From an uncultured Candidatus Saccharibacteria bacterium (GTDB lineage Bacteria; Patescibacteriota; WWE3; UBA101185; UBA10185), in NCBI GenBank assembly GCA_964638225.1, contig CAZWYL010000001.1, positions 29,342 to 72,741 on the forward strand: a DNA stretch of 43,400 bases. The letters are read 5' to 3'. Below, piece by piece: positions 1-43,400 of this stretch; position 1 is the first letter of the stretch; every line of letters begins with the position of its first letter. The notes beneath the pieces were generated by a model, which saw only the letters and a list, made by a program, of their open reading frames with translations, did no database searches and was not told where the DNA came from. Both the position numbers and the translations under genes were made by a program.

Positions 1-615
1 TATATCTGCCTCAGCTCTTATTTCTTGAAGCCACTCCTGAAAAAGGGAGCTTATTTCCTGATTAATAAGAATATCAACTGCCTCAGCTCTTTTCTCCTCT
101 TCACTTTCTCCGGGCATTTCATCCCCATAAGTTTCTATAAACTCATCTATTTCTTCTTCCGTAATATCTACCTCGTCTGCAAAGTATTGTTCTATACCTG
201 CTTGAATTTTAATACTGTCTCTAAATTCTTCCTCTGAAACATTCTGCGTCTCTAAATATTCCTCCAGCTCCATTCCTTGTTGAGCCTGTATCTGCGAGGA
301 AATATCGTCTATTTTTGCTTCAATTTGAGAAGGTGCTACAGTTATTCCTTCCTTAGCTAATTCCTGAGAAATCAGCTTCTTAGTAACTAATTCGTTCAAT
401 GCAGTATCTGCAAAATTAGAATATAGAACCTCGTTTAATTCAAAACGAGTTATATATTCATCATTAACCTTAGCTACTATGAAATAATGTTTATTATTAT
501 AAGCAAGAACAGAAAGTCCGCCTAAAATTATTAAAACTACGGCTGCAATTCCTAAAATTTTTATTAATTTCCTGGAAGGTGCCTGGGTTTCCTTTTTATC
601 TTTTTGTTTATTCAT
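1..615 (-). CDS. SurA N-terminal domain / PpiC-type chaperone-like protein, N-terminally membrane-anchored (3' end runs off the window)
   Basis: Hand translation of the reverse strand from ATG at 615-613 gives 205 codons with no stop: MNKQKDKKETQAPSRKLIKILGIAAVVLIILGG...VAKVNDEYITRFELNE...QEWLQEIRAEADI. It has a signal-anchor helix followed by the helical chaperone pattern typical of PrsA/PpiD/SurA N-domains. It is absent from the ORF track because it is truncated. Confidence 0.55.
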   Translation of the reverse strand, partial: MNKQKDKKETQAPSRKLIKILGIAAVVLIILGGLSVLAYNNKHYFIVAKVNDEYITRFELNEVLYSNFADTALNELVTKKLISQELAKEGITVAPSQIEAKIDDISSQIQAQQGMELEEYLETQNVSEEEFRDSIKIQAGIEQYFADEVDITEEEIDEFIETYGDEMPGESEEEKRAEAVDILINQEISSLFQEWLQEIRAEADI

Positions 616-632
616 GGAAAGATTATAACAGA

Positions 633-998
633 TCAAGCATTCACCAACCGTACGGTGAATTTTAATTTCTTTAATTTACCTTCAGAATCCTCGATCTCGG
701 TTATCCCTTCCTCTTTGTATAACTCTACTAATTCCTGGGATAAGACTTCTCTCAAATCCCTGATCTCTGCTCTAAGCTCTTTCATCTGATCATCAATCAC
801 TTTATACTCCGGTGTCTCTAAAATCCCTTTTTTCTTGGCTCTCGCCTCAGACCTCACCGACTTATTTTTCTTCTTCAGCTCTTGATATTCTTCATCTTCC
901 TCAAGTATCACCTTACGATGCTCCTTAAGCCCTCCTAGCTCGGATTTGAGCTCATTTATAATTTTGAACCTTTTTCTTACCATATCCTTTTTCGACAT
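633..998 (-). CDS. Hypothetical coiled-coil, K/E-rich small protein
   Basis: 121-aa ORF with a canonical AAGGAG Shine-Dalgarno sequence 5 nt upstream of the ATG (reverse complement of 1004-1009). No recognisable catalytic motif. Confidence 0.5.
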   Translation of the reverse strand: MSKKDMVRKRFKIINELKSELGGLKEHRKVILEEDEEYQELKKKNKSVRSEARAKKKGILETPEYKVIDDQMKELRAEIRDLREVLSQELVELYKEEGITEIEDSEGKLKKLKFTVRLVNA

Positions 999-1111
999 AA
1001 AACTCCTTTACTTTTTAAATTTATTACAACCTATGAATTCTATAAACTGAGAGAAATTTTCGCAAATTATTTGAAAGGGTCACTGTCAACACCTCAGCAA
1101 AAGTATAGATA

Positions 1112-1936
1112 CTACATTCTAGAAACAAAATCATACTCATCTTTGAAGTCAGATCCAAAAATTTCAGACAAAGACTTGCTCTCTTTTCTGCCATATATCC
1201 CATTTTTCAAACGAACCAAATTACTAACGAATCCATGAACCTCCAAAACCCTGCAGACATCTTGAGATAAAGATCTTACATACATACCCTTGGAAATCTT
1301 GACTCCAATTCTTGCCACTTTAATTAAATCTCTTCTTGATTGACCGAACAGAAATTCTTGCCACCCGGAAATGACTAGTTCCTGCCGCAAATCCCCAGTA
1401 ACCGATTTAATTTTTCTAACCTGTGAGTGCACTAAATCCCTTAACAACACTTCCTTAATTCCATCTAAATAAATATCATATATTTTCCCTTTCCTCCTTG
1501 GAATTTTTATGCCATCCAATCGCTTTCTCCTTGCATACCAATGCATAGGTTTCCCTTTAACTTTTATTGCGCTGAAAGGCGGAACTTCCTGAGAATAATC
1601 TCCCTTAAAATCAGAAAGAACTTCACTTAACGAAAGCTTGAACTGCTTCAAAGAGAGTTCGGAAGGTAAAAATACAACATCTTTAATTAAACCAAGTCCA
1701 TCATAAGTATCTGTAGAAATACCAAAAGCTATATCAAAGGAATACTCTTTCAACCATTTTGCATATTCCTTCTTCTTTAACCTCTCATCTCCTAACAAAA
1801 TTATTATAACTCCTTTAGCCATTGGATCTAGGGTGCCGGTATGAGAAGTCTTAACTTTATATCTATCCGAAACTTTTTTGGCAATTATATGAGTTGAATA
1901 ACCCACAGGCTGCCAAATAGGTAAAATTCTCTTCAT
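1112..1936 (-). CDS. truB: tRNA pseudouridine(55) synthase TruB
   Basis: TruB catalytic motif HTGTLDPMAKGV and the typical N-terminus MKRILPIWQPVGYSTH. I prefer the ATG at 1936 over the track start at 2035 because a TATAAT box lies 6 nt upstream of it, and the extra 33 residues are GC-rich and not TruB-like. Confidence 0.9.
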   Translation of the reverse strand: MKRILPIWQPVGYSTHIIAKKVSDRYKVKTSHTGTLDPMAKGVIIILLGDERLKKKEYAKWLKEYSFDIAFGISTDTYDGLGLIKDVVFLPSELSLKQFKLSLSEVLSDFKGDYSQEVPPFSAIKVKGKPMHWYARRKRLDGIKIPRRKGKIYDIYLDGIKEVLLRDLVHSQVRKIKSVTGDLRQELVISGWQEFLFGQSRRDLIKVARIGVKISKGMYVRSLSQDVCRVLEVHGFVSNLVRLKNGIYGRKESKSLSEIFGSDFKDEYDFVSRM

Positions 1937-1942
1937 GTGTAA

Positions 1943-1948
1943 ATTATA
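1943..1948 (-). promoter_or_regulatory. -10 box (TATAAT) 6 nt upstream of the truB ATG; implies a leaderless mRNA
   Basis: The reverse complement of 1934-1948 reads TATAAT-ttacac-ATG. Confidence 0.4.
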
Positions 1949-1990
1949 GATCAAGTCTAATCCCTCGCAGGCTCCCCGAGCGCCTGCACT

Positions 1991-2019
1991 TTGACAAAGG
2001 TGAAAAGCCTCTGTACGAT
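1991..2019 (+). promoter_or_regulatory. Sigma70-type promoter for the methyltransferase gene
   Basis: -35 TTGACA (1991-1996), 17-nt spacer, -10 TACGAT (2014-2019). The ATG lies 18 nt downstream. Confidence 0.4.
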
Positions 2020-2037
2020 CGTGACTAGCAATCAATT

Positions 2038-2679
2038 ATGAAAATAGTAGTCGGAAATAAGCTAAAAGAAATATCCGAAAAGGAATTTCAACAAATAAAA
2101 GATAAATTTGAAGAAGCGGAAATTGATTTAGGTACGGGAAACGGAAGATATGTATATAAGAACGCTCTAAGAAGTCCCGAAACGCTCTACATTGGAATTG
2201 ATCCGGTTGAAAAACTGCTGAGAAGATATTCTAAGAAAGCAGTCAGAAAAGGATTGAAAAACGCATTATTTGTTCTGACCAGTGCTGAGATGCTTTCAGA
2301 GGAACTTAAAAACTCTGCTGACACTCTGAACATAATTTTACCTTGGGGAAGTCTGTTGGGATACGTGGCAAATTTTGAACAAAAAGTTATTCTGAATATA
2401 AAAGAATTAATTAAAACAAGGGGAGAATTAAAAATAATCTTTGGTTACGATAGAAAAGCCGAGCCCTCAGAAACAGATAGGTTAAATCTGGAAAAATTAA
2501 ATAAGAAATATATTCATGAAGAACTCATCCCTAAGTATGAAAATATTGGTTTTGAACTTCTGGAAAGCAAAAAGTTAGAAAAAGAAGATTTGGGTAGCTT
2601 TGAAACCAGTTGGAGTAAAAAACTTCAGTTCGGCAAACCAAGAAAGATATTTTCCCTTGAATTCAAGAAGATAAACTAA
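2038..2679 (+). CDS. 16S rRNA (adenine1408-N1)-methyltransferase, NpmA/KamB family (aminoglycoside-resistance type)
   Basis: The protein appears collinear over its whole length with the NpmA sequence as I recall it. Shared blocks are IDLGTGNGR (NpmA IDLGTGDGR), LYIGIDPVE (FYIGIDPVK), NALFVLTSAEMLSEELKNSADTLNIILPWGSLLGY (NVVFVIAAAESLPFELKNIADSISILFPWGTLLEY) and SWSKKLQFGKPRKIF (SLWAKRLAFGRKRSFF). Size is also similar (213 aa). Confidence 0.75.
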   Translation: MKIVVGNKLKEISEKEFQQIKDKFEEAEIDLGTGNGRYVYKNALRSPETLYIGIDPVEKLLRRYSKKAVRKGLKNALFVLTSAEMLSEELKNSADTLNIILPWGSLLGYVANFEQKVILNIKELIKTRGELKIIFGYDRKAEPSETDRLNLEKLNKKYIHEELIPKYENIGFELLESKKLEKEDLGSFETSWSKKLQFGKPRKIFSLEFKKIN

Positions 2680-2733
2680 TTATTCAAGACTCTATACACA
2701 TCAACAACTAAAATTTCTTCTAACTTTACATTT

Positions 2734-2751
2734 CTTGTGACAATTCACAAG
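2734..2751. promoter_or_regulatory. Perfect inverted repeat CTTGTGA-N4-TCACAAG (candidate operator/activator site)
   Basis: 7-nt perfect arms, ending 5 nt upstream of the -35 TTGACA of the 2793 gene. Confidence 0.3.
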
Positions 2752-2756
2752 TAAAA

Positions 2757-2786
2757 TTGACAAAATGTTTATGCAGTGGATACACT
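2757..2786 (+). promoter_or_regulatory. Sigma70-type promoter; leaderless arrangement for the 2793 gene
   Basis: -35 TTGACA (2757-2762), 18-nt spacer, -10 TACACT (2781-2786), then 6 nt to the ATG at 2793. Confidence 0.45.
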
Positions 2787-2792
2787 TAGTTT

Positions 2793-4136
2793 ATGGAAAA
2801 AAACAAATTAATCTCACTCAAAAAGGCAATAAAAAGCGCTTTTAAAAATTTATTTGAGAATACTTCTCTAGGTTTTACATACAAAGCAGTATTAAGCTTC
2901 TCTTTAATATCCGGAGCTCTTGGACTTATTCTTGTTGTACTAAACATGATAATTTTCTATAGCACTTATGGGGAATTCTACAACAACAATCCCTCTAAAA
3001 ACAAAGATATTATCATAGAGAATCAAGTTCCATCGAACCCATCTACACCTCCAGTTTTCGAAGACTTCCCTCCACCACAAGATCCCTTAACACCGCCAGT
3101 GCAAATTAATACTACTGCTATGACTATATTCAGTTTAGTTGGGGGTTTAATGTCAGTGGCAATAGGCATTATATTCACAACCTTCTCAAGTCTTATTCCC
3201 TTAAAAGTTCATTCAAAAAAACTACCTGCAATTAAAGATTTGCTTTTAGAAAGTATAAGAAAAGCACCTAAATTTATACTCTTATCTTTGATAGTGTCAG
3301 TAACGGCTTCAATTGGTTACATTTTACTAATAATTCCGGGAATAATTATTTCTATCTGGTTTTTATTTTCCCCATACATCTTACTTAAAGAAGATACTGG
3401 AATAATAGGGGCTATGAAAAGAAGTAAAGAGTTAACAAAAGGTTACAGGTGGGGCCTTTTCTTTAGAGGTTTGCTCTTTATACTATTAGCTTTAATATTA
3501 GCTATCCCTCTGTTAATAGTTACGTATATTAGTCTAGGAATGATGTTACCAATTTTAATGGTCTTTACACCCTTGGTTCTTCTAAAATTCTATGAAGATC
3601 TAAAATCTAAAAAGTACGGAAATGAGATACAAGAGAAATCAACTTCACCATCTCCGGAAAGTGAGAATGAAAAGGGAAAATTAGAACCAGAAAAAGAAGA
3701 AAGCCCGAGCCAAACTAACCCAAGGGGGTCGGGAGGCATAAAGAAAAGCCTTATGGGTAATTTGCAAAGCACTCTAAAAGGAAAAACCACGGGAAAAAAT
3801 GCAGGGAAAGCGGAAGAGCGTAAACCTAGAGTTGAAGAACCAATAATTAACACGAATCCTTTCGAGGGGGAAGGTGATGTAGAGAAAGGTGAAAAAGTAC
3901 TGAATCTTGCTCAAAAACAAGATGAAGAAAGAGCAGAAGACTCTCAGGAAAATTATGAAGAACGCCCTGCAGAAAAAAGTGTAGAGGAAGAAACTAACGA
4001 ACAGGAACCTAAAAAAGGGCCAAAAATCAATATCCCTGATCAATTCCCTGAAGACATGGAAACTAGCCCTAGAACGGGAGAACAAACTCAACAACAAGAG
4101 GAACCTAATCAAGAAACTGAACCAAATAACGAATAA
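2793..4136 (+). CDS. Polytopic membrane protein (YciC/DUF975-like core) with a C-terminal E/K/P/Q-rich disordered tail of about 170 aa
   Basis: 447-aa ORF with several hydrophobic helices (e.g. IPGIIISIWFLFSPYILL, LLFILLALILAIPLLIV) followed by low-complexity sequence. The antisense ORFs at 3590-4112 are shadows of this tail. Confidence 0.7.
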   Translation: MEKNKLISLKKAIKSAFKNLFENTSLGFTYKAVLSFSLISGALGLILVVLNMIIFYSTYGEFYNNNPSKNKDIIIENQVPSNPSTPPVFEDFPPPQDPLTPPVQINTTAMTIFSLVGGLMSVAIGIIFTTFSSLIPLKVHSKKLPAIKDLLLESIRKAPKFILLSLIVSVTASIGYILLIIPGIIISIWFLFSPYILLKEDTGIIGAMKRSKELTKGYRWGLFFRGLLFILLALILAIPLLIVTYISLGMMLPILMVFTPLVLLKFYEDLKSKKYGNEIQEKSTSPSPESENEKGKLEPEKEESPSQTNPRGSGGIKKSLMGNLQSTLKGKTTGKNAGKAEERKPRVEEPIINTNPFEGEGDVEKGEKVLNLAQKQDEERAEDSQENYEERPAEKSVEEETNEQEPKKGPKINIPDQFPEDMETSPRTGEQTQQQEEPNQETEPNNE

Positions 4137-4178
4137 AATAAGTTTTTCAGATTTCTATAGTATAATTTCAACGTGTTA

Positions 4179-4255
4179 CGGGGTGTAGCTCAGTTGGCTA
4201 GAGTGCACGCATGGGGTGCGTGAGGTCGCTGGTTCAAGTCCAGTCACCCCGACCA
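4179..4255 (+). tRNA. tRNA-Pro (anticodon GGG), CCA encoded
   Basis: A manual cloverleaf fits. Acceptor CGGGGTG/CACCCCG, D arm GCTC/GAGT, anticodon stem CACGC/GCGTG with loop AUGGGGU (GGG, then G37), T arm GCTGG-TTCAAGT-CCAGT, discriminator A, and CCA at 4253-4255. Confidence 0.9.
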
Positions 4256-4301
4256 TTGGAAAAACAAATCCCCAAAAAACCTCTTAATCCTCTGCGCTTC
4301 T

Positions 4302-4310
4302 TGATACAAT
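4302..4310 (+). promoter_or_regulatory. Extended -10 promoter (TGaTACAAT); leaderless arrangement for the CDF gene
   Basis: TGATACAAT followed by 6 nt (aaaaga) and the GTG start at 4317. Confidence 0.45.
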
Positions 4311-4316
4311 AAAAGA

Positions 4317-5243
4317 GTGCAGCCGCCTCAAAAAAAACAAATCACCATTGATAGAGTAGTCATAACCTCATTCATTGTAGATCTCTCAGATGTCATAATC
4401 AGCCTTGCAGGCACATTTCTCACCGGTAGCGTTACTATGCTTTCTCAAACACTAGAAGGTTTTTCTGACCTATTTTCTTCCGGATTTTTGTATTTGGGAA
4501 ACAAACATTCAAAACGTCTTCCTGACAAAAGGCATCCCTATGGATACGGTCGTGAAACTTACTTCTGGGCATTGATGTCCGGTTTAGTAACTTTCAGCAT
4601 TGCAGCAACACTGTCCATTTATTTAGGATATCAAAGATTTATAGAACCCGAAGTAATAGATAGTCTACCTGTGGCACTATTTGCATTGGTTTTCTCATTT
4701 TTTTCTAATGGTTACTCAACTTTTTTAAGCTACAAACGCTTGATGAGAGGTAAAAAAACCGGTCAATTATACAAAACCTTTATAAATTCACCTCTTATTG
4801 AAGTGAAAACTTCATTTATTTTGGACTTGATAGGCACTATAGCCTCAACCTTTAGTTTGACCGCCCTTTTGATATACAAATTTTCCGGAGATTTGAGATT
4901 TGATGGTATTGGAGCCATGGTAACGGGCATCACTCTAGCTTTGCTATCCATTTTTATTTTAGTTGGTGCTAAAGATTTACTTATTGGTAGGTCAGCGCCT
5001 ACTGAAACTTTAGAAAAAATTGAAAAAGCAGTTTTATCATTTGAAAAAGTTAAAACTATTATAGATCTAAGATCCTCGATCCTGGGTTCGAACAAGTTAC
5101 TTATCACTCTTGAGATTAATGTTCAAGACGATTTAACAACTAATGAATTAGAAATACTTATAGATGGAATTGAAGAAAAAATCAAAAAGAATATACATTG
5201 GACGGCTTTAATTCAGGTTGAGTTGGAGGCCTACAAAGTTTAA
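4317..5243 (+). CDS. Cation diffusion facilitator (CDF) family metal efflux transporter
   Basis: Six-TM N-terminal domain with the conserved loop RHPYGYGRETYFWAL, plus a C-terminal cytoplasmic domain of about 80 aa (VKTIIDLRSS...ITLEINV). GTG start. Confidence 0.85.
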   Translation: MQPPQKKQITIDRVVITSFIVDLSDVIISLAGTFLTGSVTMLSQTLEGFSDLFSSGFLYLGNKHSKRLPDKRHPYGYGRETYFWALMSGLVTFSIAATLSIYLGYQRFIEPEVIDSLPVALFALVFSFFSNGYSTFLSYKRLMRGKKTGQLYKTFINSPLIEVKTSFILDLIGTIASTFSLTALLIYKFSGDLRFDGIGAMVTGITLALLSIFILVGAKDLLIGRSAPTETLEKIEKAVLSFEKVKTIIDLRSSILGSNKLLITLEINVQDDLTTNELEILIDGIEEKIKKNIHWTALIQVELEAYKV

Positions 5244-5282
5244 TAAGAAATTAAAAATCCTTCGGGAAATCCATATAATCTG

Positions 5283-5410
5283 GAGGAACAGCTTGTAGGA
5301 CAACATTTCCAAGTAATTCCATAACCGTACTGCTCGACCAGAGAAGAGGGGCCTGCGGAGCGGGCGACGATTCACCAGTCACCCCAACCATTTCAGTGAG
5401 CGGGATCTCC
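5283..5410. ncRNA. Candidate structured small RNA (unclassified); strand unresolved
   Basis: A locally GC-rich island lies in a 181-bp gap between two convergent gene ends in an otherwise AT-rich window. It has no ORF. Possible helices are CUGCUC(5330-5335)/GAGCGG(5359-5364) and UUCAC(5371-5375)/GUGAG(5396-5400), and GAGCGGG occurs at both 5358 and 5398. Confidence 0.3.
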
Positions 5411-5424
5411 TAAAATGCTTAAAT

Positions 5425-6492
5425 TCAGCTCCTATCCTCTACTAACACCAAAGGTAGAAAAGCCATTAACCAAGTATAATACTGACCAAACAAAACAGGA
5501 TTGAACCCTATAAATATTAAATAAGCAAATGCAGAATACTTCCATAATGTGAGCTTCTTTGTAAAGTAGAGCAAAGCAATAATACAAAAAGAAACAAACA
5601 TCGGTAATCTAGGCAGCATATAAAAAAAGTTATTTTGAAATCTATCCTGATTGTATAAAACAAGAACTTTATCAAATCCCGTACTCAGGGTAGTGGTGTT
5701 AGATTCAGGATCACGAGTCAGATTGTACATTATAGAACTAGTGTAATGTTGGGGAGTTTCAATTATATAAGGTATTGAGGGGCCTAAAATCGGAAGAATC
5801 AATAAAAAAGCATATACAAAGAACCTGCCAAGATAACCTAAAAATTTCTTATTTCTCCAATCACTCCGATTTTCCATAATAGGCAAAAATAATTCCAGTA
5901 AGTAAATAGGAAAAAGAAAAATAGTTAAGTGTTTGATTGCCGTTGCTACTCCAAATAACAAAAAAGAAAGCGCCTTATTTTTTTTAAGGAGAAGTAAAGA
6001 AATAAACAAAACAGCAAGCACATAGGTGTCCTGTTTTAAATCAAAAGCATTATTTAAAGTCCACCGATTAAACATAAAAATCACCATTCCAAGAATACCA
6101 AGCAGTTTACTCTGCTTTCTTAAAAGTAAGTAGATCACTATACCCACTAGAGAGTAGGCAGCAAAAACTAGATATCTCAGACTATCCAGGAACAAAACAA
6201 AACTATAATTAGAAATTCTTGCAATTACAGCCATAAGTTGGAAATATAAGGGGAAAAACCCAGGAACCTTCTCTTGATGCAACATTCGTTCCGGATTAAA
6301 CTCTAAATAAGAATTAACCCCATTCAATACATTGACACCTCTTTGAAAACCTCTATGCACATCTCCACTATCAAAACTGTTTAAGCCGTAGGAGTTATTC
6401 AAAAATAGAATATATCCAATAAAAATAATTAAACCTACGCTAAGAATTTCTACTAAAAGTGTGGTATTTTCTTCATTAATCCATTTTTTCAT
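5425..6492 (-). CDS. Polytopic integral membrane protein, GT-C-like (DUF2029/GT87-like) putative glycosyltransferase
   Basis: About 355 aa with around 10 hydrophobic helices and the loop organisation typical of lipid-linked-sugar transferases. The family call is weak. ATG at 6492 (the track start at 6495 is TTG). Confidence 0.55.
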   Translation of the reverse strand: MKKWINEENTTLLVEILSVGLIIFIGYILFLNNSYGLNSFDSGDVHRGFQRGVNVLNGVNSYLEFNPERMLHQEKVPGFFPLYFQLMAVIARISNYSFVLFLDSLRYLVFAAYSLVGIVIYLLLRKQSKLLGILGMVIFMFNRWTLNNAFDLKQDTYVLAVLFISLLLLKKNKALSFLLFGVATAIKHLTIFLFPIYLLELFLPIMENRSDWRNKKFLGYLGRFFVYAFLLILPILGPSIPYIIETPQHYTSSIMYNLTRDPESNTTTLSTGFDKVLVLYNQDRFQNNFFYMLPRLPMFVSFCIIALLYFTKKLTLWKYSAFAYLIFIGFNPVLFGQYYTWLMAFLPLVLVEDRS

Positions 6493-6943
6493 CAATCAAA
6501 TCCTCCATTAAACTTTCAACTTCCAAAATATTATCCTTATTGTAAATCAAAAGATTCTTGTACAAATAAATGTTTCCAGTTAATTCTGAATCCTTGGCAA
6601 GACTCCTCATCCTTTTTAAAGCATCTTCATTGCTGGAATATTCATAAACCTCAACAACATCGCCATTAACTACAATTTTTCTTCCCATCACCCCAAAATC
6701 ATCCGGAGACTTTACATCCACATCTAAATCAGCCGAAATATCATTATCATTGAGAAAGCGTAAAACATAAGTAACACTGGAAAGCTCTTCAGAACTCTTT
6801 GTATTAACATTTAAGGAAAATTTGCTGTCCAATGTTAGGAATTTTTGGTAATTAATAATCCTTTGATTAAAAAACCATAGCAAAGGAAACATCAACAGAA
6901 GAAAAACTATTAATGCTAAATTAAACAGAACTTTACGTGACAT
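6476..6943 (-). CDS. Hypothetical N-terminally anchored exported protein
   Basis: 155-aa ORF with a single N-terminal TM (LFNLALIVFLLLMFPLLWFF). Its 3' end overlaps the downstream membrane-protein gene by 17-20 nt. Confidence 0.55.
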   Translation of the reverse strand: MSRKVLFNLALIVFLLLMFPLLWFFNQRIINYQKFLTLDSKFSLNVNTKSSEELSSVTYVLRFLNDNDISADLDVDVKSPDDFGVMGRKIVVNGDVVEVYEYSSNEDALKRMRSLAKDSELTGNIYLYKNLLIYNKDNILEVESLMEDLIDEKMD

Positions 6944-7042
6944 AATTAATCCATTTTATTACAAAAATACCCACACTTAAATAATCCCAACATTTAGTCT
7001 TCAATTCTTAACCTGATAAAGTTCCTGAAAGTAAAATAAAAT

Positions 7043-7360
7043 TTAAGCCTTTTTTGCTTCCTGCTTAGAATCCTCCATCAAACTGCGAACACTTTGAATT
7101 AAGAAATATCCAGCAAAAGAATAAATAATAAGAGCAAACAAAGCCGAAAATTCAATAACAAAGCCTCCTTCCAACTCAGGTGAGGGAAAAATCCCTGCAA
7201 AAGGATTTAAAAGAGGAGCAGTAGTTATATAAACCCAATTCACAAAAGAGACCGAAGGGGCAGCTCCAAAGAGCTTCAATATTATCCTTAAGGATAAAAG
7301 CATTTCCATAACATTCTTTACTAGCCCAATTGTGAATATAAGTATACGCGGAGTTTCCAT
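7043..7360 (-). CDS. YggT-family small membrane protein (tentative)
   Basis: 105 aa. The pattern LRIILKLF...NWVYITTAPLLNPFAGIFP...GGFVIEFSALFALIIY resembles the YggT/Ycf19 repeat. Confidence 0.5.
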   Translation of the reverse strand: METPRILIFTIGLVKNVMEMLLSLRIILKLFGAAPSVSFVNWVYITTAPLLNPFAGIFPSPELEGGFVIEFSALFALIIYSFAGYFLIQSVRSLMEDSKQEAKKA

Positions 7361-7587
7361 AGGTAAAGGTTAACAAAGATAACAAGAAGAAGCAAACATG
7401 AACAATCCCAGAACAAAACTAATAAACTAAAATGAAAACATTGAAATTAGAATATAAACCAATAATTGAAAAAAGACTGTATTTGAAAATTCAGGAGATA
7501 ATTCCCCAAAAATTGTAAGGTTTCCGAAAATAGAGTACCCAATGAACTGAAGAAGCATTTAGAGGTTTAATTTGTAATCAGACTTGT

Positions 7588-7596
7588 TGATATAAT
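7588..7596 (+). promoter_or_regulatory. Extended -10 promoter (TGaTATAAT); leaderless arrangement for the 7603 gene
   Basis: TGATATAAT followed by 6 nt (tttctt) and the ATG at 7603. Confidence 0.5.
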
Positions 7597-7602
7597 TTTC
7601 TT

Positions 7603-9114
7603 ATGGAAAGAAAAGTGCTGAATTTAACTCTAATAATCTTCCTAAGTTTATACACATCGTTCTTTTATACCCAAAAAATTAACCTCATTTCCGCTGATCT
7701 TGGAAGACATATTCAAAATGGCAAGACAATATCTCAAGAAAAAAAATTTATCTCTAAAAATCTCTACTCCTACACAGAACCCAATCGCGAAACTTTAAAC
7801 CATCATTGGGGAGCAGGTATCATCTTTCATGAAATCCATAAAATCGGAAATTTCAAGGGATTATCCTTATTCTACATTACTATTAATACAATAACCGCTC
7901 TGCTTATTTTCTGGGTTGCCAAAAAGGAAACGTCAATTAAGATGGCTTTTGTTTCTACAGTTCTATCTGTTCCCCTTATCGCTAGTAGAACAGAGATAAG
8001 ACCGGAGGGATTTAGCTACCTTTTCCTAGCTCTGATATTTTTCATCCTTCATAAATTTAGAAACCAGAAAATTAAGTTCAAACCTGCTCTTTTTCTCGTT
8101 ACAACAATTCATCTTATCTGGATAAATTTACATATATTTTTCATCTTTGGATTTTTTATAATCGGGGTTTTTTGGCTTGACGCTGTTATAAATAAGAAAT
8201 CAAAATCTTACCTAAAGCAATTAACCATAATTGGTCTATTAAGCATTCTTGTATCTATAATAAATCCTTATGGAATAAAAAGCTTAGTCGAGCCATTCTT
8301 AATTTTTAGAGAGTATGGATATATGCTCGCCGAAAATCAGTCAATATTTTTTATGCAAAAAAGGTTTCCAAAATTTTTATACATACATTATGAAATACTC
8401 TTACTAATTATTCCTGTAACTATTGTTCTTCTTATCAAAAATAGAAAATTTAAAAACGACTTCATATTTCTTCTTCCCTTGATTATTTTTCTAATATTAG
8501 GTTTTAGAATGATTAGACTTATTCCCTTAGCAGGAATTTTTCTAGTACCGGTTATCGCTAAGGGCCTTAATTCAACTGAGTCTAAAAAAACTGGACAGCT
8601 TATTTTCTTAAGTTCTCTGATACTTGCATTGACAGGCACATTCACTCAAAATTTTTATTATTCCCCATTTGACACGAACACAGGGATAGGTCTTCGCGAA
8701 AATACCAATCAATCCGCAAGATTCTTCAAACAAAATAATTTGAAAGGTCCAATTTTCAATAATTACGACATAGGTGGATATTTGATCTACCATCTCTATC
8801 CAGAACATAAAATTTTTGTAGATAACAGACCAGAAGCCTACAGTATAAATTTCTTTCAGGAGACCTATATAAAGATGCAAGAAGACGAAGAAAAATGGAT
8901 AGAGGAAGATAAAGAGAAAAACTTTCAAACTATATATTTCTATAGACACGATGCAACTCCTTGGGGTCAACCTTTTCTCATAGAAAGAATAAAAGATCCA
9001 GAGTGGGTACCCGTTTTTATAGATACTTATACAATTATCTTGGTCAAGGCCAATAAGCAAAACTTAAAAATAGTTGAAGAATACGAAATTCCAGAGGAAG
9101 TCTTTATTTATTAA
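7603..9114 (+). CDS. Large polytopic membrane protein with a C-terminal soluble domain, GT-C (ArnT/PMT-like) putative glycosyltransferase
   Basis: 503 aa with about 10-11 TM helices, then a soluble tail of about 150 aa (NNYDIGGYLIYHLYPEHKIFVDNRPEAY...WVPVFIDTYTIILVK). This pattern recurs in GT39-like bacterial membrane proteins. Confidence 0.6.
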   Translation: MERKVLNLTLIIFLSLYTSFFYTQKINLISADLGRHIQNGKTISQEKKFISKNLYSYTEPNRETLNHHWGAGIIFHEIHKIGNFKGLSLFYITINTITALLIFWVAKKETSIKMAFVSTVLSVPLIASRTEIRPEGFSYLFLALIFFILHKFRNQKIKFKPALFLVTTIHLIWINLHIFFIFGFFIIGVFWLDAVINKKSKSYLKQLTIIGLLSILVSIINPYGIKSLVEPFLIFREYGYMLAENQSIFFMQKRFPKFLYIHYEILLLIIPVTIVLLIKNRKFKNDFIFLLPLIIFLILGFRMIRLIPLAGIFLVPVIAKGLNSTESKKTGQLIFLSSLILALTGTFTQNFYYSPFDTNTGIGLRENTNQSARFFKQNNLKGPIFNNYDIGGYLIYHLYPEHKIFVDNRPEAYSINFFQETYIKMQEDEEKWIEEDKEKNFQTIYFYRHDATPWGQPFLIERIKDPEWVPVFIDTYTIILVKANKQNLKIVEEYEIPEEVFIY

Positions 9115-9164
9115 TTTATATCATAAGAAGAAGCCAAACTTCTGCTAAGATATAAAAGAGAAAT

Positions 9165-9953
9165 ATGCAACTGCCTAGAATCAGTAGAAAAAGCGAAAAA
9201 AGAAAACATCAACTTTATTTCATCTCTTTATACATCCTATTTGCTAACCTTATAGTATTAATTGCAAAACCTACCTATCTGGGTAATTTATTCATTGTTT
9301 ACGCAATACCAGCTGCAATAACTTTTTCTTGGCTGAAAACTGAGACCAAACAAAAAGTTTTGCTCTTTTCAATCATTTCTATTCTTCTTTTTGCTCCGCC
9401 TATAGAACTGATGGCAAGATTAGCAAACTCATGGGATGTACAAACAAGCTTCCCTAAAATACACGATATCTCTCCCATAGAAAATTTTCTTTACGCATTT
9501 ATCAATTTTATCTTTCCGCTCTCGTTTTATAAATATTTCACAGAACACAACAAGAAAAAACCCTTATCCGAAAATTGGAAAATTATGGTTATTTTATTGA
9601 GTGTCTTTTCTACGGTTGTTCACCTAACCTTTACAATAAACAAGAATTGGATAACCATGCATTATTGGCAAATAGCCGTAATATTCTTGGTAATTCCTGC
9701 GCTAATAATATTTACAAAAAACAAACACATAATCTACAAATCACTGCCTACAACCTTTTTCTTTGCCGGTGTCTTTTTTATCCATGAAATAGTCTCCCTC
9801 GAAGTAGGACACTGGTGGTGGCCTGGAGAATATCTACTTCCTATGACAGTAATGGGAAGAGTCTTTCCAGTAGACGATATAATAATTTGGTATTTCCTTT
9901 CAACTCCAGTACTTATTGGTGGATTCGAATTCTTCTTTGACGATTTTAAATAG
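9165..9953 (+). CDS. Membrane protein with two lycopene-cyclase-domain-like repeats (CrtYc/Yd-like), function unknown
   Basis: 262 aa with 7-8 TM helices. It has two copies of the P-x-(E/D)-(E/D/N)-x-x-x-(F/Y/W) type motif (SPIENFLYAF and FPVDDIIIWYF). Confidence 0.45.
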   Translation: MQLPRISRKSEKRKHQLYFISLYILFANLIVLIAKPTYLGNLFIVYAIPAAITFSWLKTETKQKVLLFSIISILLFAPPIELMARLANSWDVQTSFPKIHDISPIENFLYAFINFIFPLSFYKYFTEHNKKKPLSENWKIMVILLSVFSTVVHLTFTINKNWITMHYWQIAVIFLVIPALIIFTKNKHIIYKSLPTTFFFAGVFFIHEIVSLEVGHWWWPGEYLLPMTVMGRVFPVDDIIIWYFLSTPVLIGGFEFFFDDFK

Positions 9954-9954
9954 A

Positions 9955-10635
9955 CTACTTCTCAAAGACTATAGAATCGGCAGAAGCGCCCAATTCATCT
10001 AAATAACCTTTAATATCCTTCACAAAGCTAGGAGGCCCGCATACATAGAAATTCTGAGAAAAGTCTCTTATATTCTCTGAAAGATATTCTTTGTCTATAA
10101 AGGCTCTTTCATACCCGTGGCAGACATCCCTAGGAGTATCAGTTAGAATAAAAGTTACTCGATCACCAAAATAGCCAAGAAATTCCTTTTCTAGAATAAT
10201 GTCCTGCTGCTTCTTGTTGGAAAAGATTAATCTATTACCCTCTAACTCATCTTTTTGCTTCAAATCCCTGAATATCGCTATAAAAGGGGTAATTCCAGCA
10301 CCGCCAGCTATAAAAGTACCTTTACCTTTGTAATTTATTGTTCCCCAAGGCTTGCCTAGAATCAATTCGTCTCCCGCATCAAGTTTGTGTAATTGCTGGG
10401 TGACCCCGTTGTGGGAGGGATAAGACTTAATTGTAAACTCTAAGACTAATTCCTCATTCAGATTAGTGAAGGTAAAAGGCCTCTTTTTCTCCCGCCACTC
10501 TTTCTTTTTTATAGAAACTTCAGTCGCCTGTCCGGGAACAAACTCGTAACCCAAGGGCTTTTCCAAAACAAAACGTTTAACATCATGCGTAACAAACTCG
10601 GTCATTAAAATTTTTACTTCAGTAGTACTTTTCAT
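9955..10635 (-). CDS. FAD/NAD(P)-binding oxidoreductase, ferredoxin-NADP reductase-like family
   Basis: RPFTF (RxYS-type FAD motif), GGAGITPF (GGxGxxP NAD(P) motif) and C-terminal FYVCGPPSF. Confidence 0.8.
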   Translation of the reverse strand: MKSTTEVKILMTEFVTHDVKRFVLEKPLGYEFVPGQATEVSIKKKEWREKKRPFTFTNLNEELVLEFTIKSYPSHNGVTQQLHKLDAGDELILGKPWGTINYKGKGTFIAGGAGITPFIAIFRDLKQKDELEGNRLIFSNKKQQDIILEKEFLGYFGDRVTFILTDTPRDVCHGYERAFIDKEYLSENIRDFSQNFYVCGPPSFVKDIKGYLDELGASADSIVFEK

Positions 10636-10644
10636 ATTATCTTT

Positions 10645-10653
10645 TGATATAAT
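10645..10653 (+). promoter_or_regulatory. Extended -10 element TGATATAAT (candidate distal promoter of the 10756 gene)
   Basis: Exact copy of the element found at 7588 and 14280. A second TATAAT (10741-10746) lies 9 nt before the ATG at 10756. Confidence 0.35.
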
Positions 10654-10755
10654 CCCAACGCTAGCTTTAAATAACTTAGATACATTAATTATATAACACG
10701 AAATGAAATCTTAAAATTAGAAAAATATCCTATAATACTTTATAATTAGTCAAAC

Positions 10756-12717
10756 ATGAAAGGCGTAATTTACCTTAACCAAGACAATCCAAAAGATAAA
10801 GCAAAACCAGATGTGGAAGGTGTTGAGAATAACTTAACTGACATCAAAGGAAAAAGAAACATTGACTTAAAAAAAGACTTCTCAAACTCCCAACAAGCTG
10901 AGGCAAAAAAGCCAAAAATAGAAAATAAAGAGAACTCCACTCCGAAAGCTAAAATTAAATATCAACCTGAGAAAGAGGCTTCGCTGCCAAAAAGTACTGT
11001 AAGAAGAAATCCGCTCACTAAGACTCCCGGTGAAAAAACAAAAGAAGAGTCCGCAGATGAAAAGAAAATTGAGCCAAAAAGGGACAAAATCTTCACTGAT
11101 ACAATGGAAGATTTTATTCAAGACTATAAATCCATCTTAAGAGAAGAAAAGTCAACGCCTGAAGATCCCATATATGTGGATGAGATAGCAACAAAAATTG
11201 CCAAAATCTATGAACGTCTTCGCCGAGTCATTGACTGGAAAGAAGAACACTTGGTAAGAAGGACTTCTATAGAAAGGATCTTAAAAAGAAGATTAATATC
11301 GGAAATTTCTGAAACAATAATCCTTCCCGATGTAAAAGCAGAAAACATTGCAAAACCAATTACCTTGGAAATTATTAGGACGGGTTATTTTGAAAATGGG
11401 AAAATTCCGGAAAACAAAATAGACGTAATAAAAAAAATACTCGATAAATATATTTATATTCTAAAAAATAGTCCGTACGCACGGGAGAGTGCCCTAGCAA
11501 TAAAGACAAAAGTACAGTTTTACAATTGGATACTTGAAATAGCGGCCTGTGAAATAGAGGAAACCCTAGACTACCCCCAAAGAGAAAATTATCTAATAGA
11601 ATTTATGACAAATACTATGTACGAAAGAATACGCCTGGTTCCTGAAGATCAATTTGATGAAGAAGATAAGTACATACAAATTTACATAGCTGTTCACAAA
11701 AGCTTGTACCAATTAGATAATCCCGTAATAAACTACCATGTTTTAAATAAGCGTTACCCACTTTACACAGAGAACGACAAAAAATTCATTGAAGAATTTA
11801 CAAAAAATATCGAGAAAATTTGGAAAGACTTAGAAAAAGATTTAAACCATCCAAAAAGAGGGGAATTTCTCCAAATCTGCAAAAAATATGATGCTGCTTA
11901 CTTGTTAATTGGAGATCTAATTAAAAAAATGGAAGAAAAAAATGGGGACACCTTAGAAGAATCATTCAAAAATAAAAAAAGCGTGCTAAATACAGTAGAG
12001 GAAATCTATAACAAAAGATTAGAAACTTTAAAGGGAAGGTTATTTAGAAGTGCATTTTACTCTACTCTGTCTATATTTGTCGCGGGAGCTGTAAGCTTAT
12101 TTATATTTGAATATCCTGTTGCCAAATTTTTCTATGGAGAATTTTCGCCCTTAGCAGTGATAGCAGATATAGGTATCCCCACGGCTCTAATGTTTTTTCT
12201 AGTAAGTATCATCCGCCCTCCCGCAGAAGATAACCTAGAAAGAGCCAAAGAAGAAATTGAGAAGATTATTTATGGAAATAGCAACAGGCAATTTTACACA
12301 ATAAAATTAAATAAAAAAATCAAAAAGTTTCAAAATTTTGTCTTTACTTCTCTTTACCTGTTGGGAGGCGCAGCTTCACTATATTTAATATACTTAGCTT
12401 TTAAAGTAGCGGGAGTACCTCTAACGTCCTTATATATTGACGTAGTAAATGTGGCCGTTGTGGTTTTCGCGGCAACAGCAGTAAGGGAAAAATCCAAAGA
12501 AATAACCATTAAAGAAAGAACTAGTATTTTGGAGTTTTTCTTAGATTTCTTTTCAGTACCCTTAGCAAAAATCGGAAGTTGGCTCGCGTCTAAATGGAAA
12601 GAGTTTAATTTTGTGAGTGTCTTCTTTTCCACGTTAGTTGATACACCTTTTTCCACATTCATAGAATTTTTGGAAGGCTGGAGAAACTTTATTAAAGAAA
12701 AAAGAACTAGACTATAA
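10756..12717 (+). CDS. Hypothetical 653-aa protein: K-rich disordered N-terminus, helical middle, multi-TM C-terminus
   Basis: Long uninterrupted ORF with about 5 hydrophobic helices between aa 440 and 640. No catalytic motif recognised. Confidence 0.65.
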   Translation: MKGVIYLNQDNPKDKAKPDVEGVENNLTDIKGKRNIDLKKDFSNSQQAEAKKPKIENKENSTPKAKIKYQPEKEASLPKSTVRRNPLTKTPGEKTKEESADEKKIEPKRDKIFTDTMEDFIQDYKSILREEKSTPEDPIYVDEIATKIAKIYERLRRVIDWKEEHLVRRTSIERILKRRLISEISETIILPDVKAENIAKPITLEIIRTGYFENGKIPENKIDVIKKILDKYIYILKNSPYARESALAIKTKVQFYNWILEIAACEIEETLDYPQRENYLIEFMTNTMYERIRLVPEDQFDEEDKYIQIYIAVHKSLYQLDNPVINYHVLNKRYPLYTENDKKFIEEFTKNIEKIWKDLEKDLNHPKRGEFLQICKKYDAAYLLIGDLIKKMEEKNGDTLEESFKNKKSVLNTVEEIYNKRLETLKGRLFRSAFYSTLSIFVAGAVSLFIFEYPVAKFFYGEFSPLAVIADIGIPTALMFFLVSIIRPPAEDNLERAKEEIEKIIYGNSNRQFYTIKLNKKIKKFQNFVFTSLYLLGGAASLYLIYLAFKVAGVPLTSLYIDVVNVAVVVFAATAVREKSKEITIKERTSILEFFLDFFSVPLAKIGSWLASKWKEFNFVSVFFSTLVDTPFSTFIEFLEGWRNFIKEKRTRL

Positions 12718-12759
12718 ATTTCCTCCTCAAAATTTAATCTAATGTTAATAGTTATTTTG

Positions 12760-12765
12760 TAAAAT
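12760..12765 (+). promoter_or_regulatory. -10 box TAAAAT, 7 nt upstream of the ATG at 12773 (leaderless arrangement)
   Basis: TAAAAT-agttacc-ATG. Confidence 0.35.
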
Positions 12766-12772
12766 AGTTACC

Positions 12773-13183
12773 ATGCCCAAAAGAGTAAGATTCCTTGCTA
12801 TAGTACCGGAAACTAAAGGCGAAGATGTGCAATTTAAAGCCTACTTTCTTTGCAAAACCACACGGCAATTAATTTCTATCCAGGTTAATCCGCAGGTAGT
12901 AGACTTTATTTTAGAAAAGAAAAGCAGAAAGAATGCAATTTTCATTAAATTTTTCGACAGCCTTGAAATATGCAAAATAGTTGTAAAAAAGAACGAAGCA
13001 AAAAAGTTTGTAGCTATTTTAAAACTTAAAAGCAGGTTCTTATCTAAAGAAATAATTACCTCATTTCACTTAGGCTTTATAGTTTCTCAGTTACTAAAAA
13101 TACCTATAGAGGTAGAAGAGAAAACAATGAAGCAAGGGGGAATTCATATCACTCCCGAATTATTAAAAGCCTCTTTAACGTAG
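12773..13183 (+). CDS. Hypothetical 136-aa protein (faint DUF151/bifunctional-nuclease-like pattern without the catalytic signature)
   Basis: ORF with a plausible promoter. The secondary-structure-like pattern is loosely collinear with DUF151, but the RPSDA-type motif is absent. Confidence 0.45.
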   Translation: MPKRVRFLAIVPETKGEDVQFKAYFLCKTTRQLISIQVNPQVVDFILEKKSRKNAIFIKFFDSLEICKIVVKKNEAKKFVAILKLKSRFLSKEIITSFHLGFIVSQLLKIPIEVEEKTMKQGGIHITPELLKASLT

Positions 13184-14254
13184 ATAAAGATTGATATTTC
13201 TCTCATGCTCCTCAAAAGTTTCAGCAAAATGGATAGTGCCATCTTCCTCATTGAGGTAATAAGTATAGGGAGTCTCTTTATTATTTAAAACAGCATTTAC
13301 AGCAGATATACTTACACTGGAAATTGGATGCGGGGGGAGCCCAACGTACTTCCTAGTATTATAATCAGATTCATAATCAAGTTCTTCCTGAGTTATCGTA
13401 TAAGGCCACCAATCAATTTCCTCCGCAAGTTCTCGTTCAGGGCAAACGGACAAAGAGAAAGTTTTCAAATCACAACCTGCTCTCAAAAGAGAAGCAAAAT
13501 ATTGAACAGTGGCATCTGCTCCTAAAGGCATATCTTCTTTATAACGTTTCACTAATATCCCAGCAACTAAAGGACGATCGTAAGGATCCGCAACCTCACG
13601 TTCTACTATAGAAGCAAGAATAATCACCTCTTCCTCGTCTAAATCTACACCACTCAAGGCCTCCTCTGTTAAAACTGGGAAAATTTTATCTTCAAATGTA
13701 TCCTTCAAAACTTCTATCAAATCCTCTGTAGATGTGTCTTTAGGGAGAATATAAGTGTCCGGAAAAAGATATCCCTCATCCTCGAACCCTTCTCGGACAA
13801 AGTCATCGTAATTAATTTCATCGAAAGCATCCGCAGCCTTTAATGCGAATTGCTCCACTCTCCATCCCTCTAAAAAAGTAACCTTCTCATCATTAACACC
13901 ATGCTGCAAAATATTGGCAAGTTCCTTTACGGAAGTACCTGCCGGTATTGTATAAACTCCAGCCTGAACATTTTTCTCCAATCTATTAAATAACACGTAA
14001 GCTTTAAATAAAGCTTTAGAATTAATAACATCCTCTTTATAAAGCTCATCAGCTATCTGTGAAACTCCCCACCCGGATTTAATCTCAACAGTCTTCTCAT
14101 CAAAAACTTGCGCGGGTCTACGTATAGCAAAGTCAACATAAAAATAGAAAAGCACCGGAAGCACAACTAATAAAAGCAAAGAAAAAATTACAAGAAGTTT
14201 CTTTTTGTCGGCGTCCAAAGTATGATACTTTTCGGACTCTAAATTTTCTGTCAT
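13175..14254 (-). CDS. mltG: Endolytic murein transglycosylase MltG (YceG-like)
   Basis: N-terminal TM, then TFLEGWRVEQFA, ILASIVEREVA and YNTRKYVGLPPHPISSVS (YceG signatures). I prefer the ATG at 14254 over the GTG at 14272 because of the promoter spacing. Confidence 0.85.
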   Translation of the reverse strand: MTENLESEKYHTLDADKKKLLVIFSLLLLVVLPVLFYFYVDFAIRRPAQVFDEKTVEIKSGWGVSQIADELYKEDVINSKALFKAYVLFNRLEKNVQAGVYTIPAGTSVKELANILQHGVNDEKVTFLEGWRVEQFALKAADAFDEINYDDFVREGFEDEGYLFPDTYILPKDTSTEDLIEVLKDTFEDKIFPVLTEEALSGVDLDEEEVIILASIVEREVADPYDRPLVAGILVKRYKEDMPLGADATVQYFASLLRAGCDLKTFSLSVCPERELAEEIDWWPYTITQEELDYESDYNTRKYVGLPPHPISSVSISAVNAVLNNKETPYTYYLNEEDGTIHFAETFEEHERNINLYLR

Positions 14255-14260
14255 GGAGCT

Positions 14261-14269
14261 ATGATAGCA
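14261..14269 (-). promoter_or_regulatory. Extended -10 promoter (TGcTATCAT) 6 nt upstream of the mltG ATG
   Basis: The reverse complement reads TGCTATCAT-agctcc-ATG. Confidence 0.45.
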
Positions 14270-14279
14270 CACAATTAAA

Positions 14280-14288
14280 TGATATAAT
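14280..14288 (+). promoter_or_regulatory. Extended -10 promoter (TGaTATAAT) for RNase P RNA
   Basis: It ends 7 nt before the first nucleotide of the P1 helix (14296). Confidence 0.5.
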
Positions 14289-14295
14289 GTGTATT

Positions 14296-14645
14296 GCAGG
14301 AAGCCAGAGAATCGCTCTATTCATTTGAAATAGAGAGGAAAGTCCGGACTGCATAGGGTAAGGGGTTGGAAGGCAACTTCCGACGTATAACACATAAACG
14401 CTGGTGTTTCTTCTTGGAAACGAGAAGAAGACAGAAGGTGAATAAACACCTTCTGAGAGCAACAGAGACGAACTGTTTCCTAAGTCTTAGGATAGGGAAA
14501 TAGAATGAAACGGGCAATCCCACCCGCAGCAATCCACGAATTCACCGTAAAGTCGACCCGACAAGCTATTTTGTAGCACGGTGTAAAGATGGAGCGTCAA
14601 GATAGATGATTCACTAAAACAGAATCCGGCTTATAGGCTTCCTGC
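14296..14645 (+). ncRNA. rnpB: RNase P RNA, bacterial type A
   Basis: P1 pairing GCAGGAAGCC(14296-14305)/GGCTTCCTGC(14636-14645). The universally conserved P4 strands GAGGAAAGTCCGG (about 14335-14347) and ACAGAATCCGGCTTA (about 14619-14633) are both present. The region is GC-enriched. ORFs 14259-14462 and 14317-14532 are artefacts. Confidence 0.9.
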
Positions 14646-14647
14646 AT

Positions 14648-14669
14648 AAAGATTCTTCTGGGGATCTTT
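14648..14669. terminator. Weak hairpin AAAGAT-N10-ATCTTT between the rnpB 3' end and the AI-2E gene stop (possible bidirectional terminator)
   Basis: 6-bp AU-rich stem immediately after rnpB. The alternative pairing GATCTTT(14663-14669)/AAAGATC(14686-14692) is also possible. Confidence 0.3.
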
Positions 14670-14691
14670 ATAGCTATAGCTAGACAAAGAT

Positions 14692-15696
14692 CTATTCACG
14701 AACAGAGGAATATCCAATAAAATGATCAAACAAAATTCCCAAAATCATAGTTATGGGGACTGCCAAAATTGCCCCTACAATTCCAAAAAATTCCGCTCCA
14801 ATAAGCAATGCGATTAGAATTACAAGTGGGCTAAAGCCCGAAACCTTTTGCATAATCTTAGGAGTTAAGAAATTCCCTTCTATTTGCTGAACAATAATGG
14901 AAACGCCTAAAGCCAAGAAACCCTTTAATGGAGAGTGAGCAAAACCAACCGCCGTGGCTATTACTGCAGTGAATACCGGGCCTAAGATAGGTACTATCTC
15001 TAGAACCCCTCCAACAAAACCTAAAGCTAAAGAATAATTCATTCCTACAACAGAGTAACCAATATAACCGAGAAAACCCACAACTAACATAGTGGTAACT
15101 TGCCCCTTAACCCAAGCACCTATCTTCACTTCAATTTTTTCAAAAATCTCCTCCACATCTTTTCGTACTTTCTTTCTAAATAAAGCAAAGAAACGTGCTT
15201 TTATGTTGTACCAATCCAAAGATAAATAAACAGAAATAACTATTAAAGTTAAAAAGCTGGAAACCATAGAGACAGAGTTAAGCAAAACTTTTGAGATATT
15301 TCCCTGTTTAGTAAATTCACTCAAAACATCCAAAAAACTCAACGACTCAAAAAGATTCTGCCCATTTATTTCAAAGTTAACCAAAAAATGGGAAAAATTA
15401 TCTACAAGATTTTGAGATTGCGAAACTACCAAAGGTACGGCGGTGGTAAAGGCCAATATGATAACTAACAAAAAGGACGCGTAAACCAAAATAACCGCAA
15501 CATTTCGAGGCATGGGCTTATTCATTAGGGTAAATTTGGAAAAATATTCAACGGCTCCCTCTAAGGAAATAACCAATATTAACGCTAAAAATAGAATCGA
15601 CAAAATACCTCTTAACTCATAAGTCACATATAATCCGAGAAGAATAGCTAAGGTTATGAGGACTGTTTTCACTGAAACGATGACTTCTTTGTTCAT
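14692..15696 (-). CDS. AI-2E family transporter (PerM/UPF0118)
   Basis: 334 aa with 7-8 TM helices and the characteristic C-terminal half ...GGVLEIVPILGPVFTAVIA...FLTPKIM.... A 4-nt overlap with miaA. Confidence 0.8.
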   Translation of the reverse strand: MNKEVIVSVKTVLITLAILLGLYVTYELRGILSILFLALILVISLEGAVEYFSKFTLMNKPMPRNVAVILVYASFLLVIILAFTTAVPLVVSQSQNLVDNFSHFLVNFEINGQNLFESLSFLDVLSEFTKQGNISKVLLNSVSMVSSFLTLIVISVYLSLDWYNIKARFFALFRKKVRKDVEEIFEKIEVKIGAWVKGQVTTMLVVGFLGYIGYSVVGMNYSLALGFVGGVLEIVPILGPVFTAVIATAVGFAHSPLKGFLALGVSIIVQQIEGNFLTPKIMQKVSGFSPLVILIALLIGAEFFGIVGAILAVPITMILGILFDHFIGYSSVRE

Positions 15697-16616
15697 GGGT
15701 TAGGGCCTTTAAAATTATTATAAAGGGTTTTAAACAAATTGTCTTGTGTTATATTAAACCACTCGATTTCAGAGTTTCTGTTGAAATAAGTTTGCTGCCT
15801 TCTCACGTACGCGTGCAAATTATACTGTGTCCTTTGAATAGACTCTTCGCGGGATCTTTTACCTTGATAAAACTCGCAAGCACTTTTATATACCAGATCG
15901 GATAGTTTTGGAGAGTTTTCAAAGCCTAAAGAAATAAGGTTTTTTACTTCTTCAATAATTAAATTGTCATGCCAAATTTCTTCAACCCAATTGTCAACAC
16001 GATTGTATAAGTAATCACGATCAGCAGTTAAACCCAGAAAAACAAAGTCTACATTATTTAAATAGGGGAGTGGGGTAGGGGATTGATCACTTTTTTCTCT
16101 CTCTAAAGCACGCACTAAACGATATTTATTATGAAAATCAGATCTATTTAATTCTATATTTAACGACGTTACCTCTTTCTGTAATTCATCCAAAGACTTG
16201 CTCTCCAATCTTTTTCTAAGCTCGAAATCAGGAGGCCCTGACAAATTTTTGATTCTTCGTGTAAAAAAATCTATGTATAAACCGGTCCCTCCTGCAACTA
16301 CAGGAAGAACACCTGCCTCTCTTAACTCGGAAGCCTTCTCTAGGGAGAATTTAGCAAAATCATAAACAGAAAAGTACTCATTCGGCTTTACAACATCGTA
16401 TCCCCATATTTTAACGCCATCTAGAATCCAAAAATTATCAAACTTTTCGTAGCTTATTTTCTTATTTACAGGGATTTTTCCAGTTCCCACATCCATGTAC
16501 TTATAAATTTGTCTTGAATCAGCCGAAATAACTTCACCACCTAGATCCTCGCAAAATTTAAGCGCTAAACTTGTCTTTCCCGAAGATGTAGGTCCCACAA
16601 TTACAGGAATCTTCAT
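15693..16616 (-). CDS. miaA: tRNA dimethylallyltransferase MiaA
   Basis: MKIPVIVGPTSSGKTSLAL (P-loop) and ISADSRQIYKYMDVGTGK. The ATG at 16616 forms an ATGA overlap with the miaB stop, so I prefer it over 16637. Confidence 0.9.
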   Translation of the reverse strand: MKIPVIVGPTSSGKTSLALKFCEDLGGEVISADSRQIYKYMDVGTGKIPVNKKISYEKFDNFWILDGVKIWGYDVVKPNEYFSVYDFAKFSLEKASELREAGVLPVVAGGTGLYIDFFTRRIKNLSGPPDFELRKRLESKSLDELQKEVTSLNIELNRSDFHNKYRLVRALEREKSDQSPTPLPYLNNVDFVFLGLTADRDYLYNRVDNWVEEIWHDNLIIEEVKNLISLGFENSPKLSDLVYKSACEFYQGKRSREESIQRTQYNLHAYVRRQQTYFNRNSEIEWFNITQDNLFKTLYNNFKGPNP

Positions 16617-17770
16617 TTTTGCTTGTTTTCCTTCCAAACCCGTGTCAAATATTTATGTCTCCACTTCTTTTCAGATAAAGATACGTCATCATCATACATT
16701 TTCTCTGATAAAGTACCCTTCCGAGGAGAATACATAGCAATAAAGGCAACATTAAATTTTACTCTGTTAAAAAGAGCAACTGTATCCATAAATTGTTCAC
16801 GAGTTTCACTGGGGAAGCCAACAATTATGTCTGTACCTAATTCTACATTTGGTTTCACCTTCTTTATTTTCTCAATCAACTCATAAAATTCTTCAACCGT
16901 GTGACGCCGATTCATCTTCTTAAGGACGTCGTTATTCCCAGATTGAACTGCAACATGGAGATAATTATCTATCTTCGGTAATTTTAAAATTTCAACTAAA
17001 TCGTTTGTAAAATCAAATGGGTTGGACGATAAGAACGAGAGCTTCTCAATTCCCGCAAGATTATGCACTCTCCTTACTAACTCAGTAAAAGGAAGTTTTT
17101 TGTCATCCCCTATCCTCACTTTACGCTTTTCTTCAGTAGACAGCCCCCATGAATTAACATTTTGCCCACAGAGAGTAATATGATCTATTCCCTGCTTTGT
17201 GAGTAATTTAACCTCTTTCAAAATATCTTCTTCTGAACGTGAAATTTCCTTTCCCCTTGCGTAAGGAACTACACAATAAGAGCAAAAATTATCGCAACCG
17301 TAAGAAATATTTACATAGCCTTTTGAAGAATCCACTAATATACCAGAGGAATTCTTAAAGTCAGCAAAATCTGTATTTCTAATTAAGTTTTGCGCTTCCA
17401 AATGATCAGGAAGGGTGAGCAATTCGGAAGGACTTAGATACAAGTCAACCCAAGGTGTTCGCTCATCAAGTTCTTTAAAAGGATATAATACTCTCCCGCC
17501 TTTAACCGAACCAACCATACAACCCGCTAAAACAACGAAGGGTCTGCCCTCTAGCTGATTCAGCTTCTTTGCCAAACCATAGACCTTATCTTCACTTTTT
17601 TGTCTTACAGAACAGGAATTAATTACAAAAAGGTCGCACTCTTCTAAACTTCCAGCAGATTCCATACCCAAAATTTCTAGAACAGAAGTTAGGCGTGAAG
17701 AATCGGATTCATTAGCCTGACAACCAAAGGTTTTTATATAAAATTTTTTTGGGGAGTAAATTTTCTTCAC
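16613..17770 (-). CDS. miaB: Radical-SAM methylthiotransferase, MiaB-like, lacking the C-terminal TRAM domain
   Basis: MTTase N-domain FYIKTFGCQANESDS and radical-SAM CDNFCSYCVVPYARGKE. The protein ends about 20 aa after ...YSPRKGT.... GTG start. Confidence 0.85.
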   Translation of the reverse strand: MKKIYSPKKFYIKTFGCQANESDSSRLTSVLEILGMESAGSLEECDLFVINSCSVRQKSEDKVYGLAKKLNQLEGRPFVVLAGCMVGSVKGGRVLYPFKELDERTPWVDLYLSPSELLTLPDHLEAQNLIRNTDFADFKNSSGILVDSSKGYVNISYGCDNFCSYCVVPYARGKEISRSEEDILKEVKLLTKQGIDHITLCGQNVNSWGLSTEEKRKVRIGDDKKLPFTELVRRVHNLAGIEKLSFLSSNPFDFTNDLVEILKLPKIDNYLHVAVQSGNNDVLKKMNRRHTVEEFYELIEKIKKVKPNVELGTDIIVGFPSETREQFMDTVALFNRVKFNVAFIAMYSPRKGTLSEKMYDDDVSLSEKKWRHKYLTRVWKENKQK

Positions 17771-17776
17771 ACGCGC

Positions 17777-17785
17777 ATTATAGCA
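17777..17785 (-). promoter_or_regulatory. Extended -10 promoter (TGcTATAAT) 6 nt upstream of the miaB GTG
   Basis: The reverse complement reads TGCTATAAT-gcgcgt-GTG. Confidence 0.5.
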
Positions 17786-17790
17786 GGGCT

Positions 17791-18516
17791 TTAGGAATTT
17801 TCTTCAGAAGCTGAGTATTTCTCAAGTAAGAATTCTTTACGAGTTTTATCCAGATTTCCCGGAAATTTTGTGAAATCCTCAACATAAGCTAGCACATTAG
17901 AAGGAAAATCTTTCTCTGAAAAGCGGTGCCAATCCCAAATAACTATGACATCCATCTTTGCCTTATCTGCAGATTTTGCCCCCTCCGGTGAATCTTCAAA
18001 AACAAGAAGTTCCTCGGGCTTCAACTCCATATTATTTGACGCAAGCTTGTAAATTTCCGGGTGAGGCTTCTTTTTTTTGACATCATCCCCGTAAATAATG
18101 GTATTAAAAGAATTTCCAATTCCCACCTTCTCCACTACCCTACTGCCAACATCTCTGTCTGTATTTGTAACTAAACCAAGTTTAAACTTCTTCTCTTCTC
18201 TCAGCACATGAGAAAAGTGCCAAAAACCCTCTTTAACTTCCACTCCCTCAGTTTCAACAAATTTAAGAAACTCACTCTTGGTTTGTCTTACCAGTTGTTC
18301 CATAGACACCCCCGGACTCCTACCTACAAAATTTAAATAATCACTCCATACAACGGGAATGTCCTTGCCGGAAATGAAGTTTTTACCTTTCCATTCAATG
18401 TCAAGATTGGAAGCAACCTCCTCAAATGCTTTATTCCAGAGATCTGAGGATTCAATTACAGTACCGTCCAAATCAAAAACTACTCCTTTTTTGTCTAAAA
18501 AGAATTGCTTAAACAT
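17791..18516 (-). CDS. HAD-superfamily hydrolase (beta-phosphoglucomutase/phosphatase-like, subfamily IA)
   Basis: Motif I VVFDLDGTVIES, motif II LVTNT, KKKKPHPEIY, motif IV FEDSPEGAKSA. Confidence 0.8.
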   Translation of the reverse strand: MFKQFFLDKKGVVFDLDGTVIESSDLWNKAFEEVASNLDIEWKGKNFISGKDIPVVWSDYLNFVGRSPGVSMEQLVRQTKSEFLKFVETEGVEVKEGFWHFSHVLREEKKFKLGLVTNTDRDVGSRVVEKVGIGNSFNTIIYGDDVKKKKPHPEIYKLASNNMELKPEELLVFEDSPEGAKSADKAKMDVIVIWDWHRFSEKDFPSNVLAYVEDFTKFPGNLDKTRKEFLLEKYSASEENS

Positions 18517-18696
18517 CTAAAGGTTAGTTCCTTCTTCCTTTATGGCTTTAATAATTGCATGGACGGCGGCAATAGGACCTCCTATCAAATTAATAGGAAA
18601 TAAATACCACCGAGCACTAGCCCAAAAGGTAACATAGATTGCATAGATAAAGCCTAGAAATAAATACAGATAAATAAAGTTTAAAAAGTATTGCAC
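18517..18696 (-). CDS. Possible 59-aa hydrophobic mini-protein (GTG start)
   Basis: Hand translation gives VQYFLNFIYLYLFLGFIYAIYVTFWASARWYLFPINLIGGPIAAVHAIIKAIKEEGTNL*. The stop abuts the HAD start codon. It has a non-ATG start and no supporting SD or spacing. Confidence 0.3.
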   Translation of the reverse strand: MQYFLNFIYLYLFLGFIYAIYVTFWASARWYLFPINLIGGPIAAVHAIIKAIKEEGTNL

Positions 18697-18718
18697 AATT
18701 ATAGATTAACAGAGGCAG

Positions 18719-19036
18719 TTGAGTGCGTCAAAGAGTTCAGATAAACTAATATACATGAGTAACTTAAAAACCAAAGACCAAACAAATTTAGTCAATGAAA
18801 GCGAAGATAAAGAGGAGATTCTGGGTAGTAAAACCGCAGTATTTAATTGCCCAAACTGTGGTAAATTAACCCAAGATGAGGTGATTTTTAATTGCAACAT
18901 CTGCGGACAAGCGGAACTTATTTTCAAAGAAGGCGTTTATATGTGTCCTCAATGTCTTGTCCCAGGAGAAAACTTTGAATGCATGGAGTGCGGAAATAAA
19001 AAAGTTACTTTGAACTTTAAGAAAAACCCAGATTAA
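18719..19036 (+). CDS. Double zinc-ribbon protein (four CxxC pairs)
   Basis: CPNC...CNIC...CPQC...CMEC. The track start is TTG; an ATG at 18755 (MSNLKTK...) is an alternative. Confidence 0.55.
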   Translation: MSASKSSDKLIYMSNLKTKDQTNLVNESEDKEEILGSKTAVFNCPNCGKLTQDEVIFNCNICGQAELIFKEGVYMCPQCLVPGENFECMECGNKKVTLNFKKNPD

Positions 19037-19037
19037 A

Positions 19038-19460
19038 TTAAGATTTTGAATCCTTCTCACGAAAATATCTTTTTAGTATTACTGCAGCCGAGTAGTGATC
19101 TTTTGTCTGCCTACTTTTCTGAGGTACTCCAGAATTTAACATAACTTTAGATGCCTTTTTAGTTGTAGAGTGTTCATCTATGAAAGTTACTGGTTTTTTT
19201 GATTTAATTTTCAAAATTTTTGCAAACTTTCTGGTCTTGAGTGATTGCGGGGTTTCCTTACCCTCAAAAGTTAGAGGCAAACCTAAAACCAACTCATCCA
19301 CATTATAGTCCCTAATTATGTGTAAAATTTTGGCAGCGGCAGCATTTGAATTTTTCCCGGATATGACATGTAAAGGCTTCGCGGCCCCCGCCCTGCCAAA
19401 AGCCAAACCTATGTTTGCTTCACCATAATCTATACCTAAAACACTTTCCACCTTGGCCAT
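19038..19460 (-). CDS. ruvX: Holliday-junction-resolvase-like / pre-16S rRNA nuclease YqgF (RuvX)
   Basis: N-terminal LGIDYGEANIGLAF, 140 aa. A strong GAGGAGGG SD lies inside the end of the upstream gene. Confidence 0.85.
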   Translation of the reverse strand: MAKVESVLGIDYGEANIGLAFGRAGAAKPLHVISGKNSNAAAAKILHIIRDYNVDELVLGLPLTFEGKETPQSLKTRKFAKILKIKSKKPVTFIDEHSTTKKASKVMLNSGVPQKSRQTKDHYSAAVILKRYFREKDSKS

Positions 19461-21011
19461 TTAACCCTCCTCTATTTCAATTAAAATTTTATCTGTATCC
19501 TTGGGAATTGTTGATTTAAAAGGTACGCCGGGAGAGAGGTTCAATTCATATGTGGAAACACTGTTCATACTACCAATTTCCCTTTGAACATCTTCTATGG
19601 AAGCTCCAGCCAACTCCTTCTTAAGAGCGGCTATGTCGATATCAGGTACTACTGTTGTTTTAACCGTAACCTGCAAATCAGCCGTTGTAGCACTCAACAC
19701 AGTATCTTCAGTTCTCCCTAAAACTTCAACATTTAATGTGTGTTTCCCTCCCGAAAGTGAGTACTCTTCAGGCACATACTCGCCCAATATATTCATTATT
19801 AATTGATCCAATTCCTTTTCAGGGTATGTTAAAGCGGAAACTCCTAAAGACTGTCTTACAAAAATCTCTTCTGCCTCATCCTCAACTTCGTGGCTTATTT
19901 CCGGTTCCTCCCAATTCTCACTTCCCGAACCCTGAATCATTTTATACCCCAAAGGAATTACCTCCTCCAGGGCTGGCTCAGCTTTAGGAGCTAATTTAGT
20001 CCGTACTTTCTCCAGTAGAACTGTTATGTCTTCTTCGGAAACAATTGCTATATATTCCTCGGAACCACCTTCAAAATCACCGTCGGATTTAGCAACCAAT
20101 TCAGATCTTTCATAGCCATTAAACTCTAAAGTTTTCCCATCGTCTATATTATATTTCTCACCAATCTCTAAAGCCTCGACCTCAGCAGCAGCTTCCCCCG
20201 GAGTCATGGGACTTGCGGGGTCTTCCGGAATTTCATAAGACAGGGGCGGCACTGTTACATCCTCGGTCAATATAAAAACTAAACCCTCATCATCACCCTT
20301 ATAAACAACTTCCGTGCCTTCCTCTAAATCAATCTCTTCCTCCATTCTATTGTAGGTACTAATGGTTCCTACAGCCTTCTCCCCCACAATTCTTTCTCCA
20401 GTAGTTTCAATACTAGTTTCTTCAAATAAAACAGTGGAAACTATCTTACCTTCTAAAGTTTTTTCTTCGGCATTTGTAGTTTCTTCGGAATCAACTCGTA
20501 CAGTTAGACTGCGTGCAATAGGTTCAGCTTTAGTAATAAGCTTTATATAGGCCTTTTGAGAAGAAACATAACGATTAACTCCATAAACTCCCACTAAAAC
20601 TACAAGCATCAGGATACCTAGCAGTACAAAGTTCAACTTAAAAGAGAAATTAGTTAAATTTGGCTTTGGTATTTTTGGAAGATTCTTCAGAGAGACAAAA
20701 CTAAAAATAGATTTCATACTAGAAAGAAAACCCTCGGAATCTCTTGTCTCAACAGCATATACCTCACTAAAATCAGCGGAGTCGGAAGTCTTTATCTGGT
20801 TAATAAGCTCCGTGCCATAAACATCATCTGTTTCAAAATTTACGGTCTTGCCTAGTTTTTCTAAACTGGAGATCAAGAATTGTAAATTTAGCCTGTTTTG
20901 CAAAATTAATGCACCGGAAGGAATAAAAACATCTATCTCAGACTCCTTAACCTTAGCTAACTCCGATAAGATCGTATAGACGTCTTTCATTTTTGCCACT
21001 TTATAAATCAT
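19461..21011 (-). CDS. Hypothetical bitopic membrane protein: cytoplasmic N-domain of about 125 aa, one TM, acidic extracytoplasmic domain of about 370 aa
   Basis: 516-aa ORF with TM FVLLGILMLVVLVGVYGV. It has an ATGA overlap with the upstream actin-fold gene and a TAA-ATG junction with ruvX. Confidence 0.7.
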   Translation of the reverse strand: MIYKVAKMKDVYTILSELAKVKESEIDVFIPSGALILQNRLNLQFLISSLEKLGKTVNFETDDVYGTELINQIKTSDSADFSEVYAVETRDSEGFLSSMKSIFSFVSLKNLPKIPKPNLTNFSFKLNFVLLGILMLVVLVGVYGVNRYVSSQKAYIKLITKAEPIARSLTVRVDSEETTNAEEKTLEGKIVSTVLFEETSIETTGERIVGEKAVGTISTYNRMEEEIDLEEGTEVVYKGDDEGLVFILTEDVTVPPLSYEIPEDPASPMTPGEAAAEVEALEIGEKYNIDDGKTLEFNGYERSELVAKSDGDFEGGSEEYIAIVSEEDITVLLEKVRTKLAPKAEPALEEVIPLGYKMIQGSGSENWEEPEISHEVEDEAEEIFVRQSLGVSALTYPEKELDQLIMNILGEYVPEEYSLSGGKHTLNVEVLGRTEDTVLSATTADLQVTVKTTVVPDIDIAALKKELAGASIEDVQREIGSMNSVSTYELNLSPGVPFKSTIPKDTDKILIEIEEG

Positions 21012-22240
21012 TTTTGTTCTTCCCGCATTTTATAATAAATATTAGATAAAGCTAGGGGCAAGGTCCAGGACAATGAGGAAGCTTCGCCTGATAAGTCTGA
21101 AATCTCTACTAATTTAGCAGAAGCAGAGATTTTCTCAAAATTGGGGGGCGCTTTAAAGGGAATCGACTTATACCAGGGCTCCGTAGAAAGCAATTGGAAA
21201 AGATCTGAAATTTCAAAACCCGAACCTACAACTAAAACTTTTGAAGAAAATGTTTTAATTCCCGTAAAGTCAAAGAAAACGGCATTTAAAGCTTGTGACC
21301 AGATAACAAAAAACTGTCTTATTACCTTCTGTACTTCTACTGCGATTGAAGAATCAAGAGTACCTTTTTTATACTTCTCTAAAACCTCTTGAGCCTCATC
21401 ATAATGTAAATCAAGCTTAGAAGAAATTTGATTCAAGATAGAGATAACACCCATATTAATAAATCTAGATCCCACTAGTCCATCTCCAAAAGCCACGGAT
21501 ACCTCTGTAAAGGCTGTGTCCAAGTTAACCAAGACACAGTTGCGATAGCTTGAATTAAGCTCTCTAAGTGAACTATAGAGCGCGTAACTCATTGAAGAAA
21601 CTGTTATAATTTTAAGTCCCAGCTTTTTAGCAACACGCTGTAATTTTCGCAGATAGAAATCTTCGGCAAAAGATCCAAACCAAGAAATTTCCAGTTCCCT
21701 ACCTTCCAAACCTATGGGATCTCTCGTAAGAGTGCCGTCAATCTTCCTGGATATATCCGCGGAGGCTATTAATTCTAAGTTAGAATCCATGTCACCTTTT
21801 TGAGTTACTAAAAGATCCTGTGCTCTGAAAAAAGCGTTTTTATGAGCTTGTTCCAAAAGTTCCGTAACCTGATCTTCTACAAAGCGCTCTTTAGCAGGTG
21901 TTTCTAATCTGACTACAGACATAAGATCAATACAATGATCTGAAGAAATACCAAACAGTACTTGTTGAGGTAATTCTGAATAATCTTCGCGCATTTCAGA
22001 AAGAATATCTTCCAAAGTTTCTATAAGATAGGCTTCTCTATCGTCCTGGTCAAATAAACCACCCGATGTTATAAATCTGGAAACAGCGCCAACAACTTGG
22101 GCTTTTACACCGCCGCTGTCGGGAGAGCTTATCATTTCAAAATAAGCCACTTGAACTTTAAATGGATCAAACTTTATCACCAAAAAGTTATCCTCCGAGG
22201 TTCTTTTTTTCTTGAAATCAAGGAAAGGCAGTTTAAACAT
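21008..22240 (-). CDS. FtsA/PilM-like actin-fold protein with degenerate nucleotide-binding motifs
   Basis: CVLVNLDTAFTEVSVAFGDGLVGSRFINMGVISI aligns with the FtsA/PilM (v)DIGGGTTD..v..G......iGG block. KVLVVGSGFEISDL aligns with the adenosine motif. The phosphate-1 DIG motif is replaced by KFDPFK. Confidence 0.6.
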   Translation of the reverse strand: MFKLPFLDFKKKRTSEDNFLVIKFDPFKVQVAYFEMISSPDSGGVKAQVVGAVSRFITSGGLFDQDDREAYLIETLEDILSEMREDYSELPQQVLFGISSDHCIDLMSVVRLETPAKERFVEDQVTELLEQAHKNAFFRAQDLLVTQKGDMDSNLELIASADISRKIDGTLTRDPIGLEGRELEISWFGSFAEDFYLRKLQRVAKKLGLKIITVSSMSYALYSSLRELNSSYRNCVLVNLDTAFTEVSVAFGDGLVGSRFINMGVISILNQISSKLDLHYDEAQEVLEKYKKGTLDSSIAVEVQKVIRQFFVIWSQALNAVFFDFTGIKTFSSKVLVVGSGFEISDLFQLLSTEPWYKSIPFKAPPNFEKISASAKLVEISDLSGEASSLSWTLPLALSNIYYKMREEQK

Positions 22241-22247
22241 TGTTTAA

Positions 22248-22253
22248 ATTATA
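22248..22253 (-). promoter_or_regulatory. -10 box TATAAT 7 nt upstream of the FtsA-like ATG (leaderless arrangement)
   Basis: The reverse complement reads ttgTATAAT-ttaaaca-ATG, within the 43-nt gap after the 720-aa gene. Confidence 0.4.
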
Positions 22254-22283
22254 CAAAAGCCTGTAATGTTTTGCTAACCGGAG

Positions 22284-24446
22284 TTATTTACCTTCTAGTA
22301 TTAAATTATGACTCTCCTCCCCCTCCTCATTCGTACGCTCACCTTCTTCTCCAAATTCAGCCTCTGCTCCATTCTCCTCCCCAACCTCATCATAAACAAC
22401 AGCTTCATTAACATCTCTTTCAAAATTATTTATTAAATCCTTAAGTTCTTGAGGGGTTTCCGGAATTTTATCGGGATTTTGCCTCAAATCCTCGAGAATC
22501 ACCAAACCCTGAGAAGAAAAAGCGGACAACTTAGCCATTCGCAGTTCCATCTCATTCCTAACTCGATCAACCTCTCTCAAAAGCAACTCCGGATCCTCTT
22601 CCAGATCAATACCTCTTTGGATTAAATTCCTCCTCGCAATTCTAAGATACTCGTTTCTCCTGCCGTAAATAGATAGAAACTTCAAGTATCCATTTCTTAT
22701 ATTTTCTTGAACCTTTTCTAGTTCAGAATACCTATCCTCGGGATCGTCTAAATCCATCTCTTCCAAACCTTCAAAACTTTCCTCAAAATGCGCCAACTGC
22801 AAATGAGCCATAAACCAAGCTTTCTGTGGGTCTGATTCCACCTGGTTTACGTGACTCTCGGCCGTCGATACAACTACTGGAGACTCCCGCTCATCCTCTG
22901 GTTGAGATTCTTGCTCCCGCTCAAAATTATCTCTCTCTTGAGCATTCTTCACCTTCTCATATTTCAACCCTACTCTCTCAAAACTTGCAACAGTTCTCTT
23001 TAAATTACGCCTCCAAGTATTATATTGCTGTGCATCCAGAGGTAACCAACAAGCTTTCTTCTTAATATCCTCGCCCTCTTTATACTCACGAATTACGGGA
23101 ACTTTGTAGAATCCGTCTTCTTGTTCACAACACTCTAATTGCCACAAAAGTTCCTGTGCCTTAACAATGGAATTTGCACCGGACTCCAAAGAATAAATAG
23201 TTTGGTAATAATAACCTTCCTCACCCGAAGATTCGCCTATTGCCAAACCCATATCCTCCCCCTTGGTCTTCACTTCAGAAAATGTGCTTCTTGCTACCTT
23301 AACTTTAACAAACTTTTCTTCAAACTCTCCGGATAACGCGGCGGGGACTTTAACAGTTTCATCACGTAGAAAGAAAAATTGCGGGGGCTTTACTTCCTTA
23401 TTTCTAAAAAACCCCTTAGTATAATCCCGCATGGGGTTTCCTTCTGAATCCACACCTTGAGTATTAATAACAAATCCTTCATCTTCCTTCACTTTTGCCC
23501 CCCAATTTCTGAAACCCTCTTTAAATTTCCTTTTATATCCCTCAGTTGTACGCTGCTCAAATACAGCTTCTTCTCCGCCCTCACCTCCGGTAGACTCCTC
23601 ACTTGCCTCTTCTGCCTCCTCAATCTCATCTTCTGGTATCAAATCTGGCCGTTCAATTGTAAGGGAGAGCGGTTCCCAAGGATGATTATCGGGGGAATGC
23701 TCGCAAAATTCTCTAACAAAACTTTGTAAGCGTTCTTGGCGAGCCTTCCTAACCTCTTCTAACCTACCATCAAAGTCCTCCACTACACTACCGTCCTCTT
23801 CCAAAAAATTCTCTGCATAATCTATAGAAAATACATTTAATTGCTCTTTCAAGTCAGTCAACACTTGCTGCTGTTTTTCAGAAAAACTATCCTCAAGCTC
23901 ATCCAAACTATCCTCATCAGAAACCAAATATGCTAAACCTTCAAAAATCCTTTTCTTAACATCATTTTGCTCCTCCTCATCTGCGATTTCGCTCGCACTT
24001 TCAAGTGAATTCTCAAGAACAACCAAAACTTCCTTATAACCCTGCCTATAATCTAATATTATTGCCTCCGCCTCTTCACTTAGACGCTCGGGTTCGTCCT
24101 CATCAGAAAAAACCTGACAGATTGCATCATAAGCAGTAACCTCCTCTTCTTGGCCCCCAATAGTCATTGTCTTTTTTTCTTCATTAAAATCATGAGAGCT
24201 CACCAATTCTCTAAGCTTTCCTATAGAGTCGCTATAGTCCCGATCTTCTACCTCTCGCTGAGCTAAGATTAGAAAATCCTCTACTTTATCTATTTCTTCG
24301 GGGAAAATCTTTTCCTCAAAATTAGAGGGGAACTCGATAAGATCGAAAATCTCACGGCTTTCCCCTCTAACAAAGGGTTCTACCTTCTCTGGTTCGGTAA
24401 AACTCCTTTCACCATTGGGCTGTAAAGTTGTAATTCCATTTGGCAT
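22284..24446 (-). CDS. Hypothetical 720-aa extremely acidic cytoplasmic protein (ORFan)
   Basis: Long uninterrupted ORF dominated by E/D, with no TM and no recognisable motif. It starts 13 nt after the ATPase gene. Confidence 0.7.
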   Translation of the reverse strand: MPNGITTLQPNGERSFTEPEKVEPFVRGESREIFDLIEFPSNFEEKIFPEEIDKVEDFLILAQREVEDRDYSDSIGKLRELVSSHDFNEEKKTMTIGGQEEEVTAYDAICQVFSDEDEPERLSEEAEAIILDYRQGYKEVLVVLENSLESASEIADEEEQNDVKKRIFEGLAYLVSDEDSLDELEDSFSEKQQQVLTDLKEQLNVFSIDYAENFLEEDGSVVEDFDGRLEEVRKARQERLQSFVREFCEHSPDNHPWEPLSLTIERPDLIPEDEIEEAEEASEESTGGEGGEEAVFEQRTTEGYKRKFKEGFRNWGAKVKEDEGFVINTQGVDSEGNPMRDYTKGFFRNKEVKPPQFFFLRDETVKVPAALSGEFEEKFVKVKVARSTFSEVKTKGEDMGLAIGESSGEEGYYYQTIYSLESGANSIVKAQELLWQLECCEQEDGFYKVPVIREYKEGEDIKKKACWLPLDAQQYNTWRRNLKRTVASFERVGLKYEKVKNAQERDNFEREQESQPEDERESPVVVSTAESHVNQVESDPQKAWFMAHLQLAHFEESFEGLEEMDLDDPEDRYSELEKVQENIRNGYLKFLSIYGRRNEYLRIARRNLIQRGIDLEEDPELLLREVDRVRNEMELRMAKLSAFSSQGLVILEDLRQNPDKIPETPQELKDLINNFERDVNEAVVYDEVGEENGAEAEFGEEGERTNEEGEESHNLILEGK

Positions 24447-24459
24447 AAGTCAATAGTAC

Positions 24460-26871
24460 CTAAAAAGGTATCCTCTTTCTAGACTTCGGGGAAGATGGTT
24501 TCTCCTCTATACCAGAGCGTCTATCTATATACTCTTCAACTTCCTTGCGATCAACCCCATATTTCATCCTAGAATGTTCTCTAATCCTTTCAGCAACAAC
24601 GGAGCTCTTATTGTCATTTGCTATGTTAACCATTTCCCAGTCCACTTTCATTGAAAATGGGGCCGTTGGATGGCCCTCTGCAAGAAGCTTAGTGTAATAA
24701 TTTCCTACCGGGAGGTTAATTAAATCACTTTGAGTGAGTTTAGGCTGAAATTGATTTTCCAAAAATTCGCCATCTTCAGAACCAACTCTAAAAACTGCCA
24801 TAGTACCTACATTTCCAAAAACAGCTTCTCTAATTTCGTCGGTCAGCTGAGAAATAAACTGATGCGCCACTATTAAATTTAATTTGTACTTGCGTGCTTC
24901 CGAAAGAATAGTTGCAAAATCAGAAGTGGCAAAGTTCTGAAACTCATCTACATACAAGTAGAAGTGAGGAAATTCTTCTCTACCAAGCTTGGAAGCTCTC
25001 CCCAAAGCAGCCTGCAGTATGCGCGGAACTAAAAGCAATCCCAAAAAGTTGGAGTTCTCTTCCCCAATCTTGCCTTTAGATAAGTCAACCAACAAGATTT
25101 TCCTTTCTACCATTATCTTGGGAAAATTAATTGCGGATTTAGGCTGACCTAAAATGTTGCGCATGGTTACATCAGTCACAAAGCGGTCAAACTTGGAAAC
25201 AAAGTAGCCCATTTTTTCTCCTTTATGATAATCACTTGTCTTAGCCATTTCATCTGTCCAATAACGCTTTACCAGCGGATCTTTTAGTTTAGGTAAAAAG
25301 CTTTTGGCATAAGACTCATCTATCAACAAACGTAAAACATCAACCAGAGTACTGTTCGGATCAGTCATGGCCGTCAACATAACGTTCCTAATTGCACGCT
25401 CCAATTGAGGGCCCATAATTCCCTGCCTGTTGGGATCATAAAGCTTATACAAAAGGGCAATAAATGAATTTATTACCATGTGTTTCTCTTCCTCAGAATG
25501 TGCCTCCAGAATATTAAGTCCCATAGGCCTTTCTAGATCAGAAACATCAAACAGGATTACATCCTCTGCCCGCTCTTCCGGAATCTTCTCTAAAATATCG
25601 TCTATGTCACTGCCATGCGGGTCAATAAAAGCTAAACCCTCTCCATTTCTTATATCCTGCAGCGCAAGGGTTTTCATAAACTCAGATTTTCCTGTACCTG
25701 TCTGTCCGATAATATAAAAATGGCGAGTCCTATCCTCAGGTAACATACATATCTTCTTCTCCATGCCTCTAAAGGCATTCTTCCCCAGGTAAATGCCCTC
25801 AGAGGGTACATCTTCCGGAGCAGGAACTTTTCGAGCCTTTAACCACTTTATTCCGGGGGTTTTAACCTCATTATTAGGAAAATGAAATATAGTAGCCATT
25901 TCCTCAGTATTCAATACAGAAATATTTCTATAAAGAGGAATATCTAAAATTGGAATACTTAAATCAATAACCTGGATAGTACGATAAATGAAATTATCAA
26001 CGATTTTGCGTTCATTAGGTTTAATTTTTTTGAACTTGTTATATTTAATATCAGTGAATTGATCAAAAGAAGTTACAATATTCTGAATGTGATGTTCCGC
26101 GGTGACTTTATCTTCAGCAATAGAAACTACTCTAATTGCTACATCAAATCCCGGCTTAGAAACTTTTTTCTCAACTCCTTCAATGAAGGAGGTATCAACA
26201 CTAGAACCACCTTCCGGATCCGAGCTCTTCTTTCTAATACCGGCAACAAAAGCATTTCCCTGTCTACGCCAATTGTTATTTGCGGGCCTTACAATATACT
26301 GAAGAGCTACTACATCATCATCCGAAAGCTTGCCCATAGAAGAAGTGATTGTGCTTAAAGCATCTGAGGCTAAATCTTCAAACGTCCTAATTGGATAGTA
26401 AGGAGCCCCGGAAAGTTTTATTTCTGCAACAGCAGTAAAGTCTCCTCGATCCCAAACTTCATTGGGATCAATAATATCTATCTCTGCCTCCGGATACGCC
26501 CCATTAATTTTCTTCTCCACGGCCAAAGCTAATTCATCGGGCACCACAACATAAAATCCTATCCCCGAAGTTTTAGCCACAATTTCAAACGAAATTCTGT
26601 ACTGCCCTTGCCAGAGAGTTTTCCACCAAGATCTCTTAAAACCCCATAAACTTGCAAAAAACTGCTCTGCTGCTTCCACTTCCACTTCATTCTCTGAGGG
26701 AAGTTTCACCAAAAGAAACGTCAGATCAAACTTGTTCAAATCCTCTATCTTTTTTCTTCTTCGACTTAGATAAAGTACAGTCGTACCAATAAGCAATCCA
26801 ATTAAAATAATCGAATATATAGAAATCCAAAAAATTACGTATAAAGTTTGATTAAGATTTACCAGACCCAT
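24460..26871 (-). CDS. Membrane-anchored VirD4/TraD/TraG-like (type IV coupling protein-like, FtsK-HerA superfamily) P-loop ATPase with an uncharacterised N-terminal domain of about 380 aa
   Basis: N-terminal TM (YVIFWISIYSIILIGLLIGTTVLYL), Walker A FYIIGQTGTGKSEF, Walker B HFYLYVDEFQNF, then KYKLNLIVAHQFISQL. This order and spacing is typical of TraD/VirD4 coupling ATPases. Confidence 0.75.
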   Translation of the reverse strand: MGLVNLNQTLYVIFWISIYSIILIGLLIGTTVLYLSRRRKKIEDLNKFDLTFLLVKLPSENEVEVEAAEQFFASLWGFKRSWWKTLWQGQYRISFEIVAKTSGIGFYVVVPDELALAVEKKINGAYPEAEIDIIDPNEVWDRGDFTAVAEIKLSGAPYYPIRTFEDLASDALSTITSSMGKLSDDDVVALQYIVRPANNNWRRQGNAFVAGIRKKSSDPEGGSSVDTSFIEGVEKKVSKPGFDVAIRVVSIAEDKVTAEHHIQNIVTSFDQFTDIKYNKFKKIKPNERKIVDNFIYRTIQVIDLSIPILDIPLYRNISVLNTEEMATIFHFPNNEVKTPGIKWLKARKVPAPEDVPSEGIYLGKNAFRGMEKKICMLPEDRTRHFYIIGQTGTGKSEFMKTLALQDIRNGEGLAFIDPHGSDIDDILEKIPEERAEDVILFDVSDLERPMGLNILEAHSEEEKHMVINSFIALLYKLYDPNRQGIMGPQLERAIRNVMLTAMTDPNSTLVDVLRLLIDESYAKSFLPKLKDPLVKRYWTDEMAKTSDYHKGEKMGYFVSKFDRFVTDVTMRNILGQPKSAINFPKIMVERKILLVDLSKGKIGEENSNFLGLLLVPRILQAALGRASKLGREEFPHFYLYVDEFQNFATSDFATILSEARKYKLNLIVAHQFISQLTDEIREAVFGNVGTMAVFRVGSEDGEFLENQFQPKLTQSDLINLPVGNYYTKLLAEGHPTAPFSMKVDWEMVNIANDNKSSVVAERIREHSRMKYGVDRKEVEEYIDRRSGIEEKPSSPKSRKRIPF

Positions 26872-27247
26872 TGTCAGTATTTACTCCTTTTACACCTTCT
26901 ATAAATTCTTCCTCCTCTTCATCGCCGTAGCGGGTTAACTCACTTTGAGATTCGGACAAAGAAATCGATTTTACTCCCTTTGATCTTTTATCTAGAATTC
27001 TACCCTGTGATTTGCTTGAATTATCGAAATCAGAAGATTCCTCTTCGTCTTCTTCCCTGGATTTGGGAATAGGAGGTTTTGGTGAAGTAAATACCTCCGG
27101 AGCTTTTTCTTCTTCCGGAGAACGCTCACTTTCTATAGAAGGCAAACCCTCAGGAGAACCTGATGGAACGTCAGCAGAAGGAGCAATATCATTACCCTCA
27201 TTTCCATTTTGATCTTCAATTTGACCTAGATCATCAGAATCCTGCAT
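26852..27247 (-). CDS. Hypothetical 131-aa acidic, S/E/P-rich intrinsically disordered protein
   Basis: ORF overlapping the ATPase start by 20 nt. It is low complexity, so its coding status is less certain. Confidence 0.5.
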   Translation of the reverse strand: MQDSDDLGQIEDQNGNEGNDIAPSADVPSGSPEGLPSIESERSPEEEKAPEVFTSPKPPIPKSREEDEEESSDFDNSSKSQGRILDKRSKGVKSISLSESQSELTRYGDEEEEEFIEGVKGVNTDNGSGKS

Positions 27248-27250
27248 GAG

Positions 27251-27502
27251 TTATTCCTCCGAAATCTCTTTCTCACCCTCTAGACCTTTTTTAAATGAAT
27301 CTATATAAGGGTCCGCTTCCTCTTTCACTTCTGAAATCTTTTCCGAACTCACCTCAGAAAGTCTTTCTAACTTTTTCAACAATTCGTTTAACTCTTTGGA
27401 TAAATTATCCCGTGTTTCCTCTCCTTTCCTTGGAGCAAAAAGAACTCCAAAAATCCCTCCGATTATGATTCCCAACCAAAAGTTATTTCTTTTTTTTGCC
27501 AT
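27251..27502 (-). CDS. YtxH-domain protein
   Basis: WLGIIIGGIFGVLFAPRKGEETRDNL matches the YtxH signature (GxxxGxxxGLLFAPKSGxETR). I prefer the ATG at 27502 (MAKKRNN). Confidence 0.7.
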   Translation of the reverse strand: MAKKRNNFWLGIIIGGIFGVLFAPRKGEETRDNLSKELNELLKKLERLSEVSSEKISEVKEEADPYIDSFKKGLEGEKEISEE

Positions 27503-27782
27503 TTTTCTCCTCCTCCTGAGAATCTGATTTCCAAATATCACTCAACGTATTAATGGATCTTGTCTGTTGAAAACCCTTCAACAAAGCAAATACAAAGGGA
27601 GCTATTTTTAAGGCCGAGCCCATAACTGAATTGGAAAAATGAGTGACATCGCTTAGAAGAGCTTGGACGGTTTTGAAAACCTTCCTAACCTGAACAAAAA
27701 GAAAAATTGCGAAAGCAATCCAAATTACAAAATTGATACTCAGTAAAACTATAAAAATTGTTGTTAATGTTTGTGTAGACAT
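27483..27782 (-). CDS. DUF948-like small membrane protein
   Basis: N-terminal TM followed by a helical region. It precedes the ytxH-like gene, the arrangement I recall for DUF948/YtxH-family genes in Firmicutes. Confidence 0.45.
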   Translation of the reverse strand: MSTQTLTTIFIVLLSINFVIWIAFAIFLFVQVRKVFKTVQALLSDVTHFSNSVMGSALKIAPFVFALLKGFQQTRSINTLSDIWKSDSQEEEKNGKKKK

Positions 27783-27804
27783 AGGCAGTACTTACTTAAT
27801 TAAA

Positions 27805-27813
27805 AGTATAGCA
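27805..27813 (-). promoter_or_regulatory. Extended -10 element TGcTATACT upstream of the DUF948-like gene
   Basis: The reverse complement of 27805-27813 is TGCTATACT, 22 nt before the ATG at 27782. Confidence 0.35.
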
Positions 27814-27825
27814 CACACTACTTAT

Positions 27826-28554
27826 CTAATTCACGGTAGAAATATCTTCAACAGGCTCACTGATATCTTCTTCCTTGTTGTTAAATTCCTCTTCCTCTTC
27901 TTGAGATTCTTGCGGGCGGTATATCACGGTTAAAACCTTCTCTGTTTTTTTGTCCAACTTACTTATGGAGGTTATATTCAACGTATTTACACCCTCTTTT
28001 AAAGTCAAAGATGTTGCAAAAGATCCATCTGGTTTAAGTAATATTCTTTCTCCATTTACAAATAAAACCGAATCTATATCAGTATTTCCTGTTATATCAA
28101 CTAGAGAATCATGTACAATTTCATTATTTTGGGGAGAATGGATCTCCAATTCGGGGGGACCTGAATAAGTTTTGTAGGAATAAAACAGATAACCAAAAAA
28201 GGAGAACAAAAGAACTAAACCCAGACCAATTAGAATTTTATTGCTCGTTAAAGTGAAACCTTTTTTCAAATCGCTTAAAATTTTCCTTTCACCCTTGCTA
28301 TCTAACGCATCCTCAAAAACATTACTATACTCGCGCCTCCACAGTGCAAGTATCTGATTTACATTCAAATTCAACAACTCAGCATAGATTTTTAAAAATC
28401 CCTTGGCATGAATCTTTCCGTCGAAAACACTGTAATCATTCTGTTCTAAAGCCTTTATATAATTAGGATGAATCTTTATTCTTGAATATACCTGATTATA
28501 AGTTAATTTTTGTTTTTTTCTCTGAGATTTCAATATCTCACCTAAATTTTTCAT
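27826..28554 (-). CDS. rodZ: RodZ-like cytoskeleton/morphogenesis protein (HTH + TM + C-terminal beta domain)
   Basis: N-terminal HTH LGEILKSQRKKQKLTYNQVYSRIKIHPNYIKALEQNDYSVF..HAKGFLKIYAELL, a central TM and a C-terminal domain. Confidence 0.7.
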   Translation of the reverse strand: MKNLGEILKSQRKKQKLTYNQVYSRIKIHPNYIKALEQNDYSVFDGKIHAKGFLKIYAELLNLNVNQILALWRREYSNVFEDALDSKGERKILSDLKKGFTLTSNKILIGLGLVLLFSFFGYLFYSYKTYSGPPELEIHSPQNNEIVHDSLVDITGNTDIDSVLFVNGERILLKPDGSFATSLTLKEGVNTLNITSISKLDKKTEKVLTVIYRPQESQEEEEEFNNKEEDISEPVEDISTVN

Positions 28555-28575
28555 ATTTTATTGGTTGAAGAACAA

Positions 28576-30879
28576 CTAGATAGGTAAATCTTCGGAATCA
28601 TCTTTGTTAGGGTGGCTATCAATTAGAAGTTCTCGCGGACGACTGCCATCTTTTGGACCAACAATTCCTGCAGCCTCAAGTTCATCTAAAATCCTGGCTG
28701 CCCTGGCATAACCAATAGAAAGCCGACGCTGTAACAAAGATGCAGAACCCCTATCAGCATTTAAACAAACATCGATAGCTTCATCAAAAAGCTCATCTAC
28801 AGCCTCACCTCCAGCAGCAATACTTGTATTCCTTTGCTCTATTTTCTTTTCGGTTTTAAGCACTTCTTCCTTATATTCAGGTTCTACACCCTGAGATTTC
28901 AGGTAGCTCACCAAGTTTGAAATTTCATTTTCGGTTACCAGAGAACCCTGAAGACGCGAAGGTTTAGAAGCATCCGGAGGTACAAAAAGCATGTCTCCCT
29001 GACCTAAAAGTTTCTCGGCACCGGGCTGGTCTATAATAACTCGAGAGTCAACTTGACTAGAGACGTTAAAGGCGATTCGACAGGGAATATTTGCTTTAAT
29101 TAATCCGGTTATAACGTTTGTAGAAGGTCTCTGTACTGATAAAACTAGATGTATGCCGGTAGCGCGTGCCAACTGAGCCATCCGAATGATGCTTTTTTCC
29201 ACCGCGGAGGGATCCGCAACCATAATCTCACCCAATTCATCAACTACAATAACTATGTAAGGAAGTGCTTGAAATCCAGACTTCTCATTATATGAATCAA
29301 TATTACGAGCACGGGCACTTTCGAAAAGCTTATAACGGCGCTCCATTTCCATTACTGCCCATTTAAAAATAGAAGGAGATTTGTCTACATCAGTAACTAC
29401 TGGAGTTAGTAAATGCGGGATACCCTCATAATGGCTAAACTCAACTCTCTTGGGATCCACTAGGATAAACTTGCATTCCTGGGGAGTTGCTCTATACAGT
29501 ATGGAAAATAAAAGAGAATGTAAAAACACCGATTTACCAGAACCAGTAGCTCCTGCAACAAGTAAGTGGGGCATCCTTCCAATATCATAAACAATCGATT
29601 TTCCTCCTACATCCTTACCTAAAACAATTCCAATTTTCGATTCCAAAGACTTCATGGGTTCAGAAGTTAGTAAAGTTTTAAAATGAACGTTAACACGAGT
29701 ATTATTGGGAACTTCTATACCTACAAGAGATCTGCCGGGAATTGGTGCTTCAATACGCACTGATCCAGTTGGCGAGGCAAGGGCTAGAGCTAAATCATAT
29801 TGTAAGTTAACTATTTTTGAAATTTTCGTTCCTGTAGCTGTGTCAAGAGCATACTGAGTTACTGAGGGGCCAGCTTTAATCTCTTTTACTGTGGCCTTGA
29901 TTCCAAAGGATTTTAAAGTATCCTCAATAACTTCAGCTCGGGCTTTAACATTACCTGCATCTGGTTTAACTGGCGAGGGATCTTCTAATAGATCTTGTGG
30001 GGGTAATTCCCAAACCTTATCGACATAAGGAAGGTTAGGAACCAGGGAAGTAACCTCCTCCTCCTCATTTGTTGAAGAACTTGGTGATGGAACTTCTTCA
30101 TCCTGCGGTTCGGAATAAGAGGGAAGAACTTCGATTTTTGAAGTACTTTCTTTTTCCAATTCTTCTGTCGAAAAGGATTCCTCCCTTTCTTTATCTGACT
30201 CTTCTCCCTCACCATTACCCTCTAAAGCTCTGTGAGCTAACTGGCTTACAGTCTCCGCTAGACCAGGACTTTCCTGATCTTCCTCTTCTTCAGATTTCTC
30301 TTCAGATTCCTCTTCCCCTTCTCCTTTTTCAGGAAAAATCTTTCTAAAAAGTATCAAAATAAACTCAAAAAGTTTATTTAAAGAAATATTAAAAATCAGT
30401 ATTATAGATATCAAAACTCCTGAAACAAGAACCAGAGACGCGCCATAAATACTTACAGAACTATTTAAAAATGACAAAACGTTATATCCTATCAGACCGC
30501 CGCATTGACCTTCAGAAGCACGCGTATAAGGCTCGGTGCGCCAACAAAAAAGCCCAAAAAAACCGGAGCTGAAAATCAGGAAACCTAAAAGACCGAGAAA
30601 AACCCTAACATCCTTAAATTTGTGTTTTAAAGCATCTATGAAAAAAGTTGTTAAAAGAAAAAAGAGAAAAGGAATGGTATAAGCTGCAAAACCAAATCCC
30701 CGCAGAAGCAGATCTCTAATTTTAGCGTTCCAACTATAACCTGGAAGGAGAAGAGAAATTAAACTTAAACCACCTAAAAGAAAGAAAACAACAACAGCCA
30801 CGGACTTTATTACCTCCGGTCTTAAGTCAAAACCGACTTTCAACCTGAATTTTTTCTTTCTTCCTCTTTTTCTGGCCAT
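28576..30879 (-). CDS. ftsK: DNA translocase FtsK/SpoIIIE
   Basis: 4-5 N-terminal TMs and an acidic linker. Motor motifs HLLVAGATGSGKSV (Walker A) and YIVIVVDELGEIM (Walker B). C-terminal gamma wHTH SASLLQRRLSIGYARAARILDELEAAGIVGP. Confidence 0.9.
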   Translation of the reverse strand: MARKRGRKKKFRLKVGFDLRPEVIKSVAVVVFFLLGGLSLISLLLPGYSWNAKIRDLLLRGFGFAAYTIPFLFFLLTTFFIDALKHKFKDVRVFLGLLGFLIFSSGFFGLFCWRTEPYTRASEGQCGGLIGYNVLSFLNSSVSIYGASLVLVSGVLISIILIFNISLNKLFEFILILFRKIFPEKGEGEEESEEKSEEEEDQESPGLAETVSQLAHRALEGNGEGEESDKEREESFSTEELEKESTSKIEVLPSYSEPQDEEVPSPSSSTNEEEEVTSLVPNLPYVDKVWELPPQDLLEDPSPVKPDAGNVKARAEVIEDTLKSFGIKATVKEIKAGPSVTQYALDTATGTKISKIVNLQYDLALALASPTGSVRIEAPIPGRSLVGIEVPNNTRVNVHFKTLLTSEPMKSLESKIGIVLGKDVGGKSIVYDIGRMPHLLVAGATGSGKSVFLHSLLFSILYRATPQECKFILVDPKRVEFSHYEGIPHLLTPVVTDVDKSPSIFKWAVMEMERRYKLFESARARNIDSYNEKSGFQALPYIVIVVDELGEIMVADPSAVEKSIIRMAQLARATGIHLVLSVQRPSTNVITGLIKANIPCRIAFNVSSQVDSRVIIDQPGAEKLLGQGDMLFVPPDASKPSRLQGSLVTENEISNLVSYLKSQGVEPEYKEEVLKTEKKIEQRNTSIAAGGEAVDELFDEAIDVCLNADRGSASLLQRRLSIGYARAARILDELEAAGIVGPKDGSRPRELLIDSHPNKDDSEDLPI

Positions 30880-30886
30880 TAGGGCA

Positions 30887-30895
30887 ATTTTATCA
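30887..30895 (-). promoter_or_regulatory. Extended -10 promoter (TGaTAAAAT) 7 nt upstream of the ftsK ATG
   Basis: The reverse complement reads TGATAAAAT-tgcccta-ATG. Confidence 0.5.
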
Positions 30896-30898
30896 AAA

Positions 30899-32572
30899 TT
30901 AAAGATAAATCGCTTGTATAAAAAGAAGAGGATTTCTCCCGGTCTCTTTGTAAAGCATTTTATTAAGGCGCTTTTCTAGTTCATTGCGAACATTATTCCA
31001 ATCTTTAAGTCCTTGTTCATAATTTTCTATTGTATCCGTAAGTGATTGTTTAACTTTGTCCATGAGCTCTTTAGACTCCCTTACATAAACAAAGCCCCTT
31101 GTCACAACTTCTATATTCCCGGCTAATTGTCTAGATTCTTGGTCAATAGGAACTATAACTACAAATATTCCATCATCAGATAGCTTCTCACGATCTCGAA
31201 GAACCAAAGGTCCAACATCCCCGATAGTAGATCCATCTAAGAAAACGTCCCTTACGGGGTACGTTTCGCCTTTTTTGGCCTCTCCGTTCTCGAATTCAAC
31301 AGAATCCCCCTCCAATAAAAGGAAAACTCTAGACTCATCTACTCCCAAATTCAAGAGCATGTCCGCATAACTACGAGATTGGATAACATTACCTCCAATT
31401 GGGATGAAATATTTGGGTTTTACTAAAGAAGCAATAAGCCTCAAGTCACCACGAGGGCCATGTCCTGAAACATGGAGCCTGCTTTGGATACCTGGGTATA
31501 CAACCCGTGCTTTCATTAAGCTTAACCTACCCTGTAACCTCTCAACAGGCTCTCTAACGCCCGGAGGGGCTGGTGTAGAAGAAAAAATAACGTGGGCACC
31601 CGATTCTAAGGTAATTTCTTGATTATCATTTCTACTCAATCTATCCATTGCAGAACCTTCCTGACCAAAACTTCCGGCAGCAATATAAACTAAACCTGCT
31701 TGATTGTAACCCGAGGCTTTCCTCGAATCTACAAAAACATTGTCTTCAAAGGGAAGATAACCCAGGTTGCGGGCAATCTCCACTTTTTGTCTAATTGAAT
31801 AGCCCAAAAGGACTATTTGCCTGCCAACTCTTCTGGCACTCTTTATTATTTGGTGCATTCTAGGAAGATTTGATGAAATCGTTGTAACAATAACCTGTTT
31901 TCCTTCTGCTTCTTGAAAAAGAATATCAAAAGTAGGCCCTATTTCCTTTTCCGTTGGAGAATAACCGGGAGTCGCAACTTTCAAACAATCCGATAAAAGA
32001 CAAAGCACCCCTTCATCTCCGTACGCAGCTATTTTGTTTAACTCTATCGGTTCATCAATTTCAGGAGTCAAATCTATTTTGAAGTCCGACATATGCAGAA
32101 TTAATCCTTCAGGAGTTCTTAAAGCTATACCTAAAGAATCAGGAACTGAATGATTCACCTTAAAAACCTCTACACTAAAAACACCTAAATCCACAGCTTC
32201 TGCACCTGATTTTAATTCGTGTAAAGAGGGGTTTTTTGGAACGCCTTTGTAACGATCCCTTTCTTTTAATTTTTCTTTTAATAGCTCCAAGCCAAATTTG
32301 CTGGAATAAACCGGAACTTTCGGAAACTTAGCAAGAAAGTGAGGAACAGCCCCTATGTGATCTTCATGAGCGTGGGTAACTATCAACCCCTTAATCTTAT
32401 GTACATTGTCCTGAAGGTAAGACATGTCTGGTATTACCAGATCTACACCTAACATCTCACTATCAGGAAATCCAACACCGCAATCTATTACAATAATCTC
32501 ATCTTTATACTCAAAGATGGTTAAATTTTTTGTAGCTCCCTCCTCACCGCTTAAGTCAATTATTTTTAACAT
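30899..32572 (-). CDS. rnj: Ribonuclease J
   Basis: Metallo-beta-lactamase motif VTHAHEDHIGA with beta-CASP and C-terminal domain architecture. Length of 557 aa is typical. Confidence 0.9.
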   Translation of the reverse strand: MLKIIDLSGEEGATKNLTIFEYKDEIIVIDCGVGFPDSEMLGVDLVIPDMSYLQDNVHKIKGLIVTHAHEDHIGAVPHFLAKFPKVPVYSSKFGLELLKEKLKERDRYKGVPKNPSLHELKSGAEAVDLGVFSVEVFKVNHSVPDSLGIALRTPEGLILHMSDFKIDLTPEIDEPIELNKIAAYGDEGVLCLLSDCLKVATPGYSPTEKEIGPTFDILFQEAEGKQVIVTTISSNLPRMHQIIKSARRVGRQIVLLGYSIRQKVEIARNLGYLPFEDNVFVDSRKASGYNQAGLVYIAAGSFGQEGSAMDRLSRNDNQEITLESGAHVIFSSTPAPPGVREPVERLQGRLSLMKARVVYPGIQSRLHVSGHGPRGDLRLIASLVKPKYFIPIGGNVIQSRSYADMLLNLGVDESRVFLLLEGDSVEFENGEAKKGETYPVRDVFLDGSTIGDVGPLVLRDREKLSDDGIFVVIVPIDQESRQLAGNIEVVTRGFVYVRESKELMDKVKQSLTDTIENYEQGLKDWNNVRNELEKRLNKMLYKETGRNPLLFIQAIYL

Positions 32573-32579
32573 ATTTCTT

Positions 32580-33227
32580 TTACAAATCTAATTTTATTTG
32601 TCCTTTCTGTTCCTCTTTTCTAGAGGATGCAACATTTTTTACTTGATCTAATTCTATTTCTTTTAAAATCTGGGGAATCCTTCTAAAGTCGCTTTCCAGG
32701 GCCTCGCGAAACTTTCCATTCCTCAGTCCTGCCGCTGGATGATAAACCGGATAAACAAATAACTTTCTTCCAACCTTGCTATCTGTCACTTCTATAAGAT
32801 TACCACGATCCTGCGAAATCTTACCCTCCTTATAAAAATAATACATAGCAAATCGTCCCAAAGTTACTACCAATTTAGGACGTATGGTTCTGAGCTGAAC
32901 TGTTAAATACGGTTCGCATGCTTTTATTTCATCTTGGAGGGGATCTCTATTCTTGGGAGGGCGATGCTTAATTATATTCCCAATCCAGACATCTTTTCTT
33001 GTAAGACCTATATCTTCTAATAAAGATTCTAGTAGTTTCCCCGCTCTTCCAACAAATGGACGTCCGGTTTTATCTTCATTAGCTCCCGGCGCTTCTCCTA
33101 TAAGAACTATATCGGCGTTTATATTTCCTTCTCCGGGAACGGCATTTTGCGCCTGTTTATGCAAACGGCATTTTTGACAAGTTTCAACTTGCCTGGCTAT
33201 TTTCTTCATCAAAGCTGCTTTCTTCAT
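32580..33227 (-). CDS. udg: Uracil-DNA glycosylase, family 4 (Fe-S type)
   Basis: CQKCRLH, GEAPGANEDKTGRPFVGRAGKLL and YHPAAGLRN. Confidence 0.85.
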   Translation of the reverse strand: MKKAALMKKIARQVETCQKCRLHKQAQNAVPGEGNINADIVLIGEAPGANEDKTGRPFVGRAGKLLESLLEDIGLTRKDVWIGNIIKHRPPKNRDPLQDEIKACEPYLTVQLRTIRPKLVVTLGRFAMYYFYKEGKISQDRGNLIEVTDSKVGRKLFVYPVYHPAAGLRNGKFREALESDFRRIPQILKEIELDQVKNVASSRKEEQKGQIKLDL

Positions 33228-33247
33228 AAAATAATTTACCGAAAGAA

Positions 33248-34348
33248 TTACCAGGAAGGCATGTAATACTTAAGATTCTCCTTTGTAACATAAACACTAG
33301 TTGCTTCCCCTGTAACAATCTGCTTTGCAACCTTTCTGCAAAGACTCTCTAAAATCCTTCCCAAACTGCGGATTCCAGAGTCATAGCCGAAAGGATTAAC
33401 GATTTCCGGCCATAAATTGGGATCTATCTTTAATTCCTCTTCTTTCAATCCAGTCTTCTCTCTTATCTTGGGAAATAAGTAATCTCTCGCAATCACTGCT
33501 TTCTCTTCATTAGTATATGAGGGCATCTTGACAACCTCCATTCTGTCCAAAAGTGCTGCAGTCAAAGTTCCCGTATTATTTGCAGAACAAATGAACAAAA
33601 CTTGAGATAGATCTATAGGATAGTCTACGTAGTGATCCCTAAAATTAGTATTCTGGTTAGGATCCAGAATTTCTAGCAGAACCGCCATAACATCGGCTAG
33701 TAAACCTCTCTCGCCACTAGCCTTTTCTATTTCATCCAGAAGAATTAGCGGATTTTTTACCCCGGTTTTTATCAAAGCTTTTACTATCTGTCCCGGCTCC
33801 GCTCCAGGAAAAGCTTTACTTTTCCCTCTTAACTCAAAGGTAGAGCCAAGGGCGCCCATAGAAATTCTGATAAATTTGCGACCCAAAGCTTCGGCTACAG
33901 ATTGAGCCAAAGTAGTTTTTCCAACGCCCTGTAAACCTACAAGCAGTAAAATAGGGGAGTTGTCAATCGCGCCATCCTTTCGTCTTTTTATGAGAGTCAT
34001 GGTTGCTAGATATTCAAGAATACGTTCTTTTACGTCTGGCATGCCATAGTGTTGACTATCCAATAAACGCTTTGTTCTTTCTATGTCAAGATTATCCTCA
34101 GTAGCAGCAACCCAAGGAATAGATGTTACTACTTCTATGTAGCGTGAAAGAGTGTCAAATTCAGAAGCGTAATGGCCCAGACGAGCCATTCTATCCAATC
34201 TACGGAGCATCTGACGAAGACGCTCCTGTAAACCCTCAGGAATACCCTCCGTAGAGTCAACCCTATTTGAGAGCGCATCTAATTCATCAAAGATGTAGCT
34301 TTCATTATTGGTTTTTAAACCTTTATCTTTAGAGGTTTTATCAGACAT
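33248..34348 (-). CDS. Lon-like AAA+ ATPase module without LAN or peptidase S16 domains
   Basis: Collinear with the E. coli Lon region from about 250 to 590 as I recall it. Matching blocks are HYGMPDVKERILEYLA, LLLVGLQGVGKTTLAQSVAEALGRKFIRISMG, GVKNPLILLDEIEKAS, LEILDPNQNTNFRDHY, LLDRMEVVKMPSYTNEEK and GIRSLGRILESLCRKVAKQ. The ORF stops about 30 aa later. Confidence 0.8.
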   Translation of the reverse strand: MSDKTSKDKGLKTNNESYIFDELDALSNRVDSTEGIPEGLQERLRQMLRRLDRMARLGHYASEFDTLSRYIEVVTSIPWVAATEDNLDIERTKRLLDSQHYGMPDVKERILEYLATMTLIKRRKDGAIDNSPILLLVGLQGVGKTTLAQSVAEALGRKFIRISMGALGSTFELRGKSKAFPGAEPGQIVKALIKTGVKNPLILLDEIEKASGERGLLADVMAVLLEILDPNQNTNFRDHYVDYPIDLSQVLFICSANNTGTLTAALLDRMEVVKMPSYTNEEKAVIARDYLFPKIREKTGLKEEELKIDPNLWPEIVNPFGYDSGIRSLGRILESLCRKVAKQIVTGEATSVYVTKENLKYYMPSW

Positions 34349-34358
34349 TCGCAGCTTA

Positions 34359-34367
34359 ATTCTACCA
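34359..34367 (-). promoter_or_regulatory. Extended -10 element TGgTAGAAT upstream of the Lon-like gene
   Basis: The reverse complement reads TGGTAGAAT, 10 nt before the ATG at 34348. Confidence 0.35.
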
Positions 34368-34379
34368 GATATTTAATAT

Positions 34380-36506
34380 CTAGTACTTTCCTGAGGGTTG
34401 ATCATCTGTGTCTTCCAAAATCTTTTTGGAAAGTGCGATCTTACCGTTTTTAACATCAATAACCTTTACCCTGACCTTATCACCTTTTTTCAAGTAGTTG
34501 GTGACATCTTCCACGTATTCATTCGCAATTTCACTAACGTGTAAAAGACCATCCTTGCCAGGTAAAATCTCCACAAAGGCGCCAAAGTCCACTATATCTT
34601 TAACTTCCCCTTCGTAAACTTCACCGACTTCTACCTCCTTAACAATGTTTTCAATCGTGTCAACAGCAACTTGAACACCATCATCGCTTTTTCCTGTTAC
34701 AACAACGGTACCATCATCATCAATACTTATGACTGCCCCGGTTTCTTCTTGAATAGACTTTATGGTCTTACCACCAGAACCTATAACCATCCCGATTTTG
34801 TCAGGATCAATATTTAAGGTGAAGCTTTTTGGGGCATATTCGGAAACACCTTCTCTTGGTTCCTTAATGGTCTTGGCCATCTCATCCAACACATGAATCC
34901 TTCCTTCACGAGACTGCTCGAATACTTTAGGAAGCAAAGACATGGGAATACCTTGAGCTTTCATATCACTCTGAATAGCCGTAACACCTGTACGAGTACC
35001 GGTCATCTTAAAGTCTAAAAGACCAAAGGCATCTTCTCTATATGCTAAATCCGTAATAATTTTATATTCACTAAAATCATCAGTAGCCATCAAACCCACA
35101 CCTATTCCACCAACCATTGCCTTTATGGGAACTCCAGCCTCCATCAAAGCCATGCTGGAAGCACAGGTTGCAGCCATAGAGCTGGAACCACTAGAAGATA
35201 ATGTCTCAGACATCAAGACTACCATGTAGGGAAATTCCTCTTGGGAGGGAATTACAGCTTTAAGACCTTTTTCAGCAAGCATCCCATGACCTATCTCACG
35301 GCCTCCGGGCCAACCTATTCTTCCAACTTCACCCACAGAAAAAGGGGGGAAATTGTAAAAATGTATAAACTGCTTAGTTTCTTCACCATACATATCGTGA
35401 ATTAACATCTCTAAATTAGGAGAACCTAAAGTAGCAACGGTAAGTAACTGTGTTAAACCACGTGTAAATAAAGCACTGCCGTGAGTTCTTGGCAAAACTC
35501 CCACCTCAGAAGTAATAGGTCTTACCTCATCTATAGCTCTGCCGTCCGGACGCCTACCTTTTCTAACCTCTTGCTCTTGTAAAACATCTTTCTCTATTTC
35601 CTCAAAAGCCTTTTGCATATCTTTTCTTTTGTAATCACCTTCTAATTTCTCATAAATCTCTTCCAAAAGTGCGTCTTTCTTTTCTGCAAAAACATTCTTT
35701 TCCAGGTTTCCACCATAAATTAATTCTTCCACTCTATCTCCAATGACACTCTTAACATCCTCAATTAATTCCTCCGAAATACCTTGAGGTTCATATTCTG
35801 CTTTCTCCAATCCAGGATTAACTTCTTCTGCAAATTCTAGAATGAAATCAACAGCGGGTTTCAGCTGGTTCCGTGCAAACTCAACTGCACCTAAAACCAC
35901 TTCTTCAGGAAGATTATTTACTTCCGCCTCCATAGCTAAATACTTCAAACCCTCTCCAACAAAAGAAACTGTCAAATCCAATTCGGAATTTTCCATTTCT
36001 TTTTCAGAAGGATTTAAAATATATTCCTCTTCTACATAGCCTACTATTGCCGAAACAAAAGGACCTGCAAAGGGAATGTCTGAAGACGTTAATGCTACTG
36101 AAGTTCCGATTAAACTTAAAAACTTAGGGGAGCAAGCGGGGTCATAAGATAAAACTGTATTCACCACCTGTATTTCATTTTTGTAATCTTCTGGGAATAG
36201 AGGTCTTATGGCGTGATCTATCAACCTTCTTGTAACAACGGACTCATCCGTTGGTCTACCCTCTCGTTTCACAAAACGAGAAGATTTGATGGATCCGCTT
36301 GCGTAAAGCTTCTCCTCATAATTTACCCTTAAAGGGAAATAATCCAAATCGGGATTCAATCCACTAGAGACAGCTGTAGATAAAACTACTGACTCTCCAT
36401 AACTAATTTTTACTGCGGAATTTGCTTGCACAGCAAGCTTTCCGGATTCTAAAACCAGCTTTCTTCCAGCTAGTTCCATCTCTTTCTTCACATATTTTTT
36501 ATTCAT
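34380..36506 (-). CDS. pnp: Polyribonucleotide nucleotidyltransferase (PNPase)
   Basis: 708 aa with two RNase PH domains, then KH (GKTIKSIQEETGA) and S1 (GEVYEGEVKDIVDFGAFVEI). Canonical position after rpsO. Confidence 0.95.
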   Translation of the reverse strand: MNKKYVKKEMELAGRKLVLESGKLAVQANSAVKISYGESVVLSTAVSSGLNPDLDYFPLRVNYEEKLYASGSIKSSRFVKREGRPTDESVVTRRLIDHAIRPLFPEDYKNEIQVVNTVLSYDPACSPKFLSLIGTSVALTSSDIPFAGPFVSAIVGYVEEEYILNPSEKEMENSELDLTVSFVGEGLKYLAMEAEVNNLPEEVVLGAVEFARNQLKPAVDFILEFAEEVNPGLEKAEYEPQGISEELIEDVKSVIGDRVEELIYGGNLEKNVFAEKKDALLEEIYEKLEGDYKRKDMQKAFEEIEKDVLQEQEVRKGRRPDGRAIDEVRPITSEVGVLPRTHGSALFTRGLTQLLTVATLGSPNLEMLIHDMYGEETKQFIHFYNFPPFSVGEVGRIGWPGGREIGHGMLAEKGLKAVIPSQEEFPYMVVLMSETLSSSGSSSMAATCASSMALMEAGVPIKAMVGGIGVGLMATDDFSEYKIITDLAYREDAFGLLDFKMTGTRTGVTAIQSDMKAQGIPMSLLPKVFEQSREGRIHVLDEMAKTIKEPREGVSEYAPKSFTLNIDPDKIGMVIGSGGKTIKSIQEETGAVISIDDDGTVVVTGKSDDGVQVAVDTIENIVKEVEVGEVYEGEVKDIVDFGAFVEILPGKDGLLHVSEIANEYVEDVTNYLKKGDKVRVKVIDVKNGKIALSKKILEDTDDQPSGKY

Positions 36507-36691
36507 TTTTTTGTACCTTTCTTTTAGGGAGCTAACTTAGGAATAGATTAAGGAATAAAATACTAGCGACATTATAAACATCTTGCATGCAAGAGTGGAA
36601 ATAATGTCCAATATTTAACCCTTAATCAAAATTCTCTGTTCTAACTCCTAACTTCTATAATTTCTAACTTAAATATATACTAACTAATTAC

Positions 36692-36961
36692 TTACGACTT
36701 AAGCCCTAACTTTTTGGTAACTTTAACATAACGATCTTCGTCTTTTTCTTTCAAATAGGAAAGAAGTCTTCTGCGCTTTCCAACAAGTTGTAATAAACCT
36801 CTTCGAGAATGTGTATCTTTCTTATGGTCTTTTAAATGATCGGCCAATTGGGAAATTCTTTCGCTCAACAAAGCAATTTGTACCTCGGGCGATCCAGTAT
36901 CATCTTCGTGAACCTGGTAATCATTTATTATTTTGTCTTTTAATTCTTTTGATAACGCCAT
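36692..36961 (-). CDS. rpsO: 30S ribosomal protein S15
   Basis: [16 protein letters not shown]...[51 protein letters not shown] at 36961. Confidence 0.9.
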
Positions 36962-36997
36962 GATCAAGAGCTATTCTAACAAAGAAATCTTAGAGGT

Positions 36998-37654
36998 TCA
37001 ACTCTGAGGTTCCCTATAAGTCATTCCTACTAAAAGAGCTTTAGCGCCCTTTCCACTTGGAACCATTCCTATTCTGGAAAACAATTTAAATACCGCCTCA
37101 CTTAAACTTGAAGCAGAATTATCAATAATATTTACTGATCCGTGTCTAGTATTCATCTTTGTATTGTCTAAATTAATTATCTCTGCTGCAGCAAATGTAT
37201 CTTGAAGCTCTTGATACACCAACCCTAAATCAGAGGGGCTTTGCACGCCTACTGAGAAAATTAAGTCAAAATTATGACCTTGAATCTTAGTCTTTATCCT
37301 GCTGCGATCAAAATCTTTAGAGATTGGAGCCAATACAAGATGTAAAACGTGGTCTTCATTTGAATATGCAAGCTTACTTGCGGGCGTATCTGAATAATCT
37401 ATAGAAATAGTAAGTTGACGGGAATAAATATCATCCGTTAAATCAACTCTATCTATAATATTTTGGGCCTCTTCGGGAATTTTACCGATATAAACAAGGG
37501 AAACATCCTTTTCCTGCGATTTTAAAGTGTGATAAAGACCAACAGCAGCAGTAAATGAATCAGCTCCAGCCACCTCCGAAGGCACTATTGCTATATTTTT
37601 TGCATTTTCTATAAGCTGTCTGACTTCCTCAGCAGCATTGTTTTGTTCATCCAT
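36998..37654 (-). CDS. Degenerate DHH-family (NrnA-like) protein lacking the catalytic DHH residues and the DHHA1 domain
   Basis: NIAIVPSEVAGADSFTAAVGLYHTLKSQEKDV is collinear with NrnA motif I/II but without the H/D ligands. LDNT occupies the place of DHH. I prefer the ATG at 37654 because an upstream -10 element lies inside the longer track ORF. Confidence 0.5.
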   Translation of the reverse strand: MDEQNNAAEEVRQLIENAKNIAIVPSEVAGADSFTAAVGLYHTLKSQEKDVSLVYIGKIPEEAQNIIDRVDLTDDIYSRQLTISIDYSDTPASKLAYSNEDHVLHLVLAPISKDFDRSRIKTKIQGHNFDLIFSVGVQSPSDLGLVYQELQDTFAAAEIINLDNTKMNTRHGSVNIIDNSASSLSEAVFKLFSRIGMVPSGKGAKALLVGMTYREPQS

Positions 37655-37725
37655 GATATCTTTACTTTGGTTGCAGGAATTGTATATACTTTTTCTTAAT
37701 GAAGAGGTCTTCTTGACCTCAGAAG

Positions 37726-37734
37726 ATTGTATCA
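37726..37734 (-). promoter_or_regulatory. Extended -10 element TGaTACAAT (internal promoter ahead of DHH-like/rpsO)
   Basis: The reverse complement of 37726-37734 is TGATACAAT, preceded by a second TATAAT (37735-37740). Confidence 0.4.
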
Positions 37735-37825
37735 ATTATAGGCCAAGTTGTCAACATAAGTAAACTTAACTCAGGACTATCCTAAAAAAAGAAAATAATC
37801 TCAAACAATAGAAATTGGAGATTTT

Positions 37826-39316
37826 TTAAACTACCTCAATAAACATTCCGGGCTTTATCTCTTCAAATTGCGGTTTTAACATGATTCCACACTCTTTACC
37901 TTTTCCTATAGAATCCACTTCTTCGGTACCAACGTTAACATTCTTAACTCTACCTCTATATAAAGGCTCATCGTCTTCTGTAACATCAGCGGGATTTTTA
38001 TCATAAATTTCAACAGAAGAACCTTCGTGGATCCTTCCTGCCAAGACAGTACATCCTGCTACAATGTCTCCCGATTTCAATTTAAATAACTTCAGAATTC
38101 CCGCTCTGCCCTTGATCTTAGCCTCTTCTTTCTCTGCTGTCCATTTCAGTAAATCCTCAGCGTCGTCCAATAAATCATAAATTGTATTATAAGTCTTAAT
38201 CGGAATGTTCATATTTTGAGCTAAATTTTCTGCAGAGTGAGAAACCGATACATTAAAGCCAATAACAACTCCATCCACACTTTGTGCAAGAAGCACATCT
38301 GAATCAGTTATATTGCCTGTGGAAGTATGAATAAATTTTAGAGAAAAAGTGTTTCCTACTGAAGAGGTAACTAAATCACCCATACTAGCTTTTACAGCCT
38401 CTAGAGTACCTTTAGTGTCAGCCTTGACAACAACGGAAACCATTTTCTTAGCATTAGTACCCACAATTTCTACTCTGCCATCACTTACAGCCAACTCAGC
38501 AAGCTCACTCCCCTCCTCAACTATCAAATCTCCTACATTGGGGGGCTCATTGAAACCTAACAAACTTACTGGTGTGGTTGCTATTACTTTTTTCAAACTT
38601 TTTCCGCGCTCATCAGCTATTCTCTTAATCTTAGCTTCCAAACCACTGGCCTGGACCTCGTCACCAACGCTTAAAGTTCCATTGCGAACTATGCAATTAA
38701 CAACTATACCCTGCTTTGAATCTTTCTTTGCTTCAATTATTGGAGCTTCTAACTCATCGGTGGGATCAGCTTTTAACTCCAAAATTTCTGAAACTACTAA
38801 GATTACGTCCAGCAATTCATCCAGATTTTCCCCTGTCTCAGCCGAAACCTCCACACTTACAACCTCACCACCCCAATCCTCAACTAAAACGTTTTCCTGA
38901 GCTAATTGCTGTTTTACTTTTTCGGGATCGACACCAGGAAGATCCATCTTGTTCATGGCCACAACCATAGGTGTGTCGGCGGCCTTAGCATGTGCAATTG
39001 CTTCTTTTGTTTGAGGCATCACACCATCATCTGCTGCAACAACTAAAACTACTAAATCAGCGACTTTGCCTCCGCGCGCGCGCATCTGAGTAAAAGCGCT
39101 GTGTCCAGGTGTATCTACAAATGTAATTTTTTGATCTTTGTGTTCAATTGAGTAAGCACCTACGTGCTGAGTGATACCGCCATATTCCTTCTTTTGTACA
39201 TTAGTTTTTCGAATGGCATCCAGGAGACTGGTTTTACCATGATCAACATGTCCCATAAATGAGACGATGGGCGCTCTAGTATATTCCAAATTGTCTTTAT
39301 TAGTAACTTCAGCCAT
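37826..39316 (-). CDS. infB: Translation initiation factor IF-2 (minimal form starting at the G domain)
   Basis: RAPIVSFMGHVDHGKTSLLDAIR, DTPGH and NKMD, followed by domains II-C2. Only about 15 aa precede the G domain. Confidence 0.95.
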   Translation of the reverse strand: MAEVTNKDNLEYTRAPIVSFMGHVDHGKTSLLDAIRKTNVQKKEYGGITQHVGAYSIEHKDQKITFVDTPGHSAFTQMRARGGKVADLVVLVVAADDGVMPQTKEAIAHAKAADTPMVVAMNKMDLPGVDPEKVKQQLAQENVLVEDWGGEVVSVEVSAETGENLDELLDVILVVSEILELKADPTDELEAPIIEAKKDSKQGIVVNCIVRNGTLSVGDEVQASGLEAKIKRIADERGKSLKKVIATTPVSLLGFNEPPNVGDLIVEEGSELAELAVSDGRVEIVGTNAKKMVSVVVKADTKGTLEAVKASMGDLVTSSVGNTFSLKFIHTSTGNITDSDVLLAQSVDGVVIGFNVSVSHSAENLAQNMNIPIKTYNTIYDLLDDAEDLLKWTAEKEEAKIKGRAGILKLFKLKSGDIVAGCTVLAGRIHEGSSVEIYDKNPADVTEDDEPLYRGRVKNVNVGTEEVDSIGKGKECGIMLKPQFEEIKPGMFIEVV

Positions 39317-39340
39317 ATTTTGTTTAAAAATCCTATTTTT

Positions 39341-40591
39341 TTATTCATCTTCCTGTTCTTGCTTTTCACTATCTTCCGCAGATCCGTTTCCATCTTCCAC
39401 TTCCCCCTCAATTTCCTCTTCTACTTCAGACTCTTCACTATCCACCTCTTCTGATTCCTCCTCATTTTCAGCCTCTTCATTATCTTTCTCTTCAGGTTTC
39501 TCTTCCCCTTCAGACATCCCTACCTCTTCGCCGACCGTTTCCTCAGATTCATCACCTTCAACTCTAGAAATAAGTGAATCCCAAGTGCCTCCAACAACCT
39601 CACTTTCCGTAACAAATCCTTCTTCACCCTCCTCAAAGAAACCCTCGGCACCTTTAATATCTATTCGCCAATTAGTTAACTTATTGGCCAAGCGGGCGTT
39701 TTGTCCCGCCTTACCTATAGCTAGACTCTGTTGATCTTCGGGTACAGAAACCACGGCTTTCTTTTCTTCCCTATCCAACGAAACATCTGTAACTCTAGCA
39801 GGTGACAATGCAGCTGCAATAAATTTTGCTTCGTCTTCAAAATAGGGAATAATATCAATTTTTTCCCCGTTTATCTCGGAAATTACAGATTGAACGCGAA
39901 CTCCCTTCTGACCCACACAACTACCCACAGGATCTATTCTCTCATCGCTGGAAGAAACAGCCATCTTAGTTCTAGAACCGGGCTCTCGCGCAATAGCTTC
40001 TACTTTTACAACACCGGAAGCAATCTCTGGAACTTCCTGCTCAAACAATTTAATCACGAACTCAGGATCCGCCCTACTTACCAAAACCTCCGGCCCCTTA
40101 CCGCTCTCTTTTACTTTCTTAACCAATACTTTTATACGCTGATTGATTTTATAAGTTTCTCCGGGAACCTGTTCCCCAGGAAGTAAAATTCCATGTGCCT
40201 TACCTAAATCAATAACTACTACCTTCTTTTCCATTCTGAATATATGTCCACTTACAATTTCACCCTCTTTCTCACTAAATTCTTCAATAATCACGTCTTT
40301 CTCGGTTTCTCGAATTTTTTGAAAAATAACCTGCTTTGCAGTCTGAGCAGCTATTCTTCCAAAACCTGCGGGTGTAACATCCTCTCCATCTTTAAAAACC
40401 TTAGCCTCTCCTGTCAAGGGATCGAGTTCGGCAGTTATTTCCACTTCGGATTCAGGATCAACATCATCCCCATAGTCTTTGTTATAGGCAGATACTAAAG
40501 CTGATTCAATAGACTCAATAACACTCTCTACAGAGATGCCTCGTTCTGTTGCTATCTGATTTACTGCTGCACTAAATTCTGTTATTGCCAT
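39341..40591 (-). CDS. nusA: Transcription termination/antitermination factor NusA with a long acidic C-terminal tail
   Basis: NTD, S1 (GEIVSGHIFRMEKKVVVIDLG), KH1/KH2 (GSCVGQKGVRVQSV, AIGKAGQNARLANKLT), then a D/E-rich tail of about 85 aa. Confidence 0.9.
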   Translation of the reverse strand: MAITEFSAAVNQIATERGISVESVIESIESALVSAYNKDYGDDVDPESEVEITAELDPLTGEAKVFKDGEDVTPAGFGRIAAQTAKQVIFQKIRETEKDVIIEEFSEKEGEIVSGHIFRMEKKVVVIDLGKAHGILLPGEQVPGETYKINQRIKVLVKKVKESGKGPEVLVSRADPEFVIKLFEQEVPEIASGVVKVEAIAREPGSRTKMAVSSSDERIDPVGSCVGQKGVRVQSVISEINGEKIDIIPYFEDEAKFIAAALSPARVTDVSLDREEKKAVVSVPEDQQSLAIGKAGQNARLANKLTNWRIDIKGAEGFFEEGEEGFVTESEVVGGTWDSLISRVEGDESEETVGEEVGMSEGEEKPEEKDNEEAENEEESEEVDSEESEVEEEIEGEVEDGNGSAEDSEKQEQEDE

Positions 40592-40621
40592 ATTTCTTTT
40601 ATTTTACAGTATATATAAAGA

Positions 40622-40641
40622 AAGTGGGAACGATCCCACTT
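40622..40641 (-). terminator. Intrinsic-terminator-like hairpin in the nusA leader (also downstream of the HK gene)
   Basis: On the minus strand: AAGUGGGA-UCGU-UCCCACUU (8-bp stem, 4-nt loop) followed by UCUUUAUAUAU. It lies about 30 nt before the nusA ATG. Confidence 0.45.
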
Positions 40642-40676
40642 AAACATAAATATTCTACTTTGTACTAACCACAATT

Positions 40677-40705
40677 AAAGTATCACACTAAGAAGCTGGG
40701 GTCAA
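40677..40705 (-). promoter_or_regulatory. Candidate nusA promoter
   Basis: On the minus strand: -35 TTGACC (40705-40700), 17-nt spacer ending in TGa, -10 TACTTT (40682-40677). Confidence 0.4.
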
Positions 40706-40784
40706 TAAAACATATTTGGAGTTTCCAACGCAAAATTTTTTATTATGAGCTTATGTAAATCTCAAAATAAAGCTTTTTAATAAA

Positions 40785-41807
40785 CTAAAGCCTTTCATTT
40801 AACGTAACTTTAAACAACGTTCCGGCTCCCAATTCACTTTTAACACATATATCTCCTTTATGTAATTCCACTATTTCCTTTGCAATAGATAAACCTAAGC
40901 CATAACCATTGTCCTCATCTTTCGATCGAGAGAATTCTGCTTTATAAAAGCGATCAAATATTCGGGGTTGATCTTTCTGGGCTATTCCAATACCTTCGTC
41001 TTCAACCTCAACATAAATATTGTTCCCTTTTTTATGGGCTCTAATATTAATTTTTCCTCCCGGTTCGCTGAACTTCAAAGCATTATCAAGCAGGATCTTT
41101 AATAACTCACGAATGGAGCGTTCGTCGGCCTCCAAAAAAATATTCTCACATTTTACGGATAATCCTATTTCCTTACTCTCAATTCTTGCTGTAAATTCAT
41201 CAGCGACTTCTTCAATTAAAGGTTTCAGTGAAATCTCCGAAAATTCTTTAGGCTCATATACACCGGAATATTCACTTTGTTTCAACAAAAAGCTTGTTAA
41301 TGTGGATAAAGATTCAACATCCTCTAAAGTTGACTCCATTACTCTCTTTGCTTCCTGCAAATTCATTCTTTTGTTTCGTAGTGCAACCTCTAATTGAGTT
41401 CTAAGTGCGGTAAGGGGAGTTTTGAACTCGTGTGCAGCATCCGCTACAAAGTCTTTCTGTTTCTGGAGCATTTTTTCTATTGGTTCAAGAGTTAAACCTG
41501 CCAACCAATAACTTAAAGAACCAGCAAAAAGTAGAATAAAGATATTGACTATTAATAAAAGATACAAAGTTGTACTTCTTACCTCTTTTAAAGTTTCTTC
41601 AACCGCAGAATCTTCAAACCTAAGGGAATTTTCTTTGAACCCGGGATACTCTTCTAAACGACGTTGAAATTTCCTGTTATGGCGAACTAGCACATTTTCA
41701 GTATTTTTTACTACTTGAAAATAAACTAAGCTGCTGAAACTAACAGTTATAAACATCAGAATAAGCAGATACCAGGCGGTCAACTTAACTCTTGCTGATT
41801 TAAACAT
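40785..41807 (-). CDS. Sensor histidine kinase (two TM helices, HisKA + HATPase_c)
   Basis: H-box AAHEFKTPLTAL, N-box LLDNALKF, and G-boxes DEGIGI and GYGLGLSIAKEIV. Confidence 0.85.
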   Translation of the reverse strand: MFKSARVKLTAWYLLILMFITVSFSSLVYFQVVKNTENVLVRHNRKFQRRLEEYPGFKENSLRFEDSAVEETLKEVRSTTLYLLLIVNIFILLFAGSLSYWLAGLTLEPIEKMLQKQKDFVADAAHEFKTPLTALRTQLEVALRNKRMNLQEAKRVMESTLEDVESLSTLTSFLLKQSEYSGVYEPKEFSEISLKPLIEEVADEFTARIESKEIGLSVKCENIFLEADERSIRELLKILLDNALKFSEPGGKINIRAHKKGNNIYVEVEDEGIGIAQKDQPRIFDRFYKAEFSRSKDEDNGYGLGLSIAKEIVELHKGDICVKSELGAGTLFKVTLNERL

Positions 41808-42489
41808 CTTTTTCGGGCTCCTCTATTTTGTAACCAAAACCTCGTATAGTCTTTATCAACTTAGGGCTTTTCGGGAATGGTTTTTCTAATTTATTTCTTA
41901 AATATCCGATATATACCTCTACTGTATTTGGCAAAACATCAGCATCATAATCCCAAACATGTTCAATTATTTTTTGCTTTGACAAAACTTTGTTTTTATT
42001 TCTTACTAGGTATTCCAAAAGAGAGAACTCCTTGCGGGAGAGAGAAATCTTCTGCCCCTGCCTCATAACCTCTTGGCCATTTATATCTATGGATAAATCT
42101 CCACAAGATAATTCGCTAGAAATTTCCTTAGGGGGGCGTCGCAACAAAGCCCTAATTCTTGCTAAAAGCTCCTCAAAAGCGAAGGGTTTTGTTAAATAAT
42201 CATCGGCTCCATTATTTAAACCCTTAACTTTATCCTCAATATTATCCCGTGCAGTTAACATAAGAATAGGAACTTTAACATCTCTTTCTCTAAGCTGGCG
42301 GCATAATTCCATGCCATCTATACTGGGAAGCATAAGATCTAGAATAATCAGGTCATAAGATTCAGTAGAAGCAAAATCATAACCCTCAACCCCATCACCG
42401 GCTTTATCAACAGCAAAACCCTCTTGTTCTAATCCTTTTTTCAATGAGTCAGCTATTTTAGGCTCATCTTCAACTACTAATAATCTCAT
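41800..42489 (-). CDS. OmpR-family response regulator
   Basis: MRLLVVEDEP...DLIILDLMLP (receiver domain) plus a winged-helix C-terminus TIRGFGYKI. I prefer the ATG at 42489. An 8-nt overlap with the HK gene. Confidence 0.9.
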   Translation of the reverse strand: MRLLVVEDEPKIADSLKKGLEQEGFAVDKAGDGVEGYDFASTESYDLIILDLMLPSIDGMELCRQLRERDVKVPILMLTARDNIEDKVKGLNNGADDYLTKPFAFEELLARIRALLRRPPKEISSELSCGDLSIDINGQEVMRQGQKISLSRKEFSLLEYLVRNKNKVLSKQKIIEHVWDYDADVLPNTVEVYIGYLRNKLEKPFPKSPKLIKTIRGFGYKIEEPEKDV

Positions 42490-42496
42490 CCGCTTA

Positions 42497-42502
42497 ATTA
42501 TA
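42497..42502 (-). promoter_or_regulatory. -10 box TATAAT 7 nt upstream of the response-regulator ATG (leaderless arrangement)
   Basis: The reverse complement reads TATAAT-taagcgg-ATG. Confidence 0.45.
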
Positions 42503-42624
42503 AAGCCTTTCCTGAGAATTAGCTGAAAGAAGTTCTGAACAAGCCGAAAGGGCAATTTAGGGAAACAACTTAATCCTTAAAGTACATCAAAATTGTTTTA
42601 CCTCATTAAAGATTCTACAAAAAT

Positions 42625-42969
42625 CTAAAACTCAAAATCAATTTTATGTCCAGAACAAAAATGATTATGTTCTGAAGTAATATTTCGAAATACTCTCGAG
42701 ATTCCTGGGTATTTCAAATATATGCCGCCTAAAAAATAAGAATCTTTAACGCTACTCAAGCAATTCTCCAACTCGAGTAAATCTTCCCGACTTTCTGCAC
42801 AAATAAGATTTCTGCTGGGTTTATTCTCAAAAGTTTCTAAATCCCACTCAAATATCCTTTCGTTCACCTCCTCGATACACCTAGTATAACCCTCTACTGA
42901 GGGCCTAAAAGAGATGAAATACAGAATGACCGGAGGAATAAAGATAAGCAATACTAAATACTTTTTCAT
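42625..42969 (-). CDS. Hypothetical small exported protein with four Cys
   Basis: 114-aa ORF with an N-terminal signal/anchor MKKYLVLLIFIPPVILYFISF. Confidence 0.5.
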   Translation of the reverse strand: MKKYLVLLIFIPPVILYFISFRPSVEGYTRCIEEVNERIFEWDLETFENKPSRNLICAESREDLLELENCLSSVKDSYFLGGIYLKYPGISRVFRNITSEHNHFCSGHKIDFEF

Positions 42970-43149
42970 AAATTAATTGTAACAAGTAAATGCTTTAAGC
43001 AACACTAATTATGTTAACTATAAATAGACTTCTTTCATTAGCATCTTCTTCCAAAAACATTAAAAAATGTCAGCGAACAAAAACTACTAACGGCTCTACT
43101 AACCTTGAACCTTTTACCCAACTATCAACTCAGGGTATAATGACTGAGT

Positions 43150-43400
43150 ATGAACTGGATTAACTTTTTACATTTTTATCAACCTGCCAACCAACAAAAG
43201 GATATTCTGGAAGCAGTTGTAAAACAAAGCTACTTACCAATCTTCCAAAAAATCAATGAGCTGGAAGATATCAATCTAACTATCAACATATCAGGTGCGC
43301 TTTTTGAACTTTTTGAACGTGATGGATATGACGATTTACTCAATTTAATTAAAAAATCCGTAAAAGAAGAAAAAATAGAGCTGACGGGATCCTGTAAATA
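43150..43400 (+). CDS. Glycoside hydrolase family 57-like protein, N-terminal fragment (continues off the window)
   Basis: Hand translation gives MNWINFLHFYQPANQQKDILEAVVKQSYLPIFQKI...LTINISGALFELFE. This resembles the GH57 N-terminal H-x-H/Y-Q-P ... isG.lle pattern. Confidence 0.45.
   Translation, partial: MNWINFLHFYQPANQQKDILEAVVKQSYLPIFQKINELEDINLTINISGALFELFERDGYDDLLNLIKKSVKEEKIELTGSCK

What the first reader, a model, noticed from the sequence alone, without database searches (positions are those of the whole stretch)
22284..27247. Orphan membrane-anchored VirD4/TraD-like ATPase between two extremely acidic ORFans: candidate undescribed translocation module
The 803-aa protein has a coupling-protein-type motor: Walker A GQTGTGKS, Walker B YLYVDEFQNF and LIVAHQFISQL. 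This motor is fused to one N-terminal TM and an N-domain of about 380 aa that I cannot assign. No other T4SS part (VirB4, VirB6, VirB8-10), relaxase, integrase or plasmid gene is visible anywhere in the 43 kb. Its start is overlapped by 20 nt by a 131-aa acidic disordered ORF. It is followed 13 nt later by a 720-aa, strongly D/E-rich soluble ORFan with no recognisable motif. The trio lies in a core housekeeping array, downstream of ftsK-rodZ and a DUF948/YtxH pair, and a candidate promoter at 27805-27813 would make DUF948-YtxH-131aa-ATPase-720aa one unit. Coupling ATPases normally hand a nucleoprotein or protein substrate to a channel. Here the only plausible partners are the co-encoded polyanionic, possibly DNA-mimicking proteins. 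This suggests a chromosomally fixed, non-conjugative translocation or export function, which would be relevant for an epibiotic reduced-genome organism. The function is inference only.
Basis: partly seen in the sequence, partly recalled or inferred. Interest (0 to 1): 0.8.

Follow-up and report, generated by a model that had tools for sequence, protein, structure and literature searches.

The report
Chromosomal coupling-protein ATPase of WWE3 bacteria
The 803-aa gene is one copy of a huge, already catalogued family of conjugation-type "coupling" ATPases that candidate-phyla-radiation bacteria keep as a fixed chromosomal gene with a small acidic partner, and the large acidic neighbour is a lineage-specific add-on, so the proposed new three-gene translocation module is not supported as such.

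Summary
The sequence facts hold: the three minus-strand ORFs, the Walker motifs, one N-terminal TM helix, the 20-nt overlap, the 13-nt gap, the strong acidity and a housekeeping context.

The ATPase is not an orphan. It has thousands of homologues (5,395 clusters at E<=1e-30), at 60-82% identity across WWE3. Its "unassignable" N-domain is Pfam DUF8128, and its predicted fold matches only the N-terminal domain of VirB4/TrwK. Full-length homologues sit next to relaxase-family and Tcp/VirB4-like genes on Bacillus plasmids, and also occur in Bacillus phages and haloarchaeal plasmids. It is therefore a monoderm-type type IV coupling protein (T4CP). A 2025 census already reported T4CP homologues unlinked to virB4 in nearly all Patescibacteria.

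The partners differ:
- **131-aa protein:** a conserved partner, with the overlap and a C-terminal Glu-rich motif kept in 55 loci.
- **720-aa protein:** not conserved. 43 of 58 relatives have an FtsA/PilM-like gene directly after the ATPase, and its core also occurs alone elsewhere.

Best reading: a membrane-anchored T4CP motor with a small adaptor or regulator, feeding a channel encoded elsewhere or exapted. This is a new member of a known kind, of moderate interest.

The parts
24460..26871 (-). 803-aa membrane-anchored T4CP-type ATPase of the DUF8128 + DUF87/HerA + TraG-D_C family
   Evidence: ORF. Pfam and NCBIfam hits. Precomputed PF26449 + PF01935 + PF12696 on this exact protein. AF2 model with pLDDT 87.6. 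Foldseek matches to VirB4, HerA and TrwB.
26764..26856 (-). Single N-terminal transmembrane helix (residues ~6-36), followed by RRRKK. The inferred topology is N-out, with the motor in the cytoplasm.
   Evidence: Hydropathy. Continuous helix 4-45 in the model. Coordinates. The topology is inferred from the positive-inside rule.
25747..26736 (-). N-domain (residues 46-375), equal to Pfam DUF8128, with a VirB4-N-terminal-domain-like fold
   Evidence: PF26449 label. Separate AF2 model with pLDDT 79.5 and pTM 0.80. The top 12 Foldseek PDB hits are all TrwK/VirB4 chains (E 1.4e-6 to 3e-5, TMq 0.39-0.47). hhalign to the Bacillus plasmid homologue gives prob 98.4 and E 5.5e-15.
24514..25746 (-). P-loop nucleotide-binding domain (residues 376-786) with a long helical insert at ~460-630
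   Evidence: Pfam DUF87 at 382-427 and TraG-D_C at 637-699. Foldseek TrwB TMt 0.55-0.61 over ~410 columns. Secondary structure.
25684..25707 (-). Walker A, GQTGTGKS (residues 389-396)
   Evidence: G389-K395 are invariant in 70 homologues.
24931..24960 (-). Walker B, YLYVDEFQNF (residues 638-647)
   Evidence: D642, E643, F644, Q645 and N646 are invariant.
24844..24876 (-). LIVAHQFISQL (residues 666-676), a sensor-like motif after Walker B
   Evidence: Q671, F672, Q675 and L676 are invariant.
24463..24513 (-). Low-confidence C-terminal tail that ends in a nearly invariant IPF-COOH; a possible docking peptide (inference)
   Evidence: pLDDT about 50 for the last 20 residues. P802 and F803 are nearly invariant.
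26852..27247 (-). 131-aa acidic, probably disordered partner protein, translationally coupled to the ATPase by a 20-nt overlap
   Evidence: ORF. 75% disorder-promoting residues. An ORF of about 70-270 aa (mostly 100-170 aa) lies at this position in nearly all of the WWE3 loci, net acidic in all but a few, typically overlapping by 20-23 nt.
26882..27004 (-). Conserved C-terminal motif of the partner (residues 82-122: GRILDKRSK...ELTRYGDEEEEEFIEGVKGV). The WWE3 consensus is VDxRT..LHxV..DxLTxxADxEEExFIxxVExxH.
   Evidence: Alignment and HMM. The motif HMM hits one ORF in each of 55 loci, the window included.
22284..24446 (-). 720-aa acidic protein; an accessory, lineage-variable gene at a variable site, not a conserved partner
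   Evidence: ORF. Only one database homologue at 34% identity, while the neighbouring ATPases are 82% identical. No Pfam or PDB match. Absent from this site in 43 of 58 loci.
22905..23564 (-). Conserved globular core of the 720-aa protein (residues 295-514); the flanks are 29% D+E
   Evidence: jackhmmer finds the core in the inserts of L001, L006, L007, L016, L017 and L024. It is 42% identical to the stand-alone 333-aa P0310 in an unrelated locus. Composition by segment.
21008..22240 (-). 410-aa FtsA/PilM-like actin-fold protein; context that is syntenic within WWE3 only
   Evidence: NCBIfam weak FtsA and PilM hits. Family profile against the PDB gives FtsA 7.6e-14 and PilM 8.9e-14. It lies downstream of the ATPase in 58 loci and is absent from non-WWE3 loci.
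19461..21011 (-). 516-aa single-TM protein with a large extracytoplasmic part; context
   Evidence: TM at residues 119-137. Colinear in 50 loci. Only weak GlxA beta-barrel, Baseplate_J and phrog_6 hits.
19038..19460 (-). RuvX (YqgF); the end of the colinear WWE3 block
   Evidence: Pfam RuvX, E 2.9e-32. Synteny.
27251..27541 (-). YtxH-family protein 3 nt upstream of the partner gene. The real start is probably the ATG at 27502.
   Evidence: Pfam YtxH, E 1.8e-14. Found in 36 loci. A GGAGGAGGAG ribosome-binding site lies before the ATG.
27805..27813 (-).
   Evidence: Sequence. It was not picked up by the two-hexamer scan, whose hits are at chance level.
22248..22277 (-). Best promoter-like match in the region (TTAGCA-18-TATAAT), between the 720-aa gene and the FtsA-like gene
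   Evidence: It matches 10 of 12 positions. It is a consensus match only.

Best explanation
What it is.
- Shown: the 803-aa protein is the WWE3 (Patescibacteria) orthologue of a very large family of monoderm-type type IV coupling proteins.
- Its parts are one N-terminal membrane helix, a cytoplasmic DUF8128 domain with the fold of the VirB4 N-terminal domain, and an intact VirD4/TrwB-like P-loop domain.

How it works.
- Inferred by homology: it forms a ring at the membrane and uses ATP to receive a macromolecular substrate and feed it to a membrane channel.
- Inferred: the channel is most probably the relaxase-less T4SS-type apparatus that Patescibacteria encode elsewhere in the chromosome, so the cargo is more likely protein than conjugative DNA.

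The neighbours.
- Shown: the 131-aa acidic, disordered protein is a conserved, translationally coupled partner.
- Inferred: its conserved Glu-rich/hydrophobic C-terminal peptide binds the motor as an adaptor, regulator or model substrate.
- Shown: the 720-aa acidic protein is a lineage-specific accessory gene inserted at a variable site. It is not part of the core.
For: Family size.
- 5,213 hits at E<=1e-5 were found. The top 120 are 59-82% identical over the full length, from WWE3/Patescibacteria, and all carry PF26449.
- There are 21,479, 13,585 and 5,395 clusters at E<=1e-3, 1e-10 and 1e-30.

T4CP identity.
- Pfam gives TraG-D_C and DUF87 above their cut-offs, plus TrwB_AAD_bind.
- NCBIfam best hits are SXT_TraD (2.6e-13) and VirD4-like CD1115 (1.9e-10).
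- The family profile against the PDB gives DotL/IcmO and TrwB.
- Foldseek gives VirB4 5e-15, HerA 1.8e-12 and TrwB 3.6e-12, with TrwB TMt up to 0.61.
- UniRef names WWE3 members 'T4SS coupling protein TraD DNA-binding domain-containing'.

N-domain.
- Foldseek hits with the N-domain alone are exclusively the VirB4/TrwK N-terminal domain at the top of the list.

Functional context of full-length homologues.
- On B. subtilis plasmids the homologue covers residues 72-743 (E 2e-41). It is followed directly by a 'replication-relaxation family protein'. After that come conjugal-transfer, TcpD/TcpE and an ~850-aa ATP-binding gene.
- The N-domain homology to that plasmid protein is confirmed by hhalign.
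- In phage G the homologue follows a VirB4-like gene.
- In SPO1 it precedes a nicking protein.
- On a haloarchaeal plasmid it sits next to a conjugal transfer protein.

Literature.
- 5,713 T4CP homologues were reported in 2,918 of 3,035 Patescibacteria genomes, only 148 of them near virB4. Relaxases are almost absent (PMC12102498).
- An example genome has a VirB4/B6/B3/B2 cluster plus a distant t4cp1 hit.

Partner.
- The overlap and the C-terminal motif are conserved in 55 loci.
- A small ORF lies directly upstream in 4 of 5 distant relatives.

Selection.
- The ATPase is more conserved than FtsK in 16 of 18 loci that hold both.

A T4SS-pilin-like gene does exist in at least one WWE3 locus (L014) and in L082.
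Against: - No VirB4, VirB6, TcpE, relaxase or nickase homologue lies within 10 kb in the window or in any of 85 related CPR loci.
- I could not show that WWE3 genomes hold a T4SS at all.
- The literature says the Saccharibacteria t4cp homologue is dispensable while the T4SS is essential. T4CP hits are also more widespread than VirB4 (2,918 against 2,417 genomes). Both points argue for a T4SS-independent role.
- I could not verify by accession that the published 't4cp1' hits are this DUF8128 family.
- The protein scores far below the curated cut-offs of every named TraD/VirD4 equivalog.
- It has one TM helix, not the usual two.
- Oligomeric state, substrate and partner binding are all untested.
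Confidence: 0.5

Rival explanations
1. Exapted housekeeping motor. The T4CP-type ATPase and its small partner no longer serve a T4SS. They work on their own at the membrane in a core process such as division-linked DNA or envelope handling. In WWE3 this may involve the adjacent FtsA/PilM-like protein and the 516-aa bitopic protein.
For: - The block ATPase, FtsA-like, p516, RuvX is colinear in 50 loci.
- The ATPase is more conserved than FtsK in 16 of 18 loci.
- No T4SS genes lie nearby.
- T4CP hits occur in more genomes than VirB4.
Against: - The FtsA-like and p516 genes are not found next to the ATPase outside WWE3.
- In 15 WWE3 loci unrelated genes sit between them, including alanyl-tRNA synthetase. 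The linkage therefore looks like inherited gene order in a housekeeping array, not a dedicated operon.
- FtsK/RodZ adjacency holds in only 13-18 of 80 loci.
- No known precedent was found for a T4CP acting without a channel.
Confidence: 0.3
2. A self-contained three-gene translocation or export module, in which the two polyanionic (DNA-mimicking) proteins are the substrates or partners of the motor.
For: - The genes are tightly packed.
- Both neighbours are the most acidic ORFs of the window.
- The 131-aa protein is a conserved partner.
- ac720-family proteins, where present, always sit directly after the ATPase.
- The Bacillus plasmid homologue carries a ~150-aa acidic tail fused to its C-terminus.
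Against: - The 720-aa gene is missing at this site in 43 of 58 loci, including one whose ATPase is 78% identical.
- Its core exists alone in a glycoside-hydrolase locus with no such ATPase.
- The upstream proteins of non-WWE3 relatives are not acidic.
- No channel component lies in the module.
- There is no evidence for DNA mimicry.
Confidence: 0.08
3. Decaying remnant of an integrated conjugative element, plasmid or prophage.
For: - Full-length homologues occur on plasmids and in phages.
- There is a strong PHROG match, phrog_5156, at 5.7e-86.
Against: - The catalytic motifs are intact, and identity is 60-82% across a whole class.
- Synteny within housekeeping genes is stable across 80 genomes.
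- There is no GC anomaly: 0.38-0.41 against the window range of 0.31-0.43.
- No integrase, relaxase or repeats were found nearby.
Confidence: 0.03
4. HerA/DUF87-type anti-phage defence ATPase.
For: Weak PADLOC hits to mad8 (8e-17) and HerA/DndH models, and weak nSTAND Pfam hits.
Against: - The hits cover only the generic P-loop region.
- There is no effector partner, and none of the four neighbouring proteins tested matches PADLOC.
- Near-universal, syntenic, single-locus conservation is unlike defence islands.
Confidence: 0.02

Closest known systems
DUF8128-type coupling-protein homologues of Bacillus plasmids (e.g. WP_121549396.1 on NZ_CP032854.1) and Bacillus phages (phage G gp156, SPO1 gp27.4; phrog_5156)
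   Same: The two-domain architecture is colinear: DUF8128 N-domain plus T4CP-like P-loop domain. tblastn covers residues 72-743 at E 2e-41 and 81-793 at 4e-42. hhalign of the N-domain gives prob 98.4.
   Different: - The plasmid protein lacks the N-terminal TM helix and has a fused ~150-aa acidic C-terminal tail.
- It sits in a conjugation operon next to a relaxase-family gene. The window gene has no such neighbours and has a separate small acidic partner.
- Identity is only ~20-25%.
Canonical type IV coupling proteins: TrwB (R388), VirD4, TraD, DotL/IcmO, Cagbeta
   Same: - Membrane-anchored FtsK/HerA-superfamily P-loop domain with a helical insert.
- TraG-D_C and TrwB_AAD_bind signatures.
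- Foldseek TM 0.55-0.61 to TrwB.
- Best PDB sequence hits are DotL and TrwB.
   Different: - It has an extra ~330-aa VirB4-NTD-like domain between the anchor and the motor.
- It has one TM helix instead of two.
- It scores far below the curated family cut-offs.
- It has no linked relaxase or channel genes.
VirB4/TrwK, the T4SS assembly ATPase
   Same: The overall N-domain plus P-loop-domain layout is shared. The N-domain fold matches only the VirB4 NTD. The full model's best Foldseek E-values are to TrwK.
   Different: - Sequence membership fails: TIGR00929 scores 23.7 bits against a cut-off of 643.
- The family lacks PF19044, which marks the published Patescibacteria VirB4.
- The TM-score for the whole chain is only ~0.3.
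- No VirB3, TrsD or VirB6 neighbours are present.
Unlinked T4CP homologues of Patescibacteria, as reported in PMC12102498
   Same: A chromosomal, relaxase-less T4CP-type gene far from virB4, present in almost every genome. The function is unknown and possibly exapted.
   Different: - The identity of the published t4cp1 hits with this DUF8128 family is inferred, not checked by accession.
- That paper does not describe the DUF8128/VirB4-like N-domain, the small partner or the WWE3 gene order.
HerA and FtsK translocases, and the archaeal CedB/CedD DNA importers
   Same: They belong to the same P-loop superfamily. There are weak DUF87, CedB and CedD hits at the Walker A region, and Foldseek gives HerA 1.8e-12.
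   Different: - The hits are local only.
- There are no NurA or Ced partners.
- A separate, bona fide FtsK is encoded 1.7 kb upstream.

Membership tests
Type IV coupling protein (VirD4/TrwB/TraD) | FtsK/HerA-superfamily P-loop domain with intact Walker A and B | tested here: met
   The motifs are at residues 389-396 and 638-647 and are invariant in 70 homologues. DUF87 scores 27.2 bits (cut-off 23.2) and TraG-D_C scores 25.2 bits (cut-off 22).
Type IV coupling protein (VirD4/TrwB/TraD) | All-alpha domain inserted in the nucleotide-binding domain | tested here: inconclusive
   The model shows a helical block at ~460-630. TrwB_AAD_bind scores 22.1 bits (cut-off 20.5), but no single stretch passes. 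TM to TrwB-deltaN70 is 0.55-0.61. I did not check that the helical insert itself superposes.
Type IV coupling protein (VirD4/TrwB/TraD) | N-terminal membrane anchor | tested here: met
   There is one hydrophobic helix at residues ~6-36 followed by RRRKK. Canonical members usually have two helices (general knowledge; pLS20 p48 has 2).
Type IV coupling protein (VirD4/TrwB/TraD) | Score above the curated cut-off of a named T4CP family model | tested here: not met
   SXT_TraD scores 49.3 bits against 366. CD1115 scores 40.2 against 250. TOL TraD scores 26.8 against 647.
Type IV coupling protein (VirD4/TrwB/TraD) | Genetic linkage to a relaxase and/or T4SS channel genes | tested here: not met
   None was found in the window or in 85 CPR loci by phmmer with plasmid and phage VirB4-like, relaxase, TcpE, conjugal-transfer and nickase queries. 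The feature is met for the Bacillus plasmid homologues.
Type IV coupling protein (VirD4/TrwB/TraD) | Hexameric ring that couples a substrate to a channel | not testable with these tools
   No multimer prediction or experiment was available.
DUF8128-type T4CP-like family (PF26449 + PF01935 + PF12696) | DUF8128 N-domain followed by the P-loop domain, colinear over the full length | tested here: met
   Precomputed domains on the window's own protein P0001. The label PF26449:DUF8128. Full-length hits. hhalign. My local Pfam copy lacks PF26449, so I could not rescore it.
VirB4 | VirB4-type N-terminal domain fold | tested here: met
   With the N-domain model alone, the top 12 PDB hits are all TrwK/VirB4 (E 1.4e-6 to 3e-5, prob 1.0, TMq 0.39-0.47).
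VirB4 | VirB4 sequence family membership (TIGR00929; PF19044/PF03135) | tested here: not met
   TIGR00929 scores 23.7 bits against 643. PF19044 and PF03135 appear in none of the 120 listed homologues. The published Patescibacteria VirB4 carries PF19044.
VirB4 | Neighbouring VirB3/TrsD/VirB6 genes | tested here: not met
   The window and loci scans found none. The upstream small protein is disordered, not a folded TrsD-like domain; this last point is an inference.
HerA helicase | HAS-barrel N-domain and a NurA nuclease partner | tested here: not met
   The DUF87 hit is limited to residues 382-427. The N-domain matches the VirB4 NTD instead. No nuclease neighbour is present.
Anti-phage HerA/DUF87 systems (PADLOC) | Model match together with a cognate effector partner | tested here: not met
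   Only local P-loop matches were found (mad8 8e-17; HerA 2.7e-7). None of the four neighbouring proteins tested has a PADLOC hit.

The most novel reading that the evidence does not exclude
In WWE3, and perhaps in most Patescibacteria, the conjugation-derived coupling ATPase has been exapted. Together with its small acidic partner it would form a T4SS-independent, near-essential membrane machine. In WWE3 this machine may work with the adjacent FtsA/PilM-like protein and the 516-aa envelope protein. That would be a new use for a T4CP/VirB4-hybrid motor in cell-envelope or DNA handling.
Probability: 0.2. Interest if true: 0.7.

Novelty: new member of a known kind. Interest (0 to 1): 0.35.

Why it matters
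Patescibacteria depend on surface machines to live on other cells, and their T4SS is essential in the one genetically tractable species. A coupling-type ATPase is kept in nearly every genome, unlinked from the T4SS, without a relaxase, and (in WWE3) more conserved than FtsK. It is an unexplained piece of that biology.

This work adds three usable facts:
- The "unknown" N-domain (DUF8128) is VirB4-NTD-like. It is shared with the coupling-protein-position genes of Bacillus plasmids and phages.
- The motor has a conserved, translationally coupled small partner with a defined C-terminal peptide.
- The large acidic neighbour is dispensable.

These facts give concrete handles, namely the peptide, the N-domain and the IPF tail, for interaction and knock-down experiments. 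For this particular window the result is mostly deflationary. It is an ordinary member of a catalogued family, not a new kind of module.

Tried and rejected
- **Local Pfam on the N-domain.** No hit, because PF26449 is newer than the local copy. This was resolved through precomputed domains.
- **Literature search for PF26449/DUF8128.** No papers were found.
- **Homologue searches for the 720-aa protein.** The full-length query found only one relative. The core-only query found one stand-alone protein. Pfam on 10 positional analogues and the PDB by sequence gave nothing.
- **p516 family profile against the PDB.** Nothing was found.
- **Linking the family to the published t4cp1 table.** None of 11 accession or genome terms is in the stored, truncated part of Table S3. 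That link therefore stays an inference.
- **SPO1 gp27.9 (ParM-type) against the WWE3 FtsA-like family.** No relationship was found (hhalign prob 0.1). The actin-fold neighbour in both contexts is treated as coincidence.
- **The 808-aa protein near the ATPase in L082.** I suspected a VirB4, but it has no P-loop hit.
- **pLS20 itself.** It uses a classical 2-TM VirD4 (p48), so the Bacillus plasmids hit here are a different, Tcp-like set.
- **Promoter and terminator scans.** Both are at chance level, so the operon structure is not resolved.
- **Beyond the right window edge.** The contigs on record end there.
- **Domain fusions in giant relatives (1,000-2,000 aa).** No informative extra domains were found.
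- **Defence-system and decayed-mobile-element readings.** Both were rejected, as set out under the rival explanations.

Full report
**1. Observation**

- 131 aa at 26852-27247
- 803 aa at 24460-26871
- 720 aa at 22284-24446

The small ORF overlaps the ATPase start by 20 nt, and the large one starts 13 nt after the ATPase stop.

The quoted motifs are present at residues 389-396, 638-647 and 666-676. Their key residues are invariant in an alignment of 70 homologues. One hydrophobic helix (about residues 6-36) is followed by RRRKK.

The 131-aa and 720-aa proteins have 26% and 25% D+E, with net charges of -20 and -90. They are the two most acidic of 40 window ORFs, although NusA is as acidic.

Pfam scans of the remaining ORFs show a housekeeping array: NusA, IF-2, S15, PNPase, RNase J, UDG, FtsK, RodZ-like, YtxH, RuvX, MiaB/MiaA and YceG. 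There is no T4SS part, relaxase or integrase. The DNA just left of the window is also housekeeping.

Two details were not confirmed:
- The 99-aa membrane protein has no DUF948 hit.
- The 'promoter' is only an extended -10-like string, in a region where promoter-like and terminator-like matches are at chance level.

**2. What the ATPase is**

It is not an orphan. A word-indexed search returned 5,213 hits at E<=1e-5. The best 120 are full-length, 59-82% identical, and from candidate division WWE3 or Patescibacteria. All carry PF26449 plus, mostly, PF01935 and PF12696. PF26449 is labelled DUF8128. An exhaustive HMMER search of 50%-identity representatives gave 21,479, 13,585 and 5,395 clusters at E<=1e-3, 1e-10 and 1e-30.

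An AlphaFold model built on 70 homologues is confident, with pLDDT 87.6 and pTM 0.77. Its best PDB matches are as follows:

| Target | Foldseek E-value | Note |
|---|---|---|
| TrwK/VirB4 | 5e-15 | whole-chain alignment |
| HerA | 1.8e-12 | |
| TrwB | 3.6e-12 | TM up to 0.61 on the target |

The N-domain (residues 40-375) was modelled alone, with pLDDT 79.5 and pTM 0.80. It matches only the N-terminal domain of TrwK/VirB4 at the top of the list: 12 of 12 hits, E 1.4e-6 to 3e-5, TMq 0.39-0.47.

At the sequence level the P-loop domain looks like a coupling protein:
- Pfam gives TraG-D_C and TrwB_AAD_bind.
- NCBIfam best hits are SXT_TraD and VirD4-like CD1115.
- The family profile against the PDB gives DotL and TrwB.

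All of these are far below the curated cut-offs.

**3. Relatives with a known context**

Full-length homologues that include the DUF8128 domain occur in four other settings:
- **46 Bacillus-type phages**. Phage G gp156 follows a VirB4-like gp155. SPO1 gp27.4 precedes gp27.3, annotated 'replication initiation by nicking'.
- **A PHROG family of unknown function**, phrog_5156, at 5.7e-86.
- **269 plasmids**.
- **A haloarchaeal plasmid**, where the N-domain and the ATPase are adjacent genes beside a conjugal transfer protein.

On B. subtilis plasmids the homologue is immediately followed by a 'replication-relaxation family protein'. After that come conjugal-transfer, TcpD/TcpE and an ~850-aa ATP-binding gene. 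That is the coupling-protein position of a Gram-positive conjugation operon. This reading of the position is an inference from annotation and gene order. hhalign confirms N-domain homology to that plasmid protein, with prob 98.4, E 5.5e-15 and 285 columns.

The family is therefore a monoderm-type T4CP whose extra N-domain is VirB4-like.

**4. Literature**

Quinonero-Coronel et al. 2025 (PMC12102498) reported the following for Patescibacteria:
- VirB4 is present in 2,417 of 3,035 genomes.
- 5,713 T4CP homologues were found in 2,918 genomes, with only 148 of them near virB4.
- Relaxases are almost absent.
- The Southlakia t4cp is non-essential.
- Exaptation 'cannot be ruled out'.

Their table shows a genome with a VirB4(PF19044)/VirB6/VirB3/VirB2 cluster and a separate t4cp1 hit. 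None of the 120 homologues here carries PF19044. UniRef names WWE3 members as TraD-type coupling proteins. I therefore infer that this family corresponds to those t4cp1 hits. I could not verify this by accession.

**5. Neighbourhood in 80 species-level genomes**

Some public records in this set are labelled Saccharibacteria or Patescibacteria group, but they share the WWE3 gene order.

*The small upstream protein is conserved.*
- An ORF of about 70-270 aa (mostly 100-170 aa), net acidic in all but a few loci, precedes the ATPase in almost all WWE3 loci. It typically overlaps the ATPase start by 20-23 nt.
- Its variable N-part is followed by a conserved C-terminal motif, VDxRT..LHxV..DxLTxxADxEEExFIxxVExxH. 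An HMM of that motif finds it once in each of 55 loci, the window included.
- Four of five much more distant relatives also have a small ORF directly upstream.
- In non-WWE3 relatives that protein is neutral or basic and ends in a different motif, WLxAWWxRQxKK.

*The 720-aa protein is not conserved.*
- Of 58 loci with the downstream FtsA-like gene, 43 have it directly after the ATPase and 15 have something inserted.
- Only seven sites, the window included, hold an ac720-family protein.
- Four inserts hold alanyl-tRNA synthetase. Others hold opposite-strand or unrelated genes.
- A genome whose ATPase is 78% identical lacks the 720-aa gene.
- The nearest homologue is 34% identical, while the adjacent ATPases are 82% identical.
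- Its globular core (residues 295-514) is 42% identical to a stand-alone 333-aa protein in a glycoside-hydrolase locus with no such ATPase.

*Downstream genes.*
- The block ATPase, FtsA/PilM-like, 516-aa bitopic protein, RuvX is colinear in 50 loci.
- That block is not found outside WWE3.
- FtsK/RodZ adjacency holds in only 13-18 loci.

No VirB4-like, relaxase, TcpE, conjugal-transfer or nickase homologue lies within 10 kb in any CPR locus. Only pilin-like genes were found, in L014 and L082.

**6. How it most likely works**

Shown:
- A membrane-anchored protein with a VirB4-NTD-like domain and an intact T4CP-type ATPase.
- Strong purifying selection, with identity higher than FtsK in 16 of 18 loci that hold both.
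- A co-translated small partner with a conserved C-terminal peptide.

Inferred from family knowledge (T4CPs such as TrwB, VirD4 and DotL):
- It forms a ring that receives substrates and feeds them to a channel.
- The channel is probably the relaxase-less Patescibacteria T4SS encoded elsewhere, so protein cargo is more likely than conjugative DNA.
- The partner's Glu-rich peptide docks on the motor as an adaptor, regulator or substrate.

Three leads, not tests:
- Glu-rich C-terminal signals are recognised by the Dot/Icm coupling complex, and the acidic TraD tail binds TraM (from memory).
- The Bacillus homologue carries a fused acidic tail.
- The motor ends in a nearly invariant IPF.

The main rival is a T4SS-independent, exapted housekeeping role. 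My evidence cannot exclude it, and several facts favour it: there is no linkage to T4SS genes, the published t4cp is dispensable while the T4SS is essential, and T4CP hits are more widespread than VirB4. The decayed-element and defence readings are unlikely.

**7. Comparison, novelty and score**

It works like a T4CP. It belongs to the DUF8128-type T4CP-like family, with both architecture and homology tested and met. It is not a member of any curated TraD/VirD4 or VirB4 equivalog, because the cut-offs are not met.

For this window the finding is a new member of a known kind. The points not found in the papers read here concern the family, not this locus:
- the VirB4-like N-domain
- the link to plasmid and phage coupling-position genes
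- the small partner motif
- the variable insertion site

Interest is 0.35. The most novel reading not excluded is a T4SS-independent machine, with probability about 0.2.

**8. Limits**

- No multimer modelling was possible.
- No whole-genome view of WWE3 was available.
- No transcript data were available.
- The local Pfam copy lacks PF26449.
- The supplementary table of the key paper is truncated in the held copy.

Noticed in passing
window 2038-2679 (+): A 213-aa protein matches the NpmA-type 16S rRNA (A1408) methyltransferase family strongly (Pfam PF24675, E 1e-56). This is an aminoglycoside-resistance-type enzyme in a WWE3 genome.
   Followed up: no
window 22241-24459, and the same site in L002-L063: The gap between the ATPase and the FtsA-like gene is a variable insertion site across WWE3. 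It is empty in 43 loci and filled in 15. The inserts are ac720-family proteins, alanyl-tRNA synthetase (L020, L054, L056, L063), opposite-strand genes or unknown ORFs.
   Followed up: partly
window 19461-22240 (-): An FtsA/PilM-like actin-fold protein scores equally well against FtsA and PilM structures. It is followed by a 516-aa bitopic protein with weak GlxA beta-barrel, Baseplate_J and baseplate-wedge similarity. The pair is conserved with RuvX in 50 WWE3 genomes, and its function is unknown.
   Followed up: partly
L087 (Bacillus phage SPO1, NC_011421.1 88188-100146): SPO1 carries a plasmid-like block: gp27.9 (ParM-type, PDB ParM 3.4e-16), gp27.4 (DUF8128 coupling-type ATPase homologue) and gp27.3 ('replication initiation by nicking'). 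Phage G pairs a VirB4-like gp155 with gp156.
   Followed up: partly
L094 6649-7650; L095 3854-4855 (P0310): A stand-alone 333-aa homologue (42% identity) of the 720-aa protein's core sits next to a HEAT-repeat protein in a glycoside-hydrolase cluster, with no coupling ATPase nearby.
   Followed up: partly
window 24463-24513 (-): The ATPase ends in a low-confidence linker and a nearly invariant C-terminal IPF, which may be a docking peptide.
   Followed up: no
L096 (Natrinema plasmid pNVE500) 6764-10994: In haloarchaeal plasmids the DUF8128-like N-domain and the ATPase are two overlapping genes beside a 1,102-aa conjugal transfer protein. This is a split version of the same architecture.
   Followed up: no
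proteins P0146, P0151, P0196 and others: Many relatives are giants of 1,400-2,000 aa, with the ATPase at either end. The extra ~900-1,200 aa have no informative Pfam match.
   Followed up: partly
window 18719-19036 (+): A 105-aa ORF with four CxxC pairs (zinc-ribbon-like) lies on the opposite strand between the HAD hydrolase gene and RuvX. It has no Pfam hit.
   Followed up: no
window 27483-27541 (-): The YtxH gene probably starts at the ATG at 27502, behind a GGAGGAGGAG ribosome-binding site, not at the GTG at 27541. That leaves a 20-nt overlap with the preceding 99-aa membrane-protein gene.
   Followed up: no
L014 798-1148: A lone T4SS-pilin-like 116-aa gene lies between a flippase-like gene and lepA in a WWE3 genome, 9 kb from the ATPase. 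It shows that WWE3 encodes at least scattered T4SS-pilin-type proteins.
   Followed up: no
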